NCBI GenBank assembly: GCA_964460245.1
Contig: CAYWTL010000001.1
Coordinates: forward strand, 56-64,055
DNA length: 64,000 bases
Source of the DNA: an uncultured Syntrophaceae bacterium
Lineage (GTDB): Bacteria > Desulfobacterota > Syntrophia > Syntrophales > Fen-1087
Direction: 5' to 3'
The notes below the pieces were generated by a model. The model had not been told where the DNA came from and made no database searches. It saw nothing but the letters and a program-made list of their open reading frames with translations. The position numbers and the translations under genes are program-made. Shown here piece after piece: positions 1 to 64,000 of this stretch. Numbering within the stretch: position 1 is the stretch's first letter; the number at the start of each line of letters is the position of its first letter.

Positions 1-81
1 GTAGACCATGAAGGTCCATTTAGCCTGGGTGGTGATTCGGCTACCTGCCCTACCTGCTCTGTCTTCTCCAGCCTTTTCCAT
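1..81 (-). CDS. 5' end of an unidentified gene running off the left edge (partial)
   Basis: On the minus strand, ATG (81-79) is preceded by GGAGG 5 nt upstream. The frame stays open to position 1 (MEKAGEDRAGRAGSRITTQAKWTFMVY...). It is too short for any family call. Confidence 0.35.
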   Translation of the reverse strand, partial: MEKAGEDRAGRAGSRITTQAKWTFMVY

Positions 82-358
82 ATGCGCCTCCTTTTTTGGA
101 GGCATGGTAAATGCTGATAAAAACAAAAGTCTAAGAACAAGGCGTCTATAGACGCTATAGACACGATAGGCAGAGATTATTTATCTCCGATACCGCCGTG
201 CAGCATCATGAGGTCAAGGAGAAGGCGCTGATTTACAGATGTTTTTAAATTGACAGTTTGGCCGATCTCATCTATTCTGAAAGTGGAATTGAATTGTTTT
301 CGTAGGATATTTCGGTTTGTGGATGCGGAAACGATTCCAAGAAAAGGGAGGGTGAAAC

Positions 359-658
359 ATGTCGCTGACAGCCCAAAAACTGGATTACCCCTATATCACG
401 GCGGATCCCGGTATTGCCGGAGGGCGGCCGGTGATCGCGGGGACCAGGATCACCGTCAACTGCATTGCCGGATATTACCAGCTCGGCATGAGCATAGACG
501 AGATCCTTGACAGCCTTCGCCACCTGACCCCATCCCAGGTCCATTCCGCCCTGGCCTATTACTTCGACCACCAGGACGAAATCAACGCGGACCTGGAAGA
601 GGCTGGAAACGTCGAATACTGGAAGAGTCAGGTCCAGGCTCATCCTGCGCGGCAATAG
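359..658 (+). CDS. DUF433-family small protein (antitoxin-like partner of the downstream PIN-like gene)
   Basis: 99-aa ORF with GGGAGGG 6 nt upstream of the ATG. The sequence DPGIAGGRPVIAGTRITV..ILD matches my memory of the DUF433 signature. The next gene follows 14 nt later. Confidence 0.75.
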   Translation: MSLTAQKLDYPYITADPGIAGGRPVIAGTRITVNCIAGYYQLGMSIDEILDSLRHLTPSQVHSALAYYFDHQDEINADLEEAGNVEYWKSQVQAHPARQ

Positions 659-672
659 CGTAACGGCGACCG

Positions 673-1011
673 ATGAAACTGAAACTCTTCCTGGACGAGG
701 ATATTCACACCGGCCTGTCCCATGCCTTACGGCAGAGGGGATATGATGTCGTCCACGCCCAGGATCTGAAGCGAAAAGGAAAATCAGACAGCGAGCAACT
801 CGCCTTTGCCGTTCAGGAAGAACGCTGCCTCGTCACCTTCAACGTCCGGGACTTTGTCCATCTCCACAATGAGTATGCGGCACAGAACCGGGAACACTGG
901 GGGATCATCGTTTCCCGACAGATGCCCATCGGCGAGACGCTCAGGCGACTGCTGAAGAAGGTCGGTCTGGCAACCCGGGAGGATTTAAGGAACCGGGTCG
1001 AGTTTTTGTGA
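673..1011 (+). CDS. DUF5615-family PIN-like protein (putative toxin)
   Basis: 112-aa ORF. The N-terminal KLFLDEDI and the acidic residues typical of Mut7-C/PIN-like DUF5615 are present. DUF5615 is classically paired with DUF433. Confidence 0.7.
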   Translation: MKLKLFLDEDIHTGLSHALRQRGYDVVHAQDLKRKGKSDSEQLAFAVQEERCLVTFNVRDFVHLHNEYAAQNREHWGIIVSRQMPIGETLRRLLKKVGLATREDLRNRVEFL

Positions 1012-1190
1012 TAAACGCGGATAGGGGACAGGGGACAGGCGGAAATGGCGGCCGTAGATGTAACTAAAAGGTAACCGCCGCATCCGAAGACAAACCCATA
1101 AAACCGAATCTGATCCAAAATGCTCTTTCTAACTGCTTGATACATAAGCGATTAATTTATGATGGGGAATCGCCTATTTTAAATTTTCGT

Positions 1191-1255
1191 CTTCAAATCC
1201 GGTGTGGGGCGCTAAAACCGTCCCAGGTGGGTTCGATTCCCATGCACTTCCGCCA
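1191..1255 (+). tRNA. Truncated tRNA-Sec (selC) 3' portion, from anticodon loop to CCA; no 5' half present
   Basis: CTTCAAATCC GGTGTGGGGCGCTAAAACCGTCCCAGG TGGGTTCGATTCCCAT GCACTTCC G CCA aligns almost base for base with the E. coli selC 3' part (CTTCAAATCCAGTTGGGGCCGCCAGCGGTCCCGGGCAGGTTCGACTCCTGTGATCTTCCGCCA). It has the UCA anticodon, a long variable arm, an 8-nt acceptor strand, discriminator G and CCA. The complementary GGAAGTGC acceptor 5' strand is absent in the 100 nt upstream. Confidence 0.7.
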
Positions 1256-1601
1256 ATTTATTTTCAAGCACTTAGTGCATGTCATCTTTTTATACCCTGT
1301 CACCCATCAATGCGGTGTCTTCCTTTTTTGTATAGTTGGCGATTCATTGATGGTATTATCCAAGATGTCAACTGCTTTAAATTTGTGAGAAGGAGCAAGG
1401 TGGGCGTAACGGAGGGTCATCGTCAAGGTCTTATGGCCTTCTGAGTAACGCGGAAGCATTAGACTGCCGAGCCGCTTCCGAGTACATTTCTGAGCAATCG
1501 CGACCGCGGCAGCGCGATTATCGCATGATTCGAGCGTCTCCGGCCGTCTTAACGATTAGAGCAGAGAAGGTTGACGATTGGTTTACGAATACGGATTGAA
1601 C

Positions 1602-3419
1602 CTATTTCTGGATACTGCCGAGTAGTTCATCGGCGATACTCGGATTTTCGAGCCGCATAATACTCTCTTCCGAACGGCCGAAGCTTAAGAGGTTGATGCT
1701 CCCATACCAAACGATCCTCTGATCAAAGATCGCGAGTTTCTGATGAATGTTCGATTTGAACACTACATTGACACCTGCGGCGTGGAAGAGGGACAGTGCT
1801 TCTTCCAGAGATGTCCGATCCTTCTCCCGAAAATCGGATGCCGGTCTTGTAACGACAATCACCTTGACATCACGTCCCCTCGCAGAGGCCAGTAAAGGAA
1901 GCATCTGCGACACTCGCCTTTTTGTAACAAAGGGGCTGACGATCAGGATCTCCCGAGCCACAGTCAAGAGATCATTTTGGTAAACCGACAGAAATGTTGT
2001 GTTATCGAAAATAATGTCTATCGATCTACCGGAAACGATTTCCGCCCTCGCCTTGTATCCGATTGCAGAGTATCCGACCAGCCGCTTGTGGTACATCTTC
2101 TCCAGCATGGGGACGTGGACGTCAATGTAGTCATAGACCCGGACCTCCCGCTTGCCTTCATAGAGTCGGTGAAGCCGGCCCGCGTATTGTTGGAGCGTTC
2201 CTTTCCAGGAGATGGGCATGGCCAGAAAAAGCGTATCCAGGCGGGGCTCGTCGAATCCCTCGCCGATATATCTCCCGGTCGCAATCAGAGTCAGCGGCCT
2301 GTCGGCAGGCGCTTCAGAAACCTTTGCCAACGCTTCCCGGGCTTCTTTCGCTCTCTTGCCCCCTGTCAGGGCAATCAAGTCCGGGATCTGTTCCCGTAAT
2401 CTCTCCGCCAACAAGGCCACATAGGCGGTTCTCTCGGTGAGCACCAGGGCGTTACCGCCGCTTTGGAAGCAACGGACCACGTCCTCGACAATTCGCTCAT
2501 TTCTCGGTTCGTTCAAGGCGATGGCGGCGTAGAGTCGCTGGATCGACGGTTCCTTCCCTTCTTCCAGCGGAGCCCGGAAGCTCGTCAGTCGAGGAATGAC
2601 ATAATGGTCGAAGGGTCTCTTCTCCGCCTGCTTTCTGGCGTCCACTCGGTAACGGATCGGCCCGCAATGCATAAAGATGATCGGATGATGGCCATCTTGA
2701 CGCGTCGGGGTGGCTGTTAAGCCATAGACGTATTTTGCGTGAACGCCCTTGAGGATCTGCTCGAAGCTGAATGCCGGTACATGATGACATTCATCGACGA
2801 TCAACATGCCGTAATTCTTGATCAACGCCTTGACCTCATCGCTGCTGTTTAAAGACTGCATGATCGCCACGTCAATGATGCCGCTCGGACAGGACTTGCC
2901 TGCCCCGATCTGGCCGATAAGGCTTTGCTTCCTTTTGCGTCCCCTCTTCTTCTCCAAAAAGGGCAAGGCTTTGTCGATCTCCAGGAACTCGGATAGTTTC
3001 GCCGTCCACTGAGAGAGTAACTGCCTGCGGTGCGTCAAAATCAGCGTACTGACTTTTCGTTCGGCGATCAGCTTCGCGGCGATGACCGTTTTGCCGAAGG
3101 CCGTGGTTGCCGAAAGAACACCGATGTCGTGTTTCAGTATTTCTTCTGCCGCAGTGTTCTGCTCCTCTCTCAGGTTCCCCTTGAATGTGATGTGGATGCA
3201 CCTTCCCGAACAGGTATGATCCGACCATGCAGTCCTGACGCCGGCCTCGGCAAGCAGGCCCTCGACATCGGCGCCGCACCCTCTGGGCAGGCACAGGTAT
3301 TCCGGGGTTTCATCCGAACAGGAGATGACCCTCGGCTTGTCATAGGTCGGCAGCCGCAATGCCTGGGCCTTATAAAACTCCGGGTTTCTGAAGGCGGCCA
3401 GCCTTTTGAGCGTATTCAA
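1602..3419 (-). CDS. SF2 (ResIII/DEAD-like) helicase with a C-terminal single-HKD PLD/NucT-like nuclease domain
   Basis: Helicase motifs are present: TAFGKT (I), VDECHH (II), LTATP (III), GEGFD...QYAGRLHR (V/VI). The C-terminus has HQKLAIFD...GSINLL (HxKxxxxD + GSxN). The start is a TTG in the same frame as the upstream AEP ORF. Confidence 0.85.
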   Translation of the reverse strand: MNTLKRLAAFRNPEFYKAQALRLPTYDKPRVISCSDETPEYLCLPRGCGADVEGLLAEAGVRTAWSDHTCSGRCIHITFKGNLREEQNTAAEEILKHDIGVLSATTAFGKTVIAAKLIAERKVSTLILTHRRQLLSQWTAKLSEFLEIDKALPFLEKKRGRKRKQSLIGQIGAGKSCPSGIIDVAIMQSLNSSDEVKALIKNYGMLIVDECHHVPAFSFEQILKGVHAKYVYGLTATPTRQDGHHPIIFMHCGPIRYRVDARKQAEKRPFDHYVIPRLTSFRAPLEEGKEPSIQRLYAAIALNEPRNERIVEDVVRCFQSGGNALVLTERTAYVALLAERLREQIPDLIALTGGKRAKEAREALAKVSEAPADRPLTLIATGRYIGEGFDEPRLDTLFLAMPISWKGTLQQYAGRLHRLYEGKREVRVYDYIDVHVPMLEKMYHKRLVGYSAIGYKARAEIVSGRSIDIIFDNTTFLSVYQNDLLTVAREILIVSPFVTKRRVSQMLPLLASARGRDVKVIVVTRPASDFREKDRTSLEEALSLFHAAGVNVVFKSNIHQKLAIFDQRIVWYGSINLLSFGRSEESIMRLENPSIADELLGSIQK

Positions 3420-3449
3420 CCCCCTCTGGGAAATTCCCTCCTTTTCGAT

Positions 3450-4508
3450 TTAAAGCATATTCGCTTTGACCAGCCGCACTTCCTGCGGGAAATCACTCCC
3501 GGACCATCGCATCCGAACCGACTCCCACGGTTTTCCGGCTTCCTCATCGTCCGCCCGAAGCACTCCCAGTTCGTTTCCGGGACTCAACCGCGGGATAAGT
3601 CCCGCGATCTCCTCTTCGGACAATTTTCCGATGCCGGCCATGAAACCCCATTGGTCCTCATAAGGACGGAAGTTCTCATCCACGAAGACGCTTTTGCCTT
3701 GCTCCCTGGCCGTCTTCTGGAGGGGAAGAGCGATAAGGTTTCCGAAGCCACCCTTCGGCAAGGTGTCCTGATTGGGGAAGAAGCGGTCGTAAGATTTGAA
3801 GGTCAGTTCATGCCTTCGGCTCATGGCACAGGTCAGGAGGGCGGAACCAAACTTCCGCGCCAGGCCTGCGGGAAGGGGCTCCATAAAGAAAAACCAGGCA
3901 TGCGCCCCGTTTCCGGAACGGGAACGCTCCAAGGCCACGGGGATGCCGAAAGTATTGCATACTTCCCTGAGCGCGACGCAGTCCATTTGCCAACCTTCAT
4001 CGTCAAAATCGATGGCCAGAAGATGGCACAGATCATCCCGGCGCAGGGGGTAGAGGCCGGCGACAACACTCCCTCGGAGATGTGCCTCGATGACCTTTTC
4101 GTCCAGAGGATCGTATGATGGGTGAGGACAGTCAAAGCATTTCACTGTCGGTTTTCGGCAGATGCCCGCTTTCCATTCGTTTCGACAAACCGGTGCGTAT
4201 CCTACCCTGCCCTCTCGGTTCTGCCATCTCTTGGCGTACACATCCGCCCGTCCCTTGAACAGAGACATGAACAAGTGGATCTTTCCCGCCGCATTGAGTT
4301 GAGTGAGGATTCCCGAAGGATATTCCGCATTCGGAACATCCGATCTTTCATTTGCCGAAAACAGATGGGACTTAGGGTCTTGATCAGGATTCGGCAATCG
4401 ATCAGTAATCCCCAACCTTGCCTTCAGACGCTCGTTCTGTTCCCGTAGAGCGCTGTTTTCGGCAAGCAACGCCCGGTATTTTTGAAGCAATCCACTATCA
4501 TTTTCCAC
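3450..4508 (-). CDS. Archaeo-eukaryotic primase (AEP/PrimPol)-like domain protein with an N-terminal coiled coil; resembles TOTE-type conflict-system primase domain
   Basis: AEP motifs are present: AIDFDD (DxD) and GNGAHAWFFF (sGxGxH). A Cys-rich CRNEW..C..KC.DCPH segment is also present. The ORF ends in TAA exactly 30 nt upstream of, and in frame with, the helicase/PLD ORF. Confidence 0.7.
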   Translation of the reverse strand: MENDSGLLQKYRALLAENSALREQNERLKARLGITDRLPNPDQDPKSHLFSANERSDVPNAEYPSGILTQLNAAGKIHLFMSLFKGRADVYAKRWQNREGRVGYAPVCRNEWKAGICRKPTVKCFDCPHPSYDPLDEKVIEAHLRGSVVAGLYPLRRDDLCHLLAIDFDDEGWQMDCVALREVCNTFGIPVALERSRSGNGAHAWFFFMEPLPAGLARKFGSALLTCAMSRRHELTFKSYDRFFPNQDTLPKGGFGNLIALPLQKTAREQGKSVFVDENFRPYEDQWGFMAGIGKLSEEEIAGLIPRLSPGNELGVLRADDEEAGKPWESVRMRWSGSDFPQEVRLVKANML

Positions 4509-4544
4509 AGAGCAGCCCTCTGTCTGTCTTCCCTCAGAAACACT

Positions 4545-5759
4545 TCATCGAGACAAGGTGGGATACAGATCCGGGAAAAACCAGCTCGCGGCATGGATCG
4601 GGAACCCAAGACGAACGTCGCCTTTCGGCGTACTCGAAATGAGCAGCCCATCCATGATAAGTTGTCCCAGGAGACTTCTCCCCGTCCGTTCTTTGAGTCC
4701 TGACGCCTCGATGACGGCGCCCCGGGCTGCTTCACCCTTCACCAATACCTCCTGGAGCATTCGGGCCGATTCATTCCTCAAAGCTTTCTCCCCTGCAGGG
4801 CCGGGGATGATGCCGGAGCCGCGGAGTTCAATGTATCGCCGGATGCGTTCAACCAACTCTTCCAATCGCAGCAGGCCCCCCATGTATTCCACTTGGTCGA
4901 GACAGGCCTCCAGGAAGAAGCGGCAAAAAGAAATCAGCCCCTCATTGGACAGGTTACCCCTGCCGTCCAGATCATTCCGGCGAGGAGCATCGGCCTGAGA
5001 AAGGGCGGACTTGTATTCAATATTTCTCCGGGCCAACCCCCGGCTGACCGACCAGAGGCCGAAGCCACGGACAGGTATCCGGTGAAGGTAGGACTCGGTG
5101 AATAGGCGCGCCACCCGGCCGTTGCCGTCGAGAAAGGGGTGAATCCACATCAACCGATGGTGGGCCGCAGCGGCTGCAACAAGTTTCAGCGAACCATGAT
5201 GCCTGTCCGGCGCATAAAAGCCACTAAAACGGTCGAGAAACGCCTTTAGCGCCCCATGCTCCGGCGGTTGGTGGTAGCCTACTCGGACGGACTCTTCACG
5301 GAGTTCTCCCGGCACGACCCGCCTTTCCTTTCCCGTTTCAGGATTCTTCACAACCCGAAACTCCTCCGGCAGTTGCCGGTAAAACTCACGGTGGAGGTCA
5401 CAGAGAAATTCCCGGCCGGTTACATAGACTTCCGGTTCTTCCTGCAGCTTCTTCTCCATATCCCTCTGGACGGTGATATGGGCAACACTTTCCATCTGAA
5501 GATTGCGTTTTGCCGGTTCGGAATCATACTCCTTCTGCATGGCGCGAACGATGTCGTAAGGGTGGGTGTTATGACCCTCGATCAGATTGGAATAGTAGCT
5601 GTTGATGATCCTGAGCAGCTCATGAAGCGTGTTGAGTGTCACGGGATGCTGCCGGGTGCCGAGCGCAGCGGATTTTTGGATCACCTCTAGGGCGAGGTCT
5701 TGAAGATCGTCCGCCTCTTCGGGCAGGAGTGGCGTCATTTGGTGGATTTGCGTTCGCAT
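4545..5759 (-). CDS. Fic/DOC family protein (AMPylase-type) with an N-terminal inhibitory-helix motif
   Basis: Canonical Fic motif HPFLDGNGRVARL. The upstream SNLIEG matches (S/T)xxxE(G/N). GAGGGAG is the SD before the ATG at 5759. Confidence 0.9.
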   Translation of the reverse strand: MRTQIHQMTPLLPEEADDLQDLALEVIQKSAALGTRQHPVTLNTLHELLRIINSYYSNLIEGHNTHPYDIVRAMQKEYDSEPAKRNLQMESVAHITVQRDMEKKLQEEPEVYVTGREFLCDLHREFYRQLPEEFRVVKNPETGKERRVVPGELREESVRVGYHQPPEHGALKAFLDRFSGFYAPDRHHGSLKLVAAAAAHHRLMWIHPFLDGNGRVARLFTESYLHRIPVRGFGLWSVSRGLARRNIEYKSALSQADAPRRNDLDGRGNLSNEGLISFCRFFLEACLDQVEYMGGLLRLEELVERIRRYIELRGSGIIPGPAGEKALRNESARMLQEVLVKGEAARGAVIEASGLKERTGRSLLGQLIMDGLLISSTPKGDVRLGFPIHAASWFFPDLYPTLSR

Positions 5760-5772
5760 GTTGCTCCCTCGA

Positions 5773-5796
5773 TTTGCCGATATTTTTGCCGATCTA
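5773..5796. repeat. Two tandem 12-bp repeats (TTTGCCGATnnn) immediately upstream of the Fic start
   Basis: The sequence is tttgccgatatt|tttgccgatcta. The GCCGAT cores at 5776 and 5788 are 12 nt apart. Confidence 0.6.
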
Positions 5797-5861
5797 ATAA
5801 TTTATTTAGTTCATATTTACAAGGTATTTTATACTAATAGGGCGTTTTAAGCTACCATTTA

Positions 5862-5897
5862 TGCCGATAGTTTTGCCGATAGTTCGGCCGATGGAGG
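5862..5897. repeat. Three tandem 12-bp repeats (TGCCGATAGTTn) about 100 bp upstream of Fic
   Basis: The sequence is tgccgatagttt|tgccgatagttc|ggccgatggagg. The GCCGAT cores lie at 5863, 5875 and 5887. Confidence 0.6.
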
Positions 5898-6235
5898 ATA
5901 GCTAGACTGGCCAGTTAAACGATTTTCAAGAAAATGACCGGTCTTTAAGGTCTATTTTGCAATGAGAACAATGGGTTAGTAATGAAAGCGACTGTAATTA
6001 AAATTGTAACCGTCGTGTAACTAAACTGTTACCGTCCTAACCGAAAATTTTCCTAGATGCTGATCGAAACACGCTACAATTATGTTGCATTTTCACAAAA
6101 AATTCCTGATTGCTGTTCATGTGGTTTTACCTCGAAGAAAGTCACAATATTCTCAATGTAATTAATTTAATTAGATTTTTGGAACAACCTTTCAAGCAGT
6201 ACCATCTATCGTGTTACAATCTATCGCGTGAACAC

Positions 6236-6264
6236 TTGACAACCGATATAACAGATGCTATATA
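6236..6264 (+). promoter_or_regulatory. Sigma70-like promoter of the large defence operon (TTGACA-17-TATATA)
   Basis: TTGACA at 6236-6241, an exact 17-nt spacer, then TATATA at 6259-6264. It sits about 40 nt upstream of the helicase ATG in an AT-rich 540-bp intergenic region. The direct repeat ATCTATCG occurs at 6204-6211 and 6219-6226, just upstream. Confidence 0.5.
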
Positions 6265-6305
6265 GTTCTTGACATTTTGATGGACGGGAGAGACAAAATA
6301 CTTTG

Positions 6306-9300
6306 ATGGCCGACCAGAAATCCATAGGAATCAAACTTCAAGACGATTATCCCGAGCGGATCAAAAGGCTCCGTGCCGGTCTCGGTCTTACTCAGCAATC
6401 GTTGGCTAATGCACTTGGAGTCTCCTTTGCCACCGTCAATCGATGGGAGAACGGCCAAACCAAGCCCTCGCAACTCTCCTGGAATCAGCTTCGTCAATTG
6501 GAGATGAGTCTCAAGGAAGAAGCGGCTCCCGATCGATCAAATAACGAGAAACCCCCACCGCCCATTCTCGATTTCACGGCCTCACCGGAGATCGTGAAAA
6601 TGCTTGCCGAAGGCGAGAGACTCTCCTTCGGCCATCTGATGAACCCTACCTTCGCCACGGAAATCTCAAGCATCGATCCTCTGCCCCACCAGCGCATCGC
6701 CGTCTATGATCACATGATGAAGCAGGCAAGGCTTCGATTTCTATTGGCCGACGATGCGGGCGCGGGGAAAACCATCATGGCCGGCCTTTACATCCGCGAG
6801 ATGCTTTCCCGTCGCCTGCTGAAGCGCATCTTGATCGTGCCACCTGCCGGTTTGGTGGGAAACTGGCGACGCGAGCTTTTGAAGCTTTTCAGCCTCTCTT
6901 TCCACATCGTCAGCGGCAACGATACCCGTCACGGGAACCCCTTCGCCGGTGAAAACGGTGATCAGGTCATCGTCAGTATCGATACCCTATCCAGCTCACG
7001 CGTTTTTTTCTGTCTGAAGGATCCCCGCGTTGCCCCTTACGACCTCGTCATTTTTGACGAGGCGCACAAGTTGGCGGCAAACCGTGGTCCGGATCTCCGC
7101 ATTCGGAAGACAGAACGTTACTGTCTGGCCGAGGCCTTAGCCGGCGTGAAAAGCAATGATCGACGCTGGCAATTGGACTGGAGCGCCTACCATCTCTTGC
7201 TGCTCACAGCCACGCCTCATATGGGCAAGGATTATCCTTACTACGCCCTCTGGCGGCTCTTGGAGCCCGAGGTTTTGTCCACGCCAGATGCCTTCGGCGA
7301 ATATCCGGCGGATCAGCGGCAAGCCCATTTCATCCGTCGGACGAAAGAGGAAATGGTGTACCCCGATGGCCGCCCCCTCTACCCCAGGCGTATCTCCGAT
7401 ACCCTGGGCTACCTTTTGACTCAAGGTGACGTCAGCGAACAACGGCTTTATGACGAAACAACGGACTACCTGCGCTACGTATACAACAAGGCCAAGCTCC
7501 TGAACCGGGAGGCGGCAAGACTGGCCATGAGCGTATTTCAGCGACGCATGGCCAGTTCGACATATGCACTCCTGCGCTCCTTTGAACGGCGCGTCGAAAA
7601 ACTGAGTATCCTTATCGACGAGATCCAGGACGGAAAACTTAGTCCCGAAGCACTTGTTGCCCGCCAGCAACGGTTGCACCTGGAAGACGACGTCTTCGAT
7701 GCGAAAACAGCCGACGACGAGATTTCCGACGAGGAACGCGAGGAAAATGAAGCGGCCGAGGACAGGCTCCTACAAGGCGTTGTCGCCGCCTCATTGTCAG
7801 ACCTGCTGGCGGAAAGGGAACAGGTTCGGCAACTTCTCGACCTGGCGAAGCAGGTTTATGAATCAGGTCAGGAATCAAAATTCGAAAAGCTTCGGGAAGC
7901 ATTGACCGATCCCCGTTACAGCGACGAGAAATTCATCATCTTTACCGAGCATCGCGACACCCTCCTTTTCCTCGTGAGACGCTTGAGTGGGATGGGATAC
8001 ACCGACCAGATCGCCCAGATCCATGGTGGTATGCACTATAGCCAGAGGGAAGAAGAGGTCGAACGATTCCGAAAACCGGTCACCGAGGGAGGTACGCGTT
8101 TTCTGATCTGCACGGATGCAGCGGGCGAAGGCATCAATCTCCAGTTCTGTTGGATCATGATCAACTACGACGTTCCCTGGAATCCGGCCCGGCTGGAACA
8201 GCGGATGGGGCGCATCCATCGTTACCTCCAAAAGCACGATCCCGTGATCATTCTGAACCTGGTTGCCCCATCCACCCGTGAAGGAAAGGTTATCAAAACA
8301 CTCCTCGACAAGCTGGAAAAAATCCGCAAGGAACTTCAGTCCGACAAGGTTTTTGACTGTATCGGCCGCTTCTTTGAAGGGGTATCCATCAAGCAATACA
8401 TGGAGCTGGCCGTGACCGAAGACGCTGAAACGGTCGCCCGTGAACTGGATGGACGGCTGACAAAGGAACAGATTGAAGCCTTGGCAGAACGGGAGAGATC
8501 TCTCTATGGCGGTGGCGGCGACGTGGCCGGCGAGCTTCCGCGCCTTCGCGCCGACCTGGAGCGGGAAGTGCACTTCCATTTGCTCCCCGGCTATGTGCGG
8601 CAGTATATCGAACAGGCCGCCCCGCTCGTGAATATTGAGATCGCGGGCGATCCAGGCGGCATCTTCTCCTTGCATCCGAAACGATTGGGCGCCATGGATG
8701 CGCTATTACCGGATCTGGAGTTATACCCCGAAAAGACGCGGGAACGGTTTTCCGTTTCCCGGACCACGGATCTGCTGGCACCTGATGTAAAAACGGGGAA
8801 GGACGATTTCATTTGGCTCCATCCCGGTGATCCGGTTTTTGAACGATTCCGATCTCTGGTAGCCGAGTACCTGGGCAATCAAGGTAAGCGCGGCGCCGTC
8901 TTTATCGACCCCAATACCGAAAAGCCCTATCTCTTTCACATGGCCCTCATCCATATCGTTCGCAAGGCCGATCCGGAAATCCCAAGACTGGCCAAGGACG
9001 AGTTGCTGGATTGTCGCCTGGTCGGTGTGAAACAATATGAAGGCGCGGAAATTTCACTCTGCCCCGTCGAACATCTTCTCCTTTTGCGGGGTGGAAGTGG
9101 CCTGCCTGCATCAGCTCAGCGACTGGCCGTGCGGGCCAACGAGGAAAAGGGTCATGTCCTGGCCTACCTTTCTGAACGAGTGGCCCGGGAATTGGCGCTT
9201 GATCGACGGCAGAGCTTACTGGATAGCCTCCCCGAACGAGAGAATTTTCTGCAAAGAGGCTTTGATTGCCAGGAAGCAGAGTTGGCGCTGTCTCGCGCCC

Positions 9301-9902
9301 GGCATGCTGAAAAGGCGCGGTCGGGCAACCGGAAAGCTATCGAAGCCTTGGAAGAGATAAAGCGCCAGCAGCGGCAACTGGTAAGCCTCCGGGAAGGCGC
9401 CATGGCCCTACTGCAGCGAGAACCGGAACTCATCGCTCCAGGTTCGATCGCTTTCGTAGCCCATGCCTTGGTCGTTCCGTCTTCCGATCCGGCGGATCAG
9501 GAACAGTATGACGTCAATGTTGAGCAAGTGGCGATGAAGGTTGCCCAAGCCTTCGAGGAGGCGGCCGGCGCCAAGGTGCTCGATGTCCATACGCCAGAAC
9601 GAGCCCGCGCAGCAGGCCTTCCGGAGAATCCTGGATTCGATCTCTTCTCACTGCGGTCGGAAAATGAAAAACTGGGCATCGAGGTCAAAGGGCGAGCGGG
9701 AACAGGCAACATCGAGGTATTAGCCAATGAATGGGCCAAGGCCTGCAACATGCGGCAGGATTACTGGTTCTACGTAGTATATGACTGTGCCACACCAAAC
9801 CCCAGGCTAGTGCGGGTTCAAGATCCCTTCGGAAGCTTGCTCGCCAAGAGCAAGGGCAGCGTTTTGATCAGCGCCAAGGAAATCGGACAGGCAGCAATTT
9901 AG
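6306..9902 (+). CDS. XRE-HTH / SNF2-family helicase / C-terminal DUF3883 (PD-ExK-like) fusion protein
   Basis: N-terminal HTH: LGLTQQSLANALGVSFATVNRWENGQ. Helicase motifs: DDAGAGKT (I), FDEAHKL (II), LTATPH (III), GEGINLQ...QRMGRIHRY (V/VI). C-terminus: GFDLF...IEVKG...YWFYVVY. The ATG at 6306 follows the TTG at 6303. Confidence 0.9.
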   Translation: MADQKSIGIKLQDDYPERIKRLRAGLGLTQQSLANALGVSFATVNRWENGQTKPSQLSWNQLRQLEMSLKEEAAPDRSNNEKPPPPILDFTASPEIVKMLAEGERLSFGHLMNPTFATEISSIDPLPHQRIAVYDHMMKQARLRFLLADDAGAGKTIMAGLYIREMLSRRLLKRILIVPPAGLVGNWRRELLKLFSLSFHIVSGNDTRHGNPFAGENGDQVIVSIDTLSSSRVFFCLKDPRVAPYDLVIFDEAHKLAANRGPDLRIRKTERYCLAEALAGVKSNDRRWQLDWSAYHLLLLTATPHMGKDYPYYALWRLLEPEVLSTPDAFGEYPADQRQAHFIRRTKEEMVYPDGRPLYPRRISDTLGYLLTQGDVSEQRLYDETTDYLRYVYNKAKLLNREAARLAMSVFQRRMASSTYALLRSFERRVEKLSILIDEIQDGKLSPEALVARQQRLHLEDDVFDAKTADDEISDEEREENEAAEDRLLQGVVAASLSDLLAEREQVRQLLDLAKQVYESGQESKFEKLREALTDPRYSDEKFIIFTEHRDTLLFLVRRLSGMGYTDQIAQIHGGMHYSQREEEVERFRKPVTEGGTRFLICTDAAGEGINLQFCWIMINYDVPWNPARLEQRMGRIHRYLQKHDPVIILNLVAPSTREGKVIKTLLDKLEKIRKELQSDKVFDCIGRFFEGVSIKQYMELAVTEDAETVARELDGRLTKEQIEALAERERSLYGGGGDVAGELPRLRADLEREVHFHLLPGYVRQYIEQAAPLVNIEIAGDPGGIFSLHPKRLGAMDALLPDLELYPEKTRERFSVSRTTDLLAPDVKTGKDDFIWLHPGDPVFERFRSLVAEYLGNQGKRGAVFIDPNTEKPYLFHMALIHIVRKADPEIPRLAKDELLDCRLVGVKQYEGAEISLCPVEHLLLLRGGSGLPASAQRLAVRANEEKGHVLAYLSERVARELALDRRQSLLDSLPERENFLQRGFDCQEAELALSRARHAEKARSGNRKAIEALEEIKRQQRQLVSLREGAMALLQREPELIAPGSIAFVAHALVVPSSDPADQEQYDVNVEQVAMKVAQAFEEAAGAKVLDVHTPERARAAGLPENPGFDLFSLRSENEKLGIEVKGRAGTGNIEVLANEWAKACNMRQDYWFYVVYDCATPNPRLVRVQDPFGSLLAKSKGSVLISAKEIGQAAI

Positions 9903-9915
9903 GACAGGTAATTCC

Positions 9916-10248
9916 ATGAACCCTCTTCTGTCCGCAGCAACCATTATGGCTCTCAGTTATCGGGCGCTTCAGCTTAAGGAGCAATTCAGGGATGATAACC
10001 TGTTTTCATTTTCGATTGAACTCTTGACAGATTGCCGTCATAGCACGTATGAACTATTCATTACCCCCCTCGGTAGCTTCGGCGAAAAGGCGCAGAGTAG
10101 CCCCGCAATGGGCGGCTCTTGCTTTATCCATACAACCCATTCGGATTCCGACCAACATATAAGACAATCAGCCGATTTGTATGTATTGTTTAGGGTCTAT
10201 GCTCACAAGAAGGGTCATTGTGTTTCTATGCCAAGGAGGACTGACTGA
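9916..10248 (+). CDS. Small hypothetical protein (110 aa)
   Basis: The ORF starts 14 nt after the helicase stop and ends in TGATG, overlapping the next start. It has no recognisable motif, and whether it is coding is uncertain. Confidence 0.3.
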   Translation: MNPLLSAATIMALSYRALQLKEQFRDDNLFSFSIELLTDCRHSTYELFITPLGSFGEKAQSSPAMGGSCFIHTTHSDSDQHIRQSADLYVLFRVYAHKKGHCVSMPRRTD

Positions 10249-11441
10249 TGAATAATCAAGAATTGGAAGAACTTCTCTTCGATTTGGAATCGGATCGGAT
10301 AGAGCGAAAAGAATCTATCGCCGATATGAAAAAGATCCGTCAGGCCGTCTGCGCCTTTGCGAATGATTTGCCCAATCATCGGCAGCCTGGCGTAATCTTC
10401 ATCGGGGCTCGAGATGACGGTAGTTGTGCAGGTCTACAGATTACAGATCAATTGCTACTCACGCTTTCTGATATGCGATCGGATGGCAATATACTGCCGC
10501 TTCCCATGATAACTGTCGAAAAAAGAGTGTTAAGGGGCTGTGAACTGGCGGTCGTCATAACGGAACCTTCGGATCTCACGCCCGTTCGTTTTCAGGGCAG
10601 GGTATGGATTCGTGTGGGACCGAGGCGCGCAATCGCTACGGCAGAGGAAGAGCGACGCTTGAATGAAAAGAGGCGCTCGCGCGATCTTCCTTTTGATCTC
10701 TATCCCCTAAGCTCTGCATCAATCCAGGATTTGGATCTGGATCTTTTCCAAAGAACCTATCTCTCCGCAGCTATTTCACCGGATATTCTTGCAGAGAACC
10801 AACGATCGACGGAACAGCAGTTGGCCTCATTGCGTTTTATAACGCCCGATAGCCCTGCCATACCCACGGTAGCCGGTTTGCTGGCGGTCGGCAAATCCCC
10901 GAACGATTTCATCCCTGGCGCCTATGTGCAGTTCTTGAGATTTGAAGGTGCGGAGCTGACAGATCCCATTGCCGACCAAAAATCCATATCCGGCCCATTA
11001 TCACAGGTGCTCAGGGAACTTGATGAAATTTTCAAGGCAAACATCCGTATTCCAACAGATATTGTTTCAGAAGCCACTGAAGTGAGACGGCATGACTATC
11101 CCATTACCGCAATCCAACAATTCGTGAGAAATGCCGTCATGCATCGCGATTATCAGACATCGAACGCACCGGTCCGCGTGACTTGGTTTGTCGACCGTGT
11201 CGAAATTCAGAATCCCGGCGGCCCGTTCGGACAGGTCACCAGACAGAATTTCGGCCAACCTGGCATCACGGATTATCGCAATCCCAATATTGCTGAAGTA
11301 ATGAAGAATCTCGGTTATGTGCAACGATTTGGCGTCGGAATTCAGATTGCCCGTAAGGCTCTTGCCGACAACGGAAATCCGCCTGCGGATTTTCATATTG
11401 AAGACAACCATGTACTGGTGACGATCCGGAGGAGAACATGA
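10248..11441 (+). CDS. AlbA_2 (Schlafen-like) DNA/RNA-binding domain protein with an HATPase_c_4-like C-terminal domain
   Basis: The N-terminal ELLFDLESDRIERKES...A.AN is typical of the AlbA_2/AAA_4 family. The C-terminal FVRNAVMHRDY...RNP.IAEVM..LGYVQRFGVG is also typical. A strong AAGGAGGA SD precedes the start. The stop overlaps the next ATG (ATGA). Confidence 0.7.
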   Translation: MNNQELEELLFDLESDRIERKESIADMKKIRQAVCAFANDLPNHRQPGVIFIGARDDGSCAGLQITDQLLLTLSDMRSDGNILPLPMITVEKRVLRGCELAVVITEPSDLTPVRFQGRVWIRVGPRRAIATAEEERRLNEKRRSRDLPFDLYPLSSASIQDLDLDLFQRTYLSAAISPDILAENQRSTEQQLASLRFITPDSPAIPTVAGLLAVGKSPNDFIPGAYVQFLRFEGAELTDPIADQKSISGPLSQVLRELDEIFKANIRIPTDIVSEATEVRRHDYPITAIQQFVRNAVMHRDYQTSNAPVRVTWFVDRVEIQNPGGPFGQVTRQNFGQPGITDYRNPNIAEVMKNLGYVQRFGVGIQIARKALADNGNPPADFHIEDNHVLVTIRRRT

Positions 11442-12436
11442 GCATTCCCGTCATTGCCTTTTTCAATAACAAAGGAGGGGTAGGAAAAACATCCCTCGTC
11501 TATCATGTGGCCTGGATGATGAGCGAACTTGGGCTACAGGTCTTAGCAGCAGATCTTGACCCCCAATGCAATCTCACCGCAGCCTTTCTTGACGAGGACC
11601 AACTGGAGTCGTTATGGCCCGACAATGAGCAGCCGCCAAGCACGATTTACGGTGCCATTCGTCCTCTGCAGACGGGCATCGGCGATGTGACTGAACCGAA
11701 ACTTCAGAATCCGGTGGAAAATCTCTCGCTACTTGCCGGCGATATGCTGTTGTCCGGATTTGAAGACGGCCTTTCCGAAGCATGGCCCAAATGCCTCGAT
11801 CGGGATGAACGCTCGTTTCGAGTTATATCATCCTTCTGGCGCATCATCCAAAAAGGAGCTGCACAAAAAGATGCTGAAGTCATCCTAATTGATTTGGGGC
11901 CGAATCTCGGCGCAATCAACCGCGCGGCCTTGATCGCATCGGATTATGTGGTCATCCCTCTGGGACCGGATCTCTTTTCTTTGCAGGGTCTGAAAAACTT
12001 GGGACCGGCTTTGCGGAACTGGCGGGAAGGATGGAAAGAAAGACTGCCGAAGAATCCTTCAAAGAACTTGATTCTTCCGAAAGGGGATATGCAACCGTTA
12101 GGATACATCGTCATGCAGCATTCCGTGCGTCAGGACCGTCCGGTGAAAGCGTATGATAAGTGGGTATCCAGAATTCCTTTCACCTACGAGCGTTTTGTTC
12201 TCGATCGGGATACAAAGCTTCATCGAAGAATAGAAGGTGATCCCAATTGTTTTTCTCTTATCCGCCATTACCGGAGCCTCATGCCCATGGCCCAAGAAGC
12301 AAGAAAACCCATGTTTTTTCTAAAGCCAGCCGATGGCGCAATAGGTGCTCATGCCAGGTCTGTTCAGGATTCCTACAATGATTTCAAAGAGTTAACGAAA
12401 AAAATCCTCTCAAAGGCAGGGATTCTTCAAATATGA
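11438..12436 (+). CDS. ParA/Soj-like AAA ATPase (long form, 332 aa)
   Basis: Deviant Walker A FNNKGGVGKTS, followed by AADLDPQCN. ATGA overlaps occur at both ends. Confidence 0.85.
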   Translation: MSIPVIAFFNNKGGVGKTSLVYHVAWMMSELGLQVLAADLDPQCNLTAAFLDEDQLESLWPDNEQPPSTIYGAIRPLQTGIGDVTEPKLQNPVENLSLLAGDMLLSGFEDGLSEAWPKCLDRDERSFRVISSFWRIIQKGAAQKDAEVILIDLGPNLGAINRAALIASDYVVIPLGPDLFSLQGLKNLGPALRNWREGWKERLPKNPSKNLILPKGDMQPLGYIVMQHSVRQDRPVKAYDKWVSRIPFTYERFVLDRDTKLHRRIEGDPNCFSLIRHYRSLMPMAQEARKPMFFLKPADGAIGAHARSVQDSYNDFKELTKKILSKAGILQI

Positions 12437-15400
12437 CCGATACACCACGTTTGATTGAACACGCCTTTCCCTTGAAGCAGGCGTCCCTGGATTCGGTACA
12501 TGAGAAGAACGTTCGCCATGGTCATATCTCGACCCTCCATATCTGGCCGGCGCGACGGCCACTGGCAGCCTGTCGGGCAGCCCTGATCGCTACGCTGCTG
12601 CCCGACCCAAGCGCCCAGCCAAAGCCCGATGGCATGTCCGATGAAGAGTGGCATCAGGAAATCATCCGTCTGCGTCGGGAACTCTGCGAGAAGATCGGCG
12701 GCAAGACGGTGAAGACCGTCGAAAAGAAGAAGATGCCGAACGGTCAGATCGTCGAACGGGAGAAGGAAGAAACGTCTGGCGGCATCCTCCATTGGGGCTT
12801 GGAGACAAAGAACAAAGAGCTTTTGGATTGGTTCCGTCAGGAGATTCGCAAGGCCCACGGCGGTCGGGCGCCGAAGATCCTCGACCCCTTCGCCGGCGGC
12901 GGGGCGATCCCTCTGGAGGCGATGCGGCTGGGTTGCGCGGCAACCGCCGTGGACATCAATCCCGTGGCCTGGTTCCTTCTGAAATGCACCCTCGAATACC
13001 CCCACCGATTGGCGGGTAAGACCCTTCCACTTCCTGATTTCATCCTCGACGACGAAGCCTTCATGGAGGTCTTTTACAAGGCCCATTCCCATCTGATCGG
13101 CCGCACCAAGAAGACCAAACAGCAAAAGGAAAAAGAGGAAAGGGCGCCAGGCCTTTTCGACAAGCCGGATTCCGGGAGGGCGCCGAAGGCGGATCTCGCC
13201 TGGCATGTTCGGGCCTGGGGCCAGTGGGTGCTGAAAAATGCCCGCCGCGAGCTGGCTGCCTACTATCCGGCCTATGCGGATTTTGAGCCCATCAGCGGCA
13301 CTTTCCCCAAGCCCTATGAAAAACAGCCTTTGCGGCTCGTGCCGCTAAGCAAGGACGGCACGCCGGATATCGAAGCCCTCAACATCGATTTCAGCGAGGA
13401 ATACCTCCGGGACAAGAGCAATCCCCGCTGGGTAGCCAAACCGACGGTAGCCTACCTCTGGGCGCGAACGGTGTCATGCAAGAACTGCCGTGCCGTCATC
13501 CCGCTCCTCAAGACCCGGTGGCTCTGCAAAAAGGATAAGAAACGGGTTCTCCTCACCATGGCGCCGAATGCCGACAGGTCCAGCGTCACCTTCGGCATCG
13601 AGGCAAATGTCCCGGTCAAGGGCGGCAACGCGGCCCAGCGCCGGGAACAGGACAAGCAGCTCGGCAGCGGCACCATGTCCCGCTCCGGGGCCAAGTGCCC
13701 CTGCTGCGGGACGATCATGACCATGGAAGACATCCGTCTGGAGGGGAAGGCCGGCCGCCTGGGATCGGTCAATACAGCCGTGGTCGTGGACGGCCAGAAG
13801 GGCAAGGAGTATCGCCTGTCCATGGATCATGAGATACGGATGGCGGCCGAAGCCGAGAAGGCTGTTGCCGATGTCTTTGCCGAGATCCCCTTCGGGCTGC
13901 CGGAAGAACCAACACCCAAAGGTGGAAGTGGCGCTAGTAGGGCTTTCTCAGTGGACGGCTATGGTTTCAACCAATGGCAAAAGCTCTTCACGCCTCGTCA
14001 GCTCTTGGCTATGGGAACATTCGTGAAATCGACGCGGGCTATTATCAAGAACTCTCAATTAGGAAAAAACAATGAACTTGTGCCTATCTTAGCCTACCTA
14101 GCGGCAGCAGTAGACAGGTTGTCCGACAGATGTGCCACACTCTGCACGTGGGATCAAGGATACACCAAGGTTAACCATGTGTTCAATAGGTATGCACTAC
14201 CAATTACATGGGACTTCTGTGAAGGAAATCCGCTGTCTGAAACAACGGGGAATTACGGAGATGCTGTAACGTGGATATGCAAATATATTGACCACGCAAT
14301 TGATGCCTGTCCTAACGCAACGGCCCCAATTGTTCGTCAAGAATCAGCCATTTCCACCAATATCAATGAGATTTTCGATATCATTGTTACCGATCCTCCA
14401 TACTATGACGCCATTCCTTATTCGGATCTCATGGACTTCTTCTATGTTTGGCTCCGCAGGGTCCTCTTCGGAATCACTGAAGACTTTGATACTGCCTTTC
14501 AGGAGACGCTATCTCCAAAGTGGAATCACAGTACAAGTGATGGTGAATTGATTGACGACGCCAGTCGTCATGGAGGGGATAAAAATAAATCCAAAACAGT
14601 CTATGAAGAGGGTATGTTTCATGCTTTTCAGAAATGTTCCGAAGCATTAAATGATGAAGGAAGATTAGTGATCGTCTTTGCACATAAACAACCAGATGCG
14701 TGGGAAACTTTAGTATCAGCTATTATACGTGCCGGATTCACTGTTGACGGTAGTTGGCCCATTCAGACTGAAATGAGTACCGGCCTTCGCAATTATGGAC
14801 GGGCATCACTTGCATCCTCAGTTTGGCTTGTCTGTAAAAAACGGTCTGCAACGGCTAAACCCGGATGGGACAATCAGGTCCTGGAAGAGATGCGGAAAAA
14901 GATCCGGGAGCAGCTCCGCGAGTTTTGGGACGCAGGGATCCGCGGTCCCGACTTCGTCTGGGCGGCGACGGGCCCGGCATTAGAGGCTTATAGCAGGCAT
15001 CCAGTCGTCCGCAAAGCCACCGAACCGGGTCCGATGACGGTCAGCCAGTTTCTCACCCACGTCCGAAGAATGGTTGTGGATTTCGTAGTTGGCCGAGTAC
15101 TTTCTGGAGACGGAACCGCTTCTCTGGCACCGGAGGAGATAGACGCGATGGGCCGGGATCGTCTGGATGAGCCAACAGCTTACTACCTGCTTCATCGTCA
15201 CGACTTTGGTATGGAGGAGGCTCCGGCTGGGGCGTGCATCCTCTACGCGGTCTCTTGTGGTATCTCGGACAAGGAACTAGCCGACACCTGGGACCTCATC
15301 AGTTCTGCAAAAGGGAAGTCGTCAGAGGAAGCGGAAGAAAAGGCCGACGCCGATGCGGAGGCGGACCCGGAAGCCTCGGAGGAATCGGGAAACAAGGTGA

Positions 15401-15723
15401 AGCTCAAAACCTGGGCGCAGCGGAAGGGTCGCTCTATGGGATACGAGGCCCCCGGAGGCAAGCCCGTTCCTCTCATCGATCGCGTTCACCGCCTGATGCA
15501 CCTTTGGAAGGCGGGCGACCTTCACAAGGTGGACGGATATCTCGATGACAACGGCCTACGGCGCCAGGAGCTTTTCCGGCGGCTCCTGCAATCCTTGATC
15601 GAACTGTCGCCCGCCGGAAGCGAGGAAAGATCGCTTCTTGAATCCATCAGCAACCATATCCATGCCAAAGGCGCCGTCAATGATCGGCAGGTAGGCATGG
15701 CCTTCGACGAGAATGGAGCATGA
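12433..15723 (+). CDS. DUF1156-type (COG1743-like) Zn-ribbon DNA methyltransferase (N6-A/N4-C class)
   Basis: The N-terminal IEHAFPL...HIWPARRPLAACRA is the DUF1156 signature. Motif I is LDPFAGGGAIPLEA. Zn-ribbon pairs are CKNC and CPCC. Motif IV is VTDPPYYD. Confidence 0.9.
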   Translation: MTDTPRLIEHAFPLKQASLDSVHEKNVRHGHISTLHIWPARRPLAACRAALIATLLPDPSAQPKPDGMSDEEWHQEIIRLRRELCEKIGGKTVKTVEKKKMPNGQIVEREKEETSGGILHWGLETKNKELLDWFRQEIRKAHGGRAPKILDPFAGGGAIPLEAMRLGCAATAVDINPVAWFLLKCTLEYPHRLAGKTLPLPDFILDDEAFMEVFYKAHSHLIGRTKKTKQQKEKEERAPGLFDKPDSGRAPKADLAWHVRAWGQWVLKNARRELAAYYPAYADFEPISGTFPKPYEKQPLRLVPLSKDGTPDIEALNIDFSEEYLRDKSNPRWVAKPTVAYLWARTVSCKNCRAVIPLLKTRWLCKKDKKRVLLTMAPNADRSSVTFGIEANVPVKGGNAAQRREQDKQLGSGTMSRSGAKCPCCGTIMTMEDIRLEGKAGRLGSVNTAVVVDGQKGKEYRLSMDHEIRMAAEAEKAVADVFAEIPFGLPEEPTPKGGSGASRAFSVDGYGFNQWQKLFTPRQLLAMGTFVKSTRAIIKNSQLGKNNELVPILAYLAAAVDRLSDRCATLCTWDQGYTKVNHVFNRYALPITWDFCEGNPLSETTGNYGDAVTWICKYIDHAIDACPNATAPIVRQESAISTNINEIFDIIVTDPPYYDAIPYSDLMDFFYVWLRRVLFGITEDFDTAFQETLSPKWNHSTSDGELIDDASRHGGDKNKSKTVYEEGMFHAFQKCSEALNDEGRLVIVFAHKQPDAWETLVSAIIRAGFTVDGSWPIQTEMSTGLRNYGRASLASSVWLVCKKRSATAKPGWDNQVLEEMRKKIREQLREFWDAGIRGPDFVWAATGPALEAYSRHPVVRKATEPGPMTVSQFLTHVRRMVVDFVVGRVLSGDGTASLAPEEIDAMGRDRLDEPTAYYLLHRHDFGMEEAPAGACILYAVSCGISDKELADTWDLISSAKGKSSEEAEEKADADAEADPEASEESGNKVKLKTWAQRKGRSMGYEAPGGKPVPLIDRVHRLMHLWKAGDLHKVDGYLDDNGLRRQELFRRLLQSLIELSPAGSEERSLLESISNHIHAKGAVNDRQVGMAFDENGA

Positions 15724-15804
15724 GAACGGAATTATTTCTTGGATGGGAAATTCGGCAGACTGCGTCTGCTGAATTGGTGCGATAACATGAGGAGGGAAAA
15801 ACCG

Positions 15805-18800
15805 ATGACTAAGCTCCCCTGGAAGCCATGGCATGAAGTGGTGAAGCTCCGCGACGATCTCCGGTCTGGTGATCTGCCTCTGCACCTGTTTGCCGCCGAT
15901 CTCTACGACGTCATGATGCAACGAGGGAAAAGAAAAGTTTATGAAGATCCGGAACAGTTCTTTGCCCTCACCTTTCCCACCTTCAACCTCCGGCGTCTGG
16001 TCCGGGATGTCATGCTGCGGCTGGCCGGGAAGAACGATAAGGCCGTCCGCCAATTGGAGCTGACCTACGGCGGAGGAAAGACCCATACCCTGATCACACT
16101 TCGGCATCTTGTCCATGATCCGGAAAAGTTGCCGAAACTGCCGGCCGTGGAGGAGTTCATCCAAGAGATCGGCCAGAAACCGCCCCGGTGCCGTGTGGCT
16201 GCCCTTTGTTTCGACAAACTGGATGTTGAAAAGGGAATGGAGGTTGTCTCGCCCTCCGGCAAGACCAGGATGCTGAAACAGCCCTGGAGTGTATTGGCCT
16301 GGCAGTTGGCGGGAGAAGAGGGGTTGAAGATTCTCCATGCTGATGGCCTGCCTGAGGAGCGCGAAACGGCGCCGGCCGAGAATCTGCTCACCGAGCTGTT
16401 GGAGATACCGGGCAAGGAAGGACTCGGGAGCCTCTTGCTCATCGACGAAGTACTTTTGTATGCCCGAGAGAGGGTAGGCAAAGATGTCGTCCGCCTTCAG
16501 AGTTTAGTGAACTTTTTTCAATACCTGACGCAAGCGGCCACCAAGGCAGACCGGTGTTGTATTGTGGCATCGCTGTTGGCTAGCGAGCCCACCTCGGAGG
16601 ACGAACTGGGTCGAAGGATAAAGGCTCAGATATACGACATTTTCCAGCGCCAGCGGGAGGAGGCCGTCGAACCCGTGGTCAAGGAAGATGTGGCCGAGGT
16701 CCTCAGAAGGCGGTTCTTCAAACCCGAATCCCTCAAGGATCGGGAGGTCTTCCGCCAGCATGTCGTAGCGGCCCTCAAAGGGATTACGGCCGTCGACGAG
16801 CAGACGGCCAAACAGGGTGCAAATGCGGAACAGCGGTTTCTGGACAGCTACCCCTTTCATCCCGATCTCACGGAAGTGCTCTACTCCAAATGGACGCAGT
16901 TGGCCCGTTTTCAGCGGACCCGGGGCGTATTGCGGATCTTCGCCCTGGCCCTGCGGGAGGCGGAGAAGTGGGACAAATCGCCCCTCATCGGCCCGGCCGT
17001 GTTTCTCAATGCCCCAAAAAGCGAAGGGTTGTCGGAAGCCCTCCGGGAAATGGTCACCGTCGCCGACACCGAGGAAACCGAAGGTAAGAAACAGGCATGG
17101 ACAGGGATACTGGACAACGAATTTGAACAGGCCAAGCGGATTCAGCAAGAGTCGGTGGGTCTAAAATTTCGGGAAGTCGAACAGGCTGTTGTTGCTACTT
17201 TTCTTCATTCCCAACCCATCAGCCAGAGCGCCAAAACGAGAGAGCTTGTTGTGCTGATGGGCTCGACCCGCCCCGACAAGATCGAGTTAGAAAAAGGCCT
17301 CTATCGTTGGTCGCAGACCAGCTATTGGCTTGACGATCTCAATACCTCGACACCGGAGGGACAGCTTCCCGGTACCTGGCGCCTTGGGAATCGGCCCAAC
17401 CTCAACCAGATGCACGCTGTAGCGGCAAAAAACATCCCGGACGATACGGTCCGCGCTCGGCTGCTGGACGACATCGGCAAGCTCAAGTCCCTGACGGCCA
17501 ACGCCTCAGCCGCGGGGGTTCATCCTCATACGCTTCCGATACGACCGAAGGATATAGAAGACGATGGGGCCTTCCACTATGCTGTTTTGGGACCTGGAGC
17601 AGCGTCCGAATCGGGTAAGCCGAGCATCGAGGCCAAGCGATTCCTGGACGAGACAACGGGGTCCGACAAACCTCGCGTCTACCGGAATGCAGTCGTTCTG
17701 GTCACACCTTCCAAGGATGGATTAGAACTGGCGTCGGCCCGCGTACGCGACTATCTGGGATGGGAGGGCGTGCGGGAAGAGATCAAACAGCAACAAAAGG
17801 ACGGCAACGTCGATCCGGCCAGGGCACAGACGCTGTCCATCAACATCGACAAGGCCAAGGGACGCATCCCCGATGCGATCCGTCAGGCCTGGTGCATCGT
17901 CGTTACGGTTTCGGAGAAGGATGAAGCGCAGTCCTTCAAGATCACGGTCACGGATGATCCCCATTTCAACATTATCAAGTCAGACAAGCGGAGCCGTATG
18001 CAGGATACGCCGGTCACCGCAGAGGCCCTCTTGCCCGATGGCCCTTATAACCTCTGGCGTCCTGGTGAGACCGCCCGGCGGGTCAAGGATCTTTCCGGCG
18101 CCTTCGCCCAGCTCCCCCATCTGCCGAAGATGATCAAGGCCAGCGCCATCCTCAGTACGCTGGCGGAAGGCTGCGGGAAAGGAATCTTTGTCCTGCGCCT
18201 TGTCAGACCGGACGGCACATCCCGCACTTGGTGGATGACAAAGCCCGATGATATCGCCCTGAGCGATCCGGCACTGGAGCTCGTACTGCCGGCGTCAGCC
18301 GAACTGGGCGAGATTCCGCCGGCGCTGCTGTCCCCAAACGTCCTGCCCGGCTTGTGGACAGCGGATGAGATCACCTTTCAAGCTGTCACCGACTACTTCA
18401 ATGGCAAGAATGTGGTTCAGGTCGAGCGGGAGGGCTACCGGGAGTCGCTCCCCATTCCAAAGGCCGCTGAAGGTGTTGTGGAAAAGGCTGTTGCCTCCGC
18501 AGTGGAAAGCGGCTTGTTGTGGCTCCTTTGCGGACCGGCAAGCATCCTCGGTGAACCGATACCGCCCGGCGTATTGAATGAAAGCGCTAAGCTCTCAGCG
18601 CCGCCAGCGGTCATCGCCGCCGCAGAGATCCTGCCGGAAAACCTGCCGGGTGCCTGGAAGGGCGGCTATGCATCGGGACTTTCCGTCTCTACGGCGCTAT
18701 CCATCAGGGAGAAAAAAACGCTGCCCTGGAAGACGATCAAGGACGTGATCGGCGGTGCTTTACAGGCGCGGTTTCTTGCCCTGTCGGAAAAGTCAGCCGC

Positions 18801-19101
18801 ATGGCCCTGTGACTTCCCGTCGGCGCAATCGGTCATCCTGAAACCGCCAGCCACGCCGCCCCCCCCGCCTCCGCCCCCGCCGGGACTGACGCTCGGTGCA
18901 GAAGCCGATCTCGAACCATCACAGATTCAAGACCTGGGGGACATCGTTCCCAAGCTTTTGGAAATCAAGAAAACGGGCTTGCCGATGCGGTTTCGTCTGC
19001 GAATCGAGATCGGCGACGGCAAGACCGCGCCTCCTGAAAATGTGGTCAAGGAAGTGAATACCTTGCTTAAGGATGTGAAGGAGGATTTGCAGCTGAAGTA
19101 G
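15805..19101 (+). CDS. DUF499-type (COG1483-like) P-loop ATPase
   Basis: The N-terminal WHEVVKLRDDLRSGDL..FAADL is DUF499-like. Walker A is TYGGGKTHT and Walker B-like is LLLIDEV. I moved the start to the ATG at 15805 (GAGGAGGG SD 8 nt upstream); the longest ORF starts at 15739. A poly-Pro linker (P9) precedes a ~70-aa C-terminal domain. Confidence 0.8.
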   Translation: MTKLPWKPWHEVVKLRDDLRSGDLPLHLFAADLYDVMMQRGKRKVYEDPEQFFALTFPTFNLRRLVRDVMLRLAGKNDKAVRQLELTYGGGKTHTLITLRHLVHDPEKLPKLPAVEEFIQEIGQKPPRCRVAALCFDKLDVEKGMEVVSPSGKTRMLKQPWSVLAWQLAGEEGLKILHADGLPEERETAPAENLLTELLEIPGKEGLGSLLLIDEVLLYARERVGKDVVRLQSLVNFFQYLTQAATKADRCCIVASLLASEPTSEDELGRRIKAQIYDIFQRQREEAVEPVVKEDVAEVLRRRFFKPESLKDREVFRQHVVAALKGITAVDEQTAKQGANAEQRFLDSYPFHPDLTEVLYSKWTQLARFQRTRGVLRIFALALREAEKWDKSPLIGPAVFLNAPKSEGLSEALREMVTVADTEETEGKKQAWTGILDNEFEQAKRIQQESVGLKFREVEQAVVATFLHSQPISQSAKTRELVVLMGSTRPDKIELEKGLYRWSQTSYWLDDLNTSTPEGQLPGTWRLGNRPNLNQMHAVAAKNIPDDTVRARLLDDIGKLKSLTANASAAGVHPHTLPIRPKDIEDDGAFHYAVLGPGAASESGKPSIEAKRFLDETTGSDKPRVYRNAVVLVTPSKDGLELASARVRDYLGWEGVREEIKQQQKDGNVDPARAQTLSINIDKAKGRIPDAIRQAWCIVVTVSEKDEAQSFKITVTDDPHFNIIKSDKRSRMQDTPVTAEALLPDGPYNLWRPGETARRVKDLSGAFAQLPHLPKMIKASAILSTLAEGCGKGIFVLRLVRPDGTSRTWWMTKPDDIALSDPALELVLPASAELGEIPPALLSPNVLPGLWTADEITFQAVTDYFNGKNVVQVEREGYRESLPIPKAAEGVVEKAVASAVESGLLWLLCGPASILGEPIPPGVLNESAKLSAPPAVIAAAEILPENLPGAWKGGYASGLSVSTALSIREKKTLPWKTIKDVIGGALQARFLALSEKSAAWPCDFPSAQSVILKPPATPPPPPPPPPGLTLGAEADLEPSQIQDLGDIVPKLLEIKKTGLPMRFRLRIEIGDGKTAPPENVVKEVNTLLKDVKEDLQLK

Positions 19102-19213
19102 GCGACTCATGATGACGCGACACCCCGATTGGCATGGGGTCAGAAAGTGGGATGTTGACGCCTGAAATGACTAATAGTGACTTTTCGCTGATCTATGTTC
19201 GCGAGTATCTATT

Positions 19214-20545
19214 ATGGACCTTTTTTTAACGGCATATGATCCTTCCGATCTGCCAGGGGGCAGTATTGACCCGTTGGGTTTTGAACGTGGCTATCTCTTC
19301 TTGGCAGATAAGATTCTTCCTGGCATGACGAACGTCGCCTCGTGTCCAAGATATTTTGGGATGCTTTGTGCCGCGTCGCTCCTATCAGGCGTTGGAGGGG
19401 AAGAAGCATCTCGGAATCAAAGAACAAAGAGGGTCGAAAGCATTTTGAGGTTGGAGCGTCTGTGGGCATTGGCAAATGTTCTCGCCAAAACCAAAGACGG
19501 CAATCTGTCCGGATTGAGGGGCGTGACCTATGCACAGAGACAAGCGGAGCGCCTAAATGAAAACGGGCATACCAAAACAAGTTGCGATTACAAGCTCCTT
19601 GTCCGTCAGGCACCGTATGGCGCCGTGGGCATTTATGGTGCCGTATCGGAATACTGTAAACTTCTTTACCGGAAGACCTATGAATTGACCCCAGGGCTAG
19701 GCGCAGTTTTAGCGGAATGTTTCATTGAAGAAACAGGTATGCCCAAACAAGTAAAGAAAGCTGTTGTTGAGGCTGCTGAAGTATCTATCAGTGTCTTGGC
19801 CGAGTGGGGAGAGAGGGCCTACCTCTGGGGAAAATCCGGTACCGGAGAAAGTGCGTGCATAGCTGATATGATCGACGGCGTCGATATCAGATCACGCTTT
19901 GCTCTTCTTGCAACGAAAAACCAACCATTAGAAAATGAAACGGAAATCCAGCGGCTCGGGCGGATGACAGTCGCCATAAAGGGGAGTGATGATAACCATG
20001 ACATCTGGGAATCCCTTCAGGCAATCATGGGTTACGAATCCTGCTACAGATTGGCCCAACTCGCTTTCGAGAGACTCCTTTTTCTTTGTCGAAAAAGGAG
20101 CGGTCCTGGTGGAAGTTTCAAAATTTCTGATCTTACAGAAGATAAAGTGTTTCTCAATATTCTTGCACAGCTCCCCGTCGCCGTCGGATCTTTTTGTCAG
20201 ACCCTGGACAAGGCTGAAACTGCACACTTCAGAAAGGAAACCGAAGAGCGACTGGCCGACGTCCGTCAGTTTCTCGTTGATGCGGCAACAGCAGGCACCA
20301 GTTCCAGCAACCTCTGTGAGATCATTTTGAATCGTCACAGAGACGTCCAGCACGGAAAATTTGATCATGGAAGGAGAAAAATGCCATGGATTCAGATGAA
20401 TGACGGGAAACTATCCCTAACGATGACGCGGGTCGGCGGATTGGACCGGGAGGCAACAGAGCCGGAAGACATTACGCCTCACTTTTATCGATTGGAAGCT
20501 GCCGATAACTGGATGAGGGCCGCGGGTCGTTATGAAGACAGGTGA
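19214..20545 (+). CDS. Hypothetical protein (443 aa), no motif recognised
   Basis: A long ORF on the operon strand with protein-like composition. The N-terminal GGSIDPLGFERGY..LAD..LPG.T is reminiscent of DUF4007-like proteins, but only vaguely. The SD is poor. The 3' end overlaps the PLD start by 14 nt. Confidence 0.6.
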   Translation: MDLFLTAYDPSDLPGGSIDPLGFERGYLFLADKILPGMTNVASCPRYFGMLCAASLLSGVGGEEASRNQRTKRVESILRLERLWALANVLAKTKDGNLSGLRGVTYAQRQAERLNENGHTKTSCDYKLLVRQAPYGAVGIYGAVSEYCKLLYRKTYELTPGLGAVLAECFIEETGMPKQVKKAVVEAAEVSISVLAEWGERAYLWGKSGTGESACIADMIDGVDIRSRFALLATKNQPLENETEIQRLGRMTVAIKGSDDNHDIWESLQAIMGYESCYRLAQLAFERLLFLCRKRSGPGGSFKISDLTEDKVFLNILAQLPVAVGSFCQTLDKAETAHFRKETEERLADVRQFLVDAATAGTSSSNLCEIILNRHRDVQHGKFDHGRRKMPWIQMNDGKLSLTMTRVGGLDREATEPEDITPHFYRLEAADNWMRAAGRYEDR

Positions 20546-22625
20546 CAGCAAGATAGATGAACGCAAACTGATAGGCAACATCGCTCGACGCGAAGATTGG
20601 GGAAACTGTCACGGTTTCTGGGCAACGACCTACGAGTTTCAGCCTGTTTTTTTTGAAATGGACTTTCTTCCCAATCTTCTAAACCTCGGATCTTGGGACG
20701 ACCACCATTGGACGACTCGCATCACGCTGGAAAGGGAACTGGCACTGATGGACACTGCGTCCATTATGTTAGATGCCGGTTGCTACAATGAACGACCGCA
20801 ATCTCTCCGGGTCGAAATCTTACCGACGAAGGGTCGCAACGGTAATAAGCTGCACGCCAAGGTGCTCCTTTGTCTCTACGAGAAAGCACTTCATTTAATT
20901 GTTGGAAGCGCGAATCTCACCGACCCGGGATACCGGAAAAACATTGAAGTAGCTGCTGTTCTTACCGTCACACCGAAAAATGTTGGGCATGCGGGTTTAA
21001 TCAGTGAAGCCCTGACCAATGCCGGGGACATCCTCGGACCATGGTGGTCAGAAGCGGCCAATGGGTTGAATCAAAAAGCCATCGAATGGTTAAAGAAAGT
21101 CAGTACCACCAATTCCTCGACACGAGATTGGTTTGCCTGGGGCGGGGGCAAAACCCCCTTATGGCAACAATTCTTGAGCCGGTGGCCCCAAGATGAACAA
21201 ATTAGAAAAATCACCATAGTCTCTCCCTTCTGGTCCGATGAGGATGGCAAGGGGCCGGTGGCGCGATTTGTCAAAGAACTTCAAAGGCGAAAAGCATTAG
21301 TGAAGGATGCAGAAGTTCTTCTGGTCACCGAAGCAACACCGGAAGGGCAGAACTCATATCTGCCCAGTTTACCTTCGACTTACGGAATATTCGATTTCTC
21401 TGGCCTTAGTATCCAATGCTATGCACAGCCAGTGGATCCCACAGTCGCTAAGGAAGAGGTTCTGCGGGACGATCTACTCGTCACACGACGCCTTCATGCA
21501 AAAGTTGTCCTCCTTGAAGGCCAACGATCAAGCCTGGCATATGTCGGATCAGCGAATTTTACCCATAAAGGATGGGGTTTCCTGACTACACCGCTTACAT
21601 CAAATATCGAGGCAGGAATCATCGCCTTGAAGCGTGGCGACGGAAATAACGGCGTTGAGCAGTTGATCCCTAAACTTACCGGAACTCGCATTCGTTTGAA
21701 CGGTGAGAACGAGGCCCCATTAGGAACTTATCCAAATTACCAGAAAGGCATTCCCTGGCCTGCCTTCATCAAAGATATTCGTTTGGTTCCTGAAAACAAA
21801 ACCTCTCACATTCTCCAATTCCAAATCACCACCCGCCCTGTCGATAAAAGTGGACCTTGGAAAATCGCGTTTGTTGACGAAGAGGAAGAACCCAAGAAGC
21901 TTTTGGATGAAACCGAAGTTCCATTCACAGAACATGAATTCAACCGGCCCCTCGATAAAAATCAATTGGAACGCCTCCTGCGTGAGCGAGAGGTCTTAAT
22001 TTCTTGGTGGGAATGTCCGACTGGAAGGAGATGTCCGATCAATGTCGACGCGGCAGCCAGAGATAATCTTCCTATCAGTCCAGAATCACGAGATCCCAAT
22101 GAACGGATGCTCTTGGCCTATTATCAAGGGCGAATACTCTATGAGGATCTTTTCCCTCCCCCTGACGGAACGGGAGAAGAACTGCCAGAGCCAATTGATA
22201 GAAATCTCTCGGGGGTTGACACATCCAAGATTCAGTCATACCAGATCAGAGAATTTGTCGAGTCGATCGAAGGTATTCGTCAAGATCTGCAAGAAGCAGC
22301 AGACCATTCCGAAAAGGCCATGCGGTTGGCCCTTCTGGGTCCGGTAAGCCCCGTAGCCTTGTCCCGTATCATAGTCGATAGTGTTACCGACAAGACTGTA
22401 GGACGAACGCCTCTTGCTGCTGGATTCCAACTGACTGAGATTTTGTGCCTCCTGAAGGACGCTTCATATCTCCCTGGGAATGATTCCTGGGATGAGCATT
22501 TGCAGAAAGCAATCGGAGAGATTCAAACGCTGATCAATCAAATGGTGACCGACTACCCGGATATCTTGGGCAAGCAGACGCGTTTTGAAAAATACTTTAA
22601 CGCCCTGCTGTCTCATTTTTCTTGA
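20532..22625 (+). CDS. PLD-superfamily nuclease-like protein with two HKD motifs
   Basis: The two motifs are KLHAKVLL...VGSANLT and RLHAKVVLL...VGSANFT. Confidence 0.8.
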   Translation: MKTGDSKIDERKLIGNIARREDWGNCHGFWATTYEFQPVFFEMDFLPNLLNLGSWDDHHWTTRITLERELALMDTASIMLDAGCYNERPQSLRVEILPTKGRNGNKLHAKVLLCLYEKALHLIVGSANLTDPGYRKNIEVAAVLTVTPKNVGHAGLISEALTNAGDILGPWWSEAANGLNQKAIEWLKKVSTTNSSTRDWFAWGGGKTPLWQQFLSRWPQDEQIRKITIVSPFWSDEDGKGPVARFVKELQRRKALVKDAEVLLVTEATPEGQNSYLPSLPSTYGIFDFSGLSIQCYAQPVDPTVAKEEVLRDDLLVTRRLHAKVVLLEGQRSSLAYVGSANFTHKGWGFLTTPLTSNIEAGIIALKRGDGNNGVEQLIPKLTGTRIRLNGENEAPLGTYPNYQKGIPWPAFIKDIRLVPENKTSHILQFQITTRPVDKSGPWKIAFVDEEEEPKKLLDETEVPFTEHEFNRPLDKNQLERLLREREVLISWWECPTGRRCPINVDAAARDNLPISPESRDPNERMLLAYYQGRILYEDLFPPPDGTGEELPEPIDRNLSGVDTSKIQSYQIREFVESIEGIRQDLQEAADHSEKAMRLALLGPVSPVALSRIIVDSVTDKTVGRTPLAAGFQLTEILCLLKDASYLPGNDSWDEHLQKAIGEIQTLINQMVTDYPDILGKQTRFEKYFNALLSHFS

Positions 22626-22634
22626 GGGAGACCA

Positions 22635-25600
22635 TTGATCAATCTTTCGCACGATTTCGATCTGGGCCAAGACAAGACACGAATGAAAGATCCGCGGGAT
22701 GCAGCGCGGCAAACCGCTACGGTTGAAGCCCTCCTTGATCGCTTTTTCAACGACGATCCTGACAGAAGATACGAGATTCAGATTCTGGCCGATGAGGTCG
22801 GCATGGGAAAGACGTTTGTAGCCCTTGCCGTGGCATATTCCATCCTGAGCGCCATGCGAGATAACCACAGTGATGGCGACCTTGATGGTTGCTATCAAAG
22901 AGTCCTCATTATCACCCCCAGCAACCAAGCGCTCTTCGACAAATGGCAGAGAGAGGTTGGTGAGTTCGTCAAGCGCTGCGGGGCTGAAAAAAATGATGAG
23001 ACGCGGCACTGGTTTGCTCCATTGGCAGTTAATCGAATTGATGATTTGTCGGCCGAATTGCGAACGCCCGGCCAGCGACCCAGAGTGCTTATAGCGACGA
23101 TGAGCCTTTTTGCCGGCACAAGGCTAAAACATTATGACCTGAAACGTAGGTTCTTGCTTGCTGCCCTTTTCCGTTACTGGGGGAATCGGTTTCAATATGA
23201 CTTGAGGCATAATCTTCTCAAAGGCACCCCTGCGGACTGGCCTCGAAAACATGATGAGTTATCCTTGTTGAGTGAGAGCGAAAAAGAAGTCCTCCCGTTC
23301 ACTGCAGACGAAATCTGTGATGCGCTGAGGAGATTGGATGAGCATGACACTGCAATATCTGGGGGATTGGAAAGCATTGAACAGCTCCGTTATATCTGCA
23401 GGCAGATCGCTGAGCCATACCAGCGCAACCGTAATGACTTGTTCAAGGAAGTAGAAAAGAGACTCACCGCAATCTACAAAGCCGTCACAGGCCTCCTGAT
23501 TCTCAAGTCCTTTCCGCTTGTCATTGTGGACGAGGCACACAACTGGAAAAATGGCCCGTCCAAGGGAGCCAATGGATATAAAGAATTTGTCCGTTATATC
23601 GCTTCCAGGGCACGGCGCGCCCTCTTACTCACCGCAACACCCTTTCAGCTTCGGCCTGAAGAGATGATGGAAATTCTAAAGGTGTCCGATGAGCTCGTGC
23701 CGTCATCAAAAATGGCCGACACCGTGCTGCGCCGCACCAGGCTGGAAAGGTTTCGGGAAAATTTCATCAGACCCACCCTCAAAAAATCCGAGAGCGCAAG
23801 CAGAAAATTTGCCAAGGAATGGGCCAGGCTCCCGTCCAGCGTTTCCATGCACACCATACAGGAAACGTGGTTAATACCTCGGGTGGATGAGATAAGACGA
23901 AAAATCGCAAAAAAGGCCAATGGAGAAAGCACAATCCCAGATACCTGGCTTCAGGAAACACTGCAAGACGCCTGTAGTTGGATGGAACCCGATCTCCGTC
24001 CTTTCTTACGCGAGGCGATGAAGCTCTACGCGCACAATTTGGAACTTTCACTGAAACTTGGCGCCCTGGTCATACGTCACCGTCGCGGGACTGAGCACAG
24101 ATTCTTTAAGATAGGCGGTGAGTACGGGAAAAATTCAATTGACGTGCTGATGCGCCCGGATAGGCATCTTCTACATGCAGCTCCAGGGCTCGACGTTCGT
24201 GGTGATGGTGAACTCCCCCACTACACCCTCATGAGATGCGTAACCGAGGCAAAAAAAGCGAAAGGACGGAAGGGACGCTCCTCTCTCGGGGCTGCCCTAA
24301 CCGGCTGCTATTCGACGCTTCTTTATAGCGCAGAGGGGAAAGACGTTCAGAATTGGCTTGAATCTTCAAAGGTCGGAAAAGTTTATCTGGCGCTGCTTAT
24401 GGACATGGTTTCGGAAAATGAGGATGAAAACCATCCCAAAATGAAAAGGGTTGTTGAAGAGGTGGTCTCGTCATGGCGCCGCGGGGAAAAGAGTCTCATC
24501 TTTTGTTTCCGTGTCAATACGGCAAAAAGGCTTCAAGAAATTATCGACCAGAACATCCGGAAGGAAATAGAGGATCAGGCAGGCCGCTGCCTGGGCGGGC
24601 GTACAAAGTTGGAGACCCTTCGTGGCCGCCTGACGAGACGAGATCAGGATCTTGTTACCATTGGGTTGGATCGAGTCCTTTGGTCATTGCTGTGGGCTGA
24701 AGGGGGAAATAAGAAAAGAAATGGCATAATCAAACCATCGTACCTTGAGGTGAAACAGCAGGACATTGAAGATTTGGCCAAGCTGTCCCTGCAATACGGG
24801 GTTCCAGTGACAGGGGAACGTGTTGACAGGGTTTTTATCAACAGGGCCGTGGAGCATATCATCGCCAAACGGCTGCTCAGGATCAAGGGATTGACGGAGA
24901 ATTGGAAGACGCTTCTCAATGCGGTATCAAAGTCGGAGTGGGTGGCACGCCCCTATGGCTTAAATCCAGATGTAGAAGAAGACGCCGGTGGCGATGAAAC
25001 ACCGTCTTTTGATGAGCGCGGTGTACATACAGCTTACAACCCGATCCCGTCTCCTTCTGAAGAACAGATACGCGCTCTCGCAAAGCAGATTCGAGAGACA
25101 CGCAGGAGGGCTGAAAAAACGGCACAAGTCCCTATAATCAACAACTACGCACAGGGGGCAAGTCTGTGGTTCGGCGAAGCACCATCTAAAACCTATACGA
25201 AAACGACTAAGGCCAACCATCTCGCTCTGATGCTATCTCGCATCCATAGGCATCTATGGTCACTTTCTCATGGCTCTGACAAGAACTTTGACTGGGAGTC
25301 CCGTCGAAAGGTTCTGCATGCCTTGCGTAAGGCCGTATTTAGAAATTCAGTCCTCCTGAGAATACTGCCAACACAGGCCGATCGTGAAGAAAGTTCGTGG
25401 GGACAGATGCTTGTCCAGTCTTTCTTCCGTCCAATGCCGGATCAAAAGGAATCCGTGGCGGACAGAATAACTGTTTTTTTGGAGGATCTCGATGCCGCGA
25501 GCGGAAGCCTCTCCTCAAAACGACCGGAAGAACAGGGTATGCGTCATGCTATCTATAGCGCGACCAGGCTCTCAGATCAGCGTTTTGTCGCTCTTGTGAC

Positions 25601-26120
25601 CGGCGCAAGCGGTGGTAATGACATAGATGCAAGGACAAGAGTCTTCAATGGATTCAATACGCCACTGCTTCCGGAAGTCCTTGTCTGTACACAGGTAGGG
25701 CAGGAAGGTATCGATTTGCATCGTCATTGCAGGCATGTGATCCACTATGACCTTGATTGGAATCCGGCGAAAATCGAGCAGCGAACTGGACGCGTTGATA
25801 GAATCGGAAGCAAGACGTTTAGAGAGAGGGAAACGTTTCACGGCAACCATGGAGTTTTTCTTGAAATCGGTGTTCCTTTTCTCGCCGGCACATACGATGA
25901 ACGCATGTATGAGGAGTTACGCCTTAGGGCGCAAATATTTGAAGTTCTAACGGGCGGGGACTTTGTTTCGGAAAATGTGGAAGGCCATGATCAGCCTGAA
26001 AGAATACAAAATGATGAGAGAGATCCTGACTCTCTTGACCGATTTCTGCCACTTCCCACAGAAATGGTGGATCAACTCCGAGTAAAGCTCCATGTTTGGA
26101 CGGAAGGACCACCGAAATGA
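22635..26120 (+). CDS. SNF2/DEAH-like SF2 helicase (1161 aa)
   Basis: Motifs: ADEVGMGKT (I), VDEAHNWKN (II), LTATPFQL (III), GQEGIDLH...EQRTGRVDRIGS (V/VI). The TTG start at 22635 has GAGGGAG upstream. An alternative ATG lies at 22683. Confidence 0.85.
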   Translation: MINLSHDFDLGQDKTRMKDPRDAARQTATVEALLDRFFNDDPDRRYEIQILADEVGMGKTFVALAVAYSILSAMRDNHSDGDLDGCYQRVLIITPSNQALFDKWQREVGEFVKRCGAEKNDETRHWFAPLAVNRIDDLSAELRTPGQRPRVLIATMSLFAGTRLKHYDLKRRFLLAALFRYWGNRFQYDLRHNLLKGTPADWPRKHDELSLLSESEKEVLPFTADEICDALRRLDEHDTAISGGLESIEQLRYICRQIAEPYQRNRNDLFKEVEKRLTAIYKAVTGLLILKSFPLVIVDEAHNWKNGPSKGANGYKEFVRYIASRARRALLLTATPFQLRPEEMMEILKVSDELVPSSKMADTVLRRTRLERFRENFIRPTLKKSESASRKFAKEWARLPSSVSMHTIQETWLIPRVDEIRRKIAKKANGESTIPDTWLQETLQDACSWMEPDLRPFLREAMKLYAHNLELSLKLGALVIRHRRGTEHRFFKIGGEYGKNSIDVLMRPDRHLLHAAPGLDVRGDGELPHYTLMRCVTEAKKAKGRKGRSSLGAALTGCYSTLLYSAEGKDVQNWLESSKVGKVYLALLMDMVSENEDENHPKMKRVVEEVVSSWRRGEKSLIFCFRVNTAKRLQEIIDQNIRKEIEDQAGRCLGGRTKLETLRGRLTRRDQDLVTIGLDRVLWSLLWAEGGNKKRNGIIKPSYLEVKQQDIEDLAKLSLQYGVPVTGERVDRVFINRAVEHIIAKRLLRIKGLTENWKTLLNAVSKSEWVARPYGLNPDVEEDAGGDETPSFDERGVHTAYNPIPSPSEEQIRALAKQIRETRRRAEKTAQVPIINNYAQGASLWFGEAPSKTYTKTTKANHLALMLSRIHRHLWSLSHGSDKNFDWESRRKVLHALRKAVFRNSVLLRILPTQADREESSWGQMLVQSFFRPMPDQKESVADRITVFLEDLDAASGSLSSKRPEEQGMRHAIYSATRLSDQRFVALVTGASGGNDIDARTRVFNGFNTPLLPEVLVCTQVGQEGIDLHRHCRHVIHYDLDWNPAKIEQRTGRVDRIGSKTFRERETFHGNHGVFLEIGVPFLAGTYDERMYEELRLRAQIFEVLTGGDFVSENVEGHDQPERIQNDERDPDSLDRFLPLPTEMVDQLRVKLHVWTEGPPK

Positions 26121-26223
26121 TTCCTAATTTGGATGTCGATTTATCTGTTCGCCAAGGACATGATTTTAATCCGGGTTTGATTGGCTGGCGCTGTTTGTAA
26201 TGACACCGCGTCTCCAATAAAGC

Positions 26224-28311
26224 GTGACTGGAATGATTGATTCAATGCATCGTGCGCAAAAGATCCTCAAAGACGTTTTCGGTTTTGAAGGGTTCTGGCC
26301 ACTTCAAGAAAAGATCATCGACCATGTCCTGAGGAAGAAGGATTCCTTGGTGGTCATGCCCACGGGCGGGGGAAAGTCCCTCTGCTATCAGATCCCCGGG
26401 ATGCTCTTCGAAGGCATGACGATTGTGGTGTCGCCGCTCATCTCCCTGATGAAGGATCAGGTGGATCAACTCAGAGAGTACGGCGTTCCGGCTCTTTTCC
26501 TGAACAGCACCCTGAGTGTGGCAGAGTACCGCGAAAACGTGACGAAGCTCAGGGGAAAACTGGCAAAGCTCCTCTACCTGGCCCCGGAGGCCCTGCTGGC
26601 GCCGCGGACCTTGTCGCTGCTTTCCGAGTTGGTTGTCGATTGCATTGCCATTGACGAAGCGCATTGCATCTCTCAGTGGGGACACGACTTCCGACCCGAA
26701 TACCGGCAACTGGCAGAGGTTCGAACCGCCTTTCCCGATGCCTGTTGCGTGGCGCTCACGGCCACCGCGACACCGCGAGTTCGGGAAGACATTCGCCAAT
26801 GCCTGAAGATCGACGGCCGAAATGAGTTCATCGGCTCCTTCAACCGTCCCAATCTCTTCCTGGAGGTGGCCCCAAAGGAAAAACCCCTCGACCAGGTTCT
26901 GGATGTTCTGGAATGGTATCCGAACGAATCGGGCATTATCTACTGCGCCACTCGACGCCAGACGGAGGAGCTCAATGCTACCCTCCGACAAAACGGTTAC
27001 GCCTCCCTCCCCTACCATGCCGGGCTATCGGAAGAGGAACGAACCGAAAACCAGGAGCGCTTCCGCCGTGACGATTGTCGGATCATTGTAGCGACCATCG
27101 CTTTCGGGATGGGGATCAACAAGTCCAATGTTCGCTTTGTCATCCACTACGACCTGCCCGGAAGCATCGACAACTACTACCAGGAAATCGGTCGGGCGGG
27201 GCGCGATGGCCTTCCGGCCCACTGCCTTCTGCTGTTTGGCTATGGGGATCTGCACAAGATCCAGTACTTCATCGGACAAAAGACGGAACAGGAACAGCGG
27301 GTGGCCCAAATCCTCTTGAGCCAGCTCTTGGGCTTTGCCGAGACGGACCTTTGCCGCCGGATCCCCTTGTTGCACTATTTCGGAGAGCCCGATGTACCTG
27401 AGCGGTGCGGCATGTGTGACAACTGCCGGGACGGGAAAGAAAAAAAGCCCCTCGTCGATTTGACTATCCAGGCCCAGATGTTCCTTTCCTGCGTCAAACG
27501 GACCGGCGAAATATTCGGCGCAGGGCATATCACCGATGTCCTGCGAGGTTCCGCATCCCAGAAGATCATGAAATTCGGCCATGAGGCGCTTTCCACTTAC
27601 GGTATCGGCAAGGATCATTCCACCAATCAATGGCGGCATCTCATGAGGCAGTTGATTCAGAAGGACCTTCTGTTTTACGAGTATGAACATGGATCACTGA
27701 AACTGACTCCGAAGGCGTGGGAGGTCCTGCGCGGGAAAGAGCCCTTTTTCGGCCGGATGGATGAGCCCCGCAAAAAAAATGTCAAGGGAAGGAACGCGAT
27801 TCAAAGGCCACATGCAGATGAAGCGACGGCCTTTGATCCGGACTTATTTGAAGCTCTCAGAAAAAAGCGTAAGGCGCTCGCCGATGAAGCGAACCTTCCC
27901 CCTTATGCCATCTTCCATGACCGGACCTTGCGGGAAATGGCCACCACCTATCCCAGCAACAAGGAAGGCATGCTGGCGCTCTATGGAGTAGGCGAACGAA
28001 AACTGGAGAAATACGCCGATGCTTTTCTGGAGATCATCCGGGAGCATCTTCAAACCCACCCGATGCCGGAGACTCCAAAACCGATGCAGGCGTCAGAACC
28101 CGCCACCGATCCCACGCCCCCGGAGAACAATGGCAAGAGGCGCTATATCGTGATCGGTGAGCGATTCAATCAGGGGCGCACCATCGAAGAGCTGGCACGG
28201 GAATTCAACATCCAGCAAAATACGGTCATCGAACATCTCTTCCGATATCGGCGGAAAAACCGGCCCCTCCGCAAGGATGTTCTTATAAACTCGCGTCTGC
28301 CGCAAGATTAG
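26224..28311 (+). CDS. recQ: ATP-dependent DNA helicase RecQ, ending at an in-frame TAG
   Basis: Motifs: PTGGGKSLCYQIP, DEAHCISQWGHDFRPEY, the Zn-binding CGMCDNC, the HRDC segment LPPYAIFHDRTLREMA, and a C-terminal HTH-like segment. Start alternatives are GTG 26224, ATG 26233 and ATG 26245. Confidence 0.9.
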   Translation: MTGMIDSMHRAQKILKDVFGFEGFWPLQEKIIDHVLRKKDSLVVMPTGGGKSLCYQIPGMLFEGMTIVVSPLISLMKDQVDQLREYGVPALFLNSTLSVAEYRENVTKLRGKLAKLLYLAPEALLAPRTLSLLSELVVDCIAIDEAHCISQWGHDFRPEYRQLAEVRTAFPDACCVALTATATPRVREDIRQCLKIDGRNEFIGSFNRPNLFLEVAPKEKPLDQVLDVLEWYPNESGIIYCATRRQTEELNATLRQNGYASLPYHAGLSEEERTENQERFRRDDCRIIVATIAFGMGINKSNVRFVIHYDLPGSIDNYYQEIGRAGRDGLPAHCLLLFGYGDLHKIQYFIGQKTEQEQRVAQILLSQLLGFAETDLCRRIPLLHYFGEPDVPERCGMCDNCRDGKEKKPLVDLTIQAQMFLSCVKRTGEIFGAGHITDVLRGSASQKIMKFGHEALSTYGIGKDHSTNQWRHLMRQLIQKDLLFYEYEHGSLKLTPKAWEVLRGKEPFFGRMDEPRKKNVKGRNAIQRPHADEATAFDPDLFEALRKKRKALADEANLPPYAIFHDRTLREMATTYPSNKEGMLALYGVGERKLEKYADAFLEIIREHLQTHPMPETPKPMQASEPATDPTPPENNGKRRYIVIGERFNQGRTIEELAREFNIQQNTVIEHLFRYRRKNRPLRKDVLINSRLPQD

Positions 28312-28473
28312 CAGCAGGCGGTATTCGCAGCCTTCGCCCGTCTGCGCACTAAGCGGTTGCGTCCCATCTTTGATGATCTGAAAGGGACAATCCCCTACGA
28401 CGAGCTGAAGCTCTGTCTCGCTCCGACAGCGGAACTCCCCGCATCCAGCCTCAATAAAACACCCCTCGCTTAA
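28312..28473 (+). other. In-frame continuation of recQ after the TAG (53 codons, conserved-looking C-terminal tail)
   Basis: The same frame reads QQAVFAAFARLRTKRLRPIFDDLKGTIPYDELKLCLA... and then TAA at 28471-28473. This resembles the ...lg...lkPi.e.l.g.isYeeirl tail of long RecQ proteins. Confidence 0.55.
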
Positions 28474-28800
28474 TGGCCGGTCTTATCGCTTGCGACTTTG
28501 GATTTCCGAGCGCCCGACCGGACGGACCCGACCGCAGGGCGGGACCGCCGGCGCCCTGGAATCCGCTTTAGCGGTTTCAAGGACGAGGGCGTGAATCAGA
28601 GAGACGTGTCTCGTCCGGAGCGATGCGGAGGGCGAGTCACGGCGACCGAACAGAAATTGATCGCCCACGGCCGCCTGTTTCCTACGAAGGAGGAAATACG
28701 GCCAAGCGGGCCACCATTGGCCTTGACTCAAACGGCAGCGGATCGGATGTCTCAATTCCATTGATTCTTAAAATGTATCATATCGATATAAACAATATAT

Positions 28801-28829
28801 TTTACATAGCATGCCGCCCGCATTATATT
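28801..28829 (+). promoter_or_regulatory. Candidate sigma70 promoter (TTTACA-17-TATATT) for the acyl-CoA dehydrogenase gene
   Basis: TTTACA at 28801-28806, a 17-nt spacer, then TATATT at 28824-28829. It lies in a short AT-rich patch about 200 nt upstream of the ATG at 29029. Confidence 0.4.
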
Positions 28830-29028
28830 CGCCTTGAAGTCAACGAACGAGCGGATCGACAGGGCAGCGCATGGCGCAGCGCCCCTGTCTCAGGGAAGAG
28901 AGGCGCAAGGGCTGAAGAATATCGGCGGATGCCTTGAAATTCCCGGATAAAACGGAATCGATCCGGCTGCGGCCGACTTCGTGATCGGCCGCCCGGAAAA
29001 GTGAAAACCCGGATTCGAGAGGAACGTC

Positions 29029-30171
29029 ATGGAATTCAGATTGACAGAGGAACAGGAACTCATTCGCGCAAACATGAGGGAATTTGCCGAGCGGCACGTG
29101 GCGCCCGTTGCCGCGGAGATCGATCAGAACAGCCGCCACCCGGCGGAGCTTTTCCGAAAGCTCGGCGAGGGCGGCTGGATGGGGATTCCCATTCCTCAGG
29201 AATACGGGGGTGCGGGAGCTGACTTTCTGACCCATGTCGTCGCCGTGGAAGAAATATCCCGCTTCTGCTCATCGACCGGTTTCACCTTGTCCTTCCATGC
29301 CGGAATCATCGGCATCTCCCTGTATCTTGCCGGCAGCGCGGAGCAGAAGAAGCGCTATCTCGTCCCGCTGGCCCGGGGGCAGCACATGGGTTCTTTCGCA
29401 CTGACCGAGCCCGGCGCCGGCACGGACGTCATGGCCATCTCGTCCGCGGCCGTCCGTCAGGGAAACCAATATGTCCTCAACGGAACGAAGACTTTCGTAT
29501 CCAACGGTCCGATCGCCGACACCTACATCGTCTTCTGCTGGACGGACCGGTCCGCGGGAAGGAACGGCATGAGCGCCTTTATCATTCCCCGGGGCACCTC
29601 CGGAATGAAACCGGGCGAGCATTTCGAGAAAATGGGTCTCCGATCCTCCCAGACATCGGAAGTGTACTTCAAGGATTGCCGGATTCCCGAGGACCATCTG
29701 CTCGGGAAGGAGGGACAGGGTCTTGCCATCGCCATGCAGGGATTCGAGCGCGGGAGAGTGGGGATCGCCGCGCAGGCCTTGGGGATGCTTCAGGCGGCCC
29801 TGGACGAATCGATCCGATATTCCCGAGAGAGGATCCAGTTCGGCAAGCCGATTGCCCGTCAGCAGGCCATTGCCTGGATGCTCGCCGACATGGCGACCGA
29901 CCTTTCCGCCGCCAGGCATCTCACCTATCACGCCGCTTGGTTGAAGGACACCCATCAACCCTTCGGCAAGGAGGCCTCCATGGCGAAGCTTTTTGCGACG
30001 GAAGCCGCGATGAGGCACACCGTCAAAGCCGTACAGATCCAGGGCGGTTATGGATACATGACCGGGGCGAAGGTCGAGCGGCTGATGCGGGATGCCAAGA
30101 TTGCCGAGATCTACGAGGGCACCTCGGAGGCCCAGCGGATGGTCATATCGGGAAAAGTTCTCCAAGGGTAG
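29029..30171 (+). CDS. Acyl-CoA dehydrogenase (short/butyryl-CoA type)
   Basis: 380 aa. The sequence LTEEQELIR..REFAE..V.P.A.EID and the C-terminal IYEGTSE.QR are the ACAD family pattern. A GAGAGGA SD is present. Confidence 0.9.
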   Translation: MEFRLTEEQELIRANMREFAERHVAPVAAEIDQNSRHPAELFRKLGEGGWMGIPIPQEYGGAGADFLTHVVAVEEISRFCSSTGFTLSFHAGIIGISLYLAGSAEQKKRYLVPLARGQHMGSFALTEPGAGTDVMAISSAAVRQGNQYVLNGTKTFVSNGPIADTYIVFCWTDRSAGRNGMSAFIIPRGTSGMKPGEHFEKMGLRSSQTSEVYFKDCRIPEDHLLGKEGQGLAIAMQGFERGRVGIAAQALGMLQAALDESIRYSRERIQFGKPIARQQAIAWMLADMATDLSAARHLTYHAAWLKDTHQPFGKEASMAKLFATEAAMRHTVKAVQIQGGYGYMTGAKVERLMRDAKIAEIYEGTSEAQRMVISGKVLQG

Positions 30172-30374
30172 CGCCGGGATGATGGGCTTTTCCTGCGGTC
30201 CATGCTTCAAGAAAGGATGCGTTCCATCCGTCGGCGCCGATGCGCCATCTCCCCGCAGCTGCACCGAAGAGGCTTTCGAGGGATTCCCTGGCGGAAAGGC
30301 CGTCCGGGTTAAAGACGGAAAAGTGGCGGTCGAACATCATGCCCCTCCCAGTAGATCGAGGTTGGAGGCACTCG

Positions 30375-31340
30375 TCACGGCTGATCTTCCATCACGTAAG
30401 AGAAGATCAGGGGAGCCACGATGGTGGCATCCGACTCGATGATGAAGCGGGGCGTGTCGGGATTCAGTTTTCCCCAGGTGATTTTCTCGTTCGGCACGGC
30501 CCCCGAGTAGGATCCGAAACTGGTGGTGGAATCGCTGATCTGGCAGAAGTATCCCCAGAGGGGGGTTTCTCCGGCCTTCAGATCCTCCCGAATCATGGGA
30601 ACGACGCAGATGGCGAAATCGCCGGCGATGCCGCCGCCGATCTGAAAGAAACCGAGGGGGCCCTTGTCGACCGTTTCCCCGTACCAGCGGGACAGCTCCA
30701 TCATGTACTCGATACCGGATCGGATCGTACCCACATTCCGGACTTTCCCCAGCAGGCAAAACGACGCGTAGGCGTTGCCGAGCGTCGAGTCTTCCCAGCC
30801 GGGAACGAAAATCGGCAGGTTCCGGTCGCAGGCCGCCACGACCCAACTGTCTGCCGGATTTCCCTCGGACAACGCGTCCCGGCGGCGGTGAATGAGGCGA
30901 TACAAATACTCGTGAGGGAAGAATCGTTTTCCCTCCAGATCGCATGCCATCCAGTCCTCGCCGATCATTCCTTCGACCTTCAGCATGGCCTCCGTCGAAA
31001 TGCAGGTGTCCGTCACCCGGTGGAGGCGCCGGTTATACAGATCCTTCTCCTGATCGGGCGTCAGGCAGCGGTAATCGGGAAAGTTTTCGCGGCGGGTTTC
31101 CACGAGGTTAAAGATGTCTTCCTCCAGGTTGGCTCCCGTGCAGGAGACGGCATGGATTTTGTCCCTGCGGATCATTTCGGCGATGGCGATGCCGAGCCGT
31201 GCCGTGCTCATCGCTCCGGCGAGGCTCAGCATCATGCGGCCTCCCGCCTTCAGGAACTTCCTGTAGGCCTCTGCAGCCTGCATCACGGTGGCGGCATTGA
31301 AATGCCGATAGTGCCGTCGCATGAATTCCTGTATGCTCAC
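30375..31340 (-). CDS. Deoxyhypusine synthase-like family protein
   Basis: 321 aa. FNAA....A...Y..........L.LAGAMSTA..G....E.I....I....TGANLEED is typical of bacterial DHS homologues. The GTG start has GGAGGA 6 nt upstream. Confidence 0.8.
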   Translation of the reverse strand: MSIQEFMRRHYRHFNAATVMQAAEAYRKFLKAGGRMMLSLAGAMSTARLGIAIAEMIRRDKIHAVSCTGANLEEDIFNLVETRRENFPDYRCLTPDQEKDLYNRRLHRVTDTCISTEAMLKVEGMIGEDWMACDLEGKRFFPHEYLYRLIHRRRDALSEGNPADSWVVAACDRNLPIFVPGWEDSTLGNAYASFCLLGKVRNVGTIRSGIEYMMELSRWYGETVDKGPLGFFQIGGGIAGDFAICVVPMIREDLKAGETPLWGYFCQISDSTTSFGSYSGAVPNEKITWGKLNPDTPRFIIESDATIVAPLIFSYVMEDQP

Positions 31341-31786
31341 TGTCGTCCTCCATCCGTCACATTCTCCGCTCCCTTTTCAGGATTTCAACCCGGTCGCCGG
31401 ACTTCGAGGACAAGCGGCCGCATCGCTCTTTCGACCGGGTTTTCCGTGCAAGAGGTTACTGTATAGGAAGCTTTGCCTGCCGCGTCAAGCAAAAGCAACG
31501 GCCGCCACGGGCTTTCCCTTCGGGCGACGTTACATTTTTGTAACGTTTTTCCTTGACTTTTCCGCGATGAAACGCAACGATCTGCCAACCGAAAATCGCG
31601 TCGGACACGGGCAAATCCTATACGGGAGAGCGGGATTTGCCTTTTCGTTGCGGCGGGAGCGGATGCCGCGGGAAGGCTCGCCCGGGCCCGGTTTCCGGGT
31701 CCATGAATCCCGGTCCCGGCATCCTTTCCGGTCGTTCTTCCCGAACGCGGAAACCCGCCGACGGCCCGTCGCAAAACGGAAGGGAA

Positions 31787-33910
31787 ATGGAAAAAACAAC
31801 GGATTTCACGAAGCGCGTCTGGTGCGGGTCTCTTCGTTCCGGGGATGCGGGCAGAGAGGTGCTGCTGGCCGGGTGGGTCGATACCCTGCGGGATCACGGC
31901 GAGGTGCTGTTCGTTCACCTGCGGGACCGGAGCGGCATCGTTCAGATCGTCTTCAGCCCCGAACGCAGCTCGCCGGAGCTGTGCCGGACCGCCGACTCGC
32001 TGAAGAGCGAATACTGCCTCGCGGTGCGGGGCCGGGTGGAACGGCGCCTGGCCGGCACGGAGAACCCCTATCTCGAAACGGGGACCGTCGAGGTCTTTGC
32101 CGCGGAAATGGAGCTCCTGAACGCGGCGGACCCGCTGCCGTTCACGGTTTCCGAAAAGGCCGCGGCGACCGGCGAGCGGGAGGCGGAGGCCGTCGCCGAG
32201 GACCTGCGGCTCAGGCACCGCTATCTCGACCTGCGGCGCCCCTCCATGCAGGACAATCTTTTCCGGAGGCACCGCATCTTCAAGTGCGTCCGCGATTACC
32301 TGGATGAGCAGGGCTTCCTGGAGGTCGAAACGCCGATGCTCACGAAGAGCACGCCCGAGGGGGCGCGCGATTACCTGGTGCCCAGCCGGATCCACCAGGG
32401 CAGCTTCTACGCCTTGCCCCAGTCTCCCCAGCTCTTCAAACAGCTCCTGATGGTCGGCGGCTTCGAGCGCTACTTCCAGCTGGCCCGCTGCTTTCGGGAC
32501 GAGGACCTGCGGCCCAACCGCCAGCCGGAATTCACCCAGCTCGACATCGAGGCCTCCTTCATCGACGAGGAGTTCATCTACGGTCTCGTGGAGGAGCTGA
32601 CGGTCCGCATGTTCGCCGTCGGCGGGATTGCCCTGCCCAGGCCCTTCCCCCGCATGACCTATCAGGAAGCCATGGAGTCGATGGGTTCGGACCGTCCCGA
32701 CACCCGCTTCGGGCTCCGGTTCATCGAGGCCACGGATCTGTTCCGGGACACCCGGTACGGCATCTTCCGGCAGATTCTCGACCGGGGGGGGCGGATCAAG
32801 GGGATCAACATCCAGGGCCACTCGGCGAGCCTCAGCAAGAACGTCCTGCAGAACGAGTATGCCAAGGAAATCGTCCCCGCCATGGGCGCCAAGGGGATGA
32901 CCTGGATGCGGGTCCTCGACGGGAAGCTGGAGTCCAACATCGTCCAGTTCTTCAGCCGCGGGGAGCAGGCGGCCATCCTCGAGCGGTTCGGCGCCGGAAA
33001 CGGCGACGTGCTGATCATGATCGCCGATGCGTCGCCGGATCTCGTCCACTCCGTCCTGGGACAGTTGCGCCTTCACCTGGCCGGGCGGCTCGGCATGATC
33101 CCGCCCGGGACCTTCGCGCCCCTCTGGGTGACCGATTTCCCGCTCTTCGAGCCGACGGACGAGGGCGTGACATCCAGCCATCACCCCTTCACGGCGCCCC
33201 ATCGGCCGGATTTCGATCCCGAGAATCGCGACGAGCTCCTGGGGCTCAAATCCAGGGCTTACGACCTCGTCGTCAACGGGGAGGAACTCGGGGGCGGCAG
33301 CATCCGCATCCATGACCGCGTCCTGCAGTCCCGAATCTTCCAGGCCCTCGGTCTCTCCCGGGAGGCCGTGGAGGAAAAATTCGGTTTTTTCCTGCGCGCC
33401 CTCGACTACGGCACCCCGCCCCACGGCGGTCTCGCGCTGGGCATGGACCGTGTGGTCTCCATGGTTCTGTGCGCTTCGTCCATTCGGGAAGTGATCGCCT
33501 TTCCCAAGAACCGCAGCGCCCAGTGCCCCCTGACGCAGGCGCCGTCCGATGTCAGCCGCGAGCAACTGGGTGAACTCGGGCTTCTCGACCTCGGCGCCGA
33601 CAGGGAGCTCCCGGGAACGGCGCAAAAAGAGGACCTTCTGGATTACCTTTCCTGGGTATCAAGAATCGGAGTGACGGATTCCGAACGCCCCGCACTCGAG
33701 GAGGCCCTGGCGGAAGCCCTGGCCCTTGCCGCCGCGGTCGAGGTAAGGCAAACCGATGCGGAGCCCGCTTATTCCGTCGTGCCGGTGAAAGGCCGCGTTC
33801 GGCCGGGGGGGGAGCCCCGGGTGTCCCCGCACGCCGAATCGAGGGTCCTGTTTGAAAATGCGCCGGCCATGAAGGGTCGATACTTCAAGGTGGCCGGCAT
33901 TCTGGAATGA
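31787..33910 (+). CDS. aspS: Aspartate--tRNA ligase fused to a C-terminal GatC-like domain
   Basis: AspRS motifs: FVHLRDRSG, FRDEDLRPNRQPEFTQLDIE, GGGSIRIHD, AFPK. The normal C-terminus is followed by a ~110-aa extension ending in ...ENAPAMKGRYFKVAGILE, which is GatC-like. I chose the start at ATG 31787; the longest ORF begins at 31637. Confidence 0.85.
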   Translation: MEKTTDFTKRVWCGSLRSGDAGREVLLAGWVDTLRDHGEVLFVHLRDRSGIVQIVFSPERSSPELCRTADSLKSEYCLAVRGRVERRLAGTENPYLETGTVEVFAAEMELLNAADPLPFTVSEKAAATGEREAEAVAEDLRLRHRYLDLRRPSMQDNLFRRHRIFKCVRDYLDEQGFLEVETPMLTKSTPEGARDYLVPSRIHQGSFYALPQSPQLFKQLLMVGGFERYFQLARCFRDEDLRPNRQPEFTQLDIEASFIDEEFIYGLVEELTVRMFAVGGIALPRPFPRMTYQEAMESMGSDRPDTRFGLRFIEATDLFRDTRYGIFRQILDRGGRIKGINIQGHSASLSKNVLQNEYAKEIVPAMGAKGMTWMRVLDGKLESNIVQFFSRGEQAAILERFGAGNGDVLIMIADASPDLVHSVLGQLRLHLAGRLGMIPPGTFAPLWVTDFPLFEPTDEGVTSSHHPFTAPHRPDFDPENRDELLGLKSRAYDLVVNGEELGGGSIRIHDRVLQSRIFQALGLSREAVEEKFGFFLRALDYGTPPHGGLALGMDRVVSMVLCASSIREVIAFPKNRSAQCPLTQAPSDVSREQLGELGLLDLGADRELPGTAQKEDLLDYLSWVSRIGVTDSERPALEEALAEALALAAAVEVRQTDAEPAYSVVPVKGRVRPGGEPRVSPHAESRVLFENAPAMKGRYFKVAGILE

Positions 33911-33921
33911 GAAGGAGAGCG

Positions 33922-35118
33922 ATGGGATCGGGAGTCTTTGCCTATCGAGACGAGCTTTCGGAAGTCTCCGGGAACGGTCTTCTCAAGGGGAGGACCGTTT
34001 CCGTGCAGGCCAACATCTCCGTGGCGGGCTGGCCGACCGAGGCGGGCAGCCTCGCGCTGAAGGGCTTCAAGGCCATCGAGGATGCGACCGTCGTGAGGCG
34101 GATGCGGGACCAGGGAGCCCGGATCGTCGGCAGCACCCGGATGAGCGAACTGGGCCTGGGCCTGCAAGGCGCCGCGGCGGCGCGGGCCGTGGCCGAAGGG
34201 ATCGTGGAAATCGCCCTGGTGACGGAGCATGTCGGCGAGGCGCGGCTCGCGGCGGCCGGAGAGGGGCTCATCGGGTTCAAGCCGAGCTACGGCCTCGTGT
34301 CGCGGTACGGCCTGATCGGTCTCACGCCGTCCATGGAAACGATCGGCCTGCTGGCGCGCTCGCCGTCCGATGTCGCCGTCGTCCTGGCCGCCGTTGCCGG
34401 CAGGGACGAGCGGGATTTCTCCATGCCCGAGGAAGACGTTCCGGACTTTCTCGACGTTTCCTGCCGGCCGGGTATCCGCACCCTGGGATGGATTCATGAA
34501 AGCGCGGCCTGCCTCGAGGCCGACGAGCGGAAAGCCTTTCAGCGCCGCATGGAGGCCTTTGCGGAAGCCGGCTGCACCCTTGTCGAGATGAGCCTGCCGG
34601 ATTTCGCCCTCTTTCGGACCGCGCACCAGGTCATCGGTTCCGTCGAAGCCTCCTCCGCCGCCGGCAAGTACGACGGCGTGCGGTTCGGATACCGGACGCC
34701 GTCGGCGAAAAACTGGAACGAGATGTACCTGAAAACCAGGGGAGAGATCTTCGGCCCGGCCATCAAGACGTTCCTCTTCCAGGGGGCGTATTATCAGTTC
34801 GTGAAATACGGCGTGTTCGAAAAGGCGTGCCGCCTGCGGTCTCATCTGATGCGGGAGATGCAGCGCCTGCTCGGGACCGTGGACGCGCTGGCGATGCCCG
34901 CCGTCCGCGGGAACTTCGACCCCTTCGAGGCCGCGACGGTCCCCGCCCTCTACGATGCCGCCCTGTTCACCGTGCCCGCCAGCCTGACGGGCCTTCCCGC
35001 CCTGTCCCTTGCCGGCGGCCCAGCCTCTCCCGGGGTGCAGATCATCGGGCCGAGACGCGGCGATGCAACGCTGCTTGCCCTCGCGGCAAGGGTATCGAAA
35101 AAAACGAAGGAGTCCTGA
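33922..35118 (+). CDS. GatA-like amidase-fold subunit lacking the Ser-cisSer-Lys catalytic residues
   Basis: It aligns with GatA (GFKPSYGLVSRYGLI, SMETIGLLARS, EASSAAGKYDGVRFGY, PASLTGLPALSL). However KDN is QAN, GGSSGGS is LQGAAAA and DTGGSIR is TEHVGEAR. It has about 398 aa versus about 485. The ATG at 33922 has GAAGGAG 5 nt upstream. An alternative ATG at 33907 overlaps the aspS-gatC stop (ATGA). Confidence 0.75.
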   Translation: MGSGVFAYRDELSEVSGNGLLKGRTVSVQANISVAGWPTEAGSLALKGFKAIEDATVVRRMRDQGARIVGSTRMSELGLGLQGAAAARAVAEGIVEIALVTEHVGEARLAAAGEGLIGFKPSYGLVSRYGLIGLTPSMETIGLLARSPSDVAVVLAAVAGRDERDFSMPEEDVPDFLDVSCRPGIRTLGWIHESAACLEADERKAFQRRMEAFAEAGCTLVEMSLPDFALFRTAHQVIGSVEASSAAGKYDGVRFGYRTPSAKNWNEMYLKTRGEIFGPAIKTFLFQGAYYQFVKYGVFEKACRLRSHLMREMQRLLGTVDALAMPAVRGNFDPFEAATVPALYDAALFTVPASLTGLPALSLAGGPASPGVQIIGPRRGDATLLALAARVSKKTKES

Positions 35119-35120
35119 GC

Positions 35121-36548
35121 GTGCAGTACGAAGCGATCATCGGCCTCGAAATCCACGTGGAGCTCAACTGCCTGACGAAGATGTTCTGCGATTGCCCGAA
35201 TCGCCCGGGTGACGAGCCCAATCGGAATACCTGTCCCGTCTGCCTGTGGCTCCCGGGGGCCCTGCCCCGCTTCAGCCGGGAAGCCCTCGAGAAGGCGGCG
35301 CTGGCATGCCTCGCGCTGAACTGCGAAATCCAGGAGCGCAGCGCCTTCGACCAGAAGGTCTACTACTATCCGGACCTGCCGAAGGGTTATCAGCTCTCCC
35401 AGGCCCACTTTCCGCTGGCCCGCGGGGGATGGCTCGACATCGCGGACGAATCGGGCGCCCCGAAGCGGCTCCGCATTCGACACATCCACATGGAGGAAGA
35501 CGTGGCCAAGCTCGTCCACGAGCTCGAGGGCCGGATCCCCGTGAGTCTGGTCGATTTCAACCGGGCCGGGGCGCCCCTCGTGGAGATCGTGACGGAACCC
35601 GACATCCGCTCCCCCCACGAAGCCATGGAATTCATCCGGAACCTTCGGACCCAGATCCGCTACGTGGGAAGCTCCGAGTGCAGCATGGAGACCGGCACGA
35701 TGCGCGTGGACGCCAACATCTCCATCCGCGAGCAGGGAACGAGCGCCCTGAACACCAAGGTGGAAGTCAAAAACATGAATTCCGTCCGGCACCTGGGCGA
35801 CGCGATCGCCTACGAGATCGAACGGCAGATGGCTTCCCTGAAGGCGGGGGAGGCCATTGTCCTGCACACCCGGCTCTGGGACCCGGAAAAGGGCGCGACC
35901 CTGCCGATGCGGGGCAAATTCGAGGGTCCCTGCGTGCCCGATCCGTCCGTCCCCGAGATCGTCGTCTCCGAGGAGTGGATCGGCCGGATGCGCGGGTCGC
36001 TGCCCGAAATGCCGGCGGTGAAGACGTCCCGCTTTCAGAGCGATTACGGGCTGCCGAGGGACCTGGCGTCCTCGCTGGCAGGAGACCGGGAATTGTCCGA
36101 CTATTTCGAGGCCGTCACCCGGAAATCCATCTCGCCGCGCATGGCCGCCCACTGGCTCATGACGCAGTATCTGCCGGCGCTGCGGGAGAGGCAGCTTTCG
36201 ATCTTCGGAAACCCCGTGACCCCCGACCGGTTCGCCGACGTCCTGCAGCGGCTCGAAAAGGACGAGATCAACGCCAATGCGGCCAGGGAAGTCCTTTCGC
36301 GGCTGTTCGCGAGCGACGAAACGCCCGATGCCATCATCGAGCAGGGTGGGTTCCGGCAGGTCTCCGACGCCGCATCCCTGGAAACCCTGGTCGAGCAGGT
36401 GCTCGGCTCCCACCCGGCAGCGGTCAGCGACTACAAGTCCGGACAGGGAAAGGCTCTGGGCTTTCTGATCGGGCAGGTGATGCAGGCCTCGTCCGGCAAG
36501 GCCAACCCCAAGCGCGTCCGGGAAATCCTGATGTCGAAGCTGACGTAA
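35121..36548 (+). CDS. gatB: Asp/Glu-tRNA amidotransferase subunit B
   Basis: The GTG start has AAGGAG 8 nt upstream. The sequence YEAIIGLEIHVEL...YYYPDLPKGYQ.SQ...HMEEDVAKL...DFNRAG.PL.EIV is canonical GatB. The longer ORF from 34827 overlaps the gatA-like gene and was rejected. Confidence 0.9.
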   Translation: MQYEAIIGLEIHVELNCLTKMFCDCPNRPGDEPNRNTCPVCLWLPGALPRFSREALEKAALACLALNCEIQERSAFDQKVYYYPDLPKGYQLSQAHFPLARGGWLDIADESGAPKRLRIRHIHMEEDVAKLVHELEGRIPVSLVDFNRAGAPLVEIVTEPDIRSPHEAMEFIRNLRTQIRYVGSSECSMETGTMRVDANISIREQGTSALNTKVEVKNMNSVRHLGDAIAYEIERQMASLKAGEAIVLHTRLWDPEKGATLPMRGKFEGPCVPDPSVPEIVVSEEWIGRMRGSLPEMPAVKTSRFQSDYGLPRDLASSLAGDRELSDYFEAVTRKSISPRMAAHWLMTQYLPALRERQLSIFGNPVTPDRFADVLQRLEKDEINANAAREVLSRLFASDETPDAIIEQGGFRQVSDAASLETLVEQVLGSHPAAVSDYKSGQGKALGFLIGQVMQASSGKANPKRVREILMSKLT

Positions 36549-36683
36549 GCCGCGGAAGGCAGGCGGTTCGATCGGCCGGTTTGCCGATGTCAAAACAAAT
36601 GTAAATAAATACTTTAAGTATGACTTGTAAATGCCCGTTTTTGATAATTTTAATTCTTTGCCATTTCAGAATCGCCCTACGTT

Positions 36684-37364
36684 TCAGCGGCTGCTTTGAC
36701 CCGGCGTTTCCCTCCTGAACAGGCGGTCGCCTGAGGGAGTTCCGGCTGTGTGTCTGCGGATGAGGCCGATGATCCGTCTGAGCTTCTCAGGATCTTTCTT
36801 CCCAGGGGACGCTTCCGCGCCGCTGTTGATGTCCACGGCACGAGGCGCCACCCGCGTCAGCGCCTTTTCGATGTTTGCCTCGTTGAGGCCCCCGGCCAGG
36901 ATCAGGGGATGCCGGCGGGCGATCCGGGCGGCGAGGTCCCAGTCGGCTTCCTTCCCCGTTCCGCCCCGGCGCCCTTTATCGGCGGCATCGAGAAGGAATG
37001 CCCCGACGGGATAATCCCGCAGGCGAAAGGCGACATCTTCGGGACGGCCGGAAAGGGCCTTGATCAGGACGCTCTGTGGGAAGCGGCGGCAGTATTCCGT
37101 TGTTTCATCGCCGTGGAGCTGGATCCGGTCCAGGCCGCAGGCCTTCTGAATTGCAAGCACCGTTTCCGGCGCCTCGTTCACGAAAACACCGATCCGGGCG
37201 ACACGGTCCGGCAGAGCGGCAACGATGCGGGCCGCCGCTTCGGGAGTCACGCGGCGAGGGCTTCCGGCGTAGAAGATGAAGCCCAGGGCATCGGCTCCGC
37301 AGGCGGCGGCGTGAAGGGCGTCCGCGACATTCGTGATGCCGCAGATCTTGATCTCCGTCAGCAT
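36684..37364 (-). CDS. trpF: Phosphoribosylanthranilate isomerase
   Basis: The sequence is KICGIT....A......GADALGFIF...SPR. It is the last gene of the trp block, and its start overlaps the trpC stop by 7 nt. Confidence 0.9.
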   Translation of the reverse strand: MLTEIKICGITNVADALHAAACGADALGFIFYAGSPRRVTPEAAARIVAALPDRVARIGVFVNEAPETVLAIQKACGLDRIQLHGDETTEYCRRFPQSVLIKALSGRPEDVAFRLRDYPVGAFLLDAADKGRRGGTGKEADWDLAARIARRHPLILAGGLNEANIEKALTRVAPRAVDINSGAEASPGKKDPEKLRRIIGLIRRHTAGTPSGDRLFRRETPGQSSR

Positions 37365-38131
37365 GCCAAGAGCTCCCGCAGCTTTTTCCCGGCATCCGGC
37401 GCCGCCATCAGGGCCTCGCCGATCAGGAAGGCGTGTACGCCCGCATCCATCAGCCTGCGGATGTCGTCTCTCGCAGCGATGCCGCTCTCGCTGACGACGA
37501 TGCGGTCCCCGGGGATCCGAGCGGCCATTTCCAGAGTTTTTCCCGTGTCGGTCCGGAACGTCCGGAGGTCCCGGTTGTTGATCCCGATGATTTCGGCGCC
37601 CGCATCGATGGCCTTGTCGAGGTCCTCCTGTTCGTGGACCTCCACGAGGGGCGTCATGCCGAGCGATTTCGAAAGCCCGAGATAATCCCGCAGCCGCTCC
37701 CGGTCCAGGATGCCGGCGATGAGGAGGAGCGAATCCGCTCCCGCGGCCCGGGCTTCGTAGATCTGGAAGGGGTCGATGATGAAGTCCTTTCTCAGGACGG
37801 GGATGCCGGCGGAGCGGCCGACGGCACGAAGGTCCTCGATGCTGCCGCCGAAGAACGGCCCGTCGGTGAGCACCGAAACGGCCGCGGCGCCGCGGCGCTC
37901 GTAGACGGCGGCCGTTCGAACGGGATCGATTCCTTCCCGGAGAACACCCCGCGAGGGGGACCGGCGTTTCACCTCCGCGATGATCGCACAGTCCCGGCCG
38001 GTCAGGGCAGCCCGGAAGTCGCGGGCGGGCGGAGCGGCCAGTGCGGCCTCTTCGATGCGGGTTCGGGGCGTGCCCCTTCGGGACCGCTCGACCTCCGCTT
38101 TCTTGTCGGCGATGATTCGATCCAGGATCAT
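37358..38131 (-). CDS. trpC: Indole-3-glycerol phosphate synthase
   Basis: The sequence is [13 protein letters not shown]...[11 protein letters not shown]...KDFIIDP.QI. The ATG at 38131 overlaps the trpD TGA (ATGA). Confidence 0.9.
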
Positions 38132-39146
38132 GGCTTGGCCCAACTGTGGGTCATTTCGATCAGGGCCTGGAGTTTTTTGGCGGCGGCCCCGCTGTCGATG
38201 CACTCCTCCGCAAGGGAGACGCCTTCGCGAATCGCATCGGCCCGGCCCCCGGCCACGATGGCCAGGGCGGCGTTCAGGAGCACGATCTTCCTTGCGGGAC
38301 CGTCCCGGCCGGACAGGACGGCCCGCGTGATCTCGGCATTGACGGCGGCATCGCCGCCGGCGAGGGCCTCGCCGGGAAAGGTCTCGCCGAAGATCTCCAC
38401 CGGGTCGATATTGTAAGTGCGGACCAGCCCGTCGTTCAGCTCGGACACCCGCGTCTCCCCCGTAACGGTCGCCTCGTCCAGGCCGTCGGCGCCATGGACG
38501 ACGAAGGCCCGCTTCGCGCCCAGGTTCCGCAGGACGCCGGCGAACATCTCCGTCAGGCCGGGGTCATAGACCCCGATGAGCTGGGAAGTGGCGCCGGCCG
38601 GGTTCGTCAGGGGCCCCAGCATGTTGAAGACCGTCCGGATGCCGATCTCGCGGCGGGGGCCGATCGCGTGCTTCATGGCGCCGTGGAGCCGCGGCGCAAA
38701 GAGGAAGCCGATCCCCGCCTGCTGGATGCACTCTTCGACGATCTCCGGGCCGGCGTCGATATTGACGCCCAGGGCTTCGAGCACGTCGGCGCTGCCGCAT
38801 CCGCTCGACACGGCGCGGTTTCCGTGTTTGGCCACGGTCAGGCCGGCCGCGGCCACGACGAAGGCGGCCGTCGTGGAGATGTTGAAGGTGTTTCTCCCGT
38901 CCCCGCCGGTGCCGCAGGTGTCCACGATGACCGATGAACGGGCATCGATCCGGGTCGCCTTCCAGCGCATGATCCGGGCCGCCCCGGTGACCTCCTCCAC
39001 CGTCTCGCCCTTGATCCGCAGGGCCGTGATGAAGGCGGCGATCTGCGCGGGCGTGGCCTTTCCATCCATCACCTCTTCCATGACCTCCATCATCACGGTC
39101 TCAGGGAGGTTTTCCTGATTGACGACTTTTACGAGCGCTTCCCGTA

Positions 39147-39150
<4 letters not shown>
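38128..39150 (-). CDS. trpD: Anthranilate phosphoribosyltransferase
   Basis: The sequence is [19 protein letters not shown]...[16 protein letters not shown]. The ATG at 39150 overlaps the trpG stop (ATGA). Confidence 0.9.
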
Positions 39151-39730
<580 letters not shown>

Positions 39731-39734
<4 letters not shown>

Positions 39735-41236
39735 GTCTCCTTCTCCTTTGTATTGAGATTGAATCCGGCCTCCGCGAGCCGGATGGCCTGCATCATCGCC
39801 GCCGCCTTGTTCAGGCACTCCCGGTGCTCCGCCTCGGGGCTGGAATCGGCCACAATGCCCGCGCCCACCTGGAGCGAAGCCTTCCCGTCATGAACGAGGA
39901 TCGTGCGGATGGTGATGCAGAAATCCATATTGCCCGAAAAGCTGAAATAGCCGACGGCGCCCCCGTAAGGCCCGCGACGCGACGGTTCCAGTTCCTCGAT
40001 GATCTCCATGGCCCGGACCTTGGGGGCGCCCGTCAGGGTTCCGGCCGGGAAGGTCGCCCGCAGCACGTCGAAAGCGTCGTTCCCCTGCGCAAGCTGCGCC
40101 TGGATGTGGGAAACGAGATGCATGACGTGGGAATACCGCTCCACCGCCATGAGCTGGTTGACCTGGACGCTTCCGATGCGGGCGATCCGGCCGAGGTCGT
40201 TTCGCCCCAGATCGACCAGCATGACGTGCTCCGCCCGCTCCTTCGGATCCGCCAGCAGCTCGTCGGCCAGACGCCGGTCTTCCTGTTCGGTCGCGCCGCG
40301 CCTGCGCGTGCCCGCGATGGGCTTCAGTTCCACCACGCCCTCCTCCAGCCGGACCATGACTTCCGGCGACGAGCCGATGAGCGCCGTCCCGCCGGTCTTC
40401 AGAAAAAAGAGATAGGGCGAGGGGTTCGTGTAGCGGAGCGCCCGGTAGAGGTCGACGGGATCGATGCCGCACCGTCCGGTAAAGCGCTGGGAGAGGACGA
40501 CCTGGATGATGTCGCCGGCGGCAATGTACTCCCGCGCCCGGTCGACCATGAGCTTGAAGCCGTCCGGGGTCATGTCGGGCCGCAGCTCCGTTTTGGCTGC
40601 CGCTTCGACGGGATTTGCGAAGGGGCGTTCCGGGGCGCGGAGCAGGGCGACCGTGCTCTCGATCCGGCTGGCGGCGCTTTCGTACAATGCCCGAAGATCG
40701 TCGCCGTCGTTGACCGTGACGCAGGCCACGACCTTGATGGTGTGGCGGACGTTGTCGAAGACGACCAGCGTGCCGGTGACGAGGAACACCGCATCGGGAA
40801 CGCCGGCATCCGCGGGGTGGCGGCTGGGCAGCCTCTCGAAATGGCGGACCATGTCGTAGCCGAGGAAGCCGACGGCGCCGCCGAAGAAGCGCGGCAGCCC
40901 CGGCAGCGGCACCGGGCGATCGCCGTCCAGAATGTTTTTGAGATGCTGAAGCGGATTGCCTCCGTGTGGAAAGGCGCGCGCTTCTCCATCCTTCTCGAGG
41001 ATGACCTCGTCCCCCCGGACGGTGAAGATCAGTTGCGGATCGGCCCCGAGGAAGGTGTAGCGACCCCACTTTTCGCCCCCTTCCACGCTCTCCAGCAGAA
41101 AGACATGGGACCGGGCGCTCATTTTCATGAGGGCCGAAACGGGCGTTTCCGCGTCCGCAAGGATTTCCCGGTAGACGGGGATCAGGTTCCCCGCGCCGGA
41201 CATCCCGGCAAACGTTTCGAAATCCGGTTCGTACAT
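39731..41236 (-). CDS. trpE: Anthranilate synthase component I
   Basis: The sequence is [16 protein letters not shown]...[17 protein letters not shown]...RG.YGGAVGY. I chose the start at ATG 41236, downstream of the terminators. Confidence 0.9.
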
Positions 41237-41263
41237 GGCGATGTTCTCTCTTTTCTTCCCAAT

Positions 41264-41290
41264 AAAAAAAGCCGTGATTCGGGTCACGGC
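41264..41290 (-). terminator. Intrinsic terminator/attenuator hairpin 2 upstream of trpE
   Basis: The minus strand reads GCCGTGA-CCCGAA-TCACGGC followed by TTTTTTT. It lies 28 nt upstream of the trpE ATG. Confidence 0.7.
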
Positions 41291-41315
41291 CTTTCCGGGG
41301 TGAATGATTACCAGC

Positions 41316-41351
41316 AAAAAAGCCGTGGAGATCGAGTGGTCTCTCCACGGC
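41316..41351 (-). terminator. Intrinsic terminator-like hairpin 1 of the trp leader
   Basis: The minus strand reads GCCGTGGAGA-GACCACTCGA-TCTCCACGGC followed by TTTTTTG. Its 3' arm (CACGGC) can also pair with the 5' arm (GCCGTG) of hairpin 2. Confidence 0.65.
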
Positions 41352-41379
41352 TTTCGGTTTTCTTATCGATGGCTAAACG

Positions 41380-41451
41380 TCAGCGGCGGATAAACCCCTC
41401 CTGTGCGTTGTGCCACCACCAGTTCATTGTCATTGCAGCGTTCCGGTTCAT
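41380..41451 (-). CDS. trp leader peptide with three consecutive Trp codons
   Basis: The minus-strand ORF ATG AAC CGG AAC GCT GCA ATG ACA ATG AAC TGG TGG TGG CAC AAC GCA CAG GAG GGG TTT ATC CGC CGC TGA encodes MNRNAAMTMNWWWHNAQEGFIRR. Internal ATGs lie at 41433 and 41427. The TGG TGG TGG run is at 41413-41421. It sits between tyrA and the two terminators. No strong SD is present. Confidence 0.65.
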   Translation of the reverse strand: MNRNAAMTMNWWWHNAQEGFIRR

Positions 41452-41530
41452 CTTCGTCTCTGACATTCCTTCGGCACGAGGCTTTTGCGGCCTCAATTGC
41501 CGTTTCGCATAACAGGCTTTTGCGGGCATG

Positions 41531-42361
41531 TCAATCGTTTATTTCGATGAGCTTTTTTCCCCGCGGCGGTTTTTTGTTATCCGGCCGCGGCCGTTCACGG
41601 GATGCGCAATCCACGATCCGCTTTCGAAGGGCCTCCGCATCGCCCCGGCCGACCAGTTCCTTCAGGTCCCGCAAGTTTTTCTCGAAGCGCCGGATCACCT
41701 CCGGGATGTCCGGGTTGCCCATGATGATGCCCGCGTAGAGCCCGGGGCTGCCGCCGAAGACCTTTTCGATCATCTTCAGCCGGGCCCGGAATGTCGGGGT
41801 GGAGAACTTTTCCAGCTCCTTCGGATCCATCCCGGTCTCGTGGAGCGTCAGTCCCATGACGACCGTGTCGAGATGGGTCAGTCCCTGGACGATGGCCATC
41901 ATCCGGTCGTGGCGCTCCGGCGTCGTCTCGATGACACGGGCCGAATGTTCCCGAAACAGCCCCGCGAGCCAATCCAGCCATTTCCGGCCCCGGCCCGGGC
42001 ACAGCACGATGTTCTGTCCGGCGATGGACAGCACATCCGGCCCGAAGAGCGGGTGGCAGCCAACGACCTCCGCCGTCGAAGCCTCCAGCATGGCCCGGAC
42101 CGGTTCCCTTTTCAGGGACGTCAGGTCCATGAGCAGGCCGTCGCCCCGGACATGGGGCCCCGCCTGCCGGATCACGTCCGGAGTGGCTGCGATCGGGACG
42201 CTCACGATCAGGATGTCGCTCTCCCGGGCCATGGCGGGCAGGTCCGGCGCCGACGCCCTTCCCGCCGTCCGGACCGGGAATCCCGCGACCCGGAAAAAAT
42301 CCGCGAACCAGCGGCCGATGCCGCCCGTGCCGCCCACGATGCCGATGCGAATCTTGCTCAT
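41531..42361 (-). CDS. tyrA: Prephenate dehydrogenase
   Basis: The sequence is [13 protein letters not shown]......G.......VGCHPLFGP...TPE.HD..MA.VQ.LTH. The ATG overlaps the aroC stop (ATGA). Confidence 0.8.
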
Positions 42362-43413
42362 GCGCCGATGGCCCTCTGTCTCAGCAGGTGGTCGGCCAGC
42401 ACGATGCCGACCATGGCCTCGCAGACCGGGAGAATGCGGGGGATGACGGACACGTCGTGCCGCCCCCGAATCGAGAGCGTGACCGGGGTTCCGGTTTCAT
42501 CGATCGTCTCCTGAGGTCTGGAAATGGACGGTATGGGTTTGCAGGCCACGCGCAGGACGATGTCGCTGCCGTTGGTGATCCCCGCCAGGATGCCGCCGGC
42601 ATGGTTCGTCCGGAAGCCGTCCGGCCCCAGGGCATCGTTGCACGCCGAGCCCGTCATCCGCGCCGCCGCGAAGCCCGCGCCCACCTCCACGCCCTTGACC
42701 GTTCCGATGCTCATCAGCACCTTGGCCAGGTCGGCGTCGATCTTGTCGAAGACCGGCGCACCCAAGCCGGCGGGGCACCCGCTGACGACGACCTCGACCA
42801 CGCCGCCCAGGGAATCGCCGCGTTTCCTCGCCCGCTCGATCCTCCGTTCCATCTTCCCGGCGGCCTCGGCATCCGGGCAGCGCAGCGGATTGCTCTCCAT
42901 CTCCGCCGGCGAAAACTTCCGGGCGGCAATGCCCCCCAGCTCCTTCGTGTAGGCGACCATCCGGATGTTCTCCCGCCCCAGGATTTTTTTCGCGATGGCG
43001 CCCGCGGCCACGCGGCCCGCCGTTTCCCGGCCGGAGGCCCGTCCGCCGCCCCGGTGATCGCGAATGCCGTATTTGCGCTGATAGGTGAAGTCCCCGTGCC
43101 CCGGCCGGAAGACCGAACGAAGATCCTCGTAATCGTCGCCGCGGACGTCCCGGTTCCGGATGATGAGGGAGATGGGGGTCCCCGTGGTTTTCCCCTCGAA
43201 TACGCCGGACAGGATCTCCACCCGGTCCGCCTCCCGGCGGGCGGTCGACGTGGAAACCGCCTGCGGCCTCCGCCGGTCCAGCTCCCGCTGAATATCCGTC
43301 TCGCTCAGGGGGATGCGCGGGGGGCACCCGCCCACCACCGCGCCGATGGCCGGTCCGTGGGATTCCCCCCACGTGGTGACCCGAAAGAGTGTTCCGATGG
43401 AATTGCCTGACAT
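42358..43413 (-). CDS. aroC: Chorismate synthase
   Basis: The sequence is [35 protein letters not shown] lies 7 nt upstream of the ATG at 43413. An alternative GTG at 43431 overlaps the aroK stop. Confidence 0.9.
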
Positions 43414-43427
43414 GGCCGCTTCCTTTC

Positions 43428-43952
43428 TCACCGCATGGTGTGCTTCATCGCTGCGCGGATCTGCGCGGCGATCTCTTCGACCGTCCGCTCCCCGGTCTCA
43501 ATGGCCAGGTCGGCCAGCGATCGGTAGAGGGGGGTCCTTTCCCGCAGCATCCGCTCCGTCTCCGCGGCCGTCCCGCCGTTCGAAAGCGCGGGGCGCTGGC
43601 CGTCACCGCCGCAGCCGGCCTCCAGCCTTCGGATAATGGCATCCGGCTCGGCCGAAAGCCAGACGAAGAATCCGTTCTTCTTCAAGATGGCCGCGTTTTC
43701 CCGATCCACAACCGTCCCCCCGCCGATGGCGATGACGCCCCCGTCGATACCGGCCAGTTCCCGGACCGTCTCCCTCTCCGCGGCGCGGAAGGCCGGCCAG
43801 CCGCCGGCGCCGACGATCTCGGCCACCGTCCGGCCGGTCCGCCGCAGGATCATTTCATCGGTGTCGTAAAAGGGGACCCGCAGCATGCGGGCCAGCATCC
43901 TTCCGACGGACGATTTGCCCGTGCAGCGGTACCCCATCAGGACGATGTTCAT
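43428..43952 (-). CDS. aroK: Shikimate kinase
   Basis: The sequence is [20 protein letters not shown]...F.DTD. The ATG at 43952 overlaps the aroA TGA (ATGA). An alternative ATG lies at 43961. Confidence 0.85.
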
Positions 43953-45217
43953 CTCCGCCACTTTTCCAGTTCGTTCCAGAAGCCGGGAAAGGACTTGCCG
44001 ACGCAGGCCCGGTCCGCGATGCGGATTCCCGGAACGGCAAGTCCCAGCACGGCGAAGCTCATGGCGATCCGGTGGTCGCCGTACGTCTCCACCTCCGCGC
44101 CGTGCAGGCGGGCGCCGCCCTCGACCACGATGCCGTCCTTCCGCTCCTCCGCGCGGGCGCCGACCCGCCGAAGCTCGCTGACCAGGGCGGCCAGACGGTC
44201 GCTTTCCTTCACCCGCAGGTGCGCGACGTTCCGGATCACGGTTCGGCCGCGGCGGACCGCGGAAAGCGCCGCCAGCGTCGGCACCATGTCGGGCATATCG
44301 CCGAGATCGAACGCGAACGGGCCTTCCCGAAGATCCCGCCCGGTCACCCGGATCCCGCGGTCCGATGACTCGACCTTCGCCCCGAGCCTCTCCAGGACGG
44401 CCAGCAGGCCGGCATCTCCCTGCAGCGTCCGGGCATCCACGTTCTCGACCCGCACCGTTTCCCGGCAGAGGGCGGCCGCCAGGAAGAAGTAGGAGGCGGA
44501 GGAAAAGTCCCCCTCGATCGAGCAGGTGATTCCCCGGTATGCCTGCCTTCCCCGGACGCGGTACCAGCCGGGCCCCTCGGCAGCGGCCTCGACGCCGAAG
44601 TCCCTCATGGCGGCGATCGTCATGTCCACGTAGGGCTGCGAGGGAACGCGCCCCCGCACCTCGATCGCGCAGTCCCGCTTTGCGAGCGCGCCGCAGATCA
44701 GCAGCGAGGAGATGTACTGGCTGCTGTCGATGTTCGCAAGGACGGCCCGGCCCCCGGGAATGCCGCGGGCGCGGATGATCACGGGAGGATAGCCCGTCCC
44801 GTCCCGGGTGCCGGCATCGACCCCGAAGGATCGCAGGGCCTCCGTCAAGGGTCCGATCGGCCGCTCGCAGAGCCGCCGGTCACCGGTCAGCACGAAGTCT
44901 CCCCGGCCCAGGGAAACGATGCCGGCCAGGAGCCGAATGGCCGTGCCGTTGTTTCCCAGACGGATCTCCCGGTCCGGGTTGGCGATGTCCCCGGCCGTAC
45001 CCCGCACAATCAGGTCTTCCCCCCGAAACTCGATCCCGGCGCCGAGCAGCCCGAGACCGCCCATGAGATGTTCCGTGTCTTCCGACCGCAGGGCGTTTTT
45101 CAGCGTGGACTCCCCCTGCGCGAGGGCCGCCAGGACGAGGGCCCGCTGGGTGTAGCTCTTCGAGCCGGGAACCCGAACCGGCCGGTCGAATTTCCCGATG
45201 GTCCCGATCTCCGTCAC
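43949..45217 (-). CDS. aroA: 3-phosphoshikimate 1-carboxyvinyltransferase (EPSP synthase)
   Basis: The sequence is VRVPGSKSYTQRALVLAALA.GEST..N.L.SEDT. The GTG start at 45217 overlaps the aroE TGA (GTGA). The 652-aa extended ORF runs through aroE and was rejected. Confidence 0.85.
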   Translation of the reverse strand: MTEIGTIGKFDRPVRVPGSKSYTQRALVLAALAQGESTLKNALRSEDTEHLMGGLGLLGAGIEFRGEDLIVRGTAGDIANPDREIRLGNNGTAIRLLAGIVSLGRGDFVLTGDRRLCERPIGPLTEALRSFGVDAGTRDGTGYPPVIIRARGIPGGRAVLANIDSSQYISSLLICGALAKRDCAIEVRGRVPSQPYVDMTIAAMRDFGVEAAAEGPGWYRVRGRQAYRGITCSIEGDFSSASYFFLAAALCRETVRVENVDARTLQGDAGLLAVLERLGAKVESSDRGIRVTGRDLREGPFAFDLGDMPDMVPTLAALSAVRRGRTVIRNVAHLRVKESDRLAALVSELRRVGARAEERKDGIVVEGGARLHGAEVETYGDHRIAMSFAVLGLAVPGIRIADRACVGKSFPGFWNELEKWRR

Positions 45218-46014
45218 CGCTCCTCCAGCCTCTCCATGACCTCCGCCCGCATCCGCGCCAGGGGCGGCTCCATTCCCGTCCAGAGCCGGATCTGCTCGGC
45301 CCCCTGACGGACGAACATCCCCACCCCGGAAAGGACGGCGCATCCGGCCTCCCGCGCCTCCCGCAGCAGCCTCGTTTCCGGCGGGTTGTAGATGACGTCG
45401 ACAACCAGCCCGAACCGGTTCAGGATGTCCGGGCCGACCGGCGACGCGTCCGTTTCGGGAAACATTCCGACGGGCGTCGTGTTGATCAGGCACTCTGCCC
45501 GGACGTCCCCGATTTCGCCCGGCGGCAGAAAGCGGCAGTGGAACTCGGCGGCCAGCGCCTCCGCTTTCGCGACGGACCGGCCGGCCACCCAAGGAATCCC
45601 GCCTTCCTTCCGAATCCCGAATACCGCCGCCCTCGCCGTCCCTCCGGTTCCGAGGATGATGAAATTCCTCCCGTCGATTTCGGTGCATTCCCGAAGGCTC
45701 TCGACCAGACCGAGCCAGTCCGTGTTGTGCCCCAGAAGCCTGCCGTCGCGGTTCGTGACCGTGTTGACCGCGCCGATGATCCGGGCGCTGCCGTCCATCC
45801 CGTCCAGGTGGCGCAGGATATCGCTCTTGAAGGGAAGGGTCACGCTCGCCCCTCGAATGTCCATCTCCCGGATTCCGGCAACCGCCTCCGCCGCACCGTT
45901 CACGCAAAATGAAAGGTACCGCGCCTCGATTCCCATCTGTTCGTATGCGGCATTGTGCATCAGCGGCGAAAGGCTTTGGCCGACGGGGTTTCCGAACAGG
46001 GCGTACGTCTCCAT
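45214..46014 (-). CDS. aroE: Shikimate dehydrogenase
   Basis: The sequence is YALFGNPVGQSLSPLMHNAA....G....Y........NVT.PFK...GHNTDW.G. Confidence 0.85.
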   Translation of the reverse strand: METYALFGNPVGQSLSPLMHNAAYEQMGIEARYLSFCVNGAAEAVAGIREMDIRGASVTLPFKSDILRHLDGMDGSARIIGAVNTVTNRDGRLLGHNTDWLGLVESLRECTEIDGRNFIILGTGGTARAAVFGIRKEGGIPWVAGRSVAKAEALAAEFHCRFLPPGEIGDVRAECLINTTPVGMFPETDASPVGPDILNRFGLVVDVIYNPPETRLLREAREAGCAVLSGVGMFVRQGAEQIRLWTGMEPPLARMRAEVMERLEER

Positions 46015-46015
46015 G

Positions 46016-46708
46016 CTATCTCCCCGCCTCGTGCCGCAACATTTTCAAAAGGGCTCGCATCTCCCGGACCGTCCACTGTCCGGGGGCCGACGCTTCGCCG
46101 TCGTCCAGGGCGGCGTAGCTGATCCGGGACCCGAAAAGCGGCGCGAGCGCCCTGCTGGGGCGGCCCTGCTCGCCCATACAGAAGGCGATGACCGCCTGTC
46201 CCTTTCTGCGGGCGCCGGCCAGAAGTTGCAGCACTCGAAGGTTGTCTTCCGGAGCCATCGCCAGGGTGACGATCTTGGCAATGTCCGCGCCGCTTTCGAA
46301 ACAGTCCTCCAGCCATCCTTCGAGCGTTCGTTCCGAAGGCGTTTCCCGAAAATCGTGGCGGGAAACGATCAGCCGCACGCGGCCCCGGCGGGTCCGGGCA
46401 GCCCGGAGCAGTTCGTCCTTGAGGTCGGCCTCCGTGCTCGACTCGACATCCACGTAGTCTGCGTCGAGCAGTGCCGCCTGCGTGAGCAGACCCACCCGCG
46501 CCCTTTCGCTCCCCCTGAAGCGCCCCCCCTCGTCCCGGCGGCGGCTGGTCACGATGATCTTGCCGCGGCGCGCCCCGATCAGCCTCCCCAGGTTCGGGTC
46601 CCGCATGCCGTCGATGCGCAGCTCCACGAGATCGGCCAGCGCAAAGGCCCGCCCCATTTTGGCCAGCATGGCCTCCTCGCTTTCCGCCATCACCGGGATG
46701 CAGATCAT
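46016..46708 (-). CDS. aroD: 3-dehydroquinate dehydratase, type I
   Basis: The sequence is MICIPVM......DLVELR.D...ADIAKIV..A......CMGE.G..SR. The ATG at 46708 overlaps the pheA stop (ATGA). Confidence 0.8.
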   Translation of the reverse strand: MICIPVMAESEEAMLAKMGRAFALADLVELRIDGMRDPNLGRLIGARRGKIIVTSRRRDEGGRFRGSERARVGLLTQAALLDADYVDVESSTEADLKDELLRAARTRRGRVRLIVSRHDFRETPSERTLEGWLEDCFESGADIAKIVTLAMAPEDNLRVLQLLAGARRKGQAVIAFCMGEQGRPSRALAPLFGSRISYAALDDGEASAPGQWTVREMRALLKMLRHEAGR

Positions 46709-47787
46709 GGTCGTTCCTCTCCGCGAGGGTAGGACCCCAGGACCTTGACAAAGGCCGCCTTCTTTTCGAGCTGCCGCAGGCAGGAGCCGATTCGCTTCTC
46801 GGCGCTGTGGCCGGCGAGGTCCATGAAGAACAGGTACTCCCACATGCGGTCCCGCACGGGATAGGATTCGATCCGGGTCAGGTTGACGCGGGCGCTTGCG
46901 AACGGCCCCAGGGCCAGGTGCAGCGCGCCCGGCGCATGCGCCGTTCCGAACAGGACGGAGGTCTTGTCCCGCCCCGTCGGTTCCGGCTTCCCCCTCCCGA
47001 TGACGACAAACCGGGTCGTGTTCAGGGGATGGTCTTCGATCCCGTCGGCAAGGATGCGCAGACCGTAGCGGGACGCGGCGGCCCGGCTCCCCACGGCCGC
47101 CCCCTCCGGGTCTTCCAGCGCCTTTCCGGCAGCCGCGGCGGTGCTGTTCACTTCGATCAGCCGGCACTGCGGCAGGTTGGCCCGCAGCCATTGCCGGCTC
47201 TGGGCGATCGCCTGCGGGTGTGAGTAGACCCTCCTGGGCGATTTCCGCCGGCCGCGCGGGGTCAGCAGGGCATGGCGGATATGGACGAAAATTTCCGCCT
47301 GGAGCGCCAGCGGCGTCGCGACCAGCCGATCCAGCGTCGCCTTGACGGAGCCCTCCGTGGAATTCTCGATGGGCACGATCCCCAAGCGGCCGGAGTCCCG
47401 CTCCGCCGCGTCGAAGACCTCCGCGATGGTGGCGGCGGGAGACAGCTCTGCGCCCTTCCCGAAATGGGTTAGTGCCGCCGCATGGCTGAAGGAAGCCTCC
47501 GGGCCGAGGTAAGAAACGACCGGCGCGGCCTGGAGCGCCCGGGACGCCGAAAGGATCTCCCGGAAAATATCCGCCAGCGCCGCCGCGGGAAGCGGCCCTT
47601 CGTTGATCTCCTCGAGACGGCGGTAAACGAGGCTTTCCCGGGCGGAATCGTACACCGGCCGGCCCGCCGCCTGCTTGACCCGGCCGATCGCAAGGGAAAG
47701 CGCAGATCGCTCGTTGAGCAGCCGGACGATCCTTTCGTCCTTCGCGCTGATTTTTTCTCTCAGCCTCCGCATCCGGTCTTCGTTCAT
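46705..47787 (-). CDS. pheA: Bifunctional chorismate mutase / prephenate dehydratase (P-protein)
   Basis: The N-terminal chorismate mutase helix motif LR..I...D..I..LL.ER is present. The dehydratase part is VSYLGPE.SFSH.AA, and an ACT-like C-terminus (ESYP) follows. The ATG overlaps the aroB stop. Confidence 0.9.
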   Translation of the reverse strand: MNEDRMRRLREKISAKDERIVRLLNERSALSLAIGRVKQAAGRPVYDSARESLVYRRLEEINEGPLPAAALADIFREILSASRALQAAPVVSYLGPEASFSHAAALTHFGKGAELSPAATIAEVFDAAERDSGRLGIVPIENSTEGSVKATLDRLVATPLALQAEIFVHIRHALLTPRGRRKSPRRVYSHPQAIAQSRQWLRANLPQCRLIEVNSTAAAAGKALEDPEGAAVGSRAAASRYGLRILADGIEDHPLNTTRFVVIGRGKPEPTGRDKTSVLFGTAHAPGALHLALGPFASARVNLTRIESYPVRDRMWEYLFFMDLAGHSAEKRIGSCLRQLEKKAAFVKVLGSYPRGEERP

Positions 47788-48878
47788 CCCCTCATCCCCT
47801 CGATCGTTTCCCGGATCAGCGGTTCGGGCACGCCCCCGTTCATGAAGGGCATCCCCGCCCGTTTGAGCAGAACGAAGTGAACCGCCGCGCCCTGCTTCTT
47901 CTTGTCCTTTTTCAGCCGGGTCAGGATCGCTCCCCCGTCCAGGCCTTGCGGGACACGGTCGGCAAGACCGAGTTTCCGAATGAGCGACAGGATCCGTTCA
48001 CCCTCTTCCTCCGGGAGATACTTCATCCGCACCGAAATGCGAACCGCGGCCGCCATGCCGATGGCGACGGCGTCCCCGTGCGACAGGCGGAACCCCGACT
48101 CGGCTTCAACGGCATGGCCGATGGTGTGGCCGAAGTTGAGAATCCGGCGGAGCCCCGTGTCCCTCTCATCCAGTTCGACGATCCCCTTCTTGATGCGGCA
48201 GCATTGCAGGACCAAGCCCTCCAGAAAGTCCGCATCGCGCCGCAGCAGCGCCTCCGCCTTCCCGTCGAGGAGGTCCAGAATCTCCGGAGATTCGATGACC
48301 CCGTACTTCACGATCTCGGCCAGGCCGTTTCGAATCTCCGCTTCCGGCAGCGTTTTGAGGAAGGAGACGTCCGAAAACACCGCCTTCGGCTGATGAAACG
48401 TTCCAATGTAGTTCTTTCCCGCCTCCGTGTCGACGCCGGTTTTGCCCCCGATGCTGCTGTCGACCTGGGCGAGCAGCGTCGTGGGAATCTGGATGCAGGG
48501 AATCCCCCGCATGAAGATCGAGGCGGCGAAGCCGGCGACGTCGCCCGTAACGCCCCCGCCCAGGGCGATCACGGCGGATGTCCGGTCCGCTCCCAGCCCG
48601 GCCATCTTTTCCAGGATTTCGAGGCAGGTCTGCACGTTCTTCGACGCCTCGCCTCCCGGAAATACGATCAGATCGGCCTTCAGATCCATCTGCCGGAGGA
48701 GTTTGAGGACCTCGCCCCCGTAGAGCGACGCCACGCGGGAGTCGGAGACGATCACGTACCGCGCTGCCCAGTTGTTCTTCGCCAAGAGCAGCCCGGCGCG
48801 GTCCAGAATGTCGCGGCCGACATGAATGTCATAGCTTCTCACCGTTTTCCGGTCCAGGTTCAGTCTGATTTTGTTCAT
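47784..48878 (-). CDS. aroB: 3-dehydroquinate synthase
   Basis: The sequence is GGE..K.......ALGGGV.GD..GF.A....RGI...[18 protein letters not shown]. The ATG at 48878 overlaps the DAHP synthase TGA (ATGA). Confidence 0.9.
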
Positions 48879-49903
48879 TGCAGCACCCTGATTTCCTCTC
48901 TCATGATTTTTTCCATGACCCGGACTTCCTCCATCATCTGGTAAAACTGCTCCGGCCGCAGCGACTGGGCGCCGTCCGAAAAGGCCTTCTCGGGCTCCGG
49001 GTGGACTTCTACGATCAGGCCGTCCGCCCCGACGGCGACGGCGGCGCGGGTCAGCGGAATCACGTACCGGGAGTATCCGGCGGCATGGCTGGGATCGATG
49101 ATGACCGGCAGATGGGTCAGCTCCTTCAAGACGGGAACGGCGCTGATGTCCAGGGTATTGCGCGTCGCCGTTTCGAAAGTCCGGATCCCCCGTTCGCAAA
49201 GGATGACCTGCTCATTCCCCGCCGACAGGATGTATTCCGCCGACATGAGCAGCTCCTCGATGGTGGTCATCAGGCCGCGCTTCAGCAACACCGGCTTTTT
49301 CGCGCGGCCCACCTCCTTCAGCAGGGCGAAGTTCTGCACATTCCGGGCGCCGATCTGCAGGATGTCCGCGTAGGACTCCACCAGATCCACATCCGTCGTG
49401 TTCATCACTTCCGTCACGACCGGGAGTCCCGTTCGCTCCCGGACCTTCTTCAGGAGTTTCAGGCCCTCTTCGGCCATGCCCTGAAAGCTGTACGGCGACG
49501 TCCGGGGCTTGAACGCCCCCCCGCGCAGGATATGGGCGCCGGCCTTCTTCGCGACATAGGCCGATGCCATGAGCTGTTCCTCGCTTTCCACGGAGCAGGG
49601 GCCGGCCATGACGATGAAATCCGGCCCACCGATGGCCAGGTCACCGACGCGGACGACGGTATTGCCCTCCCGCACCTCCCGGCTGGCCAGTTTGTAGGGT
49701 TTGAGGATCGGCATGACCTTGTCCACGCCGGGGAGGAATTCGGCGGACTTCAACTGGGCCTTCCCCCGGTCATCCCCCACGGCGCCGACGATGGTGCGCT
49801 CCACGCCGCGGGACAGGTGCGCGCTGTAACCGACGGATGCGATCCACTCCACGATCCGGTCGACCTGGGCATCCGTCGCATTTTTTTTCATAATGATGAT
49901 CAT
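48875..49903 (-). CDS. aroF: DAHP synthase (type I-beta, Thermotoga-like, with an N-terminal ferredoxin-like regulatory domain)
   Basis: The sequence is GPCSVES.EQ......[22 protein letters not shown]...IGARN.QNF.LL.....KPVLLKRG. The ATG at 49903 has GGAGGA 7 nt upstream. It is the first gene of the supraoperon. Confidence 0.9.
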
Positions 49904-49962
49904 ATCTGTTTCCTCCAAAAAGAAAGGGCCGTGGAAAATCGGCTCCCACAGCCCCGAAACGC

Positions 49963-50000
49963 AAAAAGCCATGGGTAGCGTTTTTCGATCTACCCATGGC
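49963..50000 (-). terminator. Intrinsic terminator/attenuator between the aromatic-rich leader ORF and aroF
   Basis: The minus strand reads GCCATGGGTAG-ATCGAAAAACG-CTACCCATGGC (11-bp perfect stem) followed by TTTTTG. It lies 23 nt after the leader stop and about 60 nt before the aroF ATG. Confidence 0.75.
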
Positions 50001-50023
50001 TCCGTTTGATGATTTAAATTTCT

Positions 50024-50125
50024 TTAAGTCCTCCTGAGCGTCGGGCAGACCGGTGCATAAAAATAGTAATAGCCGTACCAGCTCTTAAAATTTCTTCCGG
50101 TTTGACCGCTTTTGAAGCCCGACAT
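50024..50125 (-). CDS. Aromatic-residue-rich leader peptide (33 aa) upstream of the aro supraoperon
   Basis: My own translation of the minus strand gives MSGFKSGQTGRNFKSWYGYYYFYAPVCPTLRRT*. Seven of eight consecutive residues are W/Y/F (WYGYYYFY). GAGGAG lies 12 nt upstream of the ATG at 50125, and the TAA stop is at 50026-50024. The ORF is too short for the supplied ORF track. Confidence 0.65.
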   Translation of the reverse strand: MSGFKSGQTGRNFKSWYGYYYFYAPVCPTLRRT

Positions 50126-50246
50126 GCTGCTGCGAATCTCCTCACTTTTACTCTTTGCCCTGCAGGCAACCACAATCAGGGGGCCCTGTCAAGGAAAAAC
50201 TTCCTGAAATAATCTCCGTCACGCGGCGGCGGGGAACGGTCGCCGG

Positions 50247-51068
50247 CTACTTCACGGTGTATCCGCGCCCGTCGAGGCAGGCCCCCATGGCCCTCTGGTA
50301 CTCGACGCGCTTCTGGCCCGCCGGATCCGCCAGATCCCCCTCGCGGGGCCGGGTGGGGTCGTAGCCGGTCTGCTGGACGGCCCAGGCATGGCACTCGTAG
50401 CGGTCCTTCGCCAGCTGCTCTTCGCTCTGGCCCTGACGGGGGTAGACGAAAAGCTGATCGATGGATGCCTCGATTTCCGGAGGCAGCGTTTCACTGGCCT
50501 CGCCGCTCGGCGGCGCGACGACGGCGTAGCCGTTGGGCACGCGTGTATAATAAACCTCATTGGCGTAGTAGTAGGGGATCCCGCCGAACCAGACCGTCGC
50601 GTAATAGGGCGGTAGGTAGGGAACGACCACGCCGAAAGGGGGCGCGATGACGGCAAAGCGGGGCCCGTACGGACGGTACCAGACGCCCCCCCGGTAATAA
50701 TAGCGCGTCCCGCCGTGCACGATCACCCGGTGGTCGCGGGGAAGCCGCTGGATGTAGCGGCCGCGCACCGGATAGGAACGGTCATGGCGATAGCGCGAAT
50801 CCAGGTAAAGCCCCGGCCGAATCGGGCCCGGAGGCGGCGCCTTTAAATTCCGGGGAGGCGGCGCCTGGCTTCCCCGCGGCGCCATGCGCGGCCCGGGAGG
50901 CGGAACCGGGCGCGACGACGGTTCCCGGTACTGGCGGAACTGCTCGGAACGGGGCCCGCGTTCAGCCGCATTCGCCGTCTGTAAGAGCGGGTACAGCAGG
51001 ACCCCGGTCAGCAGGGCCGCCGCCATGCCGAGCGTAAATCTCACGTTTCTGCTAAATAAAAGTGACAT
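50247..51068 (-). CDS. Secreted Pro/Tyr-rich hypothetical protein with a conserved C-terminal Cys-containing domain
   Basis: The signal-peptide-like N-terminus is LGMAAALLTGVLLYPLLQTANA-AE. YYY/GxWY repeats are present. The C-terminal YPRQGQSEEQ..DRYECHAWAVQQTGYDP...YQRAMGACLDGRGYTV is shared with the next gene. Confidence 0.6.
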   Translation of the reverse strand: MSLLFSRNVRFTLGMAAALLTGVLLYPLLQTANAAERGPRSEQFRQYREPSSRPVPPPGPRMAPRGSQAPPPRNLKAPPPGPIRPGLYLDSRYRHDRSYPVRGRYIQRLPRDHRVIVHGGTRYYYRGGVWYRPYGPRFAVIAPPFGVVVPYLPPYYATVWFGGIPYYYANEVYYTRVPNGYAVVAPPSGEASETLPPEIEASIDQLFVYPRQGQSEEQLAKDRYECHAWAVQQTGYDPTRPREGDLADPAGQKRVEYQRAMGACLDGRGYTVK

Positions 51069-51110
51069 GTGCGTATCCTCCTCAAAATCGAATCCGGATT
51101 CCCGCTGCCG

Positions 51111-51677
51111 TCACTGTACGCTGTAGCCCCGGCCTTCGAGGCACGCGGACATGGCCCTGCGGAAATCGAACTCCTTTGCCTGGTAGTGGACATCCAGTGC
51201 TCGGTCTCGCCGGGAGTAGGCTTCCTCCATCTGCTGGGCATACTGCTGACGGGACGCATCCGATACGGCGCCGGTAAACGCCCCGCCGGCCGCCCCGATC
51301 AGGGCGCCCTCCCCGGCATGTCTCGGCCCTCCGATCAGCGCGCCGAGCACCGCGCCCGCCACGGCCAGCACGGCCGTATCATGACCGGGCGGCGGCATCG
51401 GCACGACCCGGACACGCTGCACGGGCGGAACCTGGGACCGGCTGGGGTCGAAATGCGTCTGCTTCACGGCCCAGTTGTAGCACTCGTAGTGGTCCCGGGA
51501 CTGGCGCTCCTGGCTCTGGCCCATCTTCGGGTAGAAGTAGAGCTGGGCCATGCGGGCTTTCGGGGCCATGCCGGAATCCGGCGGGACAGGTCCCGCAACC
51601 GGATGATAAGACGCCGGATAGCACCCGGCCAGCGGAAGCACGGTCAGAAAAAACAGGAGACCCAGACCGGCGCGCAT
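51111..51677 (-). CDS. Lipoprotein with a glycine-zipper segment, paralogous to the preceding gene's C-terminal domain
   Basis: The start is at ATG 51677 (MRAGLGLLFFLTVLPLAGC, with lipobox LAGC). The domain YPKMGQSQER..DHYECYNWAVKQTHFDP ... FRRAMSACLEGRGYSV is interrupted by GALIGGPRHAGEGALIGAAGGAFTGA. Confidence 0.6.
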   Translation of the reverse strand: MRAGLGLLFFLTVLPLAGCYPASYHPVAGPVPPDSGMAPKARMAQLYFYPKMGQSQERQSRDHYECYNWAVKQTHFDPSRSQVPPVQRVRVVPMPPPGHDTAVLAVAGAVLGALIGGPRHAGEGALIGAAGGAFTGAVSDASRQQYAQQMEEAYSRRDRALDVHYQAKEFDFRRAMSACLEGRGYSVQ

Positions 51678-52129
51678 TACCGGGTGACCGCCTCGATGCC
51701 TGTCGGCCCTTTCCTCGATTCTCCGAATGCCCATCGCTTTCCTCCCCATTCGTCAAACACCGGTCATCGCCACCGCCGAAAACCGGGTGCACCGCCGGCT
51801 TTGCGAGGCTTCCCGTATTTTATAATACCGCACACATTTTATTGCAAGAGGGATGCCAATCGCGGCACTTGAAACGCAACCGCTCGGATTGATGAAGGGT
51901 TGATCCATTCGAAGGCCTTCCGGTCCAGCCGCTGCGGTTTCCGGCGTGGATAAATATTACCCGGTTTCCGTATCCACTTGTGAAAAAAATACACACCTTG
52001 CGGGGGCGGGTCGCACCGACCCGCATCGATTCCCCGCACGCGTTTCGACGCTTGCGTTGGCGGTTCTTTTTGAATATGATTCTCTGCCGGAATCGACAAA
52101 ATCCCATATTCGCCGAAAAGAGGACCGCC

Positions 52130-53011
52130 ATGATCGTCGAGAGCAGGGGGGAGATCGCAAAAGGGCTCTGCGCCATCGGGAAGCCCGAACTGCCGGCCTT
52201 TCTCCTGATCGGCGAACGGCCTGCCCTCTTCGACGCCGGCATGACCTTCATGGGACCCCTGTACATCGAGGGATTGAGAACCCGCCTCGGCGACGAGCAG
52301 CGTCTTTCACGCAATTTTCTGACCCATTCCCATTTCGACCACTGCGGGGCATCCCCTTTCCTGAAAAGAAAGATCCGCCGCCTTCAGACCGGCGCCCATC
52401 CGCTCGCCGCCGAAACGTTCCGGAAACCCGGGGCCGTCTCGCTGATCCGAAGCCTGAGCGAGCATTTCGAAAAGAGGAATGGTGACGAGGACGTTGCTTT
52501 CGACGGCCTGAATGTCGATCTGTTTCTTCACGACGGCATGGAAATGGATCTCGGCGGCGGACTCGATTTCCGCGTGATCGCCACACCGGGCCATACGCGC
52601 GATTCGGTCTCCTTTTACATCCCGAAACTCAGGGCGCTGATCGCCGGTGAGGCCGTCGGCGTTTATGACCGGGACAGGACGATCCATCCCGAGTTTCTGT
52701 CGAGCTACCGGGACTACCTCCACTCTCTCGACAAGTTGGCTTCCCTCGAGCCGGAAGTCCTGATGATGGCCCATTACTTCACGCTGACGGGTCCGGAGGC
52801 GAGATCGTACGTCGCAAAATCGATCGAAAGGACAAAGGCATTCCGGACGAGGATCGAAGACTTCCTTCATGAACAAAACGGCGACAGGGCAGCGGTGGTG
52901 CAGAGAATTTTCCGGGAGGACTACCTGGAAACGGGGGCCATCCTGCAGGAGGAACGGCCCTATCGGATCAACCTTGAAGCGAAGGTACGGGCGGTTGCGG
53001 AGGATCGTTGA
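52130..53011 (+). CDS. MBL-fold metallo-hydrolase
   Basis: The HxHxDH motif LTHSHFDHCG is present, with a later TPGHT. The ATG at 52130 has AAGAGGA upstream. Confidence 0.8.
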   Translation: MIVESRGEIAKGLCAIGKPELPAFLLIGERPALFDAGMTFMGPLYIEGLRTRLGDEQRLSRNFLTHSHFDHCGASPFLKRKIRRLQTGAHPLAAETFRKPGAVSLIRSLSEHFEKRNGDEDVAFDGLNVDLFLHDGMEMDLGGGLDFRVIATPGHTRDSVSFYIPKLRALIAGEAVGVYDRDRTIHPEFLSSYRDYLHSLDKLASLEPEVLMMAHYFTLTGPEARSYVAKSIERTKAFRTRIEDFLHEQNGDRAAVVQRIFREDYLETGAILQEERPYRINLEAKVRAVAEDR

Positions 53012-53061
53012 CCGGCTCTTCTTGAACGACCGGCGTGGTGAAAACCGGAAGGCAGGGCAGG

Positions 53062-53493
53062 ATGGACGAAGGGGTCAGGGCGGCGATTTTCCGTCAGGTG
53101 CGGCAGGAGCCTTTTGCGGAAAAATTCGGACTGAAGCTGATCGCGCTGGAATCGGGCTATTCGAAAGTCGAGATGGACTTCACCCCCGACATGGAAAACA
53201 TCTTCGGGATGGCGCACGGCGGGGCGCTCTTCGCCCTGATCGACGAGGCTTTCGAGACTGCATCCAATTCCCACGGCACCATGGCCGTTGCGCTCAACAT
53301 GAACGTCACCTACCTTTCGGCCCCCGCCGCGGGGGCGAGATTGACCGCCGAGGCAAGGGAACTGAACCGGACCCGCAAAACTGCGGTCTATGACATTCGG
53401 GTGACCGACGGCCGAAATCAGCTCATCGCTTCCTGCCAGGCCCTCGTGTACCGGAAGGAGACCCCCCTCCCCTTCCTCGGACCGGCGACCTGA
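53062..53493 (+). CDS. PaaI-family (hotdog-fold) thioesterase
   Basis: The sequence is FA..FG.......G.........M.N..G.AHGGA.FAL.D.AF..A, plus the C-terminal A.A.LVYRK pattern. Confidence 0.8.
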   Translation: MDEGVRAAIFRQVRQEPFAEKFGLKLIALESGYSKVEMDFTPDMENIFGMAHGGALFALIDEAFETASNSHGTMAVALNMNVTYLSAPAAGARLTAEARELNRTRKTAVYDIRVTDGRNQLIASCQALVYRKETPLPFLGPAT

Positions 53494-53538
53494 ATGCCCC
53501 GCGCCCGCCTCTGTCCGCCGGCCGGGGCGCGGCATGCG

Positions 53539-53814
53539 CTATTTCCACTCGATCGTGTGCATTTTCAGAAGGAATTCCTTGAAGGCCTCCTTCGTGGTTT
53601 CGCGGATGTCCGCGATGTGGACAATGATCGCCTTGTTGCAGAAGGCATACCCGTCGGCGATCATTTCCGGAGTGTCGTCCTCGTCGCAGAAGTGCTGAAT
53701 GAATTCCTGCGCGATGTTTCGGGCCTCCGTAATATCGCGCGCCGTCACCAGGTAGTGATGGCGCTGAACCTTGTCGTCTTCCTTCTCCGTGATTTTCACC
53801 CAGTAGTCCGGCAT
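53539..53814 (-). CDS. Small hypothetical protein (91 aa)
   Basis: The ORF has a GGTGAGGGA SD and starts 15 nt downstream of the DUF218 gene stop. Its composition is protein-like. No motif was recognised. Confidence 0.5.
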   Translation of the reverse strand: MPDYWVKITEKEDDKVQRHHYLVTARDITEARNIAQEFIQHFCDEDDTPEMIADGYAFCNKAIIVHIADIRETTKEAFKEFLLKMHTIEWK

Positions 53815-53829
53815 TCCCTCACCTCATTA

Positions 53830-54501
53830 TTACGCATCGGAAAATTTGATCGGTATATATCCTCGAACCTGATAATATGCAAGTTTCAGCCACTCGGAAA
53901 AAAAATCCCGCACCCCGTCGTCGCTCTGCCACCACCGGTCGGGCTGATAGGTCGTGAAATAGGCCAGCGGAACGATTTTGATCTTCAGCGGCGCGGCGAG
54001 ATGCCGGTAAACCAGGAAACTGCGGCGCATGTGAAACCCCTTGGCGAGCAGAACGGCGCTGCGGACCCCGCTTTGCGAAAGCAGTCCCAGAACGGACTGC
54101 GCCTCGGTCAGGGTCACGGGGTGACGAACCGGAACGGATACCACCTGGAACCGGCCCTCGGGAAGCGGCATGCGGGCCAGTTCTTTCTTCACCAGTTCCG
54201 GGTAGTCGCCGGGAAGCGCGAAAACCCGTCCCCCGTCCGGGTACTGATGCAAAACGACCAGGATCCGCCGGACTTTCCCGGACCGCAGCAGGTCTGCGGC
54301 GCGGCTGACGGCGGCCTGCTCCATCCAGGCATCGCCCTCCACAACAGCCACATCGGCGGCGCCTGCCGGCGCCTTCTCGCCGGCCGCCAGAAACGCCCCG
54401 GCCCGGTTCAGGACCGGCTGATACAGGAAGGGGACGAGCAGCAGCAGGATCAGGACAATCGCCAGCAGGACGACCAGAATTTTTCCGGATGACCGTTTCA
54501 T
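53830..54501 (-). CDS. DUF218/YdcF (ElyC/SanA-like) family membrane-anchored protein
   Basis: It has an N-terminal TM helix. VVLGG-like ILVVL and the T..EA pattern typical of DUF218 are present. Confidence 0.7.
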   Translation of the reverse strand: MKRSSGKILVVLLAIVLILLLLVPFLYQPVLNRAGAFLAAGEKAPAGAADVAVVEGDAWMEQAAVSRAADLLRSGKVRRILVVLHQYPDGGRVFALPGDYPELVKKELARMPLPEGRFQVVSVPVRHPVTLTEAQSVLGLLSQSGVRSAVLLAKGFHMRRSFLVYRHLAAPLKIKIVPLAYFTTYQPDRWWQSDDGVRDFFSEWLKLAYYQVRGYIPIKFSDA

Positions 54502-54567
54502 TTCTTTCCTCGTGCCCTCTCTATAATGTTCCGGCGGAAGTTCTTCAAGGTTTTTCTAAAAAAATGC

Positions 54568-54595
54568 TTGATTTTAAGCTTTTTTGTGCTATAGG
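54568..54595 (+). promoter_or_regulatory. Candidate extended -10 promoter for the metK-like gene (TTGATT-16-TGcTATAGG)
   Basis: TTGATT at 54568-54573. TG at 54587-54588 precedes TATAGG at 54590-54595. Confidence 0.45.
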
Positions 54596-54674
54596 GCGGA
54601 ACACAGCGGTGATTTAAGGGTAAATTGCTCCGCGATATAAATGTGCTAAAGCGCCGATCCCGAGTTGAGATCAA

Positions 54675-54698
54675 CCCGCGCTCCGGCGCGGGTTTTTT
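54675..54698 (+). terminator. Intrinsic terminator inside the 5' leader of the metK-like gene
   Basis: The hairpin is CCCGCGC-TCCG-GCGCGGG followed by TTTTTTATTTTT. It lies 33 nt upstream of the ATG at 54731. Confidence 0.7.
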
Positions 54699-54730
54699 AT
54701 TTTTGCGAGGCAAATGAAAGGAGAGCAAAG

Positions 54731-55921
54731 ATGCAAATTTCGTCGGAAAGTATCAAAGTCGGACATCCGGACGTTGTCGCCGACATCATCGCGGCCAATG
54801 TCATCGCAGCCATTCTGGATGAGGAAAAGAAGGAGAAGGACGGCCTGAACCTGGGAAACATGCCCCACTGCGGCATCGAGGTCTTCCTGGGCAAGGGGAT
54901 CTGCGTTGTCGGCGGGGAAGTCCGGACGCGGGTATACGTCGACATCGACAAAATCGCCCGCGAAGCGGTCCTGGCGCTCGGTTACAACGACGCGGCCGTC
55001 GGGCTCAACGGAAATTCGATGGGAGTCCTCAACGCCATCATTCCTCAATCCCCGGACATCAATCAGGGCACGTCCATGAAACTGAACAAAAAGCACCAGA
55101 TCGGCGCCGGCGACCAGGGCATCATGTACGGCTTCGCCTGCGACGAGACTCCGGAACTGTTGCCCCTCCCCTATGTCCTGGTCAGCCGGCTGATGCGTGC
55201 CTTCGAGAACTGCGGCGATCCCGATTTCGCGCCCGACGGAAAGGGCCAGGTGTCCGTGGAGTACGACGAAAAGACCGGCAAGCCCGTCCGTCTTGCCAAG
55301 GTGCTGATGTCCAACGCCATCGATTACCGCCGGGTGAAGAAATCCGACAAGGGCAGGATTCGGGAAAAGGCCCGGAAAATAGCCTTTGAGTGCGACTGCA
55401 CCCATGGCTGGATCGACAAGAAAACGGAATTCCTGTTCAACCCGACCGGGGAATGGCAGGCCGTCAACTCCTGCAGCGCCGCCGACTCCGGCGTCACCGG
55501 CCGCAAGCTGGTCGTGCAGTTCTACGGCGGATATCCGGGCGCCCAGATGGGCGGCGGTTCGGTGGTCAACAAGTCGCCGGAAAAGGTCGACTGCTCGGCG
55601 GCCTTCGGCGCCCGATACGTGGCGAAGAACATCGTCGCCGCGGGGCTGGCCACGAAGTGCTCCATTCAGCTCGCCTACGCCATCGGCGTGGCCAAGCCCT
55701 TCTCCATCTATGTCGACACCTTCGGAACGGGAAAAGTGCCGGACCGGCAGCTCGCGAAGATCGTCACGCAGGTCTTCGACCTCACGCCGGGCGGAATGAT
55801 CGAGAAGTTCGACCTTCTCAACAGCAAGGTGTACCGGGAAATCCCCGTCACGCTCTTCATGAACAACTACCGCTGGGAAAAAACCGATATGGTCAAAGTC
55901 CTGAAAGCGGCGATCCGATAG
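54731..55921 (+). CDS. metK: Divergent S-adenosylmethionine synthetase (MetK-like)
   Basis: MetK-like blocks are present but diverged: KVGHPDVVAD (vs EGHPDK.CD), GAGDQGIMYGFA, DGKGQV, DSGVTGRKLVVQFYGG, GGGS..NKSPEKVDCSAAFGARYVAKN. A GAAAGGAGAG SD is present. Confidence 0.75.
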   Translation: MQISSESIKVGHPDVVADIIAANVIAAILDEEKKEKDGLNLGNMPHCGIEVFLGKGICVVGGEVRTRVYVDIDKIAREAVLALGYNDAAVGLNGNSMGVLNAIIPQSPDINQGTSMKLNKKHQIGAGDQGIMYGFACDETPELLPLPYVLVSRLMRAFENCGDPDFAPDGKGQVSVEYDEKTGKPVRLAKVLMSNAIDYRRVKKSDKGRIREKARKIAFECDCTHGWIDKKTEFLFNPTGEWQAVNSCSAADSGVTGRKLVVQFYGGYPGAQMGGGSVVNKSPEKVDCSAAFGARYVAKNIVAAGLATKCSIQLAYAIGVAKPFSIYVDTFGTGKVPDRQLAKIVTQVFDLTPGGMIEKFDLLNSKVYREIPVTLFMNNYRWEKTDMVKVLKAAIR

Positions 55922-55985
55922 GCCCGGCCCCGTCCGGATGCCTTGGCCCCCGGCCCGGGCGTCCGGACACCCGGGACGCCCGGCC

Positions 55986-57176
55986 ATGCACCCTTCCTAC
56001 CCCAGAATCCGGCTGAAGCCCGGCCGCGAAGTCTCCCTGCAAAAGGGTCACCCCTGGATCTTTTCCGGGGCCCTGGACGCCGTAGAGGGAAACCCCGCTT
56101 CGGGCGACATCGTGCTCGCCGCCACCCGCGCCGGGGAACCGCTGGCCCTGGGCTTCTTCAATCCCGAAAGCGACATCGCCTTTCGGCTGCTGACCCGCCG
56201 GACCGGCACGCTCGCGGATGACCGCTTCTGGCGGGGCCGCATCGCCGCCGCCGCGGCCCTTCGGCAGCGGCTCATCCCGGCTGACACGACCGCCTGGCGC
56301 CTGATCAATGCCGAGGGCGACGGCATTCCGGGCCTGATCGTGGACCGCTACGGCGCCTTTCTCGTCATCTCGATCGAAACGGCGGGCGCGGAAAAACACA
56401 GGGGCATGATCCTCGACGCCCTTCGCAGGGAGGTCCATCCGGAGGGAATTTACGAGCGGAGCGAAGGGCGGGCGCGCCGGCGCGAGGGATTGCCGGACCG
56501 GACCGCCACGGCTTTCGGCGCCGCTCCGCCGGAAACGATCGAAATCCGGGAAAACGGCCTGGCATTCGCGGTGGACATCCGCACGGGCCAGAAAACCGGC
56601 TTTTTCCTGGACCAGCGCGACAACCGCGACCGCATCGGCCGGATCAGCCGGAACGCCGCCGTGCTGAACTGCTTCTCCTACACCGGCGGCTTCTCCGTCT
56701 ACTGCGCATACGGCGGGGCAAAGCGGGTCGTTTCCGTCGACGCGTCCGGGCCGGCGAATGTTCTGGCCCGGAGCAACCTCGAACGAAACCGATTTTCGGC
56801 TCAGGACCACCCGGTTGTTCAGGCCGACGCTTTTTCGTTCCTGAGGGAGACGGCAGAGCGGTTCGACCTGGTGATCCTGGATCCGCCTCCTTTCGCCAAA
56901 TCCCGAAAAGACACGGCTCAGGCCGCGCGGGGATACAAGGACATCAACCTGCAGGCCGTCCGGCGCCTCTCGGAAGGCGGCCTGCTGGCCACCTTCTCCT
57001 GCTCCAATCACCTGGATGAAATCCTGTTCGAGAAGATCGTGATCGCCGCCGCGCGCGACGCCGGACGGGAGATGCAGCTTGTGGCGCGGCTGGGCCCCGG
57101 ACCGGATCACCCCGTGAATCTGGCGCATCCGGAGGGACGCTACCTCAAGGGTCTTCTGCTTCGATCTTCAGCCTGA
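55986..57176 (+). CDS. PUA-domain class I SAM-dependent rRNA methyltransferase (RlmI/YccW-like)
   Basis: The sequence is L..G.E..L..GHPWIF.GA......G...DRY......QI.....QKTGFFLDQR.NR....VLN.FSYTGGFS...DPP.F. Confidence 0.8.
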   Translation: MHPSYPRIRLKPGREVSLQKGHPWIFSGALDAVEGNPASGDIVLAATRAGEPLALGFFNPESDIAFRLLTRRTGTLADDRFWRGRIAAAAALRQRLIPADTTAWRLINAEGDGIPGLIVDRYGAFLVISIETAGAEKHRGMILDALRREVHPEGIYERSEGRARRREGLPDRTATAFGAAPPETIEIRENGLAFAVDIRTGQKTGFFLDQRDNRDRIGRISRNAAVLNCFSYTGGFSVYCAYGGAKRVVSVDASGPANVLARSNLERNRFSAQDHPVVQADAFSFLRETAERFDLVILDPPPFAKSRKDTAQAARGYKDINLQAVRRLSEGGLLATFSCSNHLDEILFEKIVIAAARDAGREMQLVARLGPGPDHPVNLAHPEGRYLKGLLLRSSA

Positions 57177-57216
57177 CGGGTGAGTCGACGCCCTGATTCC
57201 GTCGGGGACCTCGGCG

Positions 57217-58056
57217 CTACCGAAGAAGAAAGAAGAGGGCCTGAAACACCGCCCATGCCAGCACGGCAACGGTCAGGAGCGCGCAGAGGCCCGCCAGGGC
57301 CCGAAGGAAAAAGGTCTCCCGCCGCCGTTCCTGGTAGCCCGCGGCAAAGGCGAGCAGGATGCCGGCCAGAACGCCGCCCCCGTGAGCCCAGTTGTTGATC
57401 CCCGGAATCAGGAGCCCGAAGAGGACCAGCCCCACGACCCATCCCATGGCCTGCCGGTAGATCGTCTCGCCGTAGAAGCCCCCCCGGCTCTTCCCGTAAT
57501 AGAGAATCGCTCCGATCAGCCCGCATACGCTGGCCGACGCCCCGATGGTCAGGGGAATGCCCGCCAGGACGGACAGATAGAACCCGGCGATCCCGGCCAG
57601 GATGTAGATCAGCACGAAGCGGCTCGCGCCGAATTCCCGAATGACAAAAGGCCCCAGTTGCCAGAGGGCCGCCATGTTGAAGAAAATGTGGAGAATCCCG
57701 CCATGGAGGAAGGATGCCGATATCAGGGTCCACCAGCGGCCGTATTGCGCGACGGGGATGGCGCCCGTCGCGCCGAGCAGGAAAAGGCTCCCTTCGGACG
57801 GGGCCAGAAGCCCGATCGGATTGGCCGTAAATCCCAGGGATGAGGGATTCAGCAAAAGCGACAGGAGAAAAAAAACGGCGTTCGCGTAAATGATGATCCG
57901 GACCATGTCCGGAAAGCCCGACAAGAGCCGGCTGAAAAACAGAGATGCCTTGCGGGACCCGGGGCGGGACAGGCCGCAGTAGGGGCAGGCCGGCTCGTCG
58001 ATGCTGATCAGCCGGCGGCAATTCGGGCAGAGCATGGAATTCTTGGCGGTCGTCAT
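57217..58056 (-). CDS. Rhomboid-family intramembrane serine protease with an N-terminal Zn-ribbon
   Basis: The start is at ATG 58056 (MTTAKNSMLCPNCRR...CPYCG). The sequence WWTLISASFLHGGILHIFFNM and GASASVCGLIGA carry the GxSx catalytic Ser and the His. Confidence 0.8.
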   Translation of the reverse strand: MTTAKNSMLCPNCRRLISIDEPACPYCGLSRPGSRKASLFFSRLLSGFPDMVRIIIYANAVFFLLSLLLNPSSLGFTANPIGLLAPSEGSLFLLGATGAIPVAQYGRWWTLISASFLHGGILHIFFNMAALWQLGPFVIREFGASRFVLIYILAGIAGFYLSVLAGIPLTIGASASVCGLIGAILYYGKSRGGFYGETIYRQAMGWVVGLVLFGLLIPGINNWAHGGGVLAGILLAFAAGYQERRRETFFLRALAGLCALLTVAVLAWAVFQALFFLLR

Positions 58057-58064
58057 CCGCAATC

Positions 58065-59297
58065 CTAAAAAAAGTACTTCATCATCACCGGGATCGCGAT
58101 AAAGGTGCCCACGGAGGTCGTCAGGTTCACAATGGCCACGAGCAGGAGAATGCGCGTGATCTTGTTGTGGAAAAAACCTCTCACCGTGGTGACGTCGTCC
58201 TTCAGGTCGAGAAAATCCCGGACCTGCGGCTTGCGAAACGTCGCTTCCGTCAACCCGGCGATCCAGCCCGTGGCGATGAAGGGATGAAGCGTGGCCAGCG
58301 GCGCCGAGAGGGCCGAGGCGAGAACGGTCAGCGGGTGCGCAAGCATAAGAAGGGCGCCGGCCGTCGCGCAGGTCGCCGTAATCAGCGACCAGGACCAGAT
58401 CATGTTCATGCTGGTCTCCCCCCCGGAGTAGAAGAAGCCGGCGACGAACAGGGCGATGACGGCCGCGGAAAATCCCCACCCGAAGAAGCGGGGCCAGAAG
58501 CCCGGCGGCGGGACGGTATTGATCCGGTCGATGTCGATCTCCCTGCCCATGTTTTCCAGAATGCCCGGGATGTGGCCGGCGCCCACCACGGCCACGATTT
58601 TGCGCCCCGGGCTGCGGCCGATGCGGTGGGCGAGGAACTGGTCCCTCTCGTCGATCAGGGTGGTCTTCAGTTCGGGCATTTTTTCGCCGACCGTTTTCAG
58701 GGCCAGATCGAGGACATCGTGCTGCTTGAGCTTCTCGATCTCCTCCTCGGTGATGTCCTCCCCGACAAAGAGGGACAGGACCATGTCGAAAAGGAACCTC
58801 ATCCGGGTCCAGAACCCCATCGTCCGCCAGGCCCGGAGCAGCGTCACGCGGATCTCCCGGTCCGCCAAGACCACCTGCGCCCCGGTTTCACCGGCCCGCT
58901 GAATCGCCCGAATCATCTCCTCGCCGGGGGTAACATGGAAGCGTTCCGCGATCTTCTTCTGAAAGGACATCATCAGCAACTGCGCCAGCAGCAGAGCCGT
59001 CCGGTTTTCCCGGATCACCCGCACGATGTCCGTCTCCTGCCACTTGTCCTTCTGCCGAATGGCTTCGAAGCGGGCCTCGCAGAGTTCCACGCAGACCGTG
59101 TCCGGCTTCTCCTCCGCGATCACGCGATCGACCAGATCGGCGCTTTCCCTGGAAACATGGGCGGTGCCGACGAGGATGATCTCCCGGCCGTCGATGGCCA
59201 GGCGATGCACATTTTGATGATCCAACGGAACGTCCCTTCGGAACCGGACCGGAATGGCCCGGAAATTCCGGATTTTTCGACTCGCTACTACCAGCAT
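58065..59297 (-). CDS. TraB/GumN family protein with a C-terminal membrane domain
   Basis: The sequence is REIILVGTAHVS..S...V...I....PD.V.VELC..R. The start choice (ATG 59297) is tentative. The longer ORF overlaps the divergent gene. Confidence 0.7.
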   Translation of the reverse strand: MLVVASRKIRNFRAIPVRFRRDVPLDHQNVHRLAIDGREIILVGTAHVSRESADLVDRVIAEEKPDTVCVELCEARFEAIRQKDKWQETDIVRVIRENRTALLLAQLLMMSFQKKIAERFHVTPGEEMIRAIQRAGETGAQVVLADREIRVTLLRAWRTMGFWTRMRFLFDMVLSLFVGEDITEEEIEKLKQHDVLDLALKTVGEKMPELKTTLIDERDQFLAHRIGRSPGRKIVAVVGAGHIPGILENMGREIDIDRINTVPPPGFWPRFFGWGFSAAVIALFVAGFFYSGGETSMNMIWSWSLITATCATAGALLMLAHPLTVLASALSAPLATLHPFIATGWIAGLTEATFRKPQVRDFLDLKDDVTTVRGFFHNKITRILLLVAIVNLTTSVGTFIAIPVMMKYFF

Positions 59298-59367
59298 TGG
59301 TCGGGGTTGTAAAGAGAAATGCAAAAAGGCATGGTCTTTTCGACCGGTTTGCATTAAGGCAAGGGGC

Positions 59368-60579
59368 ATGGAGATGCGGGTGAAAACCGGCGACGCCGTG
59401 GAAGTTCTGATCGAACGGGTTGCCTTCGGCGGTGAGGGGGTGGGCCGCGTCGGCGCGATGGTCGTTTTCGTCCCCTTCACCGCAGCGGGCGACCGTGTCG
59501 AAATAACGGTGACCGAAACGAAGAGGAGATACGTGAGAGGGAAAATCCGCCGGTTATGCGTCCCCTCCAAGGAAAGGCAGCAGCCCCTCTGCCGTCATTT
59601 CACCGACTGCGGCGGCTGCCGGTACCAGCACATCCGCCATCCGGAACAGGTCCGGATCAAACAATTCCAGGTCGCCGAGCTCTTCGAACGCATCGGGAAA
59701 ATGCCCTCCCCGCCTGTGCGGGAGATCATCCCGTCCCCCCTGCCCTTTCACTACCGCGTCAAGGCGGATTACCACCTCGCCCTGCCGCCGGGGCAACCCC
59801 CCATCCTCGGCTTCATGAACGTCTCGAACCGCCGCGTGACCGACATCGACCGCTGCGAGATCGTCGATGATACGATCAACCGGGCCTGCCGCGCGTTCCG
59901 TCAGGACCTGGCGGCGGGCCGGATCGCGAAGCCCCGGGACCGCCAGACCGTCTGGTCCGCGGACACACCCGGCGGGAACGCGGAGGTGATCACGGATTTC
60001 CGCGTTCCTCGGTTCGTCACCCGGACGGTCATGGGGCATCGCCTGCAGGTCCCCTACCGGGGCTTCTTCCAGGCGAACGGGGCCCTTCTTCCGCGCCTGG
60101 TCGCGGCCGTGGTGGAAGCGGCGGACCCGACGGGCCGGGAAACCATAGCCGATGTTCACTGCGGTTCCGGGTTGTTCTCGCTCTTTCTCGCCCCGCATGC
60201 CCGCGCCGTCCACGGCATCGAGTCGGACGGCGAGGCGGTCCATTGCGCCCGCCGGAATCATCGCGAGGCCGGCCTGGCGAATGCCGCTTTCCATCGGGGA
60301 GACGCAGGGGAAGTGCTGAACGGGATTTTTGTCGCCGGAAAAAGAAAGATCGACATCCTCGTCCTCGATCCGCCGAGAACCGGCTGCGATTCGGCGCTGC
60401 TCTCGGCCCTGGTCGACCTGAGACCGGGAAGAATCGTTTACGTCTCCTGCAACCCGGCAACGCAAGCCCGGGATATCCGTTGTCTGGCGGATCGGGGCTT
60501 CAGGCTGAAATACCTTCAGCCCTTCGACATGTTTTCCCAGACCGCCCACATCGAGGTCGTCGCCCTGCTGGAGCGATAG
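59368..60579 (+). CDS. 23S rRNA (uracil-5)-methyltransferase RumA/RlmD-like (TRAM + Fe-S + MTase)
   Basis: A TRAM-like N-terminus is present. The Cys cluster is C.HF..CGGC..QH. The C-terminal block is DPPR.G......L.......IVYVSCNP.T.ARD. Confidence 0.85.
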   Translation: MEMRVKTGDAVEVLIERVAFGGEGVGRVGAMVVFVPFTAAGDRVEITVTETKRRYVRGKIRRLCVPSKERQQPLCRHFTDCGGCRYQHIRHPEQVRIKQFQVAELFERIGKMPSPPVREIIPSPLPFHYRVKADYHLALPPGQPPILGFMNVSNRRVTDIDRCEIVDDTINRACRAFRQDLAAGRIAKPRDRQTVWSADTPGGNAEVITDFRVPRFVTRTVMGHRLQVPYRGFFQANGALLPRLVAAVVEAADPTGRETIADVHCGSGLFSLFLAPHARAVHGIESDGEAVHCARRNHREAGLANAAFHRGDAGEVLNGIFVAGKRKIDILVLDPPRTGCDSALLSALVDLRPGRIVYVSCNPATQARDIRCLADRGFRLKYLQPFDMFSQTAHIEVVALLER

Positions 60580-60703
60580 CGCCTTCCGTCAACATCCCTT
60601 TTCATATCGGCGGAAAGGCATCTGCCTTTTCCAATCCGTGAAAAACGGCGAGATGCAATCCGTCCCGCTTTTGCAGAATCTCCCCTTCCGTCCGGGAACC
60701 GTT

Positions 60704-61120
60704 TTACGCCGATGGCCTCGGGGGCAGGCCCGGCATCTCACGAGCCTGGGCGACGGTGGCGACCTCGCGGTTCAGCTCTTCGGCGATCCGCTTCACCCAG
60801 GCCACGACTTGGGCGTTGCTTTTCACCTTCTCCCCTTTCCGGTAGTAGATGTTGTCCTCCATCCCGACCCGGACATGACCGCCCATGATGATGCCCATGA
60901 CGTTCATGGGATTCTGGAAAGTGCTGACGCCGATGACGGCAAACATCGAATTCGGCGGCAGATCCAAGGCTAAAACAGTCAGGCTGTGTTTGCCCGGCGC
61001 CAGGATCAGGGGGGGATGATAGCTGAACCCCTCGGGTTTGATGACAGCGACCCGGGTCACGTCGATGTTGTCCACCTCGATGAAGATTCGGTTCCGGTCG
61101 GGAACCCGTTCGGACCGGCG
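60704..61120 (-). pseudogene. 5'-truncated remnant of a BKACE/DUF849 (3-keto-5-aminohexanoate cleavage enzyme-like) gene
   Basis: Only the C-terminal ~138 codons of a ~275-aa family are present (IKPE.....GGHVRVGMEDNIYY.KG....SNAQ.V......A..L.R..AT..QARE). The frame is open up to the TAG at 61121-61123, which is also the stop of the upstream M48 gene. Confidence 0.55.
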
Positions 61121-62065
61121 CTATTTCTTGCGAAGTCCCGCGGCCGCCTGCTTGGCTCTACCGAAATCGGCGGTGCTGACCAGCCCTTTCTTTGCAGGGC
61201 TGTTCATGGCCAGTTCGTTCATCTGTTTCACCCGTTCCTCGCTGGGAGGGTGCGTGCTCATCGCATCGGCAAGGCTGCTCAACACGGCTCCGCCGCTTTT
61301 CCTGGCGTTTTTCTCCGTCTCGAGGAGCTTCTCGTAAAATTTCCCGACCTGGTCCTTGTCGTATCCGGCGCCGACCGCATACTTGAAGCCGATGCGATCC
61401 GCTTCCATCTCGTCTTCCCGGGAATTCACCAGGAATGTGTATTTCTGAACGAGCAGGCCGCCGCCCGCACCCAGTGCGCCCCCGATCAATGCCGCTCTCG
61501 CCATGCAGGCGGCGTCTCCGTCCCCGCAGAGCAGCATCCCCAGGCCGAAACCGGCCGCCGCGCCGACGATGCCCCCGCCACCCGCCAGGAGCCAGGTTTT
61601 GTTCTCGGCTTTCTCCATCGCGTACATCCGCTCCGCGGCGTGTCTGGCAACGACGTGTCCGATCTCATGCGAAATGACTCCGGACAGCTCCGCCTCGTTG
61701 GATGCCATGGCAATCAGCGGTGCGGTCACGAACACTTTTCCCGCCGGCATCGCAAATGCGTTGACGGCGGCCACATCGACCACGGCAAACTCATAGTGGT
61801 AGGGATTGCCCTCCAGGTTGTTCGCCCGGACGATTTTCATGCCGAGATTCGAAACATAATCCTGCAGCTCCCGGTTCCCGGCCGGCGGATAATCCTTGAG
61901 CATCTTCGGAAGCGCCTCTTCCGTCAGCCGGCGCTCGTCCTGCACGGTCATGGGAATTTCCTGCCCCACGTTGCTTCCCTCGCGATAACGCGAACTGGTT
62001 GCCGGAGCGCAGGAAAGGATTGCCGCAGATGACAACAGGATGAATAAGAGAATCTTCTTTTTCAT
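61121..62065 (-). CDS. M48-family Zn metalloprotease lipoprotein
   Basis: The HEIGHVVARH (HExxH) motif is present. The start is at ATG 62065 with an AAGGAG SD. The signal peptide MKKKILLFILLSSAAILSC carries a lipobox. Confidence 0.85.
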   Translation of the reverse strand: MKKKILLFILLSSAAILSCAPATSSRYREGSNVGQEIPMTVQDERRLTEEALPKMLKDYPPAGNRELQDYVSNLGMKIVRANNLEGNPYHYEFAVVDVAAVNAFAMPAGKVFVTAPLIAMASNEAELSGVISHEIGHVVARHAAERMYAMEKAENKTWLLAGGGGIVGAAAGFGLGMLLCGDGDAACMARAALIGGALGAGGGLLVQKYTFLVNSREDEMEADRIGFKYAVGAGYDKDQVGKFYEKLLETEKNARKSGGAVLSSLADAMSTHPPSEERVKQMNELAMNSPAKKGLVSTADFGRAKQAAAGLRKK

Positions 62066-62172
62066 GGCTAACTCCTTGTGATTCGTTTTCGCATTTCCTG
62101 TCACGTGATGAGGGTACATTCGTCGAGAGACCCGCGGCTGTCCGCTTCCGCGCACGCCGGAAAATCCCTGTC

Positions 62173-63066
62173 TCACGTCTCCGGGCTTTCCGCGGAGCGG
62201 TCCGCGCTGAAACGGAACTCTTCGAAGCGTCCGCTTTCCAGGTCGACATGTTTCATGATCCGTCTGAAGATCCTCCCGCGACGAAGCAGGATCTTGAGGA
62301 CCTCCATCGTCTGAAGGGTGGCGATCAGGGCGGCGGTCACGGCGGGAACGCCCAGGAGCGCTTCCGGCCGTTCCAAGTCCGCTTCAGCCGTCGCCTCGGC
62401 GCCATAGAGCTGCGTAAGGCCCGGATCTCCCGGAAAGACCGTCATGATCCTGCCCTCAAAGCCGGCCAGGGCGCCGTGCACCAAGGGAAGTCCCCGACGC
62501 CGGGCCGCCTCCTGCAGGATGAGGCGATCCGGTACATTGTCCAAGGCATCGACAATCACATCGGCGCCGGTCAGAATCCGATCGATGTTTTCTGCCTCGA
62601 TCCTCACCGGATGGGCCATGACCCGGACCCCGGGATTGATGGACGCCACAGCATCCGCAGCCGTCCGTGCCTTCTGCCTTTGCAACGATTCCTGACTGCA
62701 AAGGACCTGACGGTTGAGATTCGTTTCCTCAAAACAGTCAGGATCCGCCACAATCAGCCGTCCGACGCCGATCCGCGCCAGCAACAGGATGACTTGCCCG
62801 CCCAGCCCTCCCGCGCCGACAACGGCAACCTGCGACTCCGCCAGTTTCAACTGCTCGGCCGGAGAGATGACCGCCCGGTTGCGGATGTAACGGCAGGGGT
62901 AGACGAGGCTTCTCAGGGCTTCCGCATAGACCTCCTGGAGGCTCAGGCTGCACTGACGGGCGATCTCGATGGCAGCACAATCCTCGATGACCTGAACTTC
63001 GCGCCCCGCTGGGTCGGTGATCTTTCTCGCCTTTTCATGAATCCGACGATGGATGCCCGCGTTCAT
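62173..63066 (-). CDS. ThiF/MoeB/HesA-family E1-like adenylyltransferase with an extra ~70-aa N-terminal domain
   Basis: The sequence is VAVVGAGGLGG.....LAR.GVG.L...D.D..E..NLNRQ...DA.DN...R. Confidence 0.8.
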   Translation of the reverse strand: MNAGIHRRIHEKARKITDPAGREVQVIEDCAAIEIARQCSLSLQEVYAEALRSLVYPCRYIRNRAVISPAEQLKLAESQVAVVGAGGLGGQVILLLARIGVGRLIVADPDCFEETNLNRQVLCSQESLQRQKARTAADAVASINPGVRVMAHPVRIEAENIDRILTGADVIVDALDNVPDRLILQEAARRRGLPLVHGALAGFEGRIMTVFPGDPGLTQLYGAEATAEADLERPEALLGVPAVTAALIATLQTMEVLKILLRRGRIFRRIMKHVDLESGRFEEFRFSADRSAESPET

Positions 63067-63205
63067 TCCAATCGCACCTGTTTGTTTATTACCATAAATT
63101 GCCTTTCATCTCCAGGACGGGAAACGACTTCGGAATAAAAAAAGAGGAAAATCCCGCAGAGAAAGGTTAAACTGTGGTTCCAACGCATTGGAAGGGCAAG
63201 CGAGC

Positions 63206-63448
63206 ATGAATATCGAACTGAATCTTTATGCTTCCCTGGCGCGCTACCTTCCCCGCGAAACGGGGGCGCCCCGTAACCAAATCCGGGACGTGGCCGAGGG
63301 AACCACCATTCGGGAACTCCTCCTTCATCTCCGGGTCCCGATGGTCAGAGTCAAGCTGCTGTTTCTGAACGGGCTTCATGCCCATGGCGATGAGGTCCTG
63401 AAGGATGGGGACCGGGTAGGCGTTTTCCCGCCGGTGGCCGGAGGATAG
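63206..63448 (+). CDS. MoaD/ThiS-family ubiquitin-like sulfur carrier (C-terminal GG)
   Basis: 80 aa ending in ...DGDRVGVFPPVAGG*. It is divergent from the ThiF-like gene. The ATG at 63206 lies inside the longer ORF that starts at 63188. Confidence 0.75.
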   Translation: MNIELNLYASLARYLPRETGAPRNQIRDVAEGTTIRELLLHLRVPMVRVKLLFLNGLHAHGDEVLKDGDRVGVFPPVAGG

Positions 63449-63449
63449 A

Positions 63450-64000
63450 TCAGACAGTCCGGATTCGCAGATAAACCGGGGAGCCCGTGAAATCCCGGTG
63501 CGGTATTTCCGCGATCCCGATGTTTCTCCCGTCCACCTCGGCTTCGATACATCCATCCCTCCAGTTATTCGACCGGCTCCTGAAGAAATCCGCCAGAAGC
63601 TCCCCATCCACCCAGATCCCCCGCGCCAGAAACACGGGCCCCAGTTCCCGGATCGTCAGGTTGAAGAGCTTCACGATAATCCGGCCATCTGTCCGCAGGG
63701 GCGGCGCCGCACTTTCCACATGGGTGATCTGACTGCGCATTCGGGAATAGTAACCCCCTCTCCTCAGGGTTGCGCCCAGCACGCCGGGCATGGCGGAAGA
63801 AAGGGCAAGCCTCGAACCGTCGCGAACGATGGCGGCATCAATATCATCGACGGGTTTGCCGTTCAGAAATACGGTCTGGATTCTATGTTCGATGTATTCC
63901 ACGGACAGGCGGAATTGATCGGAAAGCAACGACCGGACACTGCAGCCGACCTGTATTTTCTGGGTGAACCCTCGCTGCAGGAGCGGAAAAAAGAAAGGAA
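63450..64000 (-). CDS. Hypothetical protein, 5'-partial (frame open to the right edge)
   Basis: The minus-strand frame has no stop between 63450 and 64000. The ORF track starts it at TTG 63929. No motif was recognised. The stop lies 2 nt from the MoaD-like stop (convergent). Confidence 0.5.
   Translation of the reverse strand, partial: PFFFPLLQRGFTQKIQVGCSVRSLLSDQFRLSVEYIEHRIQTVFLNGKPVDDIDAAIVRDGSRLALSSAMPGVLGATLRRGGYYSRMRSQITHVESAAPPLRTDGRIIVKLFNLTIRELGPVFLARGIWVDGELLADFFRSRSNNWRDGCIEAEVDGRNIGIAEIPHRDFTGSPVYLRIRTV

Follow-up and report, generated by a model that had tools for sequence, protein, structure and literature searches.

A predicted ribosome-mediated tryptophan attenuator with two tandem terminators between tyrA and trpE of a Syntrophaceae bacterium

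Within the window, i.e., the whole 64,000-nt stretch of DNA analyzed from an uncultured Syntrophaceae bacterium, the aro and trp genes form a supraoperon of the order aroG-aroB-pheA-aroD-aroE-aroA-aroK-aroC-tyrA, leader, trpE-G-D-C-F. All features described below lie on the minus strand. The last gene of the upstream aro block is tyrA, encoding prephenate dehydrogenase (41531-42361; Pfam PDH_N and PDH_C), and the first gene under the proposed control is trpE, encoding anthranilate synthase component I (39731-41236; Pfam Anth_synt_I_N and Chorismate_bind). Inspection of the sequence reveals no terminator between tyrA and the leader, and trpB and trpA are not in the cluster. An earlier sequence-only reading had placed Trp-specific control inside a larger supraoperon, and the gene order agrees with such nesting, having the aro block and tyrA upstream of the leader and trpE-G-D-C-F downstream.

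According to the analysis presented here, the leader probably (at roughly 0.75) represents a ribosome-mediated trp attenuator that would tie trpEGDCF to charged tRNA-Trp and would consist of six segments rather than four, including a relay between the two terminators. The core attenuator itself is very probable. What is read or computed from the sequence is the leader anatomy, how far it is conserved, and which alternative pairings are available at what energies.

The conserved leader and its antiterminator

The leader was compared within a family of 13 members, namely the window and 12 related trpE loci from Syntrophales MAGs (L006-L010) and metagenome contigs (L086-L091 and L093). A leader ORF with Trp codons and the first terminator (H1) with its U-run are present at all 12 related loci, while the promoter and the second terminator (H2) with its U-run are each found at 11, L091 having neither. 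The retention of the leader ORF and of these elements among relatives bears out the Trp leader-peptide attenuator that the sequence-only reading had proposed.

The promoter suggested in that reading at the 3' end of tyrA is indeed present at 41534-41506. Its −35 hexamer TTGACA (41529-41534) overlaps the tyrA stop codon TGA (41533-41531) and is followed, after a 17-nt spacer, by the hexamer TATGCG (41511-41506), which together with the TG at 41514-41513 belongs to an extended −10 element, TGT TATGCG (41506-41514). The pattern TTGAC[ACG]-N14-TGn-TAnnnn occurs in 12 of the 13 family members at the same distance 5' of the leader, and the TG and TA of the extended −10 are invariant across these 12 promoters. 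A simple sigma-70 scan did not list the promoter because the −10 hexamer TATGCG is weak. As for the consensus promoter/terminator scan with fixed rules, it missed the promoter, H1, and H2 and is not counted as evidence: H1 was passed over because its 10-nt loop exceeds the limit of the scan, and H2 may have been lost because A/U tracts are taken into the stem, leaving too few T's in the tail.

The trpL-like leader ORF, MNRNAAMTMNWWWHNAQEGFIRR*, spans 23 codons (41380-41451), from the ATG at 41451 to the TGA at 41382-41380, as the sequence-only reading had it. It has two more in-frame ATGs (41433 and 41427) and a weak Shine-Dalgarno sequence, and the ATG of trpE lies 143 nt 3' of it. Three tandem Trp codons, UGGUGGUGG (41413-41421), constitute segment 1 and the proposed ribosome stalling site; the first five bases of this run, TGGTG, are invariant in alignment A1, and the remainder is nearly so. 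Homologous leaders of the form ..N-WWW(W)-x-N-...-G-F-V-R-R* occur at the 12 related loci, with WWW or WWWW as the Trp motif and WWCW in L086, and the MNR start of the window leader is shared by L010.

Both hairpins of the sequence-only reading are recovered as stable terminators. H1 (segments 3:4, GAAAGCCGUGGAGA/UCUCCACGGCUUUU; 41316-41355) has a 14-bp stem, a 10-nt loop, and a U6 run; the hairpin at 41355-41318, with its U-run at 41321-41316, folds at −23.1 kcal/mol (z −6.5). Across the family five of its base pairs are changed on both sides, and the U-run is conserved in all 13 members. H2 (segments 5:6, GAAAGGCCGUGA/UCACGGCUUUUU; 41264-41295) combines a 12-bp stem, which includes G:U as well as A:U pairs, with a 6-nt loop and a U7 run, the hairpin lying at 41295-41266 and the U-run at 41270-41264, with a folding energy of −16.5 kcal/mol (z −4.5). 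It is found in 12 of the 13 members at energies of −16.0 to −19.9 kcal/mol, likewise with five pairs changed on both sides, and its U-run of ~6-7 is shorter or interrupted in L007 and L008. The core of the H2 stem, GGCCG(Y), is nearly invariant while the loop drifts, the TrpE proteins of the relatives being 62-72% identical to that of the window. For the terminated state, H1, H2, and the putative 1:2 hairpin described below jointly reach 95% pairing, and 11 of their pairs show changes on both sides, a result equaled by none of 500 shuffles.

The leader also contains a pairing that was missed in the sequence-only reading. According to folding, the 3' end of the ORF, GGAGGGGUUUAUCCGCCGCU, pairs with the 5' arm of H1 plus its loop. 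The 5' strand of this putative antiterminator is segment 2, GAGGGGUUUAUCCGCCGCU (41382-41400), which covers 19 nt and the last 6-7 codons of the ORF, ends on the U of the UGA stop, and is the most conserved stretch of the leader. The 3' strand is segment 3, AGCCGUGGAGAGACCACUC (41334-41352), formed by the H1 5' arm and the H1 loop. In nascent-transcript folds, with the ribosome masked on the Trp codons and the transcript ended at the H1 loop, the window forms a 2:3 helix of 16 bp at −21.3 kcal/mol, and the pairing is obtained in 13 of 13 sequences (−14.7 to −25.1 kcal/mol). A shorter antiterminator of CCGCCGCU with AGCCGUGG (8 bp, with a C·C mismatch) was rejected, since folding extends the helix into the H1 loop.

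Regarding its evolution, 2:3 duplexes of segments from one genome (cognate) have a mean energy of −21.2 kcal/mol, compared with −19.3 kcal/mol for segments from different genomes (non-cognate; permutation p=0.0002), a signal similar to that of the true helices 3:4 and 5:6 and one that G+C content correlated between the two segments could inflate. On the covariance-model alignment 88% of the cells pair, versus 42-64% with the partner strand slid. Column-wise covariation is weak (two pairs changed on both sides, and pairing as good as that observed in 79 of 500 shuffles) and hard to test because segments 2 and 3 are too conserved, and for the window sequence alone the 2:3 fold does not stand out from shuffles (z −1.6, with 15 of 200 as good). 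RNAalifold on the MAFFT alignment finds just 12 pairs for segments 2-3 because indels in the H1 loop are misaligned there; re-alignment with the covariance model improved the 2:3 pairing, and classical covariation remained weak.

Conserved in 13 sequences and co-evolving, the 2:3 pairing is on these models the actual antiterminator, which would make H1 the primary regulated terminator (3:4 in E. coli) and the core mechanism that of E. coli trpL. The set of mutually exclusive hairpins given in the sequence-only reading therefore stands as far as H1, H2, and their cross-pairing are concerned, but lacks the antiterminator between the ORF 3' end and H1, and it is because of this omission that the U-run of H1 and the gap of ~25 nt between the leader stop and H1 appeared puzzling. 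Its suggestion that the mechanism may differ from that of E. coli applies to H2 and the possible relay, and not to the core.

As for Trp dependence and kinetics, we infer the following course. Transcripts would start at the extended −10 promoter overlapping the tyrA stop or read through from the aro genes, and both kinds would cross the 23-codon leader ORF with its three tandem Trp codons. When Trp is plentiful, the ribosome would reach the UGA and, because the stop codon abuts segment 2, mask that segment (41382-41400); H1 (3:4) would fold, and transcription would terminate at the U6 run. For any polymerase that escaped, H2 (5:6, with the U7 run) would provide another opportunity for termination. 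Under Trp scarcity, the ribosome would stall on UGGUGGUGG, at least 12 nt 5' of segment 2 (the last Trp codon lies 12 nt 5' of it), and segment 2 would pair with segment 3 once the latter is transcribed, so that H1 could not form.

A putative 1:2 hairpin, in which UGGUGGUGG pairs with CCGCCGCU (41382-41389), has an energy of −14.8 kcal/mol in the isolated leader, no better than shuffles (z −0.8). Of its consensus helix 96.7% is paired, and a single pair has changed on both sides (cognate vs non-cognate p=0.10), and it is the minimum-energy structure in the nascent folds of L006, L008, and L086 only. Because 2:3 is far more stable than 1:2, a leader that is not translated might read through rather than super-attenuate as in E. 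coli.

Pairing between the two terminators

The H1 3' arm can also pair with the H2 5' arm, as the sequence-only reading had pointed out. Segment 4, CACGGCUUUUUUG (41315-41327), comprises the H1 3' arm and U-run and, when H1 is unformed, is able to pair with segment 5, CGGAAAGGCCGUG (41285-41297), which comprises an A-run and the H2 5' arm. In the window this helix (41327-41315 with 41297-41285) has 13 bp and an energy of −20.6 kcal/mol (z −3.2), and in all 12 H2-bearing members 4:5 ranges from −14.5 to −21.2 kcal/mol. Its consensus helix of 11 bp is kept in 12 of 12 members, with no broken pair in 10 of the 11 columns.

These pairings suggest a six-segment relay, in which the decision of the ribosome between 2:3 and 3:4 would be handed by strand exchange to 4:5 versus 5:6; such an attenuator stands at about even odds. 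Under Trp scarcity the orphaned segment 4 would pair with segment 5, H2 would be blocked as well, and trpE would be transcribed. That the relay disables both terminators together is plausible, the chances for and against being evenly divided. If so, abundant Trp would leave both terminators active and the basal level very low, and scarcity of Trp would disable both.

A possible, though doubtful, alternative is a four-segment attenuator followed by an unregulated H2, with H1 controlled by the leader exactly as in the relay model. H2 would then act as a leaky fail-safe or insulator terminator that lowers basal read-through and ends aro-tyrA transcripts in this genome, and the complementarity of segments 4 and 5 would arise incidentally from the A/U tracts and similar G+C-rich stems of the two terminators. 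Consistent with this alternative, 4:5 shows no covariation (p=0.30 for cognate vs non-cognate; no pair changed on both sides in the RNAalifold per-pair table), both tests being uninformative because the two strands are nearly invariant. In addition, full-length RNA at equilibrium prefers H2 over 4:5 in every member, even with 2:3 held, and the relay would thus have to be kinetic. L091 functions without H2, which makes H2 dispensable in at least one lineage, and L015 has one terminator only. However, H2 looks strong and canonical (−16 to −20 kcal/mol, ~6-7 U's), and a strong terminator that is never relieved would throttle the operon even under starvation. The near-invariance of its stem core is tighter than hairpin formation alone would require, and the stability of 4:5 equals or exceeds that of H2 (−20.6 vs −16.5 kcal/mol in the window).

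Also at odds with an unregulated H2 is that two other trpE leader families, NWCWW (L105, L112, and L114) and WWRW/WWCW (L107 and L152), have terminators in tandem whose arms are complementary across the two hairpins (−19.6 to −25.2 kcal/mol). The NWCWW family has the motif GCCGUGG in common with the window family, and the WWRW/WWCW family has a different stem sequence. The cross-family comparison favors 4:5, the cognate assignment being the best of 6 permutations, but three families are too few to reach significance. Within the relay reading, no fewer than three separate families of trpE leaders from Thermodesulfobacteriota-like bacteria would share the design, and the stem sequences in all arms echo the complementarity between the UGG repeat and CCA. 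Counting against the relay, some degree of cross-pairing arises between any two terminators that carry A- and U-tracts.

The direct repeat and the leader peptide

The 12-nt direct repeat CCGCAAAAGCCT, noted in the sequence-only reading, has exactly two perfect copies in the 64 kb. Copy 1 (41514-41525) lies in the promoter spacer, and copy 2 (41479-41490), ~15-25 nt 3' of the likely start site, occupies the loop and 3' side of a stem-loop in the 5'-UTR, CGGCAAUUGAGGCCGCAAAAGCCUCGUGCCG (41472-41502; −16.1 kcal/mol, z −3.3). The window has 3 places with local exact direct repeats of 12 nt or more, versus 0.3 expected from shuffles, and the leader holds two of the three, CCGCAAAAGCCT and CACGGCUUUUUU, the latter being common to the 3' arms of H1 and H2. 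The repeat is found at none of the 12 related loci. Judging from the sequences compared, it is lineage-specific and lies outside the conserved element, and its inclusion in the attenuator layout by the sequence-only reading is accordingly not upheld. As a regulon motif CCGCAAAAGCCT was also rejected, having no further exact copy in the window and none in the relatives.

Additional or alternative control by a protein, with the two copies serving as operators of a DNA-binding repressor or as sites for an RNA-binding protein, would allow the internal promoter to be tuned independently of attenuation, and it appears improbable here. In its favor, the repeat is exact and statistically unusual, one copy sits between −35 and −10, which is a typical repressor position, and the leader sequence, both copies included, is the same in four further samples of this species. 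Nevertheless, the 12 relatives keep promoter and leader and do without the repeat, and the count of copies at up to 2 mismatches is only marginally in excess (14 vs 7.7 ± 2.8 in shuffles). The 31-nt hairpin that contains copy 2 represents most of the extra leader length of this lineage, ~23-25 nt relative to most relatives: the first Trp codon lies 113 nt from the −35 here and 88-94 nt from it in 9 of the 11 promoter-bearing relatives, the outliers being L086 (66 nt) and L093 (133 nt). Hence a local duplication or insertion may have left the repeat behind, or the repeat may belong to a stabilizing 5' stem-loop.

It is very unlikely that the leader peptide N-WWW-x-N-...-G-F-V-R-R is itself functional, by TnaC-like arrest or in trans like peTrpL. 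Its tail is kept in 11 of the 13 leaders, and a trans-acting leader peptide and a leader-derived sRNA are reported for the trpE(G) attenuator of Sinorhizobium meliloti, trpL/rnTrpL/peTrpL (PMC6614838, PMC7298713). In L009, however, a 2-nt deletion shifts the frame and leaves an unrelated C-terminus while the RNA sequence GUCCACCGCU is retained, and the conserved codons are exactly those of the antiterminator strand, which is enough to explain their conservation. The 2:3 pairing likewise accounts for the otherwise odd conservation of both the H1 loop (CCUCUUC) and the peptide tail (EGFVRR).

Finally, the layout implied by the sequence-only reading, with H1 as the pause or anti-antiterminator hairpin 1:2, the cross-pairing as antiterminator, and H2 as the only regulated terminator, is built on three structures that do exist and are mutually exclusive, but it is hardly tenable, given that the leader stop ~25 nt 5' of H1 keeps both stalled and terminating ribosomes from touching H1, that the U6 run conserved in all 13 members makes H1 itself a terminator, and that a conserved, co-evolving antiterminator against H1 exists further upstream.

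Comparison with known leaders and implications

Among known leader classes, the Rfam model Trp_leader (RF00513) gives no match in a cmscan of 40500-42500 on both strands at E up to 10, which returned three chance matches (two miRNA families and one ribozyme). A T-box leader is excluded, as the leader has no Rfam match of this kind. TRAP-type leaders have 9-11 (G/U)AG triplets spaced 2-3 nt apart and overlapping the antiterminator; the longest suitably spaced chain in the 298-nt leader is 1, and this class is excluded as well.

The closest parallel in mechanism is E. coli trpL, which shares with the window leader a short ORF with tandem Trp codons, a stop codon positioned for masking of segment 2 by the terminating ribosome, pairings 2:3 and 3:4 that exclude each other (with a putative 1:2 as a third exclusive pairing in the window leader), and an intrinsic terminator before trpE. 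The E. coli antiterminator is somewhat less stable than the terminator, similar to −21 vs −23 kcal/mol here. In contrast to E. coli trpL, the window leader matches RF00513 in neither sequence nor structure, has three or four Trp codons across the family instead of two, holds segment 2 wholly within the ORF, extends its antiterminator into the terminator loop, and has a weak 1:2. It also has a second conserved terminator, H2, with arms complementary to those of H1, and its host is a Syntrophales-like member of Thermodesulfobacteriota rather than a gammaproteobacterium.

In the B. subtilis supraoperon aroFBH-trpEDCFBA-hisC-tyrA-aroE, the internal trp leader is controlled by TRAP. Both systems have trp genes 3' of aro genes on the same strand and a Trp-specific termination/antitermination leader with an internal promoter just before trpE, so that read-through transcripts from upstream would also come under Trp control. 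The sensor in the window, however, would be the translating ribosome and not TRAP, as there is no (G/U)AG array, and the gene order differs, with no aro genes after trp and with trpB/trpA outside the cluster. S. meliloti trpL is another leader-peptide attenuator 5' of trpE outside enterobacteria, and in both, termination would yield the leader RNA as a free small RNA; the tandem terminators set the window leader apart, which is not known to act in trans. As for tandem riboswitches and tandem T-boxes, their serial termination decisions sharpen the response or lower the basal level. Each of their units has its own sensor, whereas here a single ribosome sensor would run both terminators, through 2:3 and then 4:5.

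Literature searches on trp attenuators of Syntrophales or deltaproteobacteria and on tandem-terminator attenuators found nothing pertinent, and PMC1262725 and PMC2700814 hold nothing relevant to Syntrophales or tandem-terminator trp attenuators. As far as found, attenuation in Syntrophales and Thermodesulfobacteriota is not described in the literature and has no Rfam model. The leader appears to be a textbook-style Trp-sensing leader, unusual only in its two conserved and seemingly coupled terminators.

Classical ribosome-mediated attenuation would thereby extend to Syntrophales and related Thermodesulfobacteriota, implying tight transcription-translation coupling in slow-growing anaerobes, and a new RNA family for annotation could be built from the 13 members, whose alternative structures are well defined. 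Should the relay prove real, it would represent a natural case in which a single sensor governs two serial terminators by cascaded strand exchange, a simple route to low leak and high dynamic range that could be used in synthetic RNA switches. A second leader, rich in aromatic codons (WYGYYYFY), lies at the head of the supraoperon upstream of aroG. Within the relay reading, the trp leader would be the inner tier and the aromatic-codon leader the outer tier of a two-tier control, and the cluster would exemplify hierarchical attenuation of a branched pathway, with the trunk governed by the aromatic-codon leader and the Trp branch by the Trp leader.

Trp leader between tyrA and trpE and its family

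Read on the minus strand, the tyrA-trpE spacer contains all the elements listed by the sequence-only reading: promoter, 12-nt repeat, leader ORF, two hairpins, and cross-pairing between them. The −35 hexamer TTGACA (41534-41529) shares bases with the tyrA stop codon (TGA, 41533-41531) and lies 17 nt from TATGCG (41511-41506), which is directly preceded by TG and thus forms an extended −10. The leader ORF MNRNAAMTMNWWWHNAQEGFIRR* extends from ATG at 41451 to TGA at 41382-41380, with the Trp codons at 41421-41413. Hairpins H1 (41355-41318, U6 run) and H2 (41295-41266, U7 run) have folding energies of −23.1 and −16.5 kcal/mol (z −6.5 and −4.5, respectively), and the cross-pairing between H1 (3′ arm) and H2 (5′ arm) reaches −20.6 kcal/mol (z −3.2).

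The exact TrpE protein occurs on metagenome contigs only, four of which carry an identical leader. TrpE identity to the window is 63-67% for the closest genomes (Syntrophales/Syntrophaceae MAGs) and up to 72% for metagenome contigs. Among about 155 trpE loci with enough flank, a search of the 450 nt upstream of trpE yields a coherent family of 13 leaders: the window and the MAG or metagenome loci L006-L010, L086-L091, and L093. Their peptides have the form ..N-WWW(W)-x-N-x-x-x-G-F-V-R-R*, the promoter TTGAC[ACG]-N14-TGn-TAnnnn is found in 12 of 13, H1 with a U6-7 run in all 13, and H2 with a U-run in 12, the exception being L091. Absence of the leader ORF from related genomes, named earlier as evidence against an attenuator, is therefore not what is seen, the leader being kept across the family. 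The probability that it represents a true, conserved trp attenuator of the ribosome-mediated type, with its own internal promoter, is put at about 0.9, the mechanism being predicted from sequence.

The 12-nt repeat CCGCAAAAGCCT (minus strand, 41525-41514 and 41490-41479) is locally unusual and is found in none of the 12 relatives. Its first copy lies inside the promoter spacer and the second inside a 31-nt 5′-UTR hairpin (41472-41502, minus strand; −16.1 kcal/mol, z −3.3), which accounts for the extra leader length in the window: 113 nt from the −35 to the first Trp codon vs 88-94 nt in 9 of 11 promoter-bearing relatives. Candidate readings of the repeat are a pair of operators, a stem-loop that stabilises the 5′ end, and the remnant of a local duplication; a regulatory role is considered unlikely. 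Outside the leader, the 64 kb contain a single local exact direct repeat of 12 nt or more: GGAGGCGGCGCCT, present twice, 24 nt apart (50830-50866), inside a DUF6515 ORF (50247-51068).

Predicted antiterminator formed by the ORF tail

The leader was divided into segments 1 (Trp codons), 2 (ORF 3′ end), 3 and 4 (H1 5′ arm with loop, and H1 3′ arm with U-run), and 5 and 6 (A-run with H2 5′ arm, and H2 3′ arm). When the nascent RNA was folded up to the H1 loop with a ribosome masked on the Trp codons, all 13 sequences formed one extended 2:3 helix (−14.7 to −25.1 kcal/mol), the real antiterminator, which the sequence-only reading had missed. It joins the conserved ORF tail GGAGGGGUUUGUCCRCCGCU to AGCCGUGGRGA and the H1 loop CCUCUUC; in the window, 41382-41400 pairs with 41334-41352 (16 bp, −21.3 kcal/mol). 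This pairing explains the conservation of both the H1 loop sequence and the peptide tail EGFVRR, as well as retention of the RNA in L009 despite a scrambled peptide. At this Syntrophales locus (L009:3736-3911) there is a 2-nt deletion just past the WWW codons, the peptide tail is HLKIEVRPPLQM, and the stop codon is shifted 12 nt downstream, with the segment 2 RNA GUUCGUCCACCGCU retained. In this natural experiment the constraint falls on the RNA rather than the peptide.

Segment 2 starts 12 nt past the last Trp codon, so that a stalled ribosome would leave it free, and its final nucleotide is the U of the UGA stop, where a terminating ribosome would cover it. This predicted geometry fits the classical attenuation model.

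According to the family alignment A1, the terminated state (1:2, H1, H2) is 95% paired with 11 pairs changed on both sides, which none of 500 shuffles reach. Cognate 2:3 duplexes (segments from the same genome) are 1.9 kcal/mol more stable than non-cognate ones, whose segments come from different genomes (permutation p=0.0002), comparable to H1 and H2. Once the alignment is fitted to a covariance model, the fraction of 2:3 cells that pair is 88%, vs 42-64% when the partners are slid. Both sides differ in just 2 pairs, and the shuffle control does not reach significance (79/500); folded by itself, the window sequence gives z −1.6 for 2:3. Conservation, geometry, and co-evolution thus give the predicted 2:3 helix good support, though short of proof by classical covariation. 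As for 1:2, pairing of the Trp codons with CCGCCGCU (−14.8 kcal/mol, z −0.8) would give a weak and poorly supported helix (cognate vs non-cognate p=0.10).

Second terminator and a possible relay

The earlier suggestion that the mechanism may differ from that of E. coli does not apply to its core, which is classical (2:3 antiterminator, stop abutting segment 2) and would work like the enterobacterial trpL attenuator; H2, however, is a real departure. Its stem core is almost invariant and its loop drifts, though TrpE is only 62-72% identical to the window's. With H1 blocked, segment 4 pairs with segment 5 in all 12 H2-bearing members (−14.5 to −21.2 kcal/mol, vs −16.0 to −19.9 for H2), and in the window 4:5 is more stable than H2 (−20.6 vs −16.5). 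The consensus 4:5 helix has 11 bp, with no broken pair in 10 columns.

Tandem terminators with cross-complementary arms also occur in two further trpE leader families, NWCWW (L105, L112, L114) and WWRW/WWCW (L107, L152), with 4:5 energies of −19.6 to −25.2 kcal/mol; in both, an antiterminator of this type links the ORF tail to the 5′ arm and loop of the first terminator. The GCCGUGG motif is common to the NWCWW and window families; the WWRW/WWCW stems differ (GGCCAUGG and GGCUAUGG). Together with the H2-bearing members, these families suggest a relay, in which 2:3 would free segment 4, and 4:5 would then block 5:6. Against the relay count the lack of 4:5 covariation (cognate test p=0.30), since the strands barely vary, the loss of H2 in L091, and equilibrium folding, which favours H2 even with 2:3 fixed in place, so that the relay would have to be kinetic. 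The odds of such coupling between H1 and H2 are judged about even.

Non-homologous Trp-codon leaders precede trpE in other lineages: L105, L112, L114, and L030 (NWCWW), L107 and L152 (WWRW/WWCW), L015, L126, and L037. In all of the eight leaders examined for it (L105, L112, L114, L030, L107, L152, L015, and L126), the ORF tail can pair with the 5′ arm of the first terminator as an antiterminator. L015 and L126 apparently have one terminator. Many of these stems are of the GCC(G/A)UGG / CCA(C/U)GGC type, echoing UGG/CCA complementarity.

No Rfam family, Trp_leader and T-box included, matches the window leader. An incomplete literature collection, in which absence is weak evidence, describes neither a trp attenuator from Syntrophales nor relay coupling of tandem terminators. 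The conserved tandem terminators, which may be relay-coupled, set the element apart from the classical attenuator.

Placement inside the aro-trp supraoperon

According to Pfam, the cluster order is aroG (DAHP synthase), aroB, pheA, aroD, aroE, aroA, aroK, aroC, tyrA, leader, trpE, trpG, trpD, trpC, and trpF, all on the minus strand. Neither trpB nor trpA was found 3′ of trpF, which ends at 36684 (33700-36690 covered). Long minus-strand ORFs in that interval have no Pfam match. In about 1.5 kb at 35120-36680, three long ORFs overlap, none of them with a Pfam family. Two plus-strand genes, aspS (31637-33910) and one for a GatA-like amidase (from 33907), run towards the end of the operon.

Same-strand aro genes precede the leader in L088 (tyrA), L093 and L091 (aroA-aroK-aroC), and L086 (aroC). 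None was detected upstream in L006-L009, L087, L089, and L090, where the trp operon apparently stands alone; the L010 contig is too short to show either arrangement. As aro genes lie upstream in some relatives only, the leader is taken to be an ancestral head of the trp operon that part of the clade, the window genome among them, now carries within an aro-trp supraoperon. In L091 (2161-2500), no TTGACA promoter lies within 170 nt, the H2 position is taken by a GUAGGGGCGAUUCAUGAAUCGCCCCUAC hairpin that lacks a U-run, and trpE is preceded by about 200 extra nt. With aroA-aroK-aroC directly upstream, its leader may be fed by read-through only.

The placement resembles that in the B. subtilis aromatic supraoperon, whose sensor is TRAP, whereas here it would be the ribosome. 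A second leader-peptide attenuator is located at the supraoperon 5′ end (49963-50190, minus strand), upstream of aroG (48875-49972). Its TTGACA lies at about 50185-50190, and its ORF MSGFKSGQTGRNFKSWYGYYYFYAPVCPTLRRT* (ATG 50125 to TAA 50026-50024) contains the aromatic stretch W-Y-G-Y-Y-Y-F-Y. The terminator GCCAUGGGUAG/CUACCCAUGGC (49968-50000) has a U5 run, and an antiterminator joins the ORF 3′ part to the terminator 5′ arm and loop (−26.8 kcal/mol, z −4.1). This aromatic-codon attenuator supports the earlier proposal of nested control, here as two-tier attenuation, in which the aromatic-codon leader would govern the pathway trunk and the Trp leader the branch.

Follow-up and report, generated by a model that had tools for sequence, protein, structure and literature searches.

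Attenuation at the Escherichia coli pheL-pheA and trpL-trpEDCBA leaders is summarized in PMC11802643 and PMC3082878. In C. glutamicum, the leader aroR precedes aroF and is controlled by attenuation (Neshat et al. 2014, via PMC11802643; predicted in PMC4046766); by the summary in PMC11802643, limitation for Phe had an effect there, and limitation for Tyr had none. In Acholeplasma, the predicted upstream ORF uORFC-13-1 occurs with a terminator exclusively before aroF and has been proposed to sense aminoacylation by translation speed (PMC8632094). Terminators and antiterminators were also predicted before large aro/tyrA/pheA clusters by Song, Bonner, Jensen et al. 2005 (PMC1173090, Table 7). Control of aroF through a leader peptide has precedents in C. 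glutamicum aroR (PMC11802643, PMC4046766) and Acholeplasma uORFC-13-1 (PMC8632094). An earlier note on the DNA examined here had proposed a mixed aromatic leader in front of aroF; it is present, and the idea itself predates the note (PMC11802643, PMC4046766).

In a literature search that most subscription papers lay outside, we found no account of the present element in Syntrophales or delta-proteobacteria. To our knowledge, gene regulation is almost unstudied in Syntrophales, which are slow-growing syntrophs. Here, we argue from sequence and modeled folds that a classical ribosome-mediated transcription attenuator probably governs aroF-aroB-pheA-aroD-aroE-aroA-aroK-aroC-tyrA in the window, the whole 64-kb stretch of DNA analyzed. 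This gives a concrete regulatory model for aromatic amino acid biosynthesis in Syntrophales (Smithella, Syntrophus, and relatives).

Results

A Leader ORF Rich in Aromatic Codons and Two Hairpins Precede aroF

A short leader ORF, absent from the previous annotation, lies upstream of aroF (Table 1). Seven of eight consecutive codons within it specify Trp, Tyr, or Phe (one Trp, five Tyr, and one Phe), and this is the single place among the ~128,000 nine-residue windows of the six frames of the 64-kb window where at least six of nine residues are aromatic. An exact look-up of the leader peptides in a 15-billion-sequence protein collection found none of them present as a called protein. The spacing of 12 nt between the Shine-Dalgarno-like (SD-like) site and the ATG of the window's leader is long. 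A second, conserved SD-like motif, AGG AGG near the leader stop, was considered as a reinitiation site and rejected, the next AUG being ~35 nt away and the motif missing in several relatives.

Table 1. Positions of the leader elements, the downstream aro genes, and the trpE leader in the window
Feature	Position	Strand	Details
Putative -35 box	50187..50192	-	TTGACA of the putative leader-transcript promoter, T-rich tract before it
Candidate extended -10-like element	50164..50172	-	TGG TTGCCT, 17 nt past the -35 box
SD-like site of leader ORF	50138..50143	-	GAGGAG
Leader ORF	50024..50125	-	33 codons plus TAA (50026-50024), ATG at 50125; product MSGFKSGQTGRNFKSWYGYYYFYAPVCPTLRRT, then stop
Region 1	50117..50125	-	Start codon and next two codons (AUGUCGGGC); complements GCCCGAC, the 3' half of region 2
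Candidate sensor codons	50057..50080	-	UGG UAC GGC UAU UAC UAU UUU UAU (WYGYYYFY)
Region 2, antiterminator 5' strand	50034..50052	-	Codons P-V-C-P-T-L-R (CGGUCUGCCCGACGCUCAG); alignment A1 columns 20-38
Region 3, antiterminator 3' strand	49986..50004	-	Terminator 1 from its 5' flank through the 5' arm into the loop; A1 columns 75-93
Terminator 1 (regions 3:4)	49963..50000	-	Perfect 11-bp stem, 11-nt loop, then UUUUU (49967-49963)
Terminator 1 stem	50000-49990 with 49978-49968	-	GCCATGGGTAG pairs with CTACCCATGGC
Terminator 2 (regions 5:6)	49917..49954	-	11-bp stem GGGCUGUGGGA/UUCCACGGCCC (hairpin 49954-49926), then UUUCUUUUU
aroF SD and start	49901..49916	-	GGAGG 49916-49912, ATG 49903-49901
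Putatively regulated operon	41531..49903	-	Genes packed tightly or overlapping; NCBIfam matches and ORF maps
aroF	49903-48875	-	
aroB	48872-47784	-	
pheA	47787-46705	-	CM/PDT
aroD	46690-46016	-	
aroE	46014-45214	-	
aroA	about 45241-43949	-	
aroK	43961-43428	-	
aroC	about 43431-42358	-	
tyrA	42361-41531	-	
trpE sister leader	41451-41262		WWW replaces the mixed run; lies upstream of trpE

Between the leader ORF and aroF are two hairpins with G+C-rich stems and U-runs, terminators 1 and 2, which fold to -19.9 and -19.4 kcal/mol in the window sequence; the stem of the first begins after 23 nt from the leader stop. Our terminator scan, whose loop limit was 8 nt, flagged the second hairpin alone, because the 11-nt loop of the first exceeds that limit. 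The earlier note had described a 33-codon minus-strand ORF with WYGYYYFY and an upstream GAGGAG, a perfect 11-bp hairpin with a U-run 23 nt past it, and aroF 60 nt beyond the U-run. When the coordinates were re-read, the ORF and its motifs were all in place, the hairpin lay at 50000-49963, and aroF began at the expected distance (ATG 49903). What had been missed is the second hairpin and U-run inside those 60 nt and, farther upstream, the TTGACA of the putative -35 box; the leader peptide comes with two terminators, not one.

A putative promoter lies farther upstream. Of 27 sequences (the window and its relatives), 26 have a perfect TTGACA 55-69 nt 5' of the leader start, and this conserved -35 box sits between the upstream gene and the leader. 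The -10-like element is weak in the window and nearer to TATAAT in relatives, and it presumably serves as the -10. A promoter scan of the window called no minus-strand promoter at the leader because the -10 is poor.

The Leader Is Conserved in Residue Class and in Its C-Terminal Tail

We compared the window with 26 Syntrophales-type aroF loci from genomes, metagenomes, and assemblies (AroF 72-100% identical, upstream DNA present). Loci were collected by pattern-limited peptide scans (5 close genome and ~10 close metagenome loci), and 13 more were obtained via encoding contigs. All 27 sequences have a leader ORF with an SD-like site, 22-34 codons long, and the leader frame is the sole one open in every case, the other two having stops in 20 of 27 each. 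Trp and Tyr codons occur in each leader and Phe codons in 26 of 27 (Trp, 1-3; Tyr, 2-5; Phe, 0-5). The N terminus and the order of aromatic residues vary, so that the class of residue is kept rather than the sequence. The leader always lies directly 5' of aroF, and the genes farther upstream differ (DUF6515, hisD, efp, ilvD, CoA-transferase, HAD hydrolase). The ORF, the hairpin, and their position are kept in every close relative examined; conservation upstream of aroF, a check proposed with the original observation, holds in 26 of 26 relatives.

The C-terminal tail behaves differently from the rest of the peptide. It is conserved as V-C-P-x-L-R-R-T at the protein level, and its V-C-P-x-L-R part is conserved at the nucleotide level, synonymous positions included, with GUC UGC near invariant. 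The sole third position that varies freely stays paired with region 3 as A-U, G-U, or G-C. Synonymous-site conservation together with this kept pairing points to a constraint at the RNA level.

An aromatic-rich ORF lies upstream in 64 of 154 AroF loci, compared with 3 of 154 on the reverse complement. The survey also often found aromatic-rich leader ORFs in front of genes for type I-beta DAHP synthase across several phyla, among them human-gut Clostridia, where they are apparently unannotated.

Potential Alternative Pairings Would Link the Leader to Both Terminators

Both terminators are well paired across the alignment of window and relatives, with compensatory changes at five pairs each (94% paired for terminator 1 and 93% for terminator 2). 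Jointly, they are 93.5% paired with ten compensatory pairs, compared with 29-53% when the partner is slid, and for four of five measures, none of 500 shuffles matched the observed pairing values. Region 2, which lies inside the leader ORF 6 nt past the last sensor codon, can form a 19-bp helix with region 3. This is the antiterminator that the earlier note had failed to spot, formed by the leader tail with the terminator-1 loop and 5' arm. The helix is 79% paired with seven covarying pairs; in L170, for example, GGUCU/AGAUC is replaced by AUUCU/AGAAU. Pairing of 2:3 was found in 79-89% of cells vs. 25-44% with the partner slid, and the 2:3 antiterminator core and the 4:5 pairing, taken together, are 88.8% paired vs. 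27-44%. High conservation of these segments leaves only modest covariation in 2:3 and 4:5.

Region 1 offers region 2 another partner. We assessed this pairing by duplex energy against shuffles and by register; best-register placement biases covariation counts. The 1:2 duplex has an energy of -15.6 kcal/mol compared with -9.3±2.7 for shuffles (RNAduplex), and it also appears in MFE folds. In 25 of 26 sequences, no other part of the leader pairs better with region 2 than region 1 at the start codon does; the duplex reaches -13.7 kcal/mol or lower in 17 of 27, and the start-codon register holds in ~19 of 27. Pairing is weak in L001, L166, and L085. In L089 and L174, the automatic choice of start codon is probably wrong; an alternative, AUGGGCAGA or AUGGGUAGA, lies in frame 27 nt farther upstream and agrees with region 1 as well as with the promoter spacing.

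Computation shows conserved pairing potential for 1:2, 2:3, and 4:5 and covariation in both terminators. The set 1:2, 3:4, and 5:6 and the opposing set 2:3 and 4:5 are all possible, with their potential conserved, although the likeness of the two terminators may by itself account for 4:5.

We modeled ribosome stalls on the window sequence by restricting the fold to RNA lying 3' of the ribosome. For stalls from W16 to Y21, the nascent RNA has the antiterminator as its MFE structure (-25.6 kcal/mol), also once region 4 has been made (-28.1); with the ribosome at the last two codons or beyond, terminator 1 forms instead. Modeling alternative folds, as had been suggested with the initial description, thus yields a choice between antiterminator and terminator 1 that switches with ribosome position. 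Median energies across the family are -26.4 in the antiterminator state and -22.75 in the terminator-1 state, and even with region 2 free, 18 of 26 relatives still have terminator 1 as their MFE structure. If a ribosome paused at the stop codon, the first 11 nt of region 2, at its 5' end, would be exposed. Folded whole and at equilibrium, the leader forms both terminators in every case; masking the ribosome while leaving the 5' RNA available also gives terminators 1 and 2 and closes a 1:2 helix around the ribosome. Since the terminators are favored at equilibrium, a switch here must be kinetic, as in known attenuators. Equilibrium MFE folding, tried as a test of the switch, is uninformative for a kinetic one and was replaced by folding 3' of the ribosome.

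A Predicted Switch Responding to Three Aromatic Amino Acids

From these sequences and folds, we infer leader translation, ribosome stalling, a kinetic choice of fold, and a relay through 4:5. Transcription would start ~30 nt 5' of the 33-codon leader ORF, and a translating ribosome would have to decode one Trp, five Tyr, and one Phe codons within eight codons. Were charged tRNA-Trp, tRNA-Tyr, or tRNA-Phe scarce, the ribosome would stall at the sensor codons and leave the next 19 nt, region 2, free to pair with region 3 once that was made, blocking terminator 1. Region 4, freed in turn, would pair with region 5 and block terminator 2, and RNA polymerase would continue into aroF. With all three tRNAs charged, the ribosome would cover region 2 up to the stop, 3:4 and 5:6 would form, and transcription would end at either U-run. 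Without translation, region 2 would be sequestered by region 1, at the leader start codon, and both terminators would form.

Most likely, then, the operon would be switched on when any one of Trp, Tyr, or Phe runs short. Sensing of all three cannot be assumed, given that in C. glutamicum aroR, as summarized in PMC11802643, Phe but not Tyr limitation acted.

The spacing of the nine genes from aroF to tyrA suggests that they are co-transcribed. They comprise the common shikimate pathway and the Phe and Tyr branches and make chorismate, Phe, and Tyr. The earlier reading of the leader as an attenuator of the aro operon agrees with the leader ORF, the terminators, the antiterminator, the gene content, and the trpE sister leader found here. 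Its extent, aroF through tyrA, stands as nine genes with aroK included; the trp genes downstream have a promoter-like site and a putative Trp attenuator of their own and fall outside it.

A covariance model of the aroF element also finds the trpE leader in the window (40 bits, E ~3e-7). The two share a scaffold, with 1:2, 2:3, 4:5, and two terminators. The WWW trpE leader is, as judged from its predicted architecture, a natural specificity control for the aroF attenuator, and the two leaders on one scaffold would make a clean natural case in which specificity is set by sensor codons alone.

Two Coupled Terminators or One

We tentatively propose, as a single joint reading to which we give somewhat less than even confidence, that the leader is a modular six-segment scaffold: two true terminators are coupled by 4:5, region 1 is the leader start codon, the unit was duplicated in the cluster with its sensor codons swapped, and distant versions of this VCP-type scaffold are present in further Thermodesulfobacteriota as well as in Methylomirabilales-like MAGs. 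If this were true, 1:2 pairing would also stop further leader translation, and the Trp/Tyr/Phe mix would be an OR gate with three inputs, controlling the common pathway and the Phe and Tyr branches, with WWW serving the Trp branch. Coupling of the two terminators suggests how OFF could be made tight and ON still be kept, which could help the design of synthetic attenuators.

The main competitor, which we consider unlikely, places attenuation at terminator 1 only; terminator 2 would be an independent constitutive or leaky fail-safe, or a 5' stabilizing hairpin, and 4:5 a by-product of duplication. Regions 3 and 5 are indeed alike (GCCATGG vs. GGCCATGG/GGCTGTGG), so that 4:5 pairing comes free, and a terminator 2 that had diverged from a copy of terminator 1 would bring the complementarity automatically. 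Yet the likeness is kept across divergent relatives, in which the 3' arm of terminator 1 has a potential partner in the 5' arm of terminator 2 (90% paired) and the median 4:5 energy is lower than that of shuffles (-18.9 vs. -9.4). The window's 4:5 helix, at -10.5 kcal/mol, falls well short of terminator 2 in stability, and L164 and L165 have an internal mismatch in theirs (column 110:141), whereas the trpE leader has a 4:5 helix (-16.9) stronger than its terminator 2 (-14.6). Each hairpin has its own U-run, as independent action would have it, but not in L007, L009, and L011, three loci of a distant branch. There, the first hairpin has no U-run, 5:6 is the sole terminator, and 4:5 has 12 bp and -22.5 kcal/mol; leader control could therefore act there only through the relay. 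Terminator 2 is missing altogether in L085, which also speaks against this alternative, and an unregulated second terminator would cap induction.

Other Explanations

A structured RNA sensor, either a T-box for uncharged tRNA or a metabolite riboswitch, might operate here with the ORF incidental, and the leader stretch GAGCUGGUACGGCU loosely resembles the T-box core GGUGGUACCGCG. T-boxes control aro genes in Firmicutes, as cited in PMC1262725. The GGUAC stretch is, however, unconserved and in relatives is whichever aromatic codons are used, whereas a frame complete with SD, start, and stop stays open and the residue class is conserved rather than the sequence. Rfam gave no match at E<=1 in 49000-51500, T-box RF00230 and the leader families (Trp_leader, Phe_leader, His_leader, Leu_leader, Thr_leader, and leu/phe leader) included, and at the gathering score none in the whole window or in 20 related loci. 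The T-box candidate (a GGUAC-like stretch, with AGAGUA near the 5' end) was rejected on the unconserved stretch and the lack of an Rfam match at E<=1, and we hold an RNA sensor of either kind to be very improbable. With no Rfam match and a leader peptide outside the 15-billion-protein collection, the element adds an uncatalogued cis-regulatory RNA family.

It is just as improbable that the ORF encodes a functional aromatic-rich micropeptide and that the hairpins merely end a small transcript. Some attenuator leader peptides act in trans (peTrpL, PMC7298713), and the V-C-P-x-L-R-R-T terminus is conserved, but the constraint on that tail is seen at synonymous positions and in pairing with region 3, which points to the RNA level; the N terminus and aromatic order are free, and the leader is always directly upstream of aroF. 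Least credible of all, and already contradicted by the conservation data, is that the ORF and hairpin came together by chance or that the hairpin is the upstream gene's terminator: short ORFs are plentiful in any sequence, but the aromatic stretch is unique in 64 kb, such ORFs are rare on the reverse complement of AroF loci, and a conserved -35 box separates the leader from upstream genes that differ among relatives.

Comparison with Known Attenuators

With E. coli pheL-pheA and trpL, the aroF leader shares a short leader ORF, clustered end-product codons, 1:2, 2:3, and 3:4 pairings that exclude one another, an intrinsic terminator ahead of the first structural gene, and, as predicted, a readout of charged tRNA. 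It has no likeness to them in sequence or structure (the Rfam Trp, Phe, and other leader families are unmatched). Unlike them, it mixes codons for three amino acids and places the sensor codons between regions 1 and 2, not inside region 1; its region 1 is the start codon, its region 2 lies inside the ORF before the stop, and it has two terminators.

The his attenuator of Salmonella and E. coli reportedly has six segments, with A:B, C:D, and E:F opposed to B:C and D:E, as Johnston et al. are said to have described in 1980. A six-segment relay that passes ribosome position to a distal terminator would be common to it and the switch proposed here, and L007, L009, and L011 have exactly that layout. 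It differs in that E:F is the sole terminator, whereas the Syntrophales loci have U-runs after both 3:4 and 5:6, and in that the sensor codons here are aromatic, not His.

The predictions in PMC1173090 differ in being generic structures, without leader peptide, sensor codons, or Syntrophales. uORFC-13-1 has in common with the window's leader an upstream ORF and a terminator in front of aroF; compared by description only, it differs in having a U-run coding at least one Phe and in its restriction to Acholeplasma and environmental sequences, with Trp/Tyr codons and a double terminator undescribed (PMC8632094). The closest functional precedent, as far as the available accounts describe it, is C. 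glutamicum aroR, likewise a mixed aromatic leader peptide directly 5' of a DAHP synthase operon and controlled by attenuation. Compared by description only, aroR has Phe-Tyr-Phe and no Trp, belongs to another phylum, and precedes a much smaller operon.

The leader upstream of aroF

The element before aroF is there as described; it is conserved and carries no annotation. Reading the minus strand and the list of ORFs, we confirmed the 33-codon leader ORF reported in the earlier note, along with its Shine-Dalgarno-like GAGGAG, the 23-nt spacer, the perfect 11-bp hairpin followed by UUUUU, and, after checking coordinates, the aroF start with GGAGG before it. A six-frame scan of the whole 64-kb window (59% G+C) found no other place with at least six aromatic residues per nine; the run is therefore not a composition effect. 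Besides the WWW of the leader before trpE, that translation holds a single WWW (...SRIRNWWWNR*), probably an out-of-frame chance occurrence. The single terminator claimed earlier (terminator 1, regions 3:4) is real, but folding revealed a second hairpin and U-run (UUUCUUUUU) that had been missed within the 60 nt before aroF (terminator 2, regions 5:6). A terminator scan flagged this second hairpin as the sole minus-strand terminator, the first going unflagged because the scan's loop limit is 8. A 75-codon ORF that opens in the 5′ arm of terminator 1 and overlaps the aroF start is probably meaningless.

Of 27 leader sequences, 26 carry a perfect TTGACA, with a T-tract before it, at 55-69 nt from the leader start on the upstream side. 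A TGn-extended -10-like hexamer usually follows the TTGACA after 17 nt; the window leader's own -10, TTGCCT, is poor. Further upstream are two tandem genes that have a C-terminal motif in common, ...Y(P/F)xxGQSxExxxxDxYECxxWAxxQTxxDP...AMxACLxGRGYxV. The first matched Pfam DUF6515 in related contigs, and no NCBIfam family matched either gene.

Positions of the features discussed (window coordinates unless a locus is named)
Feature	Position	Strand	Remarks
Tandem upstream genes	50247-51068; 51111-51749	minus	
GAGGAG	50143-50138	minus	
aro leader ORF	ATG 50125; TAA 50026-50024	minus	MSGFKSGQTGRNFKSWYGYYYFYAPVCPTLRRT
AGG AGG	50030-50035	minus	two codons before leader stop
Terminator 1	50000-49990 with 49978-49968	minus	AUGGGUAGA within 49998-49990
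75-codon ORF	49997-49770	minus	
Terminator 2	49954-49926	minus	
aroF ATG	49903	minus	
aro operon	49903-41531	minus	
aroK	43428-43961	minus	shikimate kinase, 177 aa; between aroA and aroC, few-base overlap with each
trp attenuator	41262-41540	minus	between tyrA and trpE
trp leader TTGACA	~41533-41528	minus	
trp leader ORF	AUG 41451; UGG x3 41421-41413; stop 41382-41380	minus	MNRNAAMTMNWWWHNAQEGFIRR*
trp hairpin 1 + U-run	41351-41316	minus	
trp hairpin 2 + U-run	41294-41262	minus	
trpE ATG	41236	minus	
Other WWW	~30521	plus	
Distant-branch leaders	L007 2290-2500; L009 1580-1793; L011 2290-2500		MRQSSISRFFWFYFNFSPSAGGA, ending ...RFFWFYFNFSPSAGGA*
High-G+C MAG leaders	L010 1420-1678; L014 2240-2500		one MAG labelled Methylomirabilales
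Clostridia leaders	L117-L160, e.g. L131 ~1240-1500; also L117, L149, L121, L147		~127-130 nt upstream of aroF
Cobalamin riboswitches (RF00174)	L055 376-546; L093 956-1122	opposite to aroF	86-95 bits

The proposed regulated operon

In NCBIfam scans, the minus-strand gene order is aroF, aroB, pheA, aroD, aroE, aroA, aroK, aroC, and tyrA, closely packed or overlapping. aroF encodes a type I-beta DAHP synthase with an N-terminal FXD domain, and pheA encodes a chorismate mutase/prephenate dehydratase. A 200-aa ORF filter hides aroK; with it counted in, the operon covers seven of seven shikimate-pathway steps as well as the Phe and Tyr branches. The proposal of one attenuator for the whole supraoperon, aroF through tyrA, is supported in a corrected form: nine genes belong to the predicted operon, and trpE-G-D-C-F come after a 290-nt gap that holds a promoter-like TTGACA and a leader of their own, a putative Trp attenuator.

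Conservation and covariation

AroF homologues number in the thousands, mainly in MAGs of Syntrophales and other Thermodesulfobacteriota. We gathered loci by a genome scan (a Syntrophales MAG, Smithella sp. SCADC, Syntrophus sp. GWC2, and others), by a metagenome scan, and from contigs encoding 11 chosen AroF proteins. The conservation that the earlier note had proposed to check is present: a 22-34-codon ORF occupies the same place in 26/26 Syntrophales-type loci with upstream DNA (AroF identity 72-100%). The genes further upstream are unrelated among loci (DUF6515, hisD, efp, ilvD, CoA-transferase, HAD hydrolase), so the leader travels with aroF. Each leader has one to three Trp and two to five Tyr codons, and all but one contain Phe, with up to five codons. 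The aromatic order and the entire N-terminal half vary (e.g., NFSYWFSYYYSF, NNAYYYWFYTYF, and NFFWFYYFY); conservation lies in the tail, V-C-P-x-L-R-R-T. Across the ORF span, each of the other two frames contains stops in 20/27 sequences. As called proteins, leader peptides were absent both from a 15-billion-sequence collection and from the contigs encoding the chosen AroF proteins.

In a 26-sequence alignment of aro leaders (A1), the two hairpins together were 93.5% paired, compared with 29-53% when the partner strand was slid. Both-sided changes occurred in 10 of the 22 terminator pairs; for example, GCCATGG/CCATGGC became GCCAGGG/CCCTGGC or GCCGCGG/CCGCGGC, and column 140:164 is AU in 13 and GC in 13. 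For four of five measures, 0/500 column shuffles reached the observed terminator values. U-runs follow both stems in nearly all relatives, and one locus (L085) has no second hairpin.

Alternative pairings

The conserved peptide tail is in fact a conserved RNA strand. This strand (region 2), GGUCUGCCC(A/G)(U/A)CGCU(U/C)AG with codons V-C-P-x-L-R, is complementary to CU(A/G)AGCCAUGGGUAGAUC, which comprises the 5′ flank of terminator 1, its whole 5′ arm, and part of its loop. An antiterminator had not been identifiable by eye, and this 2:3 pairing supplies a candidate. The loop start, GAUCG, is conserved because part of the loop pairs with region 2. The one freely varying position is the third of the Pro codon, where pairing is kept as A-U, G-U, or G-C. 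The full 19-pair helix was 79% paired, with both-sided change in seven pairs (in L170, GGUCU/AGAUC is now AUUCU/AGAAU; column 36:77 is UA in nine, CG in five, and GC in three sequences). Its 12-pair core, taken with the 4:5 helix between the terminators, was 88.8% paired vs. 27-44% when slid. The 5′ arm of terminator 1 also holds AUGGGUAGA, near-identical to the AUGGGCAGA at the start of the leader in many relatives, since both complement region 2. Near the leader stop, two AGG codons (Arg-Arg) stand in tandem and also spell a perfect Shine-Dalgarno-like AGGAGG; most, not all, relatives keep them (A1 columns 37-42). The antiterminator helix takes in only their first bases; the two codons might serve as a ribosome pause or as rare codons.

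When the 5′ part is folded, the MFE structure joins region 2 to the start-codon segment of the leader itself (region 1). The window pairs AUGUCGGGC with GCCCGAC, and most relatives pair GAUGGGCAGA with UCUGCCCAUC. Region 1 was the best partner of region 2 within the leader in 25/26 sequences, and the best ungapped register takes in the start codon in ~19/27. The 1:2 energy was at or below -13.7 kcal/mol in 17/27, and in 16 sequences no more than 1 of 200 shuffles reached it. In the window lineage, CCCAUC of region 2 has become CCCGAC, and GAUGGG of region 1 has become GUCGGG, a coordinated change.

Region 4, the 3′ arm of terminator 1, is likewise complementary to region 5, the 5′ arm of terminator 2 (90% paired; family median duplex -18.9 vs. 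-9.4 for shuffled region 5). The six segments would thus form a his-like scheme, off as 1:2 + 3:4 + 5:6 and on as 2:3 + 4:5. The main rival for the relay sub-step is that terminator 2 is a diverged, unregulated copy of terminator 1. Against this, the leader before trpE has a 4:5 helix (-16.9) more stable than its terminator 2 (-14.6). Moreover, three distant-branch loci (L007, L009, and L011) carry AUUUAAAU instead of a U-run after the first hairpin; 5:6 is their sole terminator, so their leaders can control termination only through 4:5 (12 bp, -22.5; 2:3, -26.2). We lean slightly toward control of the second terminator through 4:5. A T-box, considered because one stretch resembles the T-box core, was rejected: Rfam 15 gave zero families at E<=1 across 49000-51500 and no match at gathering score anywhere in the window, and the leaders from 20 related loci gave no match either.

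Window energies (kcal/mol) were -16.5 for 1:2, -14.5 for the 2:3 core, -25.6 for the composite antiterminator, -19.9 for terminator 1, -10.5 for 4:5, and -19.4 for terminator 2. Modeling of alternative folds, a check proposed in the earlier note, gave the antiterminator or terminator 1 depending on the stall position. With only RNA 3′ of the ribosome folded and the A site at W16, Y17, Y19, Y20, or Y21, the antiterminator was the MFE structure and stayed so once region 4 was transcribed (-28.1 kcal/mol). When the ribosome sits on either of the last two sensor codons, or past them, it masks region 2 and the fold is terminator 1. The antiterminator state is somewhat more stable by family median (-26.4 vs. 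-22.75 for terminator 1 when region 2 is blocked). Full-leader equilibrium folds always gave both terminators, and terminator 1 was the MFE in 18/26 sequences when both states were free to form; we infer that the choice must be kinetic, as in known attenuators.

A probable sister attenuator before trpE

The gap between tyrA and trpE holds what is probably a second attenuator. A covariance model spanning region 2 through terminator 2 of the aro leaders (R1) matched it end to end, including the region-2 segment (40.4 bits, E about 3e-7 in 578 kb); the trp and aro leaders thus have a common scaffold, and the gene cluster holds two versions of it. The pairings follow the logic of the aro leader: region 2 GGUUUAUC has its partner in the trp start-codon region GAUGAACC, with energies of -18.0 for 2:3 and -18.3 for terminator 1′. 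Sensor codons fit the downstream genes: W/Y/F before the common pathway and the Phe/Tyr branches, WWW before the Trp branch. We regard these paired scaffolds with matching sensor codons as the strongest single argument for function.

Distribution

R1 recovered each Syntrophales-type locus at 88-142 bits, L085 (without terminator 2) at 61, and L007, L009, and L011 weakly (23-37 bits); these last three are a distant version of the aro-leader scaffold. Partial matches lay upstream of aroF in L010, L014, and L093, and the remaining AroF loci gave none. The L010 and L014 leaders (MHSTRWVWRFTFRGVCPVG... / MHSTRWVWRFTFRGVCPVGAGTGRR*) alternate aromatic codons with others and have no Tyr; they keep the same GUCUGCCCC (V-C-P) strand, complementary to the terminator arm, and two hairpins with U-runs. 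In each of the delta-proteobacterial loci L055 and L093, a cobalamin riboswitch lies upstream of the aroF leader and points away from it; it belongs to the neighboring divergent gene.

Regardless of membership in this RNA family, an aromatic-rich short ORF precedes aroF in 64/154 AroF loci of many phyla (3/154 for the reverse complement), a fraction that is indicative only, as the sample includes near-duplicates; terminator-like hairpins follow the ORF in 61 of the 64. Many of these leaders come from human-gut and other Clostridia (MKSIFVFAYYYYFTMDS, MTSVMFFTYYYFTMHA, MNRSFYFAYAYYFTMLQ, MNSMITVYNYYYFYFEESIS); the clostridial leaders lack Trp and have a different architecture with a single strong terminator. 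They matched neither Rfam nor R1 and look to be a family of aroF attenuators in their own right, apparently uncatalogued.

Comparison with known systems

ORF conservation, hairpin covariation, the antiterminator pairing, and the trp sister all support the attenuator reading, with two terminators rather than one, and we consider it likely that the aro leader is a leader-peptide transcription attenuator. Such control of a DAHP synthase gene already has precedents. The Corynebacterium glutamicum aroR leader (Phe-Tyr-Phe), predicted earlier (PMC4046766), responds experimentally to Phe and not Tyr (Neshat 2014, as summarized in PMC11802643); sensing of three amino acids by the Syntrophales leader therefore cannot be assumed. 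A uORFC-13-1 motif is predicted upstream of aroF in Acholeplasma (PMC8632094), and putative attenuators precede aromatic supraoperons, Desulfovibrio vulgaris among them (PMC1173090). Our literature search, with many subscription papers outside its reach, found no description of the Syntrophales element. It has four variant features: its sensor includes all three aromatic amino acids, its region 1 coincides with the start codon of the leader, its two terminators may be relay-coupled, and its sister element before trpE has another sensor. These design features are neat, yet the mechanism is an expected one: the same classical mechanism as in trpL, pheL, and hisL.
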